A stretch of 64,000 bases of DNA from Squalus acanthias. Its lineage: Eukaryota. Under the pieces are notes generated by a model that saw only the letters and a program-made list of their open reading frames with translations, was not told the DNA's origin and made no database searches. Each line of letters begins with the position of its first letter. The first letter of the stretch is position 1. A program made the translations under genes and the position numbers. Location: NCBI GenBank assembly GCA_030390025.1, contig CM059431.1, positions 98,954,001 through 99,018,000 of the forward strand. The letters are read 5' to 3'. Below, one piece after another: positions 1-64,000 of the stretch.

Positions 1-511
1 ATAAAGTCCCTGTTTAAAATCTTGTTAACACTTCAGAGGTGCAGATGTGTTCTGGCTCTGTTCATTGCTGATCTCCAAGTGAAATGCATTCTGCACTGGG
101 GCTGTTTTGAACCATGTTGGATACATTTTTGCTGCTCTTGGATTTCAACTGAACTGTACCGAACAATGTTTTAAAATATATTTAACACTAATAAAATGCC
201 CATGGCATCGCCCCACAGTGAGTTAATAAATATATACGGTCTTTTAAATACAAGATGGTGACAGAGTTGGGAGAGGGACTTGAGAAACTGGCTTCATGGC
301 ACCACCTAATGGCCATGGCGTGCAACTTTGTTATAAGCAACTGTTTACATAGAGGATTTCCACTCTAAATGTTTACATATGCAGTTTCAATATTAAATAT
401 TGACAAAAGCATGACTGAATTGTGACAATAGGATACATGCACCTACACAAGATTATTAATAATATAGATTGGTACTGTTCTAATATGACTCTGGATTGCT
501 AGGTTGGTGCC

Positions 512-675
512 CAGTGTTCCCTTTAATTTTTGGGGGGTACGTGGCTCCTTCAGGGGGCTGCGCGGCCCATTCAAAATACCACGCTTGCGCGGTTTTTCCC
601 CATTTAAAGGCCGGTGAGCCAGCTGTGCGGGAGTTCCAGAGCGCTGCATGGCCGCGCAGCTCAAAGGGAACATTG
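512..675. mobile_element. hAT-type MITE (~165 bp)
   Basis: TIRs CAGTGTTCCC...GGGAACATTG; TTGGTGCC occurs at both ends (right copy overlaps the TIR); same family at 6632, 11758, 34310, 40653. Confidence 0.7.
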
Positions 676-2718
676 GTGCCTAATTATGGCAAAATGCCCA
701 TAGAGGAGTTGGGTCACAGATCAACCATGATTTCATTGAATGGCGGGAACAGGATCGAGGTGCTAAATGGTCGTCTCCTGTTCCTGTGTTCCTAAGTCTT
801 GTTTCACAAGTTTAAGGGATGTTTTTGAAGTGACTGACTGATTGCCGATTAAGGGAATGCAGTAGGTGTGTATATGGATTTTTCAGAATGCATTTGAGAA
901 AAGAAGCTCTGGTATCTTGCAGAATCATTTGCAGGATTTCAGTTCAAAGCTTTATCCACCAGATGTCAATCATTTACATATTTTTATAATATCTATTTAG
1001 CATTTGCTTTTCCTCTTGTCCTTGTCATTGATCCAGAAGAGGACTAAACATGTTGGTAAGTGGATTGGTTGCGGGTGGATTTAGATTAGTTGGTGAATGG
1101 GCAGATGCTGCTTTACAAAGAATTTACAGCATAGAAACCAGCCATTCGGCCCAACTGGTTTTTGCTCCACATGAACCTCTCTCCCCTACTTTATCTCACC
1201 CTATCAGCTATCGGCGTAACCTTCTATTCCTTTCTCCCTCATGTGGTATCCAGCTTCCCCTTAAATGCATCTATGCTGTTCGCCTCAACCACTCCCTGTG
1301 GTAGCGAGTTCCACATTCTCGCCACTCTTGTATACTTGAGATATGAATGCAAAGATTATATATTCCAGTGTGCAGTTTAGTAATGAAATGTAAGGGTTAA
1401 AGATTGGATATTGCTGCCCATTCATGGTCAGTGGGCATGAAATCTGGCCCAAAGTTAAACCTGTTTAACAGCTGAATGCAGGGAATGTGCCAAATGTTTG
1501 TTGCTGGGATAGTACTGTGATTGAAGCATTCGGAAATGGCACTGAACACATCGGAAAGTTTCTGCATGAGACAGGATCAATAGACAGAAAGGTGCCACAG
1601 AGATAGTTGATGCACAGTTTCCTTGGATTACTTATCAAAATATCTTGACTCCTTTTTTAAAATCACTGAAACAAACCAAATATTGCTCAATAAAGCCCCG
1701 ATACCTCCACGGACAGAGGAGACTTGGATTACAATGATTTGGACAGGTCCAGGTTTGATCAGACTGATTGCTGCATCCAAACCCGTTTGTTATAAAAACA
1801 GAAAATGCTGTAAACGCTCAGCAGGCCAGGCAGCATCTGTGGAGAGAGCAAGAGAGTTGATGTTTCAGGTCGATGAGCTTTTGTCAGGACGGTTTATGCC
1901 TTCTAATTCCATAAGCTGTTGAGTCCTGTCTAATGATTTTGGCAGTGAGCAGAGCGTGTAGAGTGAACTGCAACACCGGCTGATCACTAAATTCATCAGG
2001 ACTCTTCACTTCGGCCTTTTAAAACCTGTTTCTATTTTGAATTTGTTCAAAGTGCCGGTGAACAGAGCTCACACGACTCAACGTATAGAATCCAACTGTG
2101 ACGAAAATACAGTTGTTGCCCTATTAGATGTGCGACATTGCGGTAACCCCAAGATGGAATCCATATTTTTATTTATGGCTGCTCAGACAATTTGCCTACA
2201 CCAGAGCCCCAGAGAGCTTGAGTCAAGAATTAGTCGAGTTAAAGGTTATGAATGAAAGGGGGTTCTTTAAAGCCAATTCTGTTACCAGTCTCCCAGACAA
2301 GAAAACTGTGCCATCTGTAAATTAACTGCTGGAACCCTTTGTTCCAGTGGATCTCCACTTTAAATTGTGCTGGATTAGCATCACTATCATGGGTCAAAAC
2401 ACCATTGCTGATTTTATTGCAAGGTGTAATGGGCCGTGACTGCCAGTACTGCCTTCAGGCAACTGGAACCTCACAAGAAAAACATTCTCACGACTTAGAA
2501 ACTGAGGAAAATGAGAAGGTTCCCATCATTTGTGCTTTAGTATCGCACCTCCAAACATATAATTTCAATGAAGTGTAAGCCAGAGTAAAAGCCCAGCTTG
2601 AAGGTCAGAACTTAGACTTGAAGTAGTCAAAGTAAATGTTTTTATGACACTTGTACACGCACCCTTGTAGGTACGACAACTTAGAGGTACCGCACCTGTT
2701 GTATTCGTAGAGGTATTC

Positions 2719-3440
2719 GCAACCTTGGTGTCATATTTGACCCTGAAATGAGCTTCCAACCACATATCCGCAGCATAACAAAGACCACCTACTTCCACCT
2801 CCGTAACATCGCCCGTCTCCGCCCTTGCCTCAGCTCATCCGCTGCTAAAACCCTCATCCATGCCTTTGTTACCTCTAGACTTCACTATTCCAACGCACTC
2901 CTGGCTGGCCTCCCACATTCCACCCTACGTAAACTTGAGGTCATCCAAAACTCGGCTGCCCGTGTCCTAACTCGCACCAAGTCCCATTCGCCCATCTCCC
3001 CTGTGCTCGCTGACCTACATTGGCTCCCAGTTAAGCAGCGACTCGATTTCAAAATTCTCATCCTTGTTTTCAAATCCCTCCATGGCCTCGCCCCTCCCTA
3101 TCTCAGCACTCTCCTTCAGCCCCACAACCCCCCCCCCCCCCCCCCGAAATATCTGCCCTCTTGAGATCCCTGATTTTAATCGCTCAGCCTTTGGCGGCCG
3201 TGCCTTCTGTTGCCTAGGCCCTAAGCTCTGGAATTCCCTCCCTAAACCTGTCCGCCTCGCTATCTCTCTTTCCTCCTTTGTCGCTCCTTAAAGCCTACCT
3301 CTTTGACCAAGCTTTTGGTCACCTGCCCTAATTTATCCTTATGTGGCTCGGTGTGAAATTTTTTATCTTACAATACTCCTGTGCAGCGCCTTGGGACGTT
3401 TTACTACGTTAAAGGCGCTATATAAATACAAGTTGTTGTT
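2719..3440 (+). mobile_element. L2-clade LINE, 5'-truncated 3' end, in NAA50 intron
   Basis: ORF 2748-3164 (YFHLRNIARLRP...IHAFVTSRLHYSN...QNSAAR...LHWLP) is the L2 ORF2 C-terminus; (GTT)n tail; 19-bp near-identical flanks 2665-2683/3439-3457. Confidence 0.9.
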
Positions 3441-3678
3441 GTAGGTACGGCAACTTATCGCAGCTGTTGCTCTCATGGCTATCATCATTTCCTGGGGTAC
3501 ACCCTGACATGGCAATGTCCAGTGTATTGTGACAGTTCAGCAACATGCCCTACACTGGGTATGTGTAAGTAACATGTTGGGTTACTGCTGACTTGTGACA
3601 TACAGACTGTTTTCTCAGAGTAAGTGGTGTGCACTTGACTCCCAGCATTGAATGATTTATTCTTTTTCCTTGGTTTAG

Positions 3679-3745
3679 GAACTAAAATGCTGAATCATGT
3701 GTTAAACATCTGTGAAAAGGATGGAACTTTTGACAATATTTATCT
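3679..3745 (+). CDS. NAA50: N-alpha-acetyltransferase 50, penultimate coding exon (67 nt)
   Basis: tttag|GA ACT AAA ATG...TAT CT|gtgagt translates to (G)TKMLNHVLNICEKDGTFDNIY(L), matching vertebrate NAA50 as I recall it; canonical splice sites; phase fits the next exon. Confidence 0.96.
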
Positions 3746-4611
3746 GTGAGTATGCGCTGTTTTCTTTAAACCAGTTCCTTCCCAGCGCACAATTTTTCAT
3801 TAAACATGGATTTGGAGATGGTTGTTACATAAGATCGTGCAAGGATGTTGCTTGTTTAGCAAACACCATTTCTGTACACTCAGAATATATATCTCCGCAA
3901 CCTCCGACTGCACAGTATGAATGCAAGCTTAATAACAGCAACTAGCACTGAGAGATAATCCCTGCATCAATCTACACTATTTCCTTCTGGGGTTTGAGAG
4001 AAAAGATTTTCTGACACACAGTAGTGTTTGCCTTTCTTTAATGTGAGAACTTCAGAAGTAGTTTTATGCTCTGACCTGCTTTTACAATTTGGAACTTATT
4101 GCAGGAAAGCCATGGTTTTGGGAGATCGGTTATGGTGAAGATAATCTGTTATGGTGAAGACATGGCTCGTGTGGTGGTGGGGGCTATCATTGTGGTTGCT
4201 TTGAGCTCTGACCATGGTGTCAATGAACTCTCTCAAACTGTCCGAATGCGCAGCAGGCATAAATAACTCGCACCCAGTCTAAAAACTCACACCGTAGCAA
4301 ACCATCTAAGCAGCAGGAAGTGGCAGGCGTGGTATTCCGGACAGCTGTTCCTATCAACCCAACTGGTTCACGCATGGCCTTCGGGCTAGGGAACCTGCCA
4401 CCTCTATCTGCTCTGGCCTACATGTGACTCCAGCTCTACACTATGGTTGACTCTCTTAATGCCCTTTTGAAGTGACCCAGCAGTTGTAAAAAAAACTATC
4501 ACCAGAAGATTTATCAAAACCTTCTCTTGGGCAACTAAGGATTGGCAATAAATGCAGTGTTGCCCACATCCTGAGAACACTTTTTTTTAAATTGTTTAGA
4601 TGTTCTAAAAT

Positions 4612-5052
4612 AAATATTTACATTTTCTAGTGCCTTTCATGACCTTGGGACATCCCAAAGTGTTTTGCAGCCAATGAAGGATTTTTTGAAGTGTATTCAC
4701 TGTTGCAAAGTAGGAAACACAGCAGCCAATTTGCGCACAGCAAGGTCCCAAAATGACCAGATCATTTGTTTTAGGTGTTGATTGAGGGATAAATATTGGC
4801 CTCAGGACACCAGGGAGAACCATGGCGTTCTCGAAATAGTGCCATTGGATCTTTTGCGTCCACCTTAGAGGGCAGACGAGGCTTTGGTTTAACGTCTCAT
4901 CCGAAAGATGGCACCTCCGACAGTGCAGCACTCCCTCAGTACTGCACTGAGGTATCGGCCTAGATTTTTGTACTCCAGTCTCTGGAGTGGGACTTGAACC
5001 CACAACCTTCTGACTCGGAGGCGATAGAGTGCTGCCCATTGAGCACGGCTGA
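4612..5052 (-). mobile_element. tRNA-derived Deu-domain (SacSINE1-like) SINE
   Basis: Minus strand has a tRNA-like head (TGGCTCA..GG / GGTTCAAGTCCC) and a TTTCGGATGAGACGTTAAACC core; paralogues at 28463, 35172, 61348. Confidence 0.8.
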
Positions 5053-5170
5053 CGACTATGCTATAGAGATAAAGTTATGCTATAGAGAGAGAAAGATGCA
5101 TCATCCTTCCAGAAGTAATGCTGAATTTCTAAAGGCACTACATGCATTAATGTTGTGTTTACCTTTCCAG

Positions 5171-5342
5171 GCACGTTCAAATCAGCAATGAATCAGCTAT
5201 TGAATTCTACAGAAAATTTGGCTTTGGAATAATAGAAACTAAAAAGAACTACTACAAGAGGATAGAGCCAGCTGACGCACATGTTTTGCAGAAAACCCTC
5301 AAATACATTTCTCCCTGCCGGAGTGTGGAAAATCAGAAGTGA
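5171..5342 (+). CDS. NAA50: N-alpha-acetyltransferase 50, last coding exon
   Basis: ttccag|G CAC GTT... translates to (L)[59 protein letters not shown] at 5340-5342; GNAT C-terminal motif. Confidence 0.96.
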
Positions 5343-5804
5343 AATTGTGGCTGGTCCTGTACGTTTGTTGCCAAAAAAAAGTCTGTACAGACGGTTGAGG
5401 GGGTGAGCGTCGAGAGGAGCCGATTCTCTACAACGCGTTGTGGCAATATTCTTACCACGTTAACCTGAAACCACTCAAATTATTCCTGCATAAAGCATAC
5501 TGTATCTTCACCAGTTAGAATTAATGTATCTGAGACGAGCAACCCATCTGCCAGAACTGTAATCAAAGCATGGGGTTTGGGCATGTTTTTATTACTTTAC
5601 CAGGTTCTATAGGGGATTTTTTTTTTCGTTTTCCAATTCAAACGTGCAAACAAGTGATCTGATTTTGTATTTTAAAAAAAATCCAGACCTATTCATGCAT
5701 AGTTCATTTTTCCGTAAAAGTTGAATTAGTACTTTCAAGAACTAATTGTCCTACGAACTTCTTTGTGCCTATTGGAGTTATATCTCCCACTTTTCATTTC
5801 ATGG

Positions 5805-5810
5805 AATAAA
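5805..5810 (+). terminator. Candidate NAA50 polyadenylation signal
   Basis: AATAAA about 460 nt after the stop with T/GT-rich sequence downstream; alternative AATAAA at 6009-6014. Confidence 0.5.
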
Positions 5811-6631
5811 TATTTCAGTTTTAAAGATGATACTGGATAGTCTGCTCACTGGTTCATTTTGTCAGCAGGCGCCGATGTCCTGTCCTTTGTTCTCCTGGAG
5901 CTGTCCGTGTACCCACACACTCCCCTCGATTCCCCAGTTCACTCGTACTTAATGTCTAGAGCAGCCGTGTCTGTTTCACAACCCAAGCCCGTGCTACACA
6001 AGGATTAGAATAAACAAAACCTCAGAAGGCCGTGGCTGGAACACAAAGGTATTGGGGTTGAGGTGATGAAATGTTTTAACGGATATATAATTAAAACTTA
6101 GATTTATTTAGCCAAAAGGGCTAATGGGAATTGGGAAACAGTCGCAGGAATAAGAACTGAAATATTCATGGTAACAATCTTCACCCAATAATTTCTGACC
6201 TCGAGTATCCCGGGTTGGGGGGGGGTGAAGAGAAATGGGATTTAAAAAAAGATATAGAACTTAAGAAATAGGAGCAAGAGTCTGCCATTCGGCCCCTCGA
6301 GCCTGCTCTGCCATTCAGTAAGATCATGGCTGAACTTCGACATCAACTCCACTTTCCCGCCATATTCCTTGAGTCCCTTAGTGTCCAAAAATCTATCGAT
6401 CTCAGACTTGAATATACTCAACGACTGAGCATCCACAGCCCTCTGGGGTAGAGAATTCCAAAGATTCACAAACCTCACTGAAGAAAGTTCTCCCCATTTA
6501 AATACACAATCGAGGATCTAATGACAAAATTTTCAGAACAAATTAGAATTGGGTTCATCTAAAAACTTGAATGATGAAAGTAACAAAAATAAAATACAAG
6601 GAATGAGAGAACAGGTGTAAATCTCACCATG

Positions 6632-6788
6632 CAATGTCCCCCGTAAGCTGCACTGCCTCCCTCAATACAGGCCCATTCAAATTTTTGCGTGTGCGCGGTA
6701 TCTACAATGTAAAGGCCAGTGAGCGGCCGGTGCGGGACCTCTCGGACCATTGTGCAGCTGTGCGCGCGCACACCTTAACGGAAACTCT
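6632..6788. mobile_element. hAT-type MITE, degenerate
   Basis: Internal sequence aligns by eye with the 11758 copy; TIRs decayed. Confidence 0.6.
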
Positions 6789-8360
6789 CGAAGTGACGCA
6801 TTTGATGTGTAGTGCTGAGTTTCAAGGCTAACGCAGTCAAGGGATTCGGATGGCTTATTAACCGAATCGTTGCTTTCTGTTTCTAATCCTTGGTGTAACA
6901 TGGAGGTAAGGCTGCAGCCTTTTGTTTTGTTGTATGTTGTTTTATATGCAGGTCATGGAGCCGTAAGCTGAAATGTGCCTTTTGTTATCCTCCTACCTTT
7001 TGACTTTGTGGGGTGCTGCGATATGGGGACCCGAGAGCCACTGTTCTTGTGGCATAACTGACCATTTACTGGACACTGTGGCAACTACACATGTACACGC
7101 AGCAGAGTGGTCAGAATCCGCAAAGTCTATTGGGCCCAACCAGCTTGTCGTCTTCACTCGATCCACTACCCGCCTTCTCACCATATCCCTCAATCCCTTT
7201 TCTCTCCAGAAATGCTTCTAATTGCCCCTTGAACCCATTTAGACCATCTGTTTCCATAGGGTTGCTAACTTAAACCTCTTCTAAAAGTTCCAAGTTCTGT
7301 TGGACTCTCCTCTTAGAATCATAGGACCACACAGCACAGGAGGAGACCATTTGGCCCATTGTCCCTGTGCCAGCTCTTTGAAAAAGCTCTCCAATTAATC
7401 CCACTCACCCTGCTCTTTCCCCATAGCCCTGCAAATTTTTCCTTTTCAAGTTTTTCATATATCCAGTTCCCTTTTGAAAGTTATTATTGAATCTGCTTCC
7501 ACAACCCTTTCAGGCAGCGGATTCCAGATTATAACCGCACCTTCTTAACGTGTCCTCTGGTGTTTGAACCATTCACCATTATGCTCCTGGATTCATTTTG
7601 TCAATTCCTTTCATCACCATAAAATTTAACTTGTTTGCCTCAGAGGTTCTCCCAAAGACAAAGGCCAATCTTCCTGACTTGAACAACATCCTCGTATCCA
7701 GGCTCCTCTCTTGCATGCCTTGTCCCTTCTCCGGCAAAAGAGGTTTGACTTGCTCCCCCAACAGCTTAATTTCAGGATCAAAAGTCAAAAATCAAAAATT
7801 AACAGTCTTTTTCTGCCAATAGTCTTGTCACGTAAGCCACTGTGAACTTTGCCTCATCCTCCTCCTGACAGCCCCACAGCATTTTCAATGTCTTGTCAGG
7901 CGCACCTTCACATAAAGTTGGTTGATCAGTGCAGGACTCTTCCTGGTGGTGGAGTTTCCCAGGTACAACTGGACTTTTATTTAAAGGTGTCAGCTATGGC
8001 TCAGTTATCCCTCAGCCAACATCACTTTATTTTTAAAAAAACCACATGATCTGGTCATTATCACATTGCTGTTTGTGGGAGCTTGCTGTGCTGCCGCGTT
8101 TCCTACATTACAACAGTGACTACACTTCAAAAGTATTTAATTGGCTGTAAGGCGCTTTGGGACGTCCCAAGGTCCTGAAAGGTGCTGCAGAAATGCAAGT
8201 TATTTCTTTCTATGGCCTTCAGCTGCCAAGGCCCTAAGCTCTGGAATTCCCTCCCTAAACCTGCACGCCTCTCTCTCTCATCCATTAAGAGGTTTAGGAA
8301 TTCGTGGTGGGGGTGATGGTAGGAGAGGAGGAGGAAGGAGAGAGAACAGGCGGTTTAGAA

Positions 8361-10815
8361 ACATGATCATGGCTGATCCACTATCTCAATACCATATTCC
8401 CGCTCTCTCCCCATACCCCTTGATGCCTTTTGTGTCTACAAATCTATCTATCTCCTTCTTAAATATATTCAGTGACTTGGCCTCCACAGCCTTTGGTGGT
8501 AGAGAATTCCACAGGATCACCACCCTCTGAGTGAAGAAATTTCTCCTCATCTCAGTCCTAAATGTCCTACCCCGTATCCTGAGACTGTGACCCGTCGTTC
8601 TAGACCCCCCCGCAGCCAGAGGAAACATCCTCCCTGCATCCAGTCTATCTAGCCCTGTCAGAATTTTATACGTTTCAATGAGATCCCCTCTCATTCTTCT
8701 AAACTCTAGTGAATACAGGCCGAGTCGACCCAATCTCTCCTCATACGACAGTCCTGCCATCCCAGGAATCAGTCTGGTGAACCTTCGCTACACTCCCTCT
8801 ATGGCAAGCATATCCTTTCTTAGCTAAAGAGACCAAAACTGCACACACTACTCCAGGTGTGGTCTCACCAAGGCCCTGTACAACTGTAGTAAGACATCCT
8901 TGCTCCTGTACTCAAATCCTCTTGCAATGAAGGCCAACATACCATTTGCCTTCCTAACTGCTTGCTGCACCTGCATGTTTGCTTTCAGTGACTGGTGTAC
9001 AAGGACACCCAGATCCCTTTGTACATCAGCATTTCCCAATCTATCACCATTTAAATAATACTCTACCTTTCTGTTTTTCCTACCGAAGTGGATAACTTCA
9101 CATTTATCCACGTGAGACTGCATCTGCCATGTATTTGCCCACTCACTCAACTTGTCTAAATCGCCTTGGAGCCTCTTTGCATCCTCCTCACAACTCACAA
9201 TCCCACCTAGTTTCGTGTCATCAGCAAACTTGGAAATATTACATTTGGTTCCCTAATCCAAATCGTTGATATATATATTGTGAATAGCTGTGGCCCAAGC
9301 ACTGATCTCTGCGGTACCCCACTAGTCACCGCCTGCCACCCCGAAAAAGATCCATTTATTCCTACTCTCTGTTTCCTGTCTGTTAACCAATTTTCAATCC
9401 ATGCCAGTATATTACCCCCAATCCCATGTGCTTTCATTTTGCACACTAACCTCTTATGTGGGACTTTTTCAAAGGCCTTCTGAAAATCCAAATACACCAC
9501 ATCCACTGGTTCTCCCTTATCCTACCAGTTACATCCTCAAAAAACTCCAGTAGGTTTGTCAAACACGATTTCCCTTTCATAAATCCATGTTGACTTTGTC
9601 TAATCCCGTTGATATTTTCTAAGTGTCCTGTTATCGCATCCTTTATAATAGACTCTAGCATTTTCCCTACAACTGATGTTAGGCTAACCGGTCTGTAGTT
9701 CCCTGTTTTCTCTCTCCCTTTTTTAAATAGTAGAGTTACATTTGCCACCCTCCAATCTGCATGAATTGTTCCATAATCTATAGAATTTTGGAAGATGACA
9801 ACCAATGCATCCACTATTTCCATGGCTACCTCTTTTAGTACTCTGGGATGCAGATTATCAGGTCCTGGGGATTTATCAGCTTTCAGTCCCATTAATTTCT
9901 CCAGCACTTTTTTTACTAATACTAATTTCCTTTAATTCCTCCTTGTCACTAGACCCTTGGTTCCCTAGCATTTCTGGGAAGTTATTTATGTCCTCTTCCG
10001 TGAAGACAGAACCAAAGTATTTGTTTAATTGCTCTGCCATTTCCTTGTTCCCCATTATAAATTCTCCCGTTTCTGACTGTAAGGGACCTACATTTGTCTT
10101 CACTAATCTTTTTCTTTTTACATACTTGTAGAAGCTTTTACAATCCGCTTTTATGTTCCTTGTAAGTTTACTCTCATACTCTCTTTTTCTCCTCTTAATC
10201 AATCTCTTGGTCCTTTTTTGCTGAACTCTAAACTGCTCCCAATCCTCAGGCTTGCTACTTTTTCTGGCAACTTTATATGACTCCTCTTTGGATCTAATAC
10301 TATCCTTAATTTCTTTTTTTAGCCATGGTTGGGCCGCTTTTCCTTTTGTGTTTTTGTGCCAGAAAGGAATGTATAACTGTTGCAATTCATGCATTCGTTC
10401 CTTAAATGTTAGCCATTGCCTATCCACCATCATGCCTTTTAATGAAGCTCCCCAATCTATCATAGCCAACTCACTCCTCATACCATCGTAGTTTCCTTTG
10501 TTTAGATTTAGGACCCTAGTTTCAGATTGGACTTCTTCACTTTCTATCTTAATGAAGAATTCTATCATGTTATGGTCACTCTTCCCTAAAGGACCCCGCA
10601 CAACAAGATTATTAATTAACCCCTTCTCATTGCACAATACCCAATAGCCTGTTCCCTAGTTGGCTCCTCAACGTACTGCTCTAAAAAACCATCTCGTACA
10701 CACTCCAGGAATTCATCCTCCACAGTATTATTGCTAATTTGGTTTGGCCAGTCTATATGTAGATTAAAGTCACCCATGATTACTGTAGTACCCTTGTTAC
10801 ATGCATCTCTAATTT
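8361..10815 (-). mobile_element. CR1 LINE, 5'-truncated, frameshifted ORF2 (partial endonuclease + RT)
   Basis: Peptides LGKSDHNMIEF, KSPGPDNLHPRVLKE, YLDFQKAF, SGVPQ, LYRALVRPHLE, RNFFTQRVV. Confidence 0.95.
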
Positions 10816-10849
10816 GTGCAACAGCGTGTTGAACCTCTTAGAGGAGGAG

Positions 10850-11170
10850 AGGTTAGAGGGCCCAGGCAGCTGAAGGCACAGCCGCCCATGGGGGAGTGAT
10901 GAAAATCATGGATGCCCACAGAGATCTCGGGCGGGGGGGGGGGGTGTTGTTGGACTGGAGGAAGTTAGAGAGATAGGGCGGGGGCGGGCGGGCGCGGGCG
11001 GGGGGGGGGGCGGGGGCGCGCGGGCGGGGGGGGGCGCGGGGGCGGGGGCACGCGCGGGGGGGGGGGGCGAGGCCATGGTGGGATTTGAAAACAAGGATGA
11101 GAATTTTAAATTCGAGATGTTGCCGGATGGGGAGCCAATGTAGGTCAGCGAGCACGCGTAATGGGTGACT
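10850..11170 (-). mobile_element. L2 fragment with expanded G-rich low-complexity tract (10930-11070)
   Basis: LADLHWLP...FKILILVFKSHHGLAPP; long G runs on the + strand. Confidence 0.75.
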
Positions 11171-11757
11171 CCCAACTCTCTCTATCCTGATAATGAAGAG
11201 CTCGAAGATTTTACAGTCATCTTGTTGCCCCTTCTGCATCCTCTCCAATGCCTCAAAAGTGCGGGGTCAAAACTGGTCGCAGTCCTCCCAAGTGCAGAAG
11301 TACCAAAGCCTCAGTATAGTATTCATCATTTGCTCTCAGTGATCCCACCAATGCAACCACCCTGTTTCCTTTCCCTATCGTAACCTCACACTGCTTGTGC
11401 ACCTTTATCATTGATCAACTGCTACCCCTTCTTTCATGATCTGTTTTGTTTAGTGGACACCTTTTCACAGTGTAGATATTCCTGGAGTTTTCTAGCCCCA
11501 GGTATATAGAAACATAGAAGATAGGAGCAGGAGTAGGCCATTCGGCCCCTCGAGCCTGCTCTGCCATTCAATGCGATCATGGCTGATCATCCAAATTCAG
11601 TACCCTGTCCCTGCTTATAGAAACATATGACACTGCGCTTGTCCACATTAAGTAATTTTAAAATTATGAATGGGTTTGACAGGGTATAGGTGGAGAAGAT
11701 GTTTCCACTGGTGGGGGAATCTCGAACTAGGGGCCATAATTATAAGATAGTCACCAA

Positions 11758-11926
11758 CAATGTTCTCGGTGAGCTGCGCTTTGTTCTGCACGGCCTGTTT
11801 CATTTAATGCGCGGTCCCTTTACATTTCTGTGCATACGCGGTGTTTACAGTGTAAAAGCCGGTGAGCGGCCTGCGCGGGACCTTTCAGATTACTGCACGG
11901 CCGCGCACACCTTAGCGGGAACATTG
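11758..11926. mobile_element. hAT-type MITE inserted in a CR1 3' end
   Basis: TIRs CAATGTTC...GAACATTG; perfect 8-bp TSD GTCACCAA at 11750-11757 and 11927-11934. Confidence 0.88.
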
Positions 11927-12787
11927 GTCACCAATAAATCCAGTAGGGAATTCAGGAGAAATTTCTTTACCCAAAGAGTGGCGACAATATGGAACTTGCT
12001 ACCACAGGGAGTGGTTGAGGCGAACAGCAGAGATGCATTTAAGGGGAAACTAGATAAACACATGAGAGAGAAGGGAATAGAAGGATATGGGGTGAGATGA
12101 AGAGGGGTGGGAGGAGGCTCGTGTGGAGCAGAAACACCGGCACAGACCAGATGGGCCGAATGGCCGGTTTCTGTGCTGTAGATTCTTTGTAAAGCAACAT
12201 CTACCCCACGGCGGCCCGTTCACCAACTAATCTACATCCGCCTGTAACCAATCCACTCGCCAACAGTGAATTTTAGAATATATTAAATCTGCTTCTGGAT
12301 CAATAACAAAAATGATGAACAGTAATGGATCCTGAGGAACTCCACTCATAACCGGGACCCAAACAGACCCAATATCTTAATCACTAACCTCTCTATCTGA
12401 TGTCAATCCATTGCATAAACTTTCCACTAATCTCAGCAGATGGAATTTTTTCCATCACGCTCTCACCAGCATTCGCACAGATCCTTCCAGCGCAGGGGTT
12501 TAGAAGGTCAGTTTGAGGGCAGCACAGTGGTGGATTAGTTGAGCAGGAGCAGGTGGAGGTGCTCGATGAGGAGCAGGAAGCAGGTGGGTGGAGAGCGGAG
12601 GGAAGTGATTCTGATTCCCTGGGGCCCACCCAGCCTTTAAAGGAAGTGGAGCATGAGAGATTGTTGGTGTCATTGGCCAACTCGCCCAGGAGCTTTCAAC
12701 ACCTGACGGCAGTGTGGAACAGTACACATGCCCACATCTGTGGGGTTCTGGTGCACGGCACTGAAAGGCTGCAATTTACCTTGGACT

Positions 12788-14806
12788 AACATAGAAACAT
12801 AGAAGATAGGAGCAGGAGTAGGCCATTCGGCCCCTCGAGCCTGCTCCGCCATTCGATGAGATCATGGCTGATCATCCAAACTCAGTACCCTGTACCTGCC
12901 TTCTCCCCATATCCCTTGATACCTTTAGCTTTAAGAAATATATCTAACTCATTCTTGAATATATTTAATGACTTGGCCTCAACTACTTTCTGTGGTAGAG
13001 AATTCCACAGGTTCACCACTCTCTGGGTGAAGAAATTCTTCCTCATTTCTGTCCTAAATGGCTTACCCCTTATCCATAGATTATGACCCCTGGTTCTGGA
13101 CTCTCCGACCATCGGGAACATTCTTCCTGCATCTAGTTTGTCCAGACCTGTCAGAATTTTACATGTTTCGATGAGATCCCCTCTCATTCTTCTATACTCC
13201 AGCGAGTATCAACCCAATCTCTCCTCATATGTCATTCCTGCCATCCCAGGTATCAGCCTTGTGAATCTTCGCTGAACTCCTTCCATGGCAAGAACATCCT
13301 TCCTCAGATAAGGCGACCAAAACTGCACACAGTACTCAAGGTGTGGTCTCACCAAGGCCCTGTACAACTGCAGCAGGACATCCGTGTTCCTATACTCAAA
13401 CCCTTTCGCTATGAAGGCCAACATACCATTTGCCTTCTTCACCGCCTGCTGCACCTGCATGCTTACCTTCAGCGACTGGTGCACAAGGACACCCAGGTCT
13501 CGTTGCACTTCCCCTTCTCCCAATCTATTGCCATTCAGATAATAGTCTGCCTTTCTGTTTTTGACACCAAAGTGGATAACCTCGCATTTATCCACGTTAT
13601 ATTGCATCTGCCACGCTTCTGCCCACTCACCCAACCTGTCCAAATCATCCTGGAGTTTCTCGGTATCCTCCTCACAGCACACACGCCCACCCAGCTTTGT
13701 GTCATCTGCAAACTTGGAGATATTACATTTAGTTCCCTTATCTAGATCATTAATGTATATTGTGAATAGCTGGGGTCCAAGGACCGATCCCTGCGGTACC
13801 CCACTAGTCACTGCCTGCCACTCAGAAAAAGACCCATTAATTCCTACTCTCTGCTTTCTGTCTGCCAACCAGTTCTCTATCCAAGTCAATACCTTGCCCC
13901 CAATCCCATGTGCCTTAACTTTACACGCTAATCTCTTATGCGGGACCTTATCGAAAGCCTTTTGAAAGTCCAAATACACCACATCTACTGGTTCTCCCTT
14001 ATCTATTTTCCCAGTTATATCCTCAAAAAATTCCAGTAGATTAGTCAAGCATGATTTACCTTTTGTAAATCCATGTTGACTTTGTCCGATCCTGTCACTG
14101 TTTTTCAAGTGCTCAGCTATTATATCCTTTATAATGAACTCCGGCATTTTCCCCACTACCGATGTCAGGCTTACCGGTCTGTAATTCCCCGCTTTCTCTC
14201 TACCACCCTTTTTGAATAGTGGGGTAACATTAGCTACCCTCCAATCCATGGGTACAGTTCCAGATTCCATCAAATGTTGGAAGATGATCAGTAATGCATC
14301 TACTATTTCTAGGGCCACTTCCTTAAGTACCCTAGGATGTAGATTATCAGGCCCATGGGATTTATCGGCCTTCAATCCTGTCAATTTCCCTAACACCATT
14401 TCCCTGCAAATACTGATTTCTTTCAGTTCCTCCCTTTCATCAGACCCTATGTTCTCCAACATCTCTGGGAGGTTATTTGTGTCCTCCTTTGTGAAGACAG
14501 AACCAAAATATGCATTTAATTGGTCTGCCATTTCTTTGTTCCCCATTATAACTTCCCCCGCTTCTGACTGCAAGGGACCTACACTTGATTTCACTAATCT
14601 TTTTCTCTTCACATATCTATAAAAGCTCTTACAGTCAGTTTTTATGTTCCCTGCAAGCTTACTTTCATATTCTATTTTCCCCTTCTTAATTAATCCCTTT
14701 GTCCTATCCTAAACTGCTCTCAATCCTCAGGGTTACCGCCTTTTCTGGCCAATTTATATGCCCTCTCCTTGGATCTTATGCTATCCCTAATTTCCCTTGT
14801 TAGCCA
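12788..14806 (-). mobile_element. Young CR1 LINE, 5'-truncated, long open RT frame
   Basis: 467-aa ORF 13209-14612 with LDFQKAFDKV, GVPQGSVLGP and FADD; (TTTCTATG)n tail. Confidence 0.96.
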
Positions 14807-15446
14807 GTGTCACCTCAAGACATCTGCAGGGCAGCCCCTCATCGCAGAGCCCACTAGGCCAGTTTTTACCTCTCGCCTGAATGCTCAGACTGCAGCCATA
14901 TGCACCTTGGGCTACAATGTCACTTCCTCCTTTGACAGGACAGAGCCATCAATCGTGGTTTCAATAATACATGACATAGGAACGGGAAGAGGCCATCCAA
15001 TCCCTCGAGCATGTTCTGCCATTCAATTAGATCATGGCTGATCTGCACCTCAACTCCATTTACCCGCCTTTGCTCCATACCCCTTGATACTATTACCCAA
15101 CAAAAATCTATCTCTCTCAGTCTTGGAAGCTTGAATCATCCCCCAGCACCCACATCCTTTTGGGGGGTGAGTTCCAGATTTCTACTACCCTTAATGTGGA
15201 AAAGTTCTTCAAGATTTCACTCCTGAATGACCTAGCTCTAATTTTAAGATTTGCCAAAGACTATTTCATCAAGGTGAGGACCCTTTACCTGGATGGGGCA
15301 AACCGTGACATCACAGGGCAAGCTTCACCTTCACACTACGCATCACAGTGATATCAAACGTCACAATAGGTTTATAAACTGGGTCAATTTGAGGCAGGAG
15401 ACTGCACAGCCAGTTTAAGTGAAGGGAAAGGGAGCTACACAGGCTG

Positions 15447-15716
15447 ATTAAAGCAATGGGATCAGATCCCCGTGAATTAAAGCAATGGGATCAGATCCCC
15501 GTGAATTAAAGCAATGGGATCAGATCCCCGTGAATTAAAGCAATGGGATCAGATCCCCGTGAATTAAAGGAATGGGATCAGATCCCCGTGAATTAAAGGA
15601 ATGGGATCAGATCCCCGTGAATTAAAGGAATGGGATCAGATCCCCGTGAATTAAAGCAATGGGATCAGATCCCCGTGAATTAAAGCAATGGGATCAGATC
15701 CCAGGGAATTAAAGGA
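15447..15716. repeat. 29-bp minisatellite, 9 units plus a partial unit
   Basis: Unit ATTAAAG(C/G)AATGGGATCAGATCCCCGTGA, head to tail. Confidence 0.95.
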
Positions 15717-16339
15717 TGTTACAATTGGCACTTTAAAAAAAAGATTAGAACAGTTTTTGTTCAAGCTGTAATGACAACTCTGGACAACCCACCGAAAGGT
15801 TTCAAGTCATCTACCCCTAAAGGTAATTTAAGGATGTTATAAGATTCAAGAAATGCTTTTTTCTTCAACAGCTCAATAATATTGTGTACGACATTCATAA
15901 CCATGAACATCAAATTTTTCCGGCAGCTGGTATATTGTATATAGCCTGCAAATGAGTTGGAGAAGTTAGAAGAATATATATTTTAAAAAGGCAAAAACAG
16001 AAACACTCAGCAGGTCAGGTAGCATCTGTGGAGAGAAACAGAGTTAACGTCTCAGGTATGAACCTTAAATCAGAACTGGACATGTTGATGCATAGAACAG
16101 GGATGTTTAATCCATGGCTCTAGGCCCACTTCCATCTCTGGACCCTGGAAATCCAGCCCTCAAAGCCCGGAATAACTCAGTGTGATGGGGGGAGGGATCT
16201 ACAAGAAATGAAACCTGCCGAAATATAAACAAAACAGGAAAGGAGAGCATAGGAAAGAATAAAGTAAGGGAGGACATTGATGGCCACGGAATAAATAGAG
16301 TTATAGAATTTAAAAAGATGGTTAAAAATAAAGTGAGAG

Positions 16340-19085
16340 GAACTGCTATTAAAAATGTGTTAAACTGACTGCACAGCAATGCACAGTGTCCGTAATAAAA
16401 CAGGGGAGCTGCAGGCAACCATGCGTTGCAAGGAACCAGACATAGTAGGGATTACTGAGACATGGCTACAGAAAAATCAGGAATTGAACATTGCAGGGTA
16501 TAACATATTTAGAAAAGATAGAGAGGGAAAAAAGGGAGGTGGAGTAGCTGTACTTATTAAGGATAACATAATGGCAGTGCAAAAAAGGGACGTAGATATC
16601 AGCAAGACAAAAATAGAATCCATATGGATAGAGATAAAAGATAATAAAGGATCAAACACACTAATACAGCTAGACTACAGACCACCTAATAGTGGAAGGG
16701 AGGTGGAGGAAGAAATATGCAAACAAATTAAGGAAATGAATAAAAAACATAGAATAATAATCATGGGGGGATTTCAACTACCCCGATATTAATTTGACAG
16801 AAGAGGTAGGTAAAGGGGATAAGGGAATGGAGTTCCTACAATGTGTACAGAACTCCTTTCTAACCCAATATGTAAAAAGCCCAACAAGAGAGGATTCGCT
16901 ATTGGATCTAGTAATGAAGAATGAACCAGAGCAGATAAGAGAAGTAAAAGTAGGGGAATATCTAGGCAATAGTGACCATAATATAATAAGTTTTAAGATC
17001 ATAATTGAAAAGGACATAAGTATGATGAAGACCAAGGTAATAGATTGGAGAAAAGCTGATTTTGATGGGCTGAGAATAGAACTTGGGAAAATAAAATGGA
17101 CAATGATATTGGCAAACAATGACACAGAACAGCAATGGGAAACATTTAAAACGGTGTTCAAGAGTCCAGGAAAAATATATTCCGCTAAAAAACAAGAACA
17201 AGCTAAACACTAATGAGACACAATGGATGAATAAAGACACAAGGGAAAAATTGAGGGTAAGTACATGGACAGCAGGGGAGAGCATGATAAGAGAAAATAT
17301 GAAGAGATTAGGAGAGAAGTCAAAAAAACAATTACAAAGGCAAAAAGGAACTATGAAATTAAATTATCAAGGAACATAAAACAAAATAGTAAAATATTTT
17401 ACAGGCACATCAATAAAAAAGGGAGGTCAGGATGGGAATAGGACTACTAAGGGATGGACAAAATAATACCACAGGCAGCGACAGAGAGATGGCAGAAATA
17501 TTAAATAATTACTTTGCTTCAGTATTTACCAGGGAGATAGAACAGATGGACATGACATCAGATGATGAGATTATTAATGAGATAAGTGCATTTAAAATGA
17601 AAAGAGGAGATATACAAAATAAACTAATCAAACTCAAAGAGGATAAAACCTCTGGTAGGGACGGATTACATCCGCGCATTTTAAACATTCTAGGGAGGAG
17701 ATAACAGAGGCATTACTACACATATTTAATAATTTATTAGAAAAAGGTATAGTGCCAGAGGACTGGTAGATAGCTAACATAATTCCTATATTTAAGAAGG
17801 GAGATCGAACATGTCCAGGGAACTATAGACTAGTCAGCTTAACATCGGTGGTAGGAAAAATAATGGAATCCCTACTAAATGAGAAAACAGAAGAACATCT
17901 AGAAACCAAAACTATAATAATGGATAGTCAGCATGATTTTCAAAAGGGAAAGTCTTGCTTGACCAACCTCATTGAATTTTTTGAAAAGATAATAGAGAGA
18001 GTGGACAAGGGTAATGCAGTAAATATAAATTATCTAGATTTCCAAAAGGCCTTCGATAAGGAACCACAAAATAGACTAATGAATAAAGTCAGAGAATGTG
18101 GAGTCAGGGGACAAGTAGCACTGTTGTTCACAATTTATATTAACGATTTAGACTTTGGAATACAAAACATAATTTCTAAATTTGTGGATGACACCAAATT
18201 GGGGGGATAGTCAATACTGAGGAGGACTGTAACAAATTACAGGAGGACATTAATAAACTTGCAGAATGGGCATATAATTGGCAAATGAATTTCAACACAG
18301 ATAAATGTGAGGTATTACATTTTTGTAGGAAGAATAGGGAGGTCACTTATTACTTGGAGAGTGCAGGTGTGGGTGGGGTAGGGGAGCAAAGGGATCTCGG
18401 AGTGCAAATACACAAATCACTAAAAGTAGTGGCACAGGTTAACAAGGCCATAAAAAAAGCAAACCAAACACTAGGGTTTATTTCTAGAGGGATAGAATTG
18501 AAAAGTATTGAAGTTATGCTAAACTTGCATCGAACCTTGGTTAGACCACATTTGGAGTACTGAGTACAAATTCTGGTCGCCATATTATAAAAAGGATATA
18601 GAGGCACGGGAGAGGGTGCAGAGAAGATTTACAAGGATGATACCAGAAATGCGAGGGTATACCTATCTGGAAAGGATGAACAGGCTGGGTCTCTTTTCTC
18701 TTGAAAAAAGAAGGCTGAGGGGTGACCTAATAAAGGTCTTTAAAATTATGAAAGGTTTTGATAGAGTGGATACAGAGAGAATGTTTCCACTTGTGGGAAA
18801 GAGCATAACCAGAGGCCATCAATATGAGATAGTCACCAAGAAATCAACTTCTTTACCCAGAGAGTGGTGAGAATGTGGAACTCGTTACCACAGGGAGTGG
18901 TTGAAGCGAATAGTATCGATGCATTTAAGGGGCGGTTAGATGAGCGTATGAGGGAGAAGGGAATAGAGGGTTATGCTGATAGAGTGAGATGAGGAAAGAC
19001 GGGAGGAGGCTGGAGTGGAGCATAAACGCCGGCATGGACTGGTTGGGCCGAAAGGCCTGTTTCTGTGCTGTATATCCTATGTAAT
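16340..19085 (+). mobile_element. Degenerate CR1 covering most of ORF2 (APE endonuclease + RT) and the 3' UTR
   Basis: DIVGITETWL, KKGGGVAVLIK, YRPP, LGNSDHNII, YLDFQKAFDK, FVDD; many stops and frameshifts. Confidence 0.93.
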
Positions 19086-19409
19086 CGTGTGTAATCATCC
19101 TTCTCGGTTCGAAAATCGTGGGCATGGAGGTTTTGAAAGGCTCTTTTTAGGGCTGCTGCCTAATTGGTGGATAAATCCTAAAGTACAACACCAAGATCTG
19201 TTGGTATCAGCGGCAACAGGGATTAAACTTGATACACGGCTCCACGGCACGTATCTTAGTTGCAATTGAAGACATCCCCAGAATGGAATATTTTAAATGA
19301 TAAAATTTAAATGATACGTACAATAGGCAGACAGGTTTCTATCTGGTTGTATGTCCTCTATTTGACTCTTAAAAACTCTGTAACTGAGAACCTTAACCTT
19401 TTCCATCTT

Positions 19410-19730
19410 CCACAGCACCTTCCAAACCCGCGACCGCTACTACCTAGAAGGACAAGGGCAGCAGGCGCATGGGAACACCACCACCTCCAATTTCCCCTCC
19501 GAGTCACACACCAACCTGACTTGGAAATATATCAGCCGTTCCTTCATCGTCGCTGGGTCAAAATCCTGGAACTCCCTCCCTAACAGCGCTGTGGGAGCAC
19601 CTTCACCACACGGACTGCAGCGGTTCAAGAAGGCGGCTCACCACCACCTTCTCAAGGGGCAACTAGGGATGGGCAATAAATGCCGGGCCTTGCCAGCGAC
19701 GCCCACATCCTGAAAACGAATTTAAAAAAA
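19410..19730 (+). mobile_element. LINE 3'-end fragment (recurrent family)
   Basis: WNSLP-type tail and 3' UTR, repeated at about 36150-36400, 44600-44830(-) and 62050-62245. Confidence 0.7.
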
Positions 19731-20244
19731 TCAGAAACTAACTGGACATCTTGCGACAAAACCAAATAGCTCCAACTGTGTTCATTCTCACTTAAGCAAT
19801 GCACTGGAGTACAGTGCCCCGTTGGGCTTGGGGCTATTGACAGTGTAACAAGTGAATAGTGAGCTCTGTGCTCTCATGAGTTGAGGATATTAATGAAACT
19901 TCAGCTCAGTTCAATCAGAGTTCAGATCTCAAGTTCCAGCTTACAGCGTTTTCCAAGTATGCAAAATGTTTGAAACTTCAAGGCGGAGGTCTCATAGTCT
20001 TAAAAAATGTTACCTGAACTTCATTTTTGTCTGAGGCATGCACGCACGCACGCAATCTTATCCGCCATAAAACCCAGCATAGCTTTTTACTTCCTCACTT
20101 AAGTGGGCTAACATCAGATGATTTGCTCTAGAGATTCATTCTCCATTGAAGGGAAAATGACTGTAATTAAAAACAATGCCTAAACTGGTATATCTTGGGC
20201 ATGCCAGAGTGTTCCAGTCCATGGTCTTCAGTGTTTAGCACTGT

Positions 20245-23200
20245 AACATAGGAACACAGGAACAGGAGGAGGCCATTCAGCCCCTCGAGCCTGTTCTGCC
20301 AGTCAATAAGATCAAGGCTGATCTGTGACCTAACTCCATATACCCGCCTTTGGCCCATATCCCTTAATACCTCTGGTTAACAAAAAGCTACCAATCTCTG
20401 ATTTAAAATTAACAATTGATCTAGCATCAATTGCCGTTTGCGGAAGAGAGTTCCAAACTTCTACCACCCTTTGTGTGTAGAAGTGTTTCCTAACTTCACT
20501 CTTGAAAGGTCTGGCTCTAATTTTTAGACTATGCCCCCTAGTCCTAGACTCCCCAACCAGCAGAAATAGTTTCTCTCTATCGACACTATCTGTTCCCCTT
20601 AATATCCTGACAACTTCGATCAGATCACCCCTTAACCGTCTAAATTCTGGGGAATACAACCCTAATTTGTGTAATCTCTCCTCACAACTTAACCCTTGAA
20701 GTCCAGGTATTATTCTGGTAAACCTACGCTACACTCCCTCCAAGGCCAATATATCCTTCCTAAGGTGTGGTGCCCAGAACTGCTCACAGTACTCCAGGGT
20801 TTTGTACAGCTGCAGCATTACGTCTGCCCCCTTGTACTCTAGTCCTCTAGATATAAAGGCCAGCATTCCATTAGCCTTTTTGATTACTTTCTGTGCTTGT
20901 TCATGACTTTTTAATGATCATCATAGAATTATAGTAATTTACAGCACAGAAGGACACCATTTGGCCCATCTTGTCCATGCCGGTCGACAAAGAGCTATCC
21001 AGCCTAATCCCACTTTCCAGCACTTGGTCCGTAGCCCTGTAGGTTATGACACTTCAAGTGCATATCCAAGTACTTTTTAAATGTGATGAGGGTTTCTGCC
21101 TCTTCCACCCTTTCAGGCAGTGAGTTCCAGACCTTCACCACCCTCTGGGTGAAAAAAATTCTCCTCAAATCCCCTCTAAACCTCCTACCAATTGCTTTAA
21201 ATCAATACCCCCTGGTTATTGACCCTTCTATTAATGGAAATAGATCCTTCCTATCCACTCTATCTAGGCCCCTCATAATTTTATACACCTCAATTAGGTC
21301 TCCCCTCAGCCTCCTCTGTTCCAAAGAAAACAACCCCAGCCTATCCAATCTTTCCTCATAGCTAAAATTCCCCAGCCCAGGTAACATCCTCGTAAATCTC
21401 CTCTGTACCCTCTCTATAGTGCAATTACATCCTTCCTGTAATGTGGTGACCAGAACTGCACGCAGTATTCTAGCTGCGGCCTAACTAGTGTTTTATACAG
21501 TTCAAGCATAATCTCCCTGCTCTTATATTCTATGCCTCGGCTAATAAAGGCAAGCATCCCGCATGACTTCTTAATCACCTTATCTACCTGTCCTGCTACC
21601 TTGAGGGATGTGTGGACATGCACTCCAAGGTCCCTCTGATCCTCTGCACTTCTCAATGTCCTACCATTTATTGTGTATTCCCTTGCCTTGTTAGCCCTCC
21701 CCAAATGCATTACCTCACACTTCTCTGGATTGAATTGCATTTGCCACTGTTCTGCCCACCTGACCAGTCCATTGATATCTTCCTGCAGTCTACAGTTTTC
21801 TTCATTATCAACCACACGGCCAATTTTTGTATCATCTGCAAACTTCGCTGAACTCCTTCCATGGCAAGAACATCCTTCCTTATCTGAGGAAGGATGTTCT
21901 TGCCATGGAAGGAGTTCAGCGAGGATTCACAAGGCTGATACCTGGGATGGCAGGAATGACATATGAGGAGAGATTGGGTCGATTGGGCTTATACTCGCTG
22001 GAGTATAGAAGAATGAGAGGGGATCTCATTGAAACATATAAAATTCTGACAGGTCTGGACAAACTAGATGCAGGAAGAATGTTCCCGATGGTCAGAGAGT
22101 CCAGAACCAGGGGTCATAATCTAAGGATAAGGGGTAAGCCATTTAGGACAGAAATGAGGAAGAATTTCTTCACCCAGAGAGTGGTGAACCTGTGGAATTC
22201 TCTACCACAGAAGGTAGTTGAGGCCAAGTCATTAAATATATTCAAGAATGAGTTAGATATATTTCTTAAAGCTAAAGGTATCAAGGGATATGGGGAGAAG
22301 GCAGGTACAGGGTACTGAGTTTGAATGATCAGCCATGATCTCATCGAATGGCGGAGCAGGCTCGAGGGGCCGAATGGCCTACTCCTGCTCCTATCTTCTA
22401 TGTTTCTATGTTTCTATGTTAATCATACTTCCTACATTCAAGTCCAAATCATTGATATATACCACAAAAAGCAAAGGACCCAGTACTGAGCCCTGCGGAA
22501 CCCCACTGGAAACAGCCTTCCAGTCACAAAAACACCCTTCGACCATTACCCTTTGTTTCCTGCCTCTGAGCCAATTTTGGATCCAACTTGCCACTTTGCC
22601 TTGGATCCCATGGGCTTTTACTTTCGTGACCAGTCTGCCATGCGGGACCTTATCAAAAAAGCCTTGCTAAAATCCATACAGACTACATCAAACGCACTAC
22701 CCTCATCGACCCTCCTTGTTACCTCCTCAAACAATTCAGTCAAGTTAGTCAGACACGACCTTCCCATAACAAATCCATGCTGACTGTTCCTGATTAAACC
22801 GTGTCTTTCTAAATGAAGATTTATCCTGTCCTTCAGAATTTTTTCCCACCACCGAGGTTAGGCTGACTGGCCTGTAATTACTTGGTCTATCCCTTTTTCC
22901 CTTTTTAAACAAGGGTACCACGTTTGCAGTCCTCCGGCACCACACCTGTAGCCAGAGGATTGGAAATGATGGTCAGAGCCTCTGCTATTTCCTCTCTTAC
23001 TTCTCTTAACAGCCTGGGATACATTTCATCCGGGTCTTGGGATTTATCCACTTTCAAAGATGCTAAACCCCTTAATACTTCCTCTTGATCTATGTACCTG
23101 AACCCCCAAGTCTCTGTGGATATCCACTGATTTTAGCTTTTTACCATTTAGAAAGTATCCTGTTCTATCCTTTTTAGGTCCAAAGTGGATGACCTATACT

Positions 23201-23750
23201 GAGTCTTTGAGTATATTCAAGGCTGAGATCGATAGATTTTTGGACTCTAGGGGAATCAAGGGATATGGAGATCAGACGGGAAAGTGGAGTTGAGGTCGAT
23301 GATCAGCCATGATCTTATTGAATGGCGGAGCAGGCTTGAGGGGCCGTATGGCCGACTCCTGCTCCTATTTCTTATGTTCTTATGACCTCGCATTTGCTTA
23401 CATTGAAATCCATTTGCCACAGTTTTGCCCATTCACTTAATCTGTCAATATCCCTTTGTAATTTTATGTTTCATCTACACTGCCTACAATGCCACCTATC
23501 TTTGTGTCATTGGCAAATTTGGATATATGACTTTCTATGCCATCATCTAAGTCGTTAAGAAATATTGTGAATAGTTGAGGCCCCAACACAGATCCCTGCG
23601 GGACACCACTAGTCACATCCTGCCAATTTGAGTACCTACCCATTATCCCCACTCTCTGTCTCCTGCCACTCAGCCAATTTCCTAACCAGGTCAATAATTT
23701 GCCTTCAACTCCGTGGGCTTCTACCTTAGATAACAGTCTCTTATGTGGGA
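20245..23750 (-). mobile_element. Nested CR1 cluster: outer copy 20245-20919 + 23087-23750; inner copies 20920-23086(-), 21845-22417(+), 23196-23381(+)
   Basis: CR1 RT peptides in several ORFs; host sequence resumes across each insert; TSD ATGACCT at 23189-23195/23382-23388. Confidence 0.88.
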
Positions 23751-24766
23751 GGGGTGGAGGGAGTAGGAAGTGTCTAGTCATAATGCTCCAACCACCATGA
23801 GAGTGGAGCAGGTTTGATGGACCAGCTTTTCCTGTCCGTCATTTTCGTATGTTCGTAAAGGGGTGGTTTGAAGACTTCTCCATCCCTCCCTTTTCCAAAT
23901 AGAAACACTCTATTTGGTCATCCGATAATTGAAGCAAAAATATGGCCTGTGCCTACCTTTAATATGTCGCGCTGTCATTGGGGAAGTGTCATTCTCTGTC
24001 ACTTTTTCCATATGAATTTAGAAAGTTCCATGGCTATATCAGTAAAAAATGATCAGAAAGGAACCTCGGAGCTAAGTATTCACCTTAAAAGAAGTATTGG
24101 TTCATCTGGTCAGATCACACTCAGAGATGAAAGAGTTAGCAATGAGCCAAGGCTGACACTAAGTAACCTGCAACAGTCACGTTTTACACCATAAGAATCA
24201 TAGAATTATAGAATGGTTACAGCACAGAAGGAGGCCATTTGGCCCGTCGAGCCCGTGCCGGCTCTCTGCAAGAGCACCTCAGCTAGTCCCACTCCCTCGC
24301 CCTTTCCCCGTAGCCCTACAATTTTTTTTCATTCAGGTACTTATCCAATTCCCTTTACTTCTTCTTCTTCTTTCGTATGGTAGTAGCAAAGCAAATCAAT
24401 GTCAATATCTAAGTCAGATATCCAGGCCAAAGCTTCCGGTGTAAAATTCCCTTTTGAAAGCCGTGATTGAGTCTGCCTCCACCATCCTTTCAGGCAGTGC
24501 ATTCCAGATCCTAACCACTTGCTGCGTAAAAAAGTTTTTCCTCATGTCGCCTTTGGTTCTTTTGTCAATCACCTTAAATCTGTGTCCTCTGGTTCTCGAC
24601 CCTTCCGCCAATGGGAACAGTTTCTCTCTATCGATTCTGTCCAGACCCCTCATGATTTTGAACACCTCAATCAAATCTCTCAACCTTCTCTGCTCTAAGG
24701 AGAACAACCCCAGCTTCTCCAGTCTATCCATGTAACTGAAGTCCCTCATCCCTGGAACCATTCTTT

Positions 24767-25014
24767 TCACAGAATTCACAGAATCCCCACAATGCAGATA
24801 GAGGCCATTTCGGCCCATCGAGCCTGCACCGACACATAGCCCACCCTATCCCCGTAACCCCATGTATTTAGTCCCCCTAACACTAAGGGTCAATTTATCA
24901 TAGCCAAATCAACCTAACCCGCACATCTTTGGTCTGTGGGAGGAAACCGGAGCACCCGGAGGAAACCCACGCAGACACGGGGAGAATGTGCAAACTCCAC
25001 ACAGACAGTCACCG
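24767..25014 (-). mobile_element. HE1/V-SINE-like SINE, 5'-truncated
   Basis: Reverse complement nearly matches the full copy at 60152-60470. Confidence 0.85.
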
Positions 25015-25187
25015 ACACAATACTCCAGTTGAGGCCGAACCAGTGTTTTATAACGGTTCATCATAACGTTCTTGCTTTTGTACTCTATGCCTCTATTTAT
25101 GAAGCGGAGATGCCGGTGTTGGACTGGGGTGGACAAAATTGAGAGGTCGCACAACACCAGGTTATAGTCCAACAGTTTTATTTGAAA

Positions 25188-25225
25188 TCACAAGCTTTCG
25201 GAGCTATCGCTCCTTCCTCAGGTGA
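25188..25225 (-). ncRNA. Minimal type I hammerhead ribozyme motif (minus-strand copy)
   Basis: Exact reverse complement of 25974-26011. Confidence 0.78.
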
Positions 25226-25973
25226 AGTAAATTGGATACAGAATCGCCAGAGCATATATAGATGGAAAAAAAAGCATGTGTACTTTACAATTGCAGACCA
25301 ATAAATTAAATCATCCTGACTATCTGCCGAGGTGTGATAAAGTTAATTAAGTCAGCCAGGAAGGTACCACATCAAAAGACATAGCAAGATACAACTGAGA
25401 CAATGAGGTGTAGTCGCAGGGGTTCCAACGTGTCAAAAGCTGCCGTCTGTATGTAAAACGAAAAGCTTTAAAAAAAATTTACTTTTTTACTGGGAAAATT
25501 TTTACTTTTTTACTGGGAATCACATCTGTAAACAAGCTAACGACGACTCGAGTCCGGATCACGTCATGATAGCCAAGTTCCGCACTCATGAAGACGGTCT
25601 CAATCGGGATCTTGGGTTTATGTCACGATACATGACGTGATCCGGACTCGAGTCGTCGTTAGCTTGTTCACAGATGTGATTCCCAGTAAAAAAGTAAAAA
25701 TTTTCCCAGTAAAAAAGTAAATTTTTTTTAAAGCTTTTCGTTTTACATACAGACGGCAGCTTTTGACACGTTGGAACCCCTGCGACTACACCTCATTGTC
25801 TCAGTTGTATCTTGCTATGTCTTTTGATGTGGTACCTTCCTGGCTGACTTAATTAACTTTATCACACCTCGGCAGATAGTCAGGATGATTTAATTTATTG
25901 GTCTGCAATTGTAAAGTACACATGCTTTTTTTTCCATCTATATATGCTCTGGCGATTCTGTATCCAATTTACT

Positions 25974-26011
25974 TCACCTGAGGAAGGAGCGATAGCTCCG
26001 AAAGCTTGTGA
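25974..26011 (+). ncRNA. Minimal type I hammerhead ribozyme motif
   Basis: TCAC-CTGAGGA-A-GGAGC(GATA)GCTCC-GAAA-GC-TT-GTGA: conserved core, perfect stems I and II, palindromic AGCT stem III. Confidence 0.8.
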
Positions 26012-26443
26012 TTTCAAATAAAACTGTTGGACTATAACCTGGTGTTGTGCGACCTCTCAATTCTATTTATGAAGCCCAAGATCCTGTATGCTTTCTTAAC
26101 CGGTTTCTCAACCTGCCCTGCCACCTTCAACAATTTGTGCACATATACCCCTAGGTCTCTCTGTTCATGCACCCCTTTAAAATTGTACCCTTTAGTTTAT
26201 ATTGCCTCTCCTTGTTCTTCCTAACAAAATGTACCACCGCACTTTTCTGCGTTAAATTTAATCTGCCACGTGTCCGCCCATTCCGCCAGCCTGTCTATGT
26301 CCTCTTGAAGTCTATTCCTATCCTCCTCACTGTTCACTATACTTCCAAGTTTGGTGTCATCTGCAAATTTTGAAATGGTGCCCTGTACACCCACATAAGT
26401 GATGATATAAACATAAACTAGGATGAAACCACACCATAGCTGT

Positions 26444-27105
26444 GAGTGGGAGTGGAGCGGACAATTAAAGTGATGGGGGGTCATGCTTACGGACTGAAAG
26501 GAGGTGTTCCGCAAAGATTGGGTGACCGCTTTGCGGAACACCTCCGTTCAGTCCGTAAGCGTGACCCCGAGCTGCCGGTTGCCTGTCACTATAATTCTCC
26601 GCTCCACTCCCACTCTGACCTCTCTGTCCTCGGCCTCTTACATTGTTCCAATGAAGCTCAACGTAAGCTCGAAGAACAGCACCTCATCTTTCGATTAGGC
26701 ACTTTACAGCCTTCTGGACTCAACATCGAGTTCAACAATTTCAGACCATAGCCTCTGCCCCTATTTTTTCACATGGCAGCTGTCGATCATTCTGCCATTG
26801 CCATTTACAACTCATCTACAGTCATCTTTTGTTTCTTTACTTGTCCCATTACCATCTCCTTCTGCCTCGCACCATCCTCCCTTTTGTCATTTAATCTCTC
26901 CTACCTTCCACCCATCGCAGACCTTCACTTTTGTTCTTTCTTCCCTTCCCCCCTTTCCCTGCCCGTACACTTGCTTAAAAACCTGTTACATCTCCAACTT
27001 TTTCCTGTTCTGACGAAGGGTCATTGACCTGAAACGTTAACTCTGTTTCTCTCTCCCCGGATGCTGCCTGACCTGCTGAGTGTTTCCACCATTTACTGTT
27101 TTTAT
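26444..27105 (+). mobile_element. Penelope-like 3' fragment (GIY-YIG C-terminus + pLTR) with 5' fold-back
   Basis: RLGDRFAEHLRSV...VACHYNS...EQHLIFRLGTLQPSGLNIEF; same family as 57092-59180. Confidence 0.9.
27007..27041 (+). ncRNA. Minimal hammerhead ribozyme motif in PLE pLTR
   Basis: GTT-CTGACGA-A-GGGTC(ATT)GACCT-GAAA-CG-TT-AAC. Confidence 0.75.
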
Positions 27106-27269
27106 TATAGTAAATGAGGATCTCAGTATTATCCAAACAAAGGACAGTGCAACAGTGCACTGGGAGTGTCAGCCTGGATTTTGTGCTCAAGTCCTGGGGT
27201 GGGACTCGAACCCTCTAACCTCTGACTCGGAGAGGCGGACGCTGCCCACTGAGCTCAGCTGTCAATCAC

Positions 27270-27930
27270 CTGCCACACGGAGGCAGCGTGAACCCAAACC
27301 CCGCCCCTCACGCTGCCGTACGTCTGCTCATAACCCCGCCCCCCCACTCGTGGGGGGCACGCTGCCGGTCTTCCCCACAGCGCAGGCGCCGGAGCCCGCC
27401 GTCAATCAAATGACGTCACCGGCAACACGCCCCGCCCTCCACAGCGCAGGCGCCGGAGCCCTCCCCGTCAATCACGACGTCACAACCAGTACGCCACGCC
27501 CCCTCTCCCTGGCCCGAGGCCCCGCCCACTGGCCCGCTGACGTCACCGCCGGAGCCCGCCGAGCCCGCGGGTAGGCCGGATCACCATGACAACGGCGGGC
27601 GGCAGGCCGGGCCGGGCCGGGGCCTGAGAGAGAGAGAGACCCGGGGAGAGACTGAGAGAGGCTGCAGCCTCCCCACACACAGCCCGGGGAGAAAGCGAGA
27701 CCTGAGAGACTGAGGGAGAGACCCCTCCCCACACACAGCCCGGGGAGAGAGAGAGAGAGAGAGAGAGGGTGGGCCGGGCCCTGAGAGAGAGGCCCGGGGG
27801 ACAGTTCTAGAGAGAGAGTGGCTGTACCCTCCCCACACAGCCCGGGGGAGAGGGAGGCCGAGCTCCTCCAGAGAGAGAGCAGCAAAAGTTGCTGCAGTTT
27901 GTGAGCGGGCGGCCTGGCAGCAGCTCCTGA
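27270..27930 (+). promoter_or_regulatory. USF3: CpG-island promoter and probable first non-coding exon of USF3
   Basis: Only non-repeat CpG-dense block upstream of the ATG exon; GC boxes (CCCCGCCC), CRE TGACGTCA at 27411-27418 and 27538-27545, X-box-like GTCACCGGCAAC at 27415-27426; candidate donors at 27900|GTGAGC and 28361|GTAAGG. Confidence 0.8.
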
Positions 27931-27939
27931 GGGGGTCTG

Positions 27940-28130
27940 ACCCCCTGACCCTTGCCCCCCTCACCCCCTGAGCCTTGCCCCCTCACCCTTGCCCCCTCAT
28001 CCCCTGAGCCTTGCCCCCTCACCCCCTGTCCCTTGCCCCCTGTGACCCTTGCCCTCTCACCCCCTGACCCTTGCCCCCCTCACCCCCTGAGCCTTGCCCC
28101 CCTCACCCCCTGCGCCTTGCCCCCACCCTG
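27940..28130. repeat. C-rich imperfect ~21-bp tandem repeat
   Basis: Repeated CCCCTCACCCCCTGAGCCTTGC-like units; G-run-rich on the minus strand. Confidence 0.8.
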
Positions 28131-28462
28131 GGGCCTGTGTGGAGGGAGTGGGTCTTTCTTTTTTTGCTTTGATGGTTTGCTGGAGGCTGAGAGCCCAGGA
28201 TCCTGGCCTGGCCAGTCCTGGACCCTGAGCCCCCCCCACTCCGCCACCCACTGTATACCCCCCCGCCCGAAGGATGTGAGCCAGGGGGGAAATGTGGGCA
28301 CCAACCGCCAGGACCACGCGGGAGGCCGCAGCACCAGACTCCTTCCCCACTGTACCCTGAGGTAAGGCTGGGGCTTTTATGGGGGTGGGTGTGTGATGGG
28401 TGGTCGATGATCCTGCCCCGTTCCGACAGCGCCGTCTCTCAGTTCCGCACCCAAAGTGTTAA

Positions 28463-28900
28463 CCTGTGGCTCGGTGGGCAGCACTCTCGCTTCTCGTGGG
28501 TTCGAGTTGCATTCCAGAGACTTGAGCGCATAATCTAAGCCGACATTCCCAGTGCAGTACTGAGGGAGTGCTGCACTGTTGGAGGTGCGGTCTTTTGGAT
28601 GAGACATTAAACTGAGGCCCCATCTGCCCTCTCAGGTGGATGTAAAAGATCCAGCGGCACTATTTAGAAGAGCAGGGGAGTTCTTCCCGGTGGCCTAGCC
28701 AATATTAATCTCTCAATCAACATCACTAAAAACATTGCCTATTATTGATCTCATTGCTGTTTGTGGGAGCTTGCTGTGCGCAAATTGGCTGCCGTGTTTC
28801 CTACAACAGTGGCTACACTTCAAAAGTACTTAATTGGCTGTAAAGCGCTTTGGGGCGTCCTGAGGTCATGAAAGGCGTTAAAGAAATGCAAGTTCGTTCT
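28463..28900 (+). mobile_element. Deu-domain (SacSINE1-like) SINE
   Basis: TGGCTCGGTGG A box, GGTTCGAGT B box, GGATGAGACATTAAAC core. Confidence 0.8.
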
Positions 28901-29524
28901 TTTCTATCTTTTATCTCTTTGCCGATGTTCTCTGATTTCCATCGCTCCACCATTGGCAGCTGTGCCTTCAGCTATCTAGACCCTAAGCTCTAGAATTCCC
29001 TCCCTAAACCTCTCCACCTCTCTAACTTTCTCCTCCTTTAAGACGCTCCTTAAAACCTACCTCTTTGACTAAGCTTTTCGTCATCTGCCCTAATATCTCC
29101 TTATCTGGCTCGGTGTCAACTGTTGTCTGATAATCGCTCCTGTGAAATGTCTTGGGATGTTTTACTATGTTAAAGGTGCTATATAAATGCAAGTTGATCA
29201 GCTGCTGTGTGTCTCCAGCATTGTCTGGTCTTGTTGCAGATTTCCAGTTTGTGTATTATCGCTCTCTTACCCCTGCATTGTGTTTTTGCGGTTCTCGTGA
29301 TTGTCAAAGTACGCACTCTACACCTTGCTTTCGCCCAGTGCGGACTTGCTGCGTCTGCCATTCTACCTGCACAGGTGTGTGCTTTGTTACTTCCGATCCA
29401 CTTGATGCGCTTAAGGGGAATCTAAATAAGTACACCAGGGAGAAAGGAATAGAAGGATATGCTGAAGAAAGACTTGCATTTATATAGCGCCTTTCACGAC
29501 CTCAGGACGTCCCAAAGCGCTTTA

Positions 29525-30927
29525 CATAAAATTACAAAGAGATATTAATAGATTAAGTGATTGGGCAAAACTGTGGCAAATGGATTTCAATGTAGGCAAA
29601 TGTGAGGTCATCCACTTTGGACCTAAAAAGGATAGAACAGGGTACTTTCTAAATGGTGAAAAACTAAAAACAGTGTAGGTCCAAAGAGACTTGGGGGTCC
29701 AGGTACATAGATCATTAAAATGTCATGAACAGGTACAGAAAGTATTCAAAAAGTTTAATGGAATGCTGGCCTCGATCTAGATGACTAGAATACAAGGGGG
29801 TACCTGCAGCTATACAAAACCTTGGTTAGAACACACCTGGAGTACTGTGAGCAGTTCTGGGCAACACACCTTCGGAAGGATCTATTGGTCTTGGAGGGGA
29901 GTACAGCTTAGATTTACCAGAATGATACCCGGACTTCAAGGGTTAAGTTACGATGAGAGATTACACAAATTAGGGTTGTATTCCCTGGAATTTAGAAGGT
30001 TAAGGGGCGATCTGATCGAAGTTTTCAGGATATTAAGGGGAACAGATAGGGTAGATAGAGAGAACCTATTTCCGCTGATTTGGGATTCTAGGACTAGGGA
30101 GCATAGTCTAAAAATTAGAGCCAGACCTTTTCAGGAGTGAAATTAGAAAACACTTCTACACAGAAAGGGTGGTACAAGTTTGGAACTCTCTTCCGCAAAT
30201 GGCAATTGATGCTAGATCAATTGTTAATTTTAAATCTGAGATTGATAGATGGGGAAAGGCTGTTCCCACTAGTTAATGGTACAAGGACTAGGGGACACAG
30301 ATTTAAGATTTTGGGCAAGAGATACAGGGGGGATGTGAGGAAAAACTTTTTTACACAGCGAGTGGCGAGGACCTGGAACTCGCTGCCGACAGAAGTGGTG
30401 GAAGTGGACACCCTCAATGTTTTCAAGGGGAGACTGGATAGGCACTTGAGGGAAATAAACTTGCAGGGCTACGGGGATAGAAGGGGGGGAATGGGTCTGA
30501 CTCGATTGCTCTGCAGAGAGCCGGCATGGACTCGATGGACCGAATGGCCTCCTTCTGTGCCGTTATGACTCTATGACTGATAGATATAACCAAAGGTATT
30601 AAGGGATATGGGCCAAAGGCGGGTATATGGAGTTAGGTCACAGATCAGCCACGATCTCATTGAATGGCGGAACAGGCTCGAGGGACTCAATGGCCTCCTC
30701 CTGTTCCTACGTAGCGAGTTGTTGTGATCTGGAATGCGCTGCCTGAAAGGGCGGTGGAAGCAGATTCAATGATGGTTTTCAAAAGGGAATTGGAAAAATA
30801 CTTGAAAAGGAGAACATTGCAGGGCTATGGGGAAAGAGCAGGGGAGTGGGAATAATTAGATAGCTCTTTCAAAGAGCCGGCACGGGCACAATGGACCGAA
30901 TGGCCTCCTTCTCTGCTATATGATTCT
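29525..30927 (+). mobile_element. CR1 fragments with a nested CR1 3' end (30251-30577)
   Basis: RT C-terminal peptides; TSD TGATAGAT at 30243-30250/30578-30585. Confidence 0.85.
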
Positions 30928-32826
30928 AAAAGAGTGGTTTTAGTTCTTCTGCTGACCCTGCAATTGGTAGGCCTGTTGGTATTACTGCTGCGTCTGTAAC
31001 CACCAGCAAGGAATAGAATTGGGAACTTGGTAGTCTATTTACTGGATATTTTTGGTCTTCAGATAAAGCCTTTCAATTAATCTGAGCCTGTTCTCCCCCT
31101 GTACACTTGCCTTTAGTCACTGGCTGCAGGTTGCTTTTCTTAGTTCCCTATCTCAGAGTCTGACTCCAGATTCCTTACTGACCTCTGAATTGCAATCAAA
31201 GTTTGGCATATACTACATATATCCAATTCCCTTTTGAAAGTTATTATTGAATCTGCTTCCACTGCCCTTTCAGGCAGCGCATTCCAGATCACAACAACTC
31301 GCTGCGTAAAAACATTCTCCTCGTCTCCCCCTTTGGTTCTTTTGCCAATTACCTTAAATCTGCGGCCCCGCCAGTGGAAACAGTTTCATATTTAACCGCT
31401 CATGATTTTGAACTCCTATTAAATCTCCCCGTAACCTTCTCTGTTCTAAGGAGAACAATCCCAGCTTCTCCAGTCCCTCCACTTAACTGACGTTCTTACT
31501 GAATGTTAAAATCCCAGATCTTTATTGAATCAACACCTGAGTGACTCCTTGAGAGAATTGCTGTTTTTTTTTGCTCTTACAAGTGTGTGAAATTATGGTC
31601 AGGTAACGGGAGGCTTTCTGTATTTGTACACTTCTCGACAGGTCTTCAGCATACGTAGAGTTCCACTGCAACTGCTTCATGTCCAATATCAGGGAAGCTT
31701 GTGTTGGCAGCGTTTCCGAGCCTGTATCGACATAAGCATTGCTCCTGTTGTTAGAGCGCTGACTGGTACCAGTGTGGGCCCACTTATGTTTCTCGACCTG
31801 TTGCAAGTCGGGACTGCAGACAAGTACAACCTGTTCGTGTATTGATTTACTTGGTGTGTGCTGCGTGATAGCAGTAGAGAGCCCTGGTTATGGACTGGAC
31901 AATTATTTGGTGTATAATTTGCAGTTACTGCCAGCAGTATATAGAGAGTTATGTTATTATTCAGTCTGGTTTATCACCTTTAATAATTTAATTGCATTTC
32001 ATCCATGTTCAGTGTCCTCCTCTTCCCCTTATAATGTGCTCTGATACATTAGTCTGTATGAGAAACACTATATACATGTAAGTTGCTTGAACTACCCAGT
32101 TCATATGGTGCTGTAAATGGTGAAATCATTGTTAGGGAAATTGGGTAAAGTTCGCACAATTAGAGGAAGAGCGATAAGTGATGTGTTCATGACAATATCA
32201 CTTGATATCTTGTATTTTAACGTAGATATGACACACTTTGAGCATTACATAGAATGTTTCAGTAGTTACAATTCTTTAGTAACTTTACTATTGGAACTGT
32301 AACATGATTCTTTATAGAATCACAATTTCACAGAGCTAATTTAAAAAGAAAGTTGTTTAGAGTTCTACTTATGAAGTGATCCCACCTTATTAGACAGTGG
32401 GTTCCTTTGGATGTGTGCTAATTCGGATGCAAGTTCATGAGAAGCCGTGTAAGAAATGCTCTTGTAAACGGCGCCGAGTTAGTTCAGTTACTTTAACTCG
32501 GCTTCAGACAGTGACTTTTTAATCCTAACACTCGATGCTTTTGCAATGAGGCACATCGGATGCCAGACATGAAAGCATGCGCGTTGGCCATAAAGCACCG
32601 ATCCAAGTAAGAGATCGTATATTATGTTGTCGTGTTTATTTGCAACACCAGATTTCTGATTGGTCCCCTTGGAAGACAAGACATACCTAACAGTTTGTCT
32701 GGAATGTGCAATTAGATCCTGCCTGCTGGAGAGTAATCAAGTTCTTTGCAATGTGCAATTTGATCCATTCATTGTGACAGCCAGGCTCCAGAGCTCACCG
32801 TGCTAACACTACCGCTTTCAGAGAAC

Positions 32827-34177
32827 ATAAGAACATGGAGCAGGAGTAGGCCATTCGGCCCTTCGAGCCTGCTCTGCCATTCAATGAGATCATGGCTGAT
32901 CTTCTGCCTCTGCGTCATATCCCTTGATACCTTAACTAGTCAGAAATCTATCGACTTCTGTTTTGAATATACCCAATGACTGAGCCTCCACAGCCCTCTG
33001 GGGTAGAGAATTCCAAAGATTCACCACCCTCTGTGTGAAGAAATTTCTTCTCATCTCAGTCCTGAATGGCCTACCCTTTATCCTGAGGCTGTGGCCCCTG
33101 GTTCTAGACTCCCCAGCCAAGGGAAACATTCTCCCAGCATCCACCCTATCAAGCCCTGTAATAATTTTGTATGCTTCAATGAGATCCCCACTCATTCTTC
33201 TGAATTCAAGAGAATACAGGCCTAGTTTACTCAATCTCTTCTCATACGACAGTCCCGCCATCCCAGGAATCAATCTCGTGAACCTTTGTTGCACTCCCTC
33301 TATGGCAAGTATATCCTTCCTTAGGTAAGGAGACGAAAATTGTACACAGTACTCCAGGTGTGGTCTCACCAAGGCCCTATATAATTGGAGTAAGACTTCT
33401 TTACTCCTGTACTCTCATCCTCTTGTAATGAAGGCCAGCATACCATTTGCCTTCCTAATGGCTTGCTGCACCTGCACATTCACTTTCACTTTCAGTGACT
33501 CATGTACAAGGACACCCAGGTCCCTTTGAGTATCTGCATTCCCCAATCTTTCACCATTTAGGAAATACTCTGCCTTTCTGTTTTTTCTACCAAAGTGGAT
33601 AACTTCACATTTATCCACATTATATTCCATCTGCCATGTTCTCGTCCACTCACTGAGCCTGTCGAGATCCCCTTGAAGCCTTTTCACATCCTCTTCACAA
33701 CTGACACTGCCACCTGGCTTTGTATCATCAGCAAATTTGGAAATGTTACATTTAGTCCCCTCATCCAAATCATTGATATAGATTGTGAATAGCTGGGGCC
33801 CAAGCACTGATCCTTGCAGTACTCCACTAGTCACAGCCTGCCATCCTGAAAAAGACCTGTTTATCCCTACTCTTTGTTTTCTGTCTGTTATTCAATTCTC
33901 AATCCATGCTAGTATATTACCCCCAATTCCATGTGCCCTAATTTTGTTCACCAACCTCTTGTGTGGGACCTTATCGAATGCCTTCTGAAAATCCAGATAC
34001 ACCACATCTACCGGTTCCCCTTTGTCTACTCCACTAGTTACATCCTCAAAGAACTCCAATAGGTTTGTCAAACAGGATTTCCCTTTCATAAATCCATGTT
34101 GACTCTGCCCAATCTTACTATTAGTTTCTAAGTGCCCAGTTATTGCATCCTTTATAATAGATTCCAGCATTTTCCTG
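32827..34177 (-). mobile_element. CR1 LINE, 5'-truncated RT
   Basis: LDFQKAFDKV, QGSVLGP, FADD; TSD TTCAGAGAAC at 32817-32826/34178-34187. Confidence 0.93.
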
Positions 34178-34309
34178 TTCAGAGAACGGACAGGGCTCAC
34201 CCTCCCCGGGTTAGGTGCGCTCACACTGCCGAGTTCAGATAGGAAGGGGTGAGGCCATGGAGGGACTTCAACATAAGGATGAGAATTTTAAAATCAAGTT
34301 GTTGGTGGA

Positions 34310-34456
34310 CAGTGTTCCCCCTAATTTTATTTTTGGTTGCGCGGTCCCTTTAACGGGCTGCACGGCCCATTCAAAATCTCCCATTCAAAAGCCAGTGAGC
34401 GGTCTGCGCGAGACCGCCAGAGGGCTGTGTGGCCGCGCAGCTTAGCGGGAACGTTG
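34310..34456. mobile_element. hAT-type MITE inserted in an L2 fragment
   Basis: CAGTGTTCCC...GGGAACGTTG with 8-bp TSD TTGGTGGA at 34302-34309/34457-34464. Confidence 0.88.
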
Positions 34457-35171
34457 TTGGTGGACCGTGAGCCATTGTCAACGAGCATGGGATGATGGGT
34501 GAATGGGACTTGCTGCGTGTTAGGACATGGGCAGCAGAGTTTTGGATGAGCTCAAGTTCATTGACGGTGGACTGTAGGAGGCTGGCCAGGAGAACTTTGG
34601 AATAGTCGAGTCGTCAAATAACACATAAATGTAATGTTATGCACGTTGTTGGACCAACTCAGAATACGCTCTCATTTTTTAACATTCATTTATTTATTGC
34701 CCATCTCTAGTTGCCCTTGAGTTGAGAGGGTGGTCATGTGCTGCCTTCTTGAACCGCTGCGGCCTGGGGGGGGGGCGGGTGTGGTGGTGTGGGTGTAAAG
34801 GGGGTGGGGCTGGAAGAACGTGATCCAGGCCTAACGGAGACCGGGAAAACGTACTCTATCTTCCCATTTGGATCACATTCTTGCTCTGATCCCCCCAACC
34901 CTCCTTTAGACCTGATTTTAATCGCTCCACCATTGGCGGCCGTGCCTTCAGCTGCCTGGGCCCTAAGCTCTGGAATTCCCTCCCGAAACCTTTCTGCCTC
35001 GCCACATCTCTTTCATTCTTAAAACCTACCTCTTTGACCAAGCTTTTAGTCATCTGCCCTAATATCTCCTTGTGTGGTTCGGTGTCAAATTTTGTTTGAT
35101 AATCGCTCCTGTGAAGTGCCTTGGCATGTTTTACTACGATAAAGGCGCTATATAAACACAAGTTATTGTTG

Positions 35172-35535
35172 CAGTGTAGGAAACGCGGCAACCAAATTAC
35201 TCACGGCAAGGTCCCACAAACAGCAATGTGATAATGACCAGATAATCTGTTCTAGTGACGTTGAATTGAGGGATAAATATTGGCCAGGACACCGGGGAGA
35301 ACTCCCCTGCTCTTCTTCGAAATAGTGCTGAGAGATCTCTTACGTCCACTGAGAGGACAGACGGGGCCTCGGTTTAACGTCTCATCCGAAAGTCACCACC
35401 TTCGACAGTGCAGCGCTCCCTCAGTACTGCACTGGAGTGTTGGCCTTGATTTTTGTGCTCAAGTCTCTGGAGTGGGACATGAACCCACAACCTCCTGACT
35501 CAGAGGCGAGAGTGCGACCGACTGAGCCATGGCTG
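35172..35535 (-). mobile_element. Deu-domain SINE
   Basis: Paralogue of 4612-5052. Confidence 0.8.
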
Positions 35536-37267
35536 AGGTGATCGTGAGGTGAAAATCTCCTTTACCAACTTTTAGTGAATGTGTAAACTGAGCTCAGGCA
35601 GTCTGAAACCACAGCACAAACTAGATGATGTTTTGGAACTAAATTGACAATCTTGCCAATTTGAGCTGTAGAAGAAGGTTGTGATAATTCACTTGGGGAC
35701 TAACAGTCCATTAATAATGCAGAGACCATAAGCATCATTGGAGGAGGAATGGACAAGTCACTAGGTTTGAAGAATGTTCCTTGTTGGGCCTCACTTGTGG
35801 AGCAGAGATGGAAGTAAATAACCTGGGAGTGTTTCATACTGGCATTGGGTACCAAAAGCAGAAAATTATTTAATTCACCTTTCTGAGCACAAAAATCTGC
35901 CTGAAAATCAAAAAGTCAGCGAAGTTTTCCAGTGTACAGCGGGTCTGAAAGTTCAATCGGCCTGTCTGTTCCAGTCTGAAAAAAGTCCCAACTAAATGGC
36001 CCCTAGTTAGTGGTTCTGTGTGTCAGTAGACCTGTGATAGTTGCAGATCATTAAGAGCATATTTATTTAGGAAGTGGGTTGAGACTTACTCAGTGTAAGT
36101 AATAAAATAATTTAGTATTGATTTTGGTGTTTCATTGGAATTGACAATCCGACACTTGCCTGGATGAGTGCAGCTCCAACAACACTCAAGAAGCTCGATA
36201 CCATCCAGGACACAGCAGCCCGCTTGATTGGCACCCCATCATCGTTGCTCCCTCCCTAACAGCACTGTGGGAGTACCTTCACCACACGGACTGCAGCGGT
36301 TCAGGAAGGCAGCTCACCACTACCTGCTCAAGGGCAACTAGGGATGGGCAATAAATGCTGGCCTTGCCAGCGACGCCCACATCCCATGAACGAATATTTA
36401 GAAAAAAGTCATTTCTGGTCATTCTACTGGTGCCAGCTCACAGATTCAATTCCACGTCCAGCACATGCTGGAGTTTGAATTAGTGACCTCTGGGTTGCCA
36501 GTGAGGAAGACATAGAAGTTATTCGAAGATGCAACACTTATTGGATGTCAGCAACTTGCGCCGTTTCTGCACTCAAGTTGCACCAGAGCTGCACCAATAA
36601 TATTTAAATTAACTTACCCCTGCAAACTTGTGAGTTACTCCCCCTGCTGGTGAATGCCGGAACTTTCTGCCGCGACAATGGTGCAACGATGGTGCAACTG
36701 ACATCGAGGACATTCAGGGCCAGTTTCTCGACGGGATTTGTGTTAAATTCAAAGTACTTCACAATTCTAAACAAGGCAGGTGTGAAGTTTTGCATTAAAC
36801 GGAGTGAATGTGTGCAATTCCAATCTGGTTGAGGGCTTTTACTTTTGGGTGTTATTACAAACTTTGAATTAACTCAAAGTTCTGTGAAAATCCCATGTTT
36901 TTGTGTCTGCGGTTGTTGTGCAATGAGGCTCTCAAACATACAGTCAAAAGCGGTTGAGTGCATACCCGATAAGTTATTAGAAATTTGGAATTTGCATCGG
37001 GTTGGAGAGGAACATCTTTCTACGTTAAAGATCTAAACCTGAATCTGCTTGGAATCTAAATATGATCTTGTTCAGAAAATGGCAACATGCTGTTTCCCCT
37101 TGGCACATTGGGCTGGACATCCCACCTATTCACAGTCAGTGGCTGGAACATATAGGCAATTGTTTGTGTTGACAGAGTGGATTGCAGACTGTAAGTGGAG
37201 TGAAATGCTGTTATCGTTAACATTCCATGGCCCAGAATTTGCGGTCAGCAGCGAAGCAAAGGTGTTC

Positions 37268-38303
37268 TCTCGTGTCCCCCAAGGATCTATCCTTGGCCCC
37301 CTCCTATTTCTCATCTACATGTTGCCCCTTGGCGACATCATCCAAAAACACAGCATCAGTTTCCACAGATACGCTGCCGACACCCAGCTCTACCTCACCA
37401 CCACTTCTCTCGACCCCTCCACGGTCTCTAAATTGTCAGACTGCTTGTCCGACATCCAGTTCTGGATGAGCAGAAATTTTCTCCAATTAAATATTGGGAA
37501 GACCGAAGCCATTGTTTTCGGTCCCCGCCACAAACTCCGTTCCCTAGCCACTGACTCCATCCCTCTCCCTAACATCTGTCTGTGGCTGAACCACACTGTT
37601 TGCAACCTTGGTGTCATATTTGACCCTGAAATGAGCTTCCAACCACATATCCGCAGCATAACTAAGACCGCCTATTTCCACCTCCGTAACATCGCCCGTC
37701 TCCGCCCTTGCCTCAGCTCATCCGCTGCTGAAACCCTCAACCATGCCTTTGTTATCTCGAGACTTGACTATTCCAACGCACTCCTGGCTGGCCTCCCACA
37801 TTCCACCCTACGTAAACTTGAGGTGATCCAAAACTCGGCTGTCCGTGTCCTAACTCGCACCAAGTCCCGTTCACCCATCACCCCTGTGCTCGCTGACCTA
37901 CATTGGCTCCCGGTTTCAAAATTCTCATCCTTGTTTTCAAATCCCTCCCTAGCTCTGTAATCTCCTTCAGCCCCCTCCCCCCCTCTCTCCCCCCCCCCCC
38001 CCCCCCCCGAGATATCTGCGCTCCTCTAATTCTGCCCTCTTGAGCATCCCTGATTATAACCGCTCAGCCATTGGTGGCCGTGCCTTCTGTTGCCTAGGCC
38101 CTAAGCTCTGGAATTCCCTGCCTAAACCTCTCCGCCTCGCGCCTTAAAACCTACCTCTTTGACCAAGCTTTTGGTCACCTGCCCTAATTTCTCCTTATGT
38201 GGCTCGGTGTCAAATTTTTTTGTCTTTTAATACTCCTGTGAAACGCCTTGGGACGTTTTACTACGTTAAAGGCGCTATATAAATACTTGTTGTTGTTGTT
38301 GTT
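37268..38303 (+). mobile_element. L2 LINE 3' part (RT C-terminal half)
   Basis: VPQGSILGPLLFLIYM, YAADTQLY, NLGVIFD; (GTT)n tail; near-identical to 2719-3440. Confidence 0.93.
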
Positions 38304-38827
38304 CGCCTCTGGCCCTGAAGAAAGCTGCCCACAGATCTTGCGATCTCTGTGGCGAGAAGTTTGCCTTTTTTGACGCGCAAGTGATAGCGGTGCAATATAA
38401 TGGGGAATCCCCAACGCGATCTGCTGTGACATCGACAAGCTGTCTAAGCAGCCAATCACATTGCAGAATTCTCACAGACAGGGAAGCAGAAAATAAGAAT
38501 CTGCTTTTATTCGGACTTTTTAAAAATGTTGGAGAGCAAAACAAAGATTGGGGCTCTCACATGGGGATAAGGTAGAACTTGAAATATCATTAAAACATTA
38601 AAAAAAAATGTTTCTTAAAAATTGTAATTTTTATCATTATGGAGAAATTTGACACTCCACAAAATGAAAATTAGTTTTTCAGGGCCATAACGTTTGTTTA
38701 GCAGTCAATATGCTGTTAAAATCCCAGTTACACCTAATCCAACAGGGCGTAACATTTAATGGGGTGTTTAACAGTGATATTACCGCAGAAAAGCCAAAAT
38801 TTTCGTCAGTTTCACTGATTGCCGGCT

Positions 38828-39631
38828 TCTTCTTCTCTTCTTCTTAGGCAGTCCCTCGGAACCGAGGATGACTTGCTTCCACATTAAAAATGAGTTCTCA
38901 GGTGACTGATGAGTCCAGTGCGGGACCTACAGTCTCTGTCACAGGTGGGCCAGACGGTGGTTGAAGGGGCGGGTGGGTGGGGTGCTTGGGTTGACATGCA
39001 CTCCTTGCGCTTGGCTTCCGCTTGCTCCCGGCGAAGAGACTCGAGGTGTTCGGCGCCTTCCCGGATGCTTCTCCTCCACTTTGTGCGGTCTTGGGCCAGG
39101 GATTCCCAGGTGCCAGTGGGGATGTTGCACTTTTTCAAGGAGGCTTTGAGGGTGTCCTTGAAGCCTCCTCTGCCCACCTGGGGCTCTCTTGCCGTGTCGG
39201 AGCTCCGAGTAGAGTGCTTGTTTTGGGAGTCTCGTATCGGGCATGCGGACGATGTGGCCCGTCCATCGCAGCTGATCGAGCGTGGTCAAAGCTTCGATGC
39301 TGGGGATGTTGGCCTGAGCGAGAACACTGACGTTGGTGCGCCTATCCTGCCAATGGATTTGCAGGATCTTGTGGAGGCAGCGTTGGTGGTACCTCTCCAG
39401 TGCTTTGAGGTGCCTGCTGTACATGGTCCATGTCTCTGAGGCATACAGCAGGGCGGGTATCACTGCTGCTTTGTAGACCATGAGCTTAGTGCCGGGTTTG
39501 AGGTCCTGGTCTTCAAACACTCTCTTCCTCAGGCGACCGAAGGCTGCACTGGTACACTGAAGGCGGTGTTGGACTTCGTCATTGACATCTGCCCTTGTTG
39601 ACAGTAGGCTCCCGAGGTATGGAAAGTGGTC
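38828..39631 (-). mobile_element. RTE-clade LINE, 5'-truncated
   Basis: FPYLGS, AFGRL, LLYASETW, QLRWTGHIVRM, RLPKQALY, C-terminal Zn finger; (GAA)n tail; 15-bp TSD CACTGATTGCCGGCT at 38813-38827/39632-39646. Confidence 0.95.
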
Positions 39632-40219
39632 CACTGATTGCCGGCTATCGGGGGTAAGGGGGACCACAGCGTAGCCAGTGTCGGAGCAGTGAATGACTGA
39701 CCACAACTTCAGGATTTCTGTGTTTAGATGTGCATGCACTACATCCTGAAGTTGTGGTCAGTTTCAAAGGGGTAATGACAGCGAATGCTGACAGTTTGCC
39801 GTTATTACCCACTGCAAATTCAGGCCCTGTGTGTTTATTTTTCCTTTAGTCCTTTGTGATCAGCAAGAAAGTTAATTCTGACCCACAATTTTTCACAAAA
39901 ATCAGATTAAAATGAATAAATTTGAGATATTAGATCTGGTCTTTAACTGGGTGGCAGTGGAGCAAGCCTTGGTTGTGATCTAAACGTTGGGTGTTTTTAA
40001 TCATTGCAACATTTGTTTGCTAAAACCAGAGAAGTTAATGATTAAATTAAGTCTTGCTCCTGTAACACTCGATAAATGTCTCTTTACTTGCTGTTTCTGT
40101 GCTTGCATGCTGTATCCCAAAATAAGCTATCCAATGTGATCCTCCACTCCTGTCGCCAACTTCTCTAAACAGCTGGCGAGCTGCTGAACAAGGGTGAAGC
40201 ATAGTCATTATCACAACAA

Positions 40220-41030
40220 CAGCTTGCATTAATGTAACATAGTAAAACGGCCCAAGGCACTACACAGGAGCGCTTATCAAACAAAATCTGACTCCGAGCC
40301 ACATAAAGAGATATTAGGACAGGCGACCAAACACTTGGTCAAAGTGGTAGGTTTTAAGGATCCTCTTAAAGGAGAAGAGATTGGTAGAGAGCTGGGAAGA
40401 TTTAGGGAGGGAATTCCAGAGCTTGGGCTTAGGCAGGTGAAGGCACGGCCGCCAGTGGTGGAGCGATGAAAATCGGGGATGCGCAAGAGACCACAATTAG
40501 AGCAGCGCAGAGATCTCTGGAGGGTTGTAGGGCTGGAAGAGGTTGTAGAGAGGAAGGGACATGGAGGAATTTGAAAACTAGGATGAGAATTTTAAAATTG
40601 AGATGTTGCCAGACTGGGAGCCAATCTAGGTCAGCGTGCACAGGGTGTTGGGCAATGATCCCTCGAAGCTGTGTGGCCGAGCAGCCGCGCAGCTGTTTAC
40701 TGGTCCCGTGCAGCCCGGGACTGGCGCTTTTCCAATGTTAAATTTGGCGCATGCGTGAAACTGTGAATGGGCCGTGTAGTCCCTTAAAGGGCCTGCGCAC
40801 CCAAAAATAAATTATGGGAAACATTGTGGGTGGGTGATCGAGACTTGGTGCGAGTTAGGATACGGGCAGCTAGAGTTTTAGATGAGCACAACTTTACGGA
40901 GGGTGGAAGGTGGGAGGACGGCCAGGAGAGCGTTGGAATAGTCGAGTCTGGAGGTAACAGAGGTGCGGATGAGGGTTTCAGCACCAAATGAGCTGAGGCG
41001 GGGGGGCGGAGACGGGCGATGTCTCCACTG
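40220..41030 (-). mobile_element. L2 fragment containing a hAT MITE (40653-40826)
   Basis: TSRLDYSNALL, LDWLPV...FKILILVFK; MITE ends CAATGATCCC/GGGAAACATTG. Confidence 0.82.
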
Positions 41031-41282
41031 TGATTGCCATGGCGCAAAATTCAATCTAGGATACAAGAAAAGCCTTGTGTGTGACACACAGCACCCTTCT
41101 AGTGTGTCCATAACACACACAATCTGTCACGCTTTTCTGACTGGTTCCTGAGAATTCTGAGATAATCCAAAAAAAAACACATTTTAACACTTTCATCACT
41201 GTCTCTGCACATCTCTCAAAATAATTTCCAAATCCGTGATTTCCTTGCCACCTCTGATGTCTTATTTTCTCATTGTACAAAG

Positions 41283-41357
41283 AATGTACACAGTACGTCT
41301 AAAAAACCCAGACATGAAAATGGATGAAGAATACCCTCTTGTCTTGAAAGACTTACT
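41283..41357 (+). other. USF3: Candidate USF3 5'-UTR exon
   Basis: Non-repeat segment with a pyrimidine tract and AG at 41281-41282 and a strong donor ACT|GTAAGT; acceptor position uncertain. Confidence 0.35.
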
Positions 41358-41379
41358 GTAAGTCCGTTTTCACAATAAT

Positions 41380-42460
41380 TACACAGGATATGCAGCACAG
41401 AAACCGGCCATTCGGCCCAACCAGTCCATGCCGGCGTTTATGCTGCACTCCAGCCTCCTCCCGTCTTTCCTCATCTAACTCTATCAGCATAACCCTTTAT
41501 TCCCTTCTAACCTCATGATTATCTAGCTTCCCCTTAAATACATCTAAACTATTCGCTTCAACCACTCCCTGTGGTAGTGAGCTCCACATTCTCACCACTC
41601 TCTGGGTAAAGACGTTTCTTCTGAATTCCCTATTTGATTTCTTGGTGGCTCTCTTATATTGATGGCCTCTAGTTTTGCTCTTCCCCACAAGTGGAAACGC
41701 TCTCTCTGTGTCTTCTCTATCTCAACCTTTCATAATTTTAAAGACCTCTATTAGGTCACCCCTCAGCCTTCTCTTTTCAAGGGAAAACAGACCCAGCCTG
41801 TTCATCCTTTCCTGATATGTATACCCTCACATTTCTGGTATCATCCTTGTAAATCTTCTCTGCACCCTCTCCAGTGCCTCTATATCCTTTTTATAATTTG
41901 GCGACCAGAATTGCACGCAGTACTCCAAGTGTGGTCTAACCAAGATTCGATACAGGTTTAGCATAACTTCACCACTTTTCAATTCTATCCCTCTAGAAAT
42001 AAACCCTAGTGCCTGGTTTGCTTTTTTATGACCTTGTTAACCTGTGGCGCTACTTTTAGTGATTTGTGTATTTGTACTCCGAGATCCCTATGCTCCTCTA
42101 CCCCACCCAGACTCGCAACCTCCAAATGATAAGTGACCTCCCTATTCTTCCTACCAAAATGTAATACCTCACATTTATTTGTGTTGAATTTCATTTGCCA
42201 ATTATATTCCTATTCTGCAAGTTTATTAATGTCCTCCTGTAATTTGTTGCAGTCCTCCTCAGTATTGACTATCCCCCCCCAATTTGGTGTCATCCGCAAA
42301 TTTAGAAATTGTGTTTTTGATTCCAAAGTCTAAATTGTGAACAGCAGTGGTCCCAAGCAGTGATCCTTGTGGAACACCACTACCCACCTTCTGCCACTCT
42401 GAATAGCTACCCTTTACTCCTACTCTCTGCTTTCTGTCTTGAAGCCAGCTAGCTATCCTG
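41380..42460 (-). mobile_element. CR1 3' part
   Basis: GSGVPQGSLLG, FADDTKLG, KCEVLHFG; same subfamily as 16340-19085. Confidence 0.9.
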
Positions 42461-42465
42461 ATAAT

Positions 42466-43110
42466 GGCCCAGAATTTGCTGGAGTGGGGCACCTCGTGGC
42501 GTGCCCCGTTAGACTATTTCCCTCACCCTTCAGCTCGAAAAGTTTTTACGGTGTATCTTACTGGAAGTGCGGTGAGGACAGTGGGGCATCTGGGACCTCG
42601 GTGAACGACGGGACCAACAGTCTATCTCCTTAACCCATGAGATTAAAGGATTGAGAAAGAAACAGAGGAACGACGGAGAAAGAAAGAGAGTGAATTAGAG
42701 TCAAATCAGGTACAGAGGGAGAAATGAAGAGAGGGAAAGAAAGATTGGATTAAGAAAGAGGGGGAAAAAAAGACAGAAAGGATTAAGTTAGAAAAAAAAT
42801 TTAAAATGTAAAATCTCAAAAAAAAACAATTTACTACCTGCAGGAATGAGACTCCACAGTTTCAATTGTTCCCTTTCTGGGCTGGAGAGGTTGAGTGGCA
42901 TTGCAGGATCATAAATCTCATCATTAAAAAGGTCCTTACGATGTTAAATACCACCCCTAACGGGCGGTGTGGCGCAAATCGTCCAGAAACTTGTGGCGAT
43001 TCACAATTCACGGTGGATCTCTTCCTCGCCACAAGTTGCTGGACAATTTACCCATCAATAATGGCGAGCGCCGTTAAAGTCGCTGTTATTTTGCTAGCAA
43101 ATTCTGGTCC
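42466..43110. mobile_element. Non-autonomous TIR element (~645 bp)
   Basis: GGCCCAGAATTTGCT...AGCAAATTCTGGTCC, flanked by AT on both sides. Confidence 0.65.
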
Positions 43111-43429
43111 ATAGTGTTTGAGCTGCAGGCCTTCAGTTAACTAGCACTTGGTTTGGGTGGAGGAGGCATTGTCTGCTTGCTTGGGCCCAGCACCATCCAG
43201 TAACTCACTCAAGTGATCGATCATTTTACATTTTGTGAGTCTTGGCGGTGAATGTTGGCAGGCTATTCCATCACAGGGAGTATTGCAGACAAGCCTGACA
43301 TCCTCGAATCCCTGCATTGTATTCTTTTTAACGGACTGCCCTAGTTAGATTTTATATTGCTATGCCATTAATTTATATTTTTTTATCTTTGTTACAGTAG
43401 AAGGCTGTGGAGGGGAGCCTACAGTCACA

Positions 43430-43476
43430 ATGCCAGAAATGACAGAAAATCAGACACCTATGCGTAGGACTCACAG
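43430..43476 (+). CDS. USF3: USF3 first coding exon (exon starts at 43398 or 43401)
   Basis: MPEMTENQTPMRRTH(R) resembles the human USF3 N-terminus MPEMTENETP as recalled; CAGTAG acceptor; donor AG|GCAAGT. Confidence 0.9.
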
Positions 43477-46117
43477 GCAAGTGCGGAGCAATCTTCTGAA
43501 AACAGATTTGTGATTTGAATTTTTTCCGGGTAAAAAGGATGCATTTGCATGCACCAAGAATCCAGAGCAAACTGAACTTGCTCTGTGTGTCCTGGTCCCA
43601 GAGCAAACCGAACTGCTGTGTGTGTCCTGGTCCCAGTATCGTACCTCTTTAGAGTCACTGCTAAATATCCATCATCCCCTCCCAAAATGACCATACCCTC
43701 AAACGTTTCTTGAGTTTCATTACATCAACTAGTTGGAGTGTGCTCGCTTCCAACCTACCTTAACCCACTGGGATCTATTCTAAAACTGTTCTAAATTTTA
43801 TTTAGAATATATGTTGGGATTGCATCCAGGAGTGGACGCAACTGCATGCTCAGTATTCAAGAGCGCAGGTAACTTTGCACTCAGTATTCGGGTATACATG
43901 CAATTGCGTGCTCAGTATTCAGGAGTGCATGCAACTCTAGGGGAATTGAGGGATACGGGGATCGGGTGGGAAAGTGGAGTTCAGCCATCGAGGTCGAAGA
44001 TCAACCATGATCTTATTGAATGGCGGAGCAGGCTCGAAGGGCTGTATGGTCGACTCCTGCTGCTAATTCTTATGTTCAAATGTGCACTTGAGCATACTTG
44101 TCTATCCAAAATCTGGGTTGTTTGCATCATTTAAAAATGGTGCACTGTCACTGCAGGTTAATGGCGTTGGTATATGGATGGGGCTTTAACACGTGGAGAC
44201 GCTATACCTCTTGTATTCGGTTATGGAATTGATGAAGAGAGAGGCAGGATGCTGTTTAGATGTTGTTATTCCCCATATGTAATATTCCCGATTATGGCTG
44301 TGCCTTCGGAAATGACCCGAATGGAACCGTCAGTCCCATCCTGTAATTAATCCGAGTGATTTCCAATCCTAGTGGAATATGCTGATTTTTCGTGTGAAGC
44401 AGAAACAAACTGACGCATGGGTCGAAACCCTGAGAGCTGGCATGTATGGTACTCCAGGGTACTGCGCAGTGCACATATATTTAACATTAAGCAAAGTTCA
44501 GCGCAAGCCATTGTAAAATATCAGAGCACTGCCTTGGAAATTCATTGAAATAATCCAGTGACTTGTTTGGAGTTAATCTAATTGCTTTATTTTTTTAATG
44601 ATTTATTCTCGGGAGGTGGCAAGTCCGGCACCTATTGGCCATCCCCAGTTAGCCCGAGAAGGTGGTGGTGGGCCTTCTCCTTGAACCACTGCAGCCCGTG
44701 TGGCGATGGTGTTGGGTAGGGAACTCCAGGATACTGACCCAGTAACGATGAAGGAACGGCAAGTCAGGCTGGAGTGCGTCTCGGAAGGGAACCCGGAGGT
44801 GATGCCGTTCCCACAACAGTGCTGTTCTTGCCCTTTTCGGTAGAGGGCGGCGAGGGGGGTAGTGGTGGTGAGGGAGATGCTGTCAAAATAATACTGCATA
44901 TCATACATACTGCAGCCACATAAAAACAGCATGACTCATTTTGAAACTCTGATATTAGGGCATTTCTGTTGTAGCAGTTGAAGCTTTATGGAATGCTACA
45001 CTTGAATTGTGATGACAAATAAATCCTGTCATGTTCTAAAAACAGATCAGCATTATAGGACCTTTTAAAGGCTAACAGTTTTCTGGTTTTTGACTCGTGG
45101 CAGAACTGCACAACCAAACGTTGTCCTGACTCACTGCATTCCAGCATTTTAATTTGTTTCTGTTCGGACCATTCAAATGCTTAGCTGGCAAAACAAACAT
45201 TTTTTTTGTAAGTTTGGCTCAGCTGACAGTCCTCTTGTCTCTTGAGTCAGAAGGTCGCGGGTTCAAGCCCCCAATCCAGCATTTGAGCACATAATCCGGG
45301 CTGACCTGCCACTGCAGAAGAGAGAGTGCAGCATTGTCAGAGGCGCCTTTAAAACCAAGGTTCCACTGGTTTGGATGGCTGCTAACGATCTCGTGTTACT
45401 ATTCGCAGAAGGGGAGGCAGTACCTCCCGATATCATGGCCAACATTCCTCACTCCACCAAACCACCACACACCAGCAGACTGGCCACTCGTCTCATTGCT
45501 GTTGGTGGAATCACCTCAGACTAACCACTCATTATATCTCCGCAAAGCTGTAGGTATCAATGTAAATTGAGGGCGAATACTGAATAAATATTCAAAATTG
45601 TAATTTGCAGCAAAGTAATACATGGAAGTGTTCAATCAGGAAAGAGTGAACAGGCTGGGGCTCTTTTCTCTAGAAAAGAGAAGACTGAGAAGTGACCTGA
45701 TTGAGGTCTTTAAAGTTATGAAAGTGCTCGATAGGGTAGATGTAGAGAAGATGTTTCCACTTGTGGGGGGAGTCCAGAACTAGCCATAAATAGAAGATAG
45801 TCACTAATAAATCCAGTAAGAAATTCAGGAGGAACTTCTTTACACAGAGAGTGGTGAGAATGTGGAACTCGCTACCACAGGGAGTGGTTGAGGTGAATAG
45901 CAGAGATGCCTTTAAGGGGAAGCTAGATAAACACGTCGGGGAGAAAGGAATAGAAGGTTATGCTGATAGGATGAGATGAAGTAGGGTGGGAGGAGGCTTG
46001 TGTGGAGCATGAACACCGGCACGGAGCAGTTGGGCCGAATGGCTTGTCGCTGTGCTGTACATTCTGTGTAATTCTATGTGAAGTGCAGTGCCTCATTTTT
46101 TGTTTTTTTATATATAG

Positions 46118-46146
46118 GAAGAAAAATCGAGAAACGCACAACGCGG
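46118..46146 (+). CDS. USF3: USF3 29-nt microexon (bHLH basic region)
   Basis: tatag|G AAG AAA AAT CGA GAA ACG CAC AAC GCG G|gtaagt = (R)KKNRETHNA(V); phases fit both neighbours. Confidence 0.94.
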
Positions 46147-49100
46147 GTAAGTGTTTGCAACTGTTAACGGCTGAGTGATACAGTAGTTTAGCACCTTAGT
46201 TCTGATTTTGGACCATGTAAAGGGGGGGAGTGTGAGAAAGCATGTAACTCTTAGAATTTTTTGTCGATGGCCAATATGATTACAAAAGTTGTTTACTGCT
46301 GGTCTGTCTTTTTGTCTTGCACGTGACAAATGCACTTCTAGCTTATGCCGCGTTTCAAGTCGAGACCCACCAATCCTATTAGTGTTACTAGTCCTAGGCA
46401 CCAGTCTTCCTATACAGTTTTCTCGGGTCCCCAACTTAACAAAGAATTTGTGTGAGAAGGGTAGGGTACCAAGCTGGACCGGTACCAGGTAACTAGGAAC
46501 CAATAAAGAAGCCATCTTTATCTGGAATAAGTGATGGACAAAGATTATTGGGGAGAAGAAAAGGAAGTCAAGAAGGGATGCAGGTTACTACTTAATTCAC
46601 TTTGTCATAACAAAGTGGTTTTGTAAGGAGTTCACTTGAGAATTTGATAGTTGCATTACCCCACAGTTGGCCCGTAACTAACTTTAGGTAGAAGTCAATA
46701 CAGAGTTTAAAGGTTTGTTTCAACAGGGTGTTGGAGCTGTAGTGGACTGCCTCACAGAGTGACAGAATGTGGCTTTGCATCTGCAGCTCTCCACATTGTG
46801 AGTTACTGAACTAATGTTTTTGGAGAGGTCAAGCTACGCACCTCGCAGGAAGGGAATGGAAACCCGGAAGAACTTGCACAGGCAATCCTCATACACCTCC
46901 ACATGCTTCGCTTCAGAGCAACTTTGACCTCTCAGCAGAGAATGGTGAGGGGCAGCCCAGGGCAAGAGGAGATAGTACATTATAAAGAGCAAGTCTCAAC
47001 TCTCCAGACAGAAGCAGCAAACAAAACCATTGTAACGACAGCAAGTTCTCACATCGGAGGTGAATTTTAGAGATGTGCATTGTTTGTATGTACACTGCTG
47101 ACCTCTACTCTTCGATTTGTTTGTATTGATGAGGTTGGCTTTTCAAACCACTGAAGCAGCCTATTGTGTTATAATAATCATGTGCTTACTGCTAAATAGA
47201 AAATGGGAGTGTGCAATATAGCTCAATGTGCTTTTTTTATATTTAAACTGTTATTTCATGACTTTGAATGTGTGCAACATCAAATTGGGGTAATGTACTT
47301 CCACTTCATCCACACACAACTAAAGCTTGGATCGGACGACAGTGACGTGAAGTTGCTGTTTGGATCGTAGGATTGCAGGCGACCAGAAAACGCCGTGATG
47401 ATGTTCAGTGTGGCTGACTCCGGAGTTCAAAAATAATACATCTTCCTACCTCACAATTAGTTCTTTTGCCTGGTCTTTTGATATACTTTAATGCCTATTA
47501 ATTTTACCGGTACGGTAATGCAGTGGTTGTGTTACTGGGCTAGTAACCCAGAGGCTTGGATTATTAATCCAGAGAATGAGTTCAAATCCCACCGTAAGAA
47601 TTTGAATTCAGTTTAATTTTTTTTTTAAGACCTAGAAATAAAAACCTGGTCTCAGTAAAAGTGACCATTGGATTGTTGTAAATACCCAGCAGGTTCACTA
47701 ATGTCCTTCAGGGAAGGAAACCTGCCATCTTTACCCGGTCTGGCCGCGCAACTCTCTGCCGGTCCCACGCAGCCCGGTACCGGTTTTTGCAATGTTAAAG
47801 TTTGTGCGTGTGCGAATCTGTGAAGGGGCCGCGCACCCCAAAAAAAATGACGGGGAATATTGCTCTGGGCCTATATGTGACTCCAGTCCCACACCAACGT
47901 GATTGACCAAAGTGGCCGAATCTCGGTTGTAGGGGTGGGCAAGAAATGCCGACCTTGCCAATGATGCCCATCTTGTGAATGAATTAGGAAAAAAGAAAAA
48001 TTAGTATATTTTAAACAGCAGTGAGGGCAGAGTTTCCTATATTTTGACAATCTGCACAGGTGGCAATAGTGCAGTGAGGAAAATACTATACATGGCACTG
48101 CCTAGAAATGTCCAGGTATTTTGCATAGGAGTTCTAAATATATCATTATTTTTAAATTTCTCCTCTTGCCACCTCTTGTCTTGTCGTGGCCTCGCCCCTC
48201 CCTGTCTCTGTAGTCTCCTCCAGCCCTACAATAACCCCCACCTAGAACTCTGTTCCTCCAACTCTGGCCTCTTGTGCGGCCCTTTGCTCCAGCATTGGCA
48301 GTTGTGCCTTTGAAAAACTACTCTCCAATTAGGTATAGCGCAGCCATGTGAAGAGCAAAGCTTCTGCACGCTACACCAACAAGGTGTCTCAGCATCAACT
48401 TCAGAAGAGCACCTCCCAGTTTGTGATGGTGTGAGTTAACAGCTTAAGGGAAGCTGCACAGGTTCAGCATCAGTTTTGTGCGGTGGACCCGTGCTCACCA
48501 GGATTTGCATTGAGACTGCACAGACGCATTTCAGATTAAACCCTTGCCGTCGACAGAGAGAGGAAACGTTCGTCCTTGATTCCCGGCTGGATTTGGACAC
48601 ATGTTCTGTTGGCAAAGCAACAGCATGCTCCAGGCTTCAATTTGGAAGCCCCACCATCAGTGACTGATGGCTCTTTGTGCACAGCACTTGGAACTTGCTC
48701 AGAAGAGGAGAATTCTCCGCCCCCCCCCCCCCTCCCAAAAACACATGAGGAAAATACCCCCCCCCAACCACGAGGAGACCCCCCCTCTCCCAAAAAGAGG
48801 AGAACCCACCCCCAATGTATGCTGTGCCGTATCCCGAAAAGTGGTAAATGGCGATAATCACACGATTACTATTGCCTCTCCTGTGCTGCCATGCTTCGTG
48901 TTTTCGGATTGCGGCCCAGCAGCAGCTTGGACACAGAAAATTGATGCAGAACCCTCTGTCTTTGAACTTGATGGTGACGCTGCAGAAACAGTGCCTACAG
49001 GCTCCTTGGACAAGCAGCTCCGAAGCTGCAGCACCAAGTGCATAGTTATCCCACTAATATGTTTAGGTTTCATCGAATAACACAGCACAGAAGGAGGCCA

Positions 49101-49503
49101 TTCGGCCCATCGTGCCTGTGCTGGCTCTCTGAAAGAGCTCTCCAATTAGTCCCACTCCCCCCTGCTCTTTCCCCATAGCCTGGTAAAACTTTCCAGTTCA
49201 ATTATTTATCCAATTCCCTTTTGAAAGTAACAATTGCATCTGCTTCCACCGCCCCTTCAGGCAGTGAATTCCAGATCATAACTCGCTGCGCAATTTTCTT
49301 TTCCTCATGTCGCCTCTGGTTCTTTTGTTATTTACCTTGAATCTGCGTCCTCTGGTTAATACAAGTTAATGTATTTAATGTCTGAGCAAGAACTGCGGCC
49401 ATTATTATTTTACTCAAAGAAGTCCCATTTATTCGCTCATCAAAAGGCTACCCAGATTTGCACAGCTAGAGATCCCTAGTTTTGGAACCATTACTCAATG
49501 TTC

Positions 49504-52500
49504 CAGTAATGGCCGTGCTTGTTACACTGTTACAGTAATGGTCGTGTTTATTGTTACACTGTTACAGTATTGGTCGTGTTTATTGTCACACTATTGCAGT
49601 ATTGGTCATGTTTATTGTTACACTGTTACAGTAATGGTCGTGTTTATTGTTACACTTTACAGTAATGGTCGTGTTTATTGTTACACTGTTACAGTATTGG
49701 TCGTGTTTATTACACTGTTGCAGTATTGGTCGTGTTTATTGTTACACTGTTACAGTAATGGTCGTGTTTATTGTTACACTGTTACCGTAATGGTCTTGTT
49801 TATTGCACTGTTACAGTAATGTCGTTTATTGTCACTGTTACAGTAATGGTCGTGCATATTACACTGTTACAGTAATGTCGTGTTTATTGTTACACTGTTA
49901 CAGTAATGGTCGTGTTTATTGTTACACTGTTGCAGTAATGTCGTGTTTATTGTTACACTGTTACAGTAATGGTCGTGTTTATTGTTACACTGTTACAGTA
50001 ATGGTCGTGTTTATTACTGTTACAGTAATGGTCGTGTTTATTGTTACACTTACAGTAATGTCGTGTTTATTGTTACACTGTTACAGTAATGGTCATATTG
50101 TTACAGTAATGGTCGTGTATATTGTTACAGTAATGGTCGTGTTTATTGTTACACTGTTACAGTAGTGGTCATGTTTACTGTTACACTGTTACAGTAATGG
50201 CCGTGTTTATTGTTACACTGTTGCAGTAATGGTCGTGTTTTTTTACACTGTTGCAGTATTGGCCGTGTTTATTGTTACACTGTTGCAGTAATGGTCGTGT
50301 TTATTGTTACACTGTTGCAGTAATGGTCGTGTTTATTGTTACAGTGTTACAGTAATGGTCGTGTTTATTGTTACTGTCACAGTAATGGTCGTGTTTATTG
50401 TTACACTTACAGTAATGTCGTGTTTATTGTTACACTGTTACAGTAATGGCCGTGTTTATTACACTGTTACAGTAATGTCGTTTATTGTTTCACTGTTACA
50501 GTAATGTCGTTTATTGTTTCACTGTTACAGTAATGTCGTTTATTGTTACACTGCTACGGTAATGGTCGTGTTTATTACACTGTTACAGTAATGGTCGTGT
50601 TTATTGTTACACTGTTACAGTAATGGTCGTGTTTATTACTGTTGCAGTAATAGTCGTGTTTATTGTTACACTTACAGTAATGTCGTGTTTATTGTTACAC
50701 TGTTGCAGTAATGGTCGTGTTTATTGTTACACTGTTACAGTAATGTCGTGTTTATTGTTACACTGTTACAGTAATGGCCGTGTTTATTACACTGTTACAG
50801 TAATGTCGTGTTTATTGTTACACTGTTACAGTAATGTCGTTTATTGTTACACTGCTACAGTAATGGTCGTGTTTATTACACTGTTACAGTAATGGTCGTG
50901 TTTATTGTTACACTGTTACAGTAATGGTCGTGTTTATTACTGTTGCAGTAATGGTCGTGTTTATTGTTACACTTACAGTAATGTCGTGTTTATTGTTACA
51001 CTGTTACAGTAATGGTCATGTATATTGTTACAGTAATGGTCGTGTATATTGTTACAGTAATGGTCGTGTTTATTGTTGCACTGCTACAGTAATGGTCGTA
51101 TTTATTGTTACACTGTTGCAGTATTGGCCATGTTTATTGTTACACTGTTACAGTAATGGTCCTGTTTATTGTTACACTGTTACAGTAATGGTCGTGTATA
51201 TTATTACACTGTTACAGTAATGGTCGTGTTTATTGTTACACTGTTACAGTAATGGTCTTATTTATTGTTACACTGTTGCAGTATTGGCCGTGTTTATTGT
51301 TACACTGTTGCAGTAATGGTCGTGTTTATTGTTACACTGTTACAGTAATGGTCGTGTTTATTGTTACACTGTTGCAGTATTGGCCGTGTTTATTGTTACA
51401 CTGTTGCAGTATTGGCCGTGTTTATTGTTATACTGTTGCAGTAATGGTCGTGTATATTATTACACTGTTACAGTAATGGTCGTGTATATTATTACACTGT
51501 TACAGTAATGGTCATGTTTATTGTTACGCTGTTACAGTAATGGTCGTGTTTATTGTTACGCTGTTACAGTAATGGTCGTGTTTATTGTTACACTGTTACA
51601 GTAATGGTCGTGTTTATTGTTACACTGTTACAGTATTGGCCGTGTTTATTGTTATACTGTTGCAGTATTGGCCGTGTTTATTGTTACACTGTTACAGTAA
51701 TGGTCGTGTTTATTGTTACACTGTTACAGTATTGGCCGTGTTTATTGTTACACTGTTGCAGTATTGGCCGTGTTTATTGTTACACTGTTACAGTAATGGT
51801 CGTGTTTATTATACTGTTGCAGTAATGGTCGTGTTTATTGTTACACTGTTACAGTAATGGTCGTGTTTATTGTTATACTGTTGCAGTAATGGTCGTGTTT
51901 TTTTACACTGTTGCAGTATTGGCCGTGCTTATTGTTACACTGTTGCAGTAATGGTCGTGTTTATTGTTACACTGTTACAGTAATGGTCGTGTTTATTGTT
52001 ACACTGTTACAGTAATGGTCGTGTTTATTGTTACTGTTACAGTAATGGCGTGTTTATTGTTACACTGTTACAGTAATGTCGTGTTTATTGTTACTGTTAC
52101 AGTAATGGTCGTGTTTATTGTTACGCTGTTACAGTAATGGTCGTGTTTATTGTTACTGTTACAGTAATGGCGTGTTTATTGTTACACTGTTACAGTAATG
52201 TCGTGTTTATTGTTACTGTTACAGTAATGGTCGCGTTTATTGTTACGCTGTTACAGTAATGGTCGTGTTTATTGATACAGTAATGGTCGTGTTTATTGTT
52301 ACACTGTTACAGTAATGGTCGTGTTTATTGTTACAGTATTGGTCGTGTTTATTGTTACAGTAATGGTCGTGTTTATTGTTGCACTGCTACAGTAATGGTG
52401 GTATTGTTACAGTAATGATCCTGTTTATTGTTACACTGTTACAGTAATGATCGTGTTTATTGTTACACTGTTACAGTAATGGTCGTGTTTATTGTTACAC

Positions 52501-55500
52501 TGTTACAGTAATGGTCGTGTTTATTGTACACTTGCAGTAATGGTCGTGTTTATTGTTACACTGTTACAGTATTGGTCGTGTATATTGTTACAGTATTGGT
52601 CGTGTATATTGTTACAGTATTGGTCGTGTTTATTGTTGCACTGCTACAGTAATGGTATTGTTACAGTAATGATCCTGTTTATTGTTACACTGTTACAGTA
52701 ATGACCGTGTTTATTGTTACACTGTTACAGTAATGGTTGTGTTTATTGTTACACTGTTACAGTAATGGTCGTGTTTATTGTTACACTGTTACAGTATTGG
52801 TCGTGTATATTGTTACAGTAATGGTCGTGTTTATTGTTACAATAATGGTCGTGTTTATTGTTACACTGCTACAGTAATGGTCGTGTATATTATTACACTG
52901 TTACAGTAATGGTCGTATTTATTGTTACACTGTTGCAGTAATGGTTGTGTTTATTGTTACACTGTTACAGTATTGGTCGTGTATATTGTTACAGTAATGG
53001 TTGTGTTTATTGTTACAGTAATGGTCGTATTTATTGTTTTTATTGTTACACTGTTACAGTAATGGTCGTGTTTATTGTTACACTGTTGCAGTAATGGTCG
53101 TGTTTATTGTTACACTGTTGCAGTAATGGTCGTGTTTATTGTTACACTGTTGCAGTAATGGTCATGTTTATTGTTATATTGTTGCAGTAATGGTCGTATT
53201 TATTGTTACATTGTTACAGTAATGGTCCTGTTTATTACACTAATACAGTAATGGTCGTGTTTATTACACAGTTACTGTAATGGTCGTGTTTATTACACTG
53301 TTACTGTAATGGTCGTGTTTATTGTTGCACTGTTACAGTAATGGTCGTGTTTATTGTTACATTGTTACAGTAATGGTCGTGTTTATTGTTGCACTGTTGC
53401 AGTAATGGTCGTGTTTATTGTTACATTGTTACAGTATTGGTCGTGTTTATTGTTACACTGTTACAGTAATGTTCCTGTTTATTGCTACACTGATGGTCGT
53501 GTTTATTGTTACGCTGTTACAGTAATGGTCGTGTTTATTGTTACAGTAATGGTCATGTTTATTACACTGTTACAGTAATGATCGTGTTTTTTTACACTGT
53601 TACAGTAATGGTCGTGTTTAATGTTACACTGTTACAGTAATGGTCATGTTTATTGTTACGCTGTTACAGAAATGGTCGTGTTTATTACAGCAATGGTCGT
53701 GTTTATTGTTACACTGTTACAGTAATGGTCGTGTTTATTGTTACGCTGTTACAGTAATGGTCGTGTTTATTGTTACAGTAATGGTCGTGTTTATTGTTAC
53801 AGTAATGGTCGTGTTTATTGTTACACTGTTGCAGTAATGGTCGTGTTTATTGTTAGTTACAGTAATGGTCGTGTTTATTGTTACACTGTTACAGTATTGG
53901 TCGTGTATATTGTTACAGTAATGGTCGTGTTTATTGTTACAGTAATGGTCATATTTATTGTTTTTATTGTTACACTGTTACAGTAATGGTCGTGTTTTAT
54001 TTTAAACTGTTGCAGTAATTGTCGTGTTTATTGTTACATTGTTACAGTAATAGTCCTGTTTATTACACTGTTACTGTAATGGTCGTGTTTATTACACTGT
54101 TACTGTAATGGTCGTGTTTATTGTTGCACTGTTACAGTAATGGTCGTGTTTATTGTTACATTGTTACAGTATTGGTCGTGTTTATTGTTACACTGTTACA
54201 GTAATGGTCCTGTTTATTGCTACACTGATGGTCGTGTTTATTGTTACGCTGTCACAGTAATGGTCGTGTTTATTGTTACAGTAATGGTCGTGTTTATTAC
54301 ACTGTTACAGTAATGGTCGTGTTTTTTTACACTGTTGCAGTAATGGTCGTGTTTATTGTTACACCGTTACAGTAATGGTCGTGTTTATTGTTACACCGTT
54401 ACAGTAATGGTCGTGTTTATTGTTACACCGTTACAGTAATGGTCGTGTTTATTGTTACAGTAATGGTCGTGTTTATTGTTACACTGTTGCAGTAATGGTC
54501 GTGTTTATTGTTACTGTAATGGTCGTGTTTATTGTTGCACTGTTACAATAATGGTCGTGTTTATTGTTGCACTGTTGCAGTAATGGTCGTGTTTATTGTT
54601 ACTGTAATGGTCGTGTTTATTGTTGCACTGTTACAATAATGGTCGTGTTTATTGTTGCACTGTTGCAGTAATGGTCGTGTTTATTGTTACATTGTTACAG
54701 TATTGGTCGTGTTTATTGTTACACTGTTACAGTAATGGTCCTGTTTATTGCTACACTGATGGTCGTGTTTATTGTTACACTGTTGCAGTAATGGTCGTGT
54801 TTACTGTTAGTTACAGTAATGGTCGTGTTTATTGTTACACTGTTACAGTATTGGTCGTGTTTATTGTTACTGTTACAGTAATGGTCGTGTTACACTGTTG
54901 CAGTATTGGTCGTGTTTATTGTTACACTGTTACAGTAATGGTTGTGTTTATTGTTACACTGTTACAGTATTGGTCATGTTTATTGTTGCGCTGTTACAGA
55001 AATGGTCGTGTTTATTGTTGCGCTGTTACAGAAATGGTCGTGTTTATTGTTGCGCTGTTACAGAAATGGTCGTGTTTATTGCGCTGTTACAGAAATGGTC
55101 ATGTTTATTGCGCTGTTACAGAAATGGTCGTATTTATTGTTGCGCTGTTACAGAAATGGTCGTGTTTATTGTTGCGCTGTTACAGAAATGGTCGTGTTTA
55201 TTGTTGCGCTGTTACAGAAATGGTCGTGTTTATTGTTGCGCTGTTACAGAAATGGTCGTGTTTATTGTTACGCTGTTGCAGTAATGGTCGTGTTTATTGT
55301 TACACTGTTGCAGTAATGGTCGTGTTTACCGTTAGTTACAGTAATGGTCGTGTTTATTGTTACACTGTTACAGTATTGGTCGTGTTTATTGTTACTGTTA
55401 CAGTAATGGTCGTGTTACACTGTTGCAGTATTGGTCGTGTTTATTGTTACACTGTTACAGTAATGGTTGTGTTTATTGTTACACTGTTACAGTATTGGTC

Positions 55501-56030
55501 ATGTTTATTGTTGCGCTGTTACAGAAATGGTCGTGTTTATTGTTGCGCTGTTACAGAAATGGTCGTGTTTATTGCGCTGTTACAGAAATGGTCATGTTTA
55601 TTGCGCTGTTACAGAAATGGTCGTGTTTATTGTTTCGCTGTTACAGAAATGGTCGTGTTTATTGTTGCGCTGTTACAGAAATGGTCGTGTTTATTGTTGC
55701 GCTGTTACAGAAATGGTCGTGTTTATTGTTGCGCTGTTACAGTAATGGTCGTGTTTATTGTTGCGCTGTTACAGAAATGGTTGTGTTTATTAGTGTTACT
55801 GTAATGGTCGTGTTTTTTGTTAGTTACAGTAATGTTCATGTTTATTGTCAGTTGCAGTAATGGTTGTGTTTATTACATTGTTGCAGTAATCGTCGTGTTT
55901 GTTACACTGTTACAGTAATGGTCGTATTTATTGTTACACTGTTACAATAATGGTCGTGTTTATTGTTACACTGTTACAGTAATGGTCGTGTTTGTTACGC
56001 TGTTTCAGTATTGTGTTATTACGGTAATGG
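49504..56030. repeat. ~6.5-kb minisatellite, ~32-bp unit
   Basis: Consensus GTTACAGTAATGGTCGTGTTTATTGTTACACT with 23-, 29- and 30-bp deletion variants. Confidence 0.98.
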
Positions 56031-56674
56031 GCGCATTAGATTTTTTGTCTAATTACCGGATGACTTGATTTGTTTTAATTACATTGTTTTAAAAATTGAA
56101 TGATCCAGAAATATATGCTTGCTCCTCTTCCACGAAAGGTAGAGCAGAGTCTGTGTCTTCACTGAGAGTACCAATGTTCCAACATAACCTTCCCCTGCAA
56201 ATTTCGTGTGGAGAGGGAAGCCTAGAGGTGCAGCGATGGGCTGGAATAAAGCAGTGTGCACCTAAAAGAGGCAGACACCCAACCAAGAAACTCCCCTCAA
56301 TGGCCAGGGATTACCCGAGTTTCAGTAAACACTGCTGGGTATAAACTGAATTTGAAAACTGAAAATTGCTACGTCTATGAGTTGTAACTGGTCATTGGGT
56401 ATTTGATGGAATAATTATATATCAGGGTGGGGCTTTATTACATGTTTAACAACAGTGTAAATGTTTTGAATATCTAGTTAATGCACAACATCTAGGAATT
56501 CCATTGTGCTGTGTCGTGGTGTAATAGGAATACGTTTCATACTCGCAACACTTAGTTCCTAACTGTCAGCTGTGTGTGGGCACATTGAGACCTTGAAGGA
56601 AAGGGAAGAAAAATAGAAAGTAGCTGTACAAAAATGTAACTCGCTAATTTTTTAAAAAACAATTCTGTTCCTAG

Positions 56675-56757
56675 TGGAAAGACATCGAAAGAAGAAGATT
56701 AACTCTGGAATAAATAAAATTGGAGAACTTATTCCATGCTCTCCCGCGCTGAAGCAG
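56675..56757 (+). CDS. USF3: USF3 coding exon (basic region/helix 1/loop, 83 nt)
   Basis: cctag|TG GAA AGA...AAG CAG|gtaaaa = (V)ERHRKKKINSGINKIGELIPCSPALKQ. Confidence 0.96.
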
Positions 56758-57091
56758 GTAAAACTGTTTCCAATATTTTACCTCTTTGGATTTGAAAATC
56801 GTTAGTATAGACTAAATAGGTAATAAAAACACATGCATCTACTGATCGACTGAGGGCACTTAACTGGGACACTACCCAAAACATTAACCTGCCTCTTATT
56901 TTTTCAAATGCTGATAGACCTGCTCTCTCTCTTTTTCATTTTTATCTACGAGTAATACTTGATGGAGCCTTGGGAAATAAAACATGGAGATTCAACCCCA
57001 GTCAGTCTTTTAAAAAGCCCTTAAACACTGAACCCAGGATGTGGAGCACCTGCAGTGAATGGGACACCCTGGCCTGCCATCAGTGCAACAT

Positions 57092-59180
57092 CACCTCCAT
57101 TCCCCACCAGGATGGCCTGAGGGCGCTCCGCTTCTTCCTTGAACAGAGGCCCAACCAGTCCCCATCCACCACCACCCTCCTCCGCCTGGCTGAACTTGTT
57201 CTCACATTGAACAACTTCTCCTTTGACTCTACCCATTTCCTCCAAATTAAAGGTGTTGCTATGGGTACCCGCATGGGTCCTAGCTATGCCTGCCTTTTCG
57301 TGGGATATGTGGAACACTCTTTGTTCCAGTCCTACTCGGGTCCCCCTCCCTCACCTCTTTTTCCGGTACATTGATGACTGTATCGGTGCCGTCTCCTGCT
57401 CTCGCCCTGAACTAGAACATTTCATTCACTATGCTTCCAATTTCCACCCTTCCCTCACCTTCACATGGTCCATCTCCGACTCTTCCCTTCCCTTCCTCGA
57501 CTTCTCCATCTCCATCTCTGGGGATAGGTTATTGACTAACATTCACTACAAGCCCACCGACTCCCACAGCTACCTGGACTACACTTCCTCCCACCCCGCC
57601 TCCTGTAAGGACTCTATTCCATTCTCCCAGTTTCTCCGTCTCCGCCGCATCTGCTCTGATGATGCCACCTTCCATACCAGTGCTTCCGACATGTCTTCCT
57701 TTTTCCTCAACCGAGGATTCCCCTCTACCGTGGTCGACACGGCCCTCGACCGTGTCCGTTCTATCTCCCGCACATCTGCCCTCACCCCTGCCCCTCCCTC
57801 CCGGAACCACGATAGGGTTCCCCTTGTCCTCACCTTTCACCCCACCAGCCTCCACATTCAACGGATCATCCTCCGCCATTTCCGCCACCTCCAGCGTGAT
57901 CCCACCACCAAACACATCTTCCCCTCACCTCCCCTTTCAGCATTCCGTAGGGACCGCTCTCTCCGCGACACCCTAGTCCACTCCTCTACCACCCCCAGCA
58001 CCCCTTCCCCTTCGCCCGGCACCTTCCCGTGCACGCGCAGGAGATGCAACACATGCCCTTATACCTCCCCTCTTCCCACTGTCCAGGGCCCCTAACACCC
58101 CTTCCAGGTGAAACAGCGATTTATTTGTACTTCCTGCAATTTAGTATACTGTATTCGCTGCTCACGATGTGGACTCCTCTACATTGGGGAGACCAAACGC
58201 AGATTGGGTGACCGCTTTGCGGAACACCTCCGTTCAGTCCGTAAGGGGGACCCCGAGCTCCCGGTGGCCTGTCACTTTAATTCACCGCTTCACTCCCACT
58301 CTGACCTCACCGTCCTCGGCCTATTACACTGTTCCACGGAAGCTCAGCGTAAGCTCGAGGAACAGCACCTCATCTTTCGTTTAGGCACGCTACAGCCCTC
58401 TGGACTCAATATCGAGTTCAACAATTTTAGATCATAACCTCAGCTCCAATCACATTTATATTTTATTTTATCCACCTTTTTATTTGTCCCCCCCCACCTT
58501 TTTTTTTCCTCCTAGAAGCTGGCAGCTGTCCTTCATTCTGCCAGTGGATTTCACACTTCATTCAGCCTTAATCTGTCACATTAACACCACCTCTAGCCTT
58601 GCATATCTCTTAATGTCTCTTAATGTCTCTTCATTTCCCCCTTTGTTCCTTTATCCCCTCCCCCTTTTCCCAGCTTTACCCTGGCCTTAAATCTATTTGA
58701 TTTCCGGCTCTTCCCAGTTCTGATGAAAGGTCTGCGTGGGTTTTCTCCGGGTGCTCCGGTTTCCTCCCACTGTCCAAAAATGTGCGGGTTAGGTTGATTT
58801 GGCTATGATAAATTGACCCTTAGTGTTAGGGGGGGGATTAAATATGTGGGGTTATGGGGATAGGATGGGATATGTTAGGGGGAATTAAATACGTGGGGTT
58901 ACGGGGGTCGGGTGGGATATGTGTACTGTGGGGATTAAAGCAGGGACAGGGTACTGGATTTGAATGATCAGCCATGATCGTATTGAATGGTGGTGCAGGC
59001 TCGACGGGCCGAATGGCCTACTCCTGCTCCTAGATTCTATGTTTCTATGTTTATGTTTCTATGTCATCGACCTGAAACGTTAACTCTCTTTCTCTCTCCA
59101 CGGATGCTGCCTGGCCTGCTGAGTTTTTCCAGCGTTTTCTGTTGTTATTTCGGATTTCCAGCATCCGCAGTATTTTGCTA
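57092..59180 (+). mobile_element. Penelope-like element (RT + Cys-rich linker + GIY-YIG), 5'-truncated, disrupted
   Basis: QIKGVAMGTRMGPSYA, RYIDD, LPFLD, CTRRRCNTC, LVYCIRC..CGLLYIGETKR; frameshift near 57345; in-frame TAA at 58093-58095. Confidence 0.95.
58733..59062 (+). mobile_element. Chimeric insert: V-SINE body + CR1 3' UTR
   Basis: 5' part matches 60265-60405; 3' part matches CR1 tails such as 22300-22417; GTC on both flanks. Confidence 0.8.
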
Positions 59181-59419
59181 TCGTATATGTTGATTCTGGA
59201 CCTTGGCTGCCTAAAATGGATGATTTCAGAACCAAAACCAAAGAGTATTATGTTTTAAATTATACAACTTGAAAATATAGCTGTTCCAGGGGGATTGGGC
59301 AATACCAGGGAGTGATGGCACTCACCCATAAATTACATTCCTGAGAAAGGAGCCCTTTCATTGACAGAAGGGAGATATTAATTGTTTAATGGTGTGTGTG
59401 TGTGTGTGCGTGCACGCTC

Positions 59420-60570
59420 ACAAATGGTCACCGTGCCAAAGGAGAGAATGTTGGGAGGAGTGACAAAAGACCTGGTCAATGAGGCATCTTTTATGGAGAG
59501 TCTAAAAGGAAGAGAGGGAAGTGGAGAGGCGTAGGGGTTTAGAGAGGGAATTCCAGAGATTGGAATAAAGGTGGGGCAAAGGGAGAGAGGGGTGGAGTCA
59601 GGGGAAGGAGAGTTCGATTGGGTGGGGGGGTGCGGGAGAGGGATTGTAGCGCTCGACATGGTTACAGAGATGGGGAAGGGTGAAGCCATGGAGGAGATTA
59701 AACACCAGGATGAGAATTTTAATTTTGAGTTATTGATAGCTGGGAGCCAGTGTTGGTTAGCGAGAGCAGGTGTGGTGAGTGAGCAAGGCTTGGTCTGGGA
59801 GAGAATGCAGGTAGCAGAGTTTTGGATGAGCTGAATTTTACAGAGGGTGGAGGAAAGGCGGGCTGGCCAGGAGAGCTTTGGAGGTGACAAAAACATGAAG
59901 GACGGGTTCAGTGGTAGATGGCTGAGGCAGGGGCTGAGGTGAGTGATGATACGGAGGTGGAAGTTGGCAGTATTTATAATGGGGAGGACATGAGGTCGGA
60001 AGCTCAGCTCGGGGTTGAATAGGACACTGAGTTTGTGAACAATCTGGTTCGCCCTGAGACAGTGGGTGGGCAGGTGATGGAATCGGTGGCAAGGGTACGG
60101 TGTTTATGGCGGGCCGAAGCCGATTGCTTCGGTTTTCCTAATGCTTAACCAGGGGAACACGGTGGCATAGTGGTTAGCACTGTTGCCTCACAGCGCCAGG
60201 GACCCGGGTTCAAATCCGGCCTCGGGTGACTGTCTGTGTGGAGTTTGCACATTCTCCCCGTGTCTGCGTGGGTTTCCTCCGGGTGCTCCGGTTTCCTCCC
60301 ACAGTCCAAAGATGTGCGGGTTAGGTTGATTTGGCTATGATAAATTGACCCTTAGTGTTAGGGGGATTAAATACGTGGGGTTACGGGGATAGGGTGGGAT
60401 ATGTGTCGGTGCAGGCTCGATGGGCCGAAATGGCCTCTATCTGCACTGTGGGGATTCTGTGATTCTGTGAAATTGTGGCTCATCCAGGACTGGATGTCGG
60501 GCAAGCAGTCTGACGGCCCAGAGGCAGTGGAGGGTTCGAGAGGGGTGGTGGAATGATATAAGATGAGGAA
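59420..60570 (-). mobile_element. Old L2 fragment interrupted by a SINE
   Basis: IQLIQNSATCILS...HWLP remnants. Confidence 0.7.
60152..60470 (+). mobile_element. Full-length HE1/V-SINE-like tRNA-derived SINE
   Basis: A box TGGCATAGTGG, B box GGTTCAAATCC, V-domain GTGGGTTTCCTCCGGGTGCTCCGGTTTCCTCCCAC, CR1-like tail ending (GATTCTGT)2. Confidence 0.9.
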
Positions 60571-60585
60571 GAGGAGGGATCCAAG

Positions 60586-61327
60586 GATAGGAACAGGAGG
60601 AGGCCATCCAGCCCCTCAACCTTGTTTCGCTATTCAATTAGATCATGACTGATCTGTACCTCAACTCCATTTACCCGCCTTAGCTCCGTATCCCTTGATA
60701 CCCTTACCTAACAAAAGTCTATCGATCTCAATCTTGAAAACTCCAATTGACCCCCAGCATCCCCACGGCCTTTTGGCGGGAGAGAATTCCGGATTTCTAT
60801 TATCATTTGTGTCAAAAATACAAGTGCTTTTTTCTTTTGCTCCTAAATGGCCTGGCTCTAATTTTAAGATGATCTCCTCTCGTTATTGATTCCCTCCCAC
60901 CACCACCAGAGGAAATAGTTTCTCTGTATCTACAAAATCCTTTTAACATTTTAAACACCTCGATCAGATCACCCCTCAATCTTCTATACAAGCCTAGTCT
61001 ATGCAACCTGTCCTCATAATTAAACCCTCTCAGCCTTGGTATCATTCTGGTGAATCTGCGCTGCCCCCCCTCCAAGGCCAATATCTCCTTCCTGAGGTGC
61101 TGGCCCAGAACTGAACGCAGTGACTCCAGATGTGGGTCTGAACAAGGCTCTGTACAGCTGCAGCATCGCTTCCTCCCCTTTGTATTCCAGTCCCTTTGAG
61201 ATAAAGGCCAAAATTCCAATAGCTTTTTGATTGATTTTTCTACCTGTATACTAGCTTTAAATAATTTTTGTACTTGGACTCCCAAATCCCTTTGCTCCTC
61301 TACAGTTCCTAGTTCCTCACCATTTAG
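60586..61327 (-). mobile_element. CR1 3' fragment
   Basis: [31 protein letters not shown]. Confidence 0.88.
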
Positions 61328-61347
61328 TTGTACCATTGAACCATAAA

Positions 61348-61795
61348 AAAAGAAAGACTTGGATTTCTACAGCGCCTTTCACGACCACTGGACGTCCCAA
61401 AGTGCTTTACAGCCAATGAAGTACTTTTTTGAAGTGTCGTCACTGTTGTAATGTAGGAAATACAGTAGCCATTTGCGCACAGCAAGCTCCCACAAACAGC
61501 AATGTGATAAATGACCAGATAATCTGTTTTAATGATGTTGATTGAGGGATAAATATTGGCCAGAACACCGGGGAGAACGCTCCTGCTCTTCTTCGAAGTA
61601 GTGCCTTGGGATCTATTACATCCACCTGAGAGAGCAGACGGGGCCTCAGTTTAACGGCACCTCTGACAGTGCAGCGGAGCTCAGTACTGCACTGGAGTGT
61701 CAGCCTGGAATTTTGTGCTGAAGTCTCTGGAGTGGGGCTTGAACCCACGACCTTCTGACTCAGAGGCGAGGGTGCTGCCCACTGAGCCACGGCTG
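61348..61795 (-). mobile_element. Deu-domain SINE
   Basis: Paralogue of 4612-5052; another tail begins at about 63925. Confidence 0.8.
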
Positions 61796-61910
61796 GCACA
61801 TGACATCAGCTTATTTTAACTGTAGGCCGTAGCCCAGTTTTCCCCCTCACTGCTTTTAAAAGCGCTAATGGACTGGGTTTTGTTAACCTACATTTTCCTG
61901 TTGTTTTCAG

Positions 61911-62007
61911 AGTAAAAACATGATACTAGACCAAGCATACAAGTACATTTCAGAGCTGAAGAGGCAGAATGATGAAATTCTGTTGAATGGAGGAACCAAA
62001 GAACAAG
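61911..62007 (+). CDS. USF3: USF3 coding exon (helix 2/zipper start, 97 nt)
   Basis: ttttcag|AGT AAA AAC ATG...GAA CAA G|gtaagc = SKNMILDQAYKYISELKRQNDEILLNGGTKEQ. Confidence 0.96.
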
Positions 62008-64000
62008 GTAAGCATGTGATGCAATTATTGTGTAATCACTTCCATTGCTGTAGCCAAGTCTCACACCATCCCGACTTGGACTTATATCGTCGCTGGGTCA
62101 AAATCCTGGAACTCCCTCCCTAACAGCACTGTGGGAGTACCTTCAACACACGGACTGCAGCGGTTCAAGAAGGCGGTTCACCACCACCTTCTCAAGGGCA
62201 ATTAGGGATTCCCAGCGACGCCCACATCCCGGGAATTTTTTTTTAAACTTAGGTCCAGCATAAGCATAACTTTCAGTTTCCATCAGTAACTTGTTTTCTC
62301 TTTCCCCTGTCCTACTTTGTTCATGCTGCTTTGTATGCAACAGAATGGTTAAGGTTTTGACAGAGAATATCATCATAGTTAAGTATGAACCGAACCATTC
62401 CTGGGGCCTGTGCCTTACTGGTGTCGACGGAGCCCCACAGTCCCCTGTGCTCAACACAGGGCGAGCAGTACGTGAGAGCAAACACGATCAGCAGAGACAA
62501 GGCATGGGAGCAAACACGATCAGCAGAGACAAGGCATGGGAGTAAACACGTTCATCACAAAACAACTGAGATCATGTTTAATTGAGACTGTCCAGAATTA
62601 TTATTTTTTTTAAAGAGTGAAAGACTGTTGAAATTCTGTGTATTTGAAGGATACACAGTGGGGGGAGTTCAAAACGAGGGGCCATAAATATAAGACAGTC
62701 ACTAATAAATCCAATAGGGAATTCAGGAGAAACTTCTTTACCCAAAGAGTGGTGAGAATGTGCAACTCGCTACAACATGGAGTGGGTGAGGCGAATAGCA
62801 TAGATGCCTTTAAGGGGAAGCTACATTAGTACGAGGGAGAAAAGAATAGAAGGATATGTTGATAGGGTGAGATGAACTAGGGTTGCAAGAGGCTCGTGTG
62901 GAGCATAAACACCGGTATGGACCAGTTGGGCCAAATGGCCTGTTTCTGTGCTGTATATTCTATGTAATTCTGTGGACAGAGCAGACGGCAGTAGGAGATG
63001 GGCCTCTGACTTGATGGGAGGGGTAACGAGAGAGTGCGCGCTCTCGCACGCTACTGCCCAACTGTACAACAAAAAGAAAGAAATCAGCAAAGGCTGAAAG
63101 TCCATAACAACCTGGTCATCCACTTCCGTGCATCTCCTCATTTCCCCCAGATTATCAAGATCCTATCAAAACTCTTGAGGAACAGGTTGCAGGTATTTTG
63201 AATGCTTAGCCCTACTGGAGGAACATTTCCATTAGCTGCCAGATCAGATAGGATGGACCTCCCAGTGTGTCGCTATGAGAGGAGTGATGAGAATTGCCTT
63301 CCACTGCCAGTGACTTGGATCGAGACTGGTCTGCTGGCATTCAGTCCAAAGGTTTTCTTGCACAACCCTGCATGATTCTGACCCTGCCACTGGTGTGAAG
63401 ATACTCTGTGTAGCTCAGCAGCTTGCTTTGCCTGTTCCAAAGAAGAAATAAAGAGTGTAGCGGTGAATAGTGTGTCCTCTGTGTGGTTCTTTTTATTTCA
63501 AGGAATGCTGGAAGAGGAGGATGGTTTGAGTGACTAGATCTTTTGAACAGCTTACATCAGCATTAAGTTGAAAGGCAGTGGGTGGCCTTTATTTTGTTTC
63601 ACCATTTGATTTGAAACACAGCATAAACATACGGTTACTTTAAACCTATGAAAGCAATAGGAATGTCATGGGGCGTTGGCTGAAGAACTTCTTTCATGAC
63701 AGGATGAAGAACTGAAGGCACCTTCATGTAGGAAGGGGGAAGACGCCTTTGCAGTGACAGGCATCCATGTCATTTTTGCTTTGTTGGATGGGCAACCTAC
63801 CCATGGTATATTGAGAATATTAAAAATGATTAAGTATTGGGAAGGTTAACTCTTAACACCTTTCTGCAAGAGCATCTTGTGCTGGTCAGTTATGGAAGCT
63901 CTTGTCATTGTCCAAGGCATAAAGAAAGAAAGACTGGCATTTCTACAGCGCCTTTCACGACCACCGGACGTCCCAAAGCGCTTTACAGCCAATTAAGTAC

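What the first reader, a model, noticed from the sequence alone, without database searches (positions are those of the whole stretch)
25092..26075. 926-bp near-perfect palindrome from a young Penelope-like insertion, about 1.2 kb upstream of the USF3 promoter
Seen: arms 25137-25568 and 25631-26062 (432 bp each, one mismatch found by eye) surround a 62-bp spacer encoding the element's ORF C-terminus, and the whole insert is bounded by a 14-bp TSD inside a CR1. Known: PLEs often carry an inverted 5' pLTR, and long short-spacer inverted repeats are unstable and form dsRNA. Inference: this is a very recent and possibly polymorphic insertion. It could extrude hairpins, or yield an ADAR/Dicer substrate from NAA50 read-through or antisense promoter transcripts.
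Basis: partly seen in the sequence, partly recalled or inferred. Interest (0 to 1): 0.7.

Follow-up and report, generated by a model that had tools for sequence, protein, structure and literature searches.

The report
Mirror-image Penelope retroelement insertion, shark
The near-perfect 926-letter mirror repeat is real, but it is the stump of a known kind of jumping gene (a Penelope-like element) laid down in its usual back-to-back form, and nothing here shows that it is very recent, variable between individuals or transcribed.

Summary
Observation confirmed: arms 25137-25568 and 25631-26062 with one mismatch, a 62-nt spacer and a 14-nt target duplication. Removing the insert leaves an uninterrupted CR1 reading frame. 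The spacer encodes the last residues of a shark RT+GIY-YIG retroelement (21 of 22 identical to P0006, which has the Neptune/Nematis-type linker). The left copy carries a 31-32-nt tail that the right lacks. Each arm holds a minimal hammerhead motif and a TATA+Inr-like pair pointing outward. Inverted pLTR, tail and TSD together are the published Penelope-like architecture, and the scan has noted such insertions before, in this genome and in other shark genomes. 'Very recent, possibly polymorphic' is not established: at a shark mutation rate one mismatch fits about 0.04-9 million generations. Spanning reads, other individuals and RNA were not examined. A 62-nt spacer makes cruciform extrusion unlikely. 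NAA50 ends 19.7 kb away, behind 19 AATAAA sites. If the locus were transcribed it would form a 431-bp duplex that buries its own ribozyme. Ordinary; low interest.

The parts
25092..25105 (.). Left target-site duplication, 14 nt
   Evidence: only 2 copies in window
25106..25137 (-). 'Tail': 31-32-nt extension present only on the inverted copy
   Evidence: described for PLEs in PMC8557442, PMC3846280, PMC11167929
25106..25568 (-). Inverted, 5'-truncated copy of the element's 3' end (pLTR plus tail), 463 nt
25188..25225 (-). Minimal hammerhead motif, mirror copy
   Evidence: descriptor scan
25224..25260 (-). TATA-like plus Inr-like motif pair pointing away from USF3 (motif only)
25530..25530 (.). 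Single arm mismatch (partner 25669): A-C on the + strand RNA, G-U on the - strand RNA
25569..25630 (+). 62-nt spacer = 5' part of the sense copy
25569..25640 (+). Last 23 codons and stop of a Penelope-like RT+GIY-YIG ORF
   Evidence: 20-21 of 22-23 residues identical to each of 8 of 8 hits
25631..26061 (+). Sense arm (3' UTR/pLTR), ends at the tail-less site
25939..25975 (+). TATA-like plus Inr-like motif pair pointing toward the CpG-rich segment (motif only)
25974..26011 (+). Minimal type-I hammerhead motif: helix I 4 bp, CUGAGGA, extra A, helix II 5 bp, GAAA, palindromic AGCU; predicted cut after 26007
   Evidence: descriptor features from PMC4209133; 0 hits in 100 shuffles of the window
26062..26075 (.). 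Right target-site duplication; base 26062 shared with the arm
25020..25105 (-). Host CR1-like ORF2 remnant, left part
26076..26396 (-). Host CR1-like ORF2 remnant, right part (weak RVT_1 match, E 0.002)
27200..27700 (.). CpG-rich segment with two TGACGTCA sites (27411, 27538); candidate USF3 promoter, not shown
5171..5342 (+). NAA50 last coding exon (context)
56671..56754 (+). bHLH-coding exon, first USF3-like exon located (context)
61890..62018 (+). Stretch holding a USF3 exon (context)

Best explanation
A single, genuine, 5'-truncated insertion of an endonuclease-bearing Penelope-like retroelement (Neptune/Nematis-type by its relatives) into an old CR1 remnant, now most likely an inert stump. 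Shown: structure TSD - tail+inverted pLTR (463 nt) - sense ORF end+pLTR (493 nt) - TSD. Inferred: the GIY-YIG nuclease nicked both strands 14 nt apart, and both 3' ends primed reverse transcription. The right end started at the inner start site and the left end at the outer one, 31-32 nt further out, which leaves the tail on one side only. The centre closed either when the longer cDNA snapped back on itself about 62 nt behind its end and its copy annealed to the tail-primed cDNA (slightly preferred, because it explains the short spacer), or when two truncated cDNAs were end-joined. The palindrome is a by-product of integration. It cannot encode a mobile element. If read through, the RNA forms a 431-bp duplex that buries the hammerhead.
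For: Geometry and TSD. Intact CR1 frame across the empty site. Spacer peptide = C-terminus of a 643-aa shark ORF with RVT_1, DKG, YIDD, CX4CxxC and GIY-YIG-type motifs. Minimal hammerhead in both arms, 0 hits in 100 shuffles. Literature: inverted 5'-truncated copy plus 30-40-bp tail at one end is typical of PLEs (PMC8557442, passages); a rotifer copy has inverted pLTR, 9-bp TSD and 31-bp tail (PMC3846280, passages); purified anole Poseidon protein cuts and extends both strands, and the tail is the stretch between two RT start sites (PMC11167929, parts 1-2 of 4); hammerhead pairs 100-700 bp apart on opposite strands were noted in Schistosoma (PMC4209133). The tail is absent from the right copy, so the left end cannot have been copied from the right arm alone (sequence). 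Holding the hammerhead fold costs 65.7 kcal/mol in the full palindrome against 0.9 in the sense copy alone.
Against: No nucleotide copy of the family was obtained (0 matches; 0 confirmed loci), so the tail end, the inner start site and any microhomology at the centre are not checked against a consensus. No reads span the locus. The in vitro work is on a Poseidon element, not this clade. Neither inferred nick sits at the ATT motif that protein prefers (sequence). The tail stem-loop is not significant (z -0.97 and -1.18). Rfam found no hammerhead family at E up to 10. 'Inert' rests on lack of evidence, not on RNA data.
Confidence: 0.82

Rival explanations
1. Assembly or library fold-back artefact.
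For: Long near-perfect inverted repeats trouble assemblies (PMC8557442). No spanning reads were seen.
Against: The mirror stops at the element ends instead of running into the flank. A 14-nt TSD lies on both sides. The flanks rejoin into one CR1 frame. The left copy has 31-32 nt that the right lacks, and there is one mismatch.
Confidence: 0.03
2. The hairpin was made before integration by self-priming of an antisense element RNA or fold-back of a free cDNA, then trimmed by the endonuclease to leave the tail, as proposed for rotifer Penelopes.
For: Proposed in PMC3846280; tail ascribed to EN-mediated resolution in PMC8557442. The strand that carries the spacer in antisense is the one such a fold-back predicts. 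The tail-less end falls at ATT, the anole nuclease's preferred motif.
Against: It needs an extra trimming step. The later in vitro work maps the tail to two RT start sites.
Confidence: 0.1
3. A simple insertion or partial tandem was turned into a palindrome later by host repair.
For: Fold-back duplications at breaks are known (PMC7999016).
Against: The duplication would have to stop exactly at the element end, add the tail and keep both TSDs.
Confidence: 0.04
4. The locus is an active RNA source: a read-through or antisense transcript gives a Dicer/ADAR substrate, or the outward pLTR promoter acts on USF3. This is compatible with the best explanation for origin and competes only on function.
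For: Duplex of -829.8 kcal/mol. In transgenic D. melanogaster, siRNAs matched the inverted regions of rearranged Penelope copies (PMC3681739, passages). CpG-rich segment 1.2 kb away. TATA+Inr-like pair in each arm: 3 matches in the window, 2 of them these mirror copies, against 0.88 expected.
Against: NAA50 stop is 19.7 kb away with 19 AATAAA between. AATAAA on the - strand at 27101 and 25894 precede completion of the duplex. Outward promoters start near the arm ends and would not make the hairpin. The TATA/Inr pattern was chosen after seeing the sequence.
Confidence: 0.12

Closest known systems
Complex insertions of EN+ Penelope-like elements: inverted pLTR plus tail plus TSD (Pen2a_Av of Adineta vaga, PMC3846280; scheme in PMC8557442)
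   Same: Head-to-head inverted 5' copy, 31-nt tail on one copy, short TSD, TATA-like and Inr-like motifs about 20 nt apart in the pLTR.
   Different: Here nearly the whole ORF is lost, so the two pLTRs are 62 nt apart; arms 431 nt against about 200; TSD 14 against 8-10 nt.
Poseidon of Anolis carolinensis (PAc), PMC11167929
   Same: Hammerhead near the pLTR end; two element ends about 31 nt apart, as expected from two RT start sites.
   Different: Relatives of this element carry the CX2-5CxxC linker that Penelope/Poseidon lack. No ORF start follows the hammerhead in the sense frames of this copy except a 17-codon one. The target is not cut at ATT.
Minimal hammerheads of metazoan PLEs (PMC4209133)
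   Same: Short helix I, extra base before helix II, G10.1-C11.1, palindromic 15.2-16.2, no helix III; pairs on opposite strands.
   Different: U at position 17; cleavage untested; sequestered in the hairpin if read through.
Shark RT+GIY-YIG ORF P0006 (named 'uncharacterized protein', Heptranchias perlo) and P0008 (Mustelus asterias)
   Same: C-terminal 22 residues 21 and 20 identical.
   Different: Other species; DNA of their 3' UTRs was not available, so family identity of the arms is inferred from the ORF end only.
LINE-1 twin-priming 5' inversions (recalled, no call)
   Same: Both nicked strands prime; inversion junction; TSD.
   Different: Twin priming inverts without duplicating. Here 431 nt are present twice and the ends differ by a tail.

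Membership tests
EN+ Penelope-like element | ORF with RT followed by C-terminal GIY-YIG endonuclease | tested here: met
   Only the last 23 codons are in the insert. They match the C-terminus of P0006 (RVT_1 E 5e-9) and P0005 (GIY-YIG E 2e-5).
EN+ Penelope-like element | Inverted 5'-truncated copy adjacent to the 5' end | tested here: met
EN+ Penelope-like element | 30-40-bp tail on one end only | tested here: met
   31-32 nt on the inverted copy; not checked against other copies
EN+ Penelope-like element | Target-site duplication | tested here: met
   14 nt
EN+ Penelope-like element | Hammerhead motif in the pLTR | tested here: met
   Own descriptor after PMC4209133: both arms, 0 hits in 100 shuffles. 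Rfam hammerhead models gave no hit.
Neptune/Nematis clades | CX2-5CxxC linker between RT and EN | tested here: met
   Met in relatives P0006 and P0008 (criterion from PMC8557442); that part is absent from the insert
Neptune/Nematis clades | RT phylogeny with reference elements | not tested
   No reference set at hand; Neptune against Nematis not resolved
Penelope/Poseidon clade | Absence of the CX2-5CxxC linker | tested here: not met
   Linker present in the closest full-length relative
Active hammerhead ribozyme | Self-cleavage (as dimer or protein-assisted) | not testable with these tools
   AAGCUU can self-pair, but the two motifs are on opposite strands and are buried in the hairpin
Polymorphic recent insertion | Empty-site allele in other individuals | not tested
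   No reads or contigs were laid on the locus; word shares cannot decide
Hairpin endo-siRNA or ADAR locus | Read-through transcript, 21-23-nt RNAs or A-to-I edits | not tested
   No RNA data examined

The most novel reading that the evidence does not exclude
The insertion is still segregating and is a two-faced regulatory module. Its outward TATA+Inr pLTR promoter fires toward the USF3 CpG island 1.2 kb away, while rare read-through gives a 431-bp duplex that buries its own hammerhead and yields small RNAs against the whole Penelope family. That would be a vertebrate case of a retroelement whose integration mechanism builds its own silencing trigger, testable by allele in heterozygous sharks.
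Probability: 0.07. Interest if true: 0.6.

Novelty: new member of a known kind. Interest (0 to 1): 0.2.

Why it matters
As it stands, little: it is a clean, well-preserved example of a published architecture. It is useful as a junction-resolved specimen for the open question of how Penelope-like elements build inverted ends, since the tail on the inverted copy rules out simple copying from the other arm. It is also a caution that near-identical arms in slowly mutating sharks do not date an insertion as recent. It would matter more if RNA data showed small RNAs or an effect on USF3.

Tried and rejected
No whole genome is held, so copy number, family divergence and the frequency of such palindromes were not measured. 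Public runs: 20 of 21 rows hold part of 24000-27300; organism A 0.62-0.63 of words, organisms B-D about 0.4; no RNA holder listed. These shares cannot separate an empty site from species divergence and were not used. No read or contig evidence was obtained for the locus. Family DNA: 0 matches in viral, metagenome and prokaryote contigs; 599 and 1 pattern stretches, none confirmed. Rfam at E up to 10: 9 hits, all below gathering score and none a hammerhead; the best are the neighbouring hairpin at 26476-26568. Pfam found nothing for the 36-aa spacer frame. Protein atlas for the USF3 exon: best score 0.86, lead only. The sigma-70 scan does not apply to a vertebrate. Monomer fold of the hammerhead region with flanks and of the tail is not significant; the 46-nt core alone gives z -2.24. 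A 5-pair primer-template match with 2 wobbles at the right junction is one post hoc observation and was not counted. CpG o/e 0.85 in the arm against 0.50 in the window is only a weak hint of youth. Literature searches listed no paper on shark Penelope palindromes; I read none of the three listings, and the library lacks most subscription papers. Supplements were not opened; those of PMC11167929 (Fig. S2) bear on the tail and start-site claim.

Full report
Observation. The longest inverted repeat of the window has arms 25137-25568 and 25631-26062, 432 nt each, 62 nt apart. One of 432 pairs is mismatched (25530/25669, a transition), and a 14-nt direct repeat lies at 25092-25105 and 26062-26075. 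That 14-mer occurs nowhere else in the window, and a match of this length across the boundaries has a chance of about 2e-5. Base 26062 belongs to both arm and TSD, so the insert is 956 nt: a 463-nt inverted copy (25106-25568) and a 493-nt sense copy (25569-26061). As RNA it folds at -829.8 kcal/mol, z -74 against 20 shuffles. The window has no N.

Host site. With the insert and one TSD left out, the minus strand reads one unbroken CR1-like ORF2 frame across the site. Two other CR1-like copies of the window align through the junction at 66-69% identity. The family name CR1 is recalled; Pfam gives only a weak RVT_1 match, E 0.002. The mirror stops at the element ends, carries a tail on one side and is bounded by a TSD. 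A fold-back artefact would not produce this, so I take the structure as biological, although no reads were examined.

Identity. The spacer and the first bases of the right arm encode 23 residues and a stop at 25638-25640. All 8 of 8 candidates returned by a search of longer proteins match it at 20-21 of 22-23 residues. The named ones are from sharks. P0006 (643 aa) has RVT_1 (E 5e-9), and P0005 has GIY-YIG (E 2e-5). P0006 also shows DKG, YIDD and a CX4CxxC linker. PMC8557442 (passages) gives that linker as the mark of Neptune and Nematis and says it is absent from Penelope/Poseidon. So this is the 3' end of an EN+ Penelope-like element, probably Neptune-type; no tree was built.

(a) The inverted copy runs 31-32 nt further toward the element's 3' end than the sense copy. 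(b) Each arm holds a minimal hammerhead: helix I 4 bp, CUGAGGA, an extra A, helix II 5 bp closed by G-C, GAAA, palindromic AGCU, predicted cut after 26007. My descriptor, built after PMC4209133 (parts 1-2 of 4 read), found 3 sites in the window (these two and one in the neighbouring element) and 0 in 100 shuffles. Rfam's models did not find it. (c) A TATA-like and an Inr-like motif 22 nt apart precede each hammerhead and point outward: 3 matches in the window against 0.88 expected. The consensus patterns are recalled and were chosen after seeing the sequence.

Comparison with the literature. An inverted 5'-truncated copy and a 30-40-bp tail at one end are described as typical of PLE insertions (PMC8557442, passages). 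A rotifer copy has an inverted pLTR, a 9-bp TSD, a 31-bp tail and a TATA-Inr pair (PMC3846280, passages). Purified anole Poseidon protein cuts and extends both target strands, starts reverse transcription at two internal sites, and the tail is the stretch between them (PMC11167929, parts 1-2 of 4). Hammerhead pairs 100-700 bp apart on opposite strands were noted in Schistosoma; here they are about 750 nt apart. Earlier notes of this scan describe such fold-back insertions in this genome and in two other shark genomes. They are unchecked AI notes and I count them only as agreement.

Mechanism (inferred). Staggered nicks 14 nt apart gave two primers. The right end began at the inner start site and the left end at the outer one. 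The left end cannot be a copy of the right arm alone, because the tail is not there. The centre closed by snap-back of the longer cDNA or by joining of two truncated cDNAs. The short spacer favours snap-back slightly, and one locus cannot decide. All 8 relatives have Leu before the first spacer codon, so a 2-nt TG microhomology at the centre is possible, but their codons are unknown. Against a tidy fit: neither nick is at ATT, and the tail stem-loop is not significant.

Age. With 7e-10 per site per generation (epaulette shark, PMC10587355, passages; a borrowed rate), one mismatch in 431 bp gives 1.7 million generations, 95% interval 0.04-9.2 million. If the mismatch dates from integration, the upper bound is 5.0 million; across the rate's own interval the range is 0.02-46 million. 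Four times that paper's Ne of about 710,000 is 2.8 million generations (my arithmetic), inside the interval. Gene conversion between arms (general knowledge) could hide more age. The copy is young relative to its decayed neighbours, but 'very recent' and 'polymorphic' are open. Word shares in public runs cannot settle it.

Consequences. DNA: a review reports fork stalling at inverted Alus with a 12-bp but not a 52-bp spacer in eukaryotic cells (PMC7999016, passages). Recombination falls 300-fold from 12 to 100 bp in yeast, but spaced repeats become potent in long single-stranded DNA (PMC10164571, passages). So instability is likely modest and limited to stressed forks. RNA: NAA50's last coding exon ends at 5342, 19.7 kb away, with 19 AATAAA on the + strand between. 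A CpG-rich segment with two TGACGTCA sites starts about 1.2 kb from the insert. USF3 exons were located at 56.7 and 61.9 kb; the start of the gene was not mapped. An antisense transcript from that segment meets AATAAA at 27101 and 25894 before the duplex is complete. If read through, the duplex is real, and holding the hammerhead fold would cost 65.7 kcal/mol against 0.9 in the sense copy alone. Precedent exists: siRNAs matched the inverted regions of Penelope copies in transgenic flies (PMC3681739, passages). No RNA data were examined here. The bioRxiv paper on retrozymes (10.64898/2026.07.22.740005, passages) concerns tandem hammerhead repeats and does not bear on this locus.

Verdict. A real and well-preserved, but ordinary, Penelope-like insertion. 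New member of a known kind; interest 0.2.

Noticed in passing
window 26444-27110: A second, older Penelope-like fragment of a different family (GIY-YIG end 90% identical to the one at 58096-58434) with a short 5' fold-back (26444-26615, left part with an internal gap) and its own minimal hammerhead at 27010; no TSD found. It lies between the palindrome and the CpG-rich segment.
   Followed up: partly
window 57000-59170: A longer Penelope-like copy (RT thumb region 30% identical to P0006, CX4CxxC linker, GIY-YIG E 4e-5) in a USF3 intron; its hammerhead appears split at helix II by later insertions at about 58735-59065; no TSD found.
   Followed up: partly
window 21845-21922: A 78-bp palindrome (37-bp arms, 4-nt centre) at an inversion junction between CR1-like pieces; short enough at the centre to be a better cruciform candidate than the finding.
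   Followed up: partly
window 25479-25520 and mirror 25679-25720: A roughly 21-nt tandem duplication inside both arms, so present in the template before integration.
   Followed up: no
window 27390-27550: The CpG-rich segment is built of imperfect repeats carrying TGACGTCA or near-matches.
   Followed up: no
window 49400-55900 and 15389-15774: A 6.5-kb minisatellite of 29-32-nt units and a 29-nt tandem array with a partly palindromic unit.
   Followed up: no
proteins P0003, P0007, P0008: Database gene models (FAM204A, XRCC5 isoforms, a pyrin-domain protein) end in this Penelope ORF tail: either exonised elements or annotation artefacts.
   Followed up: no
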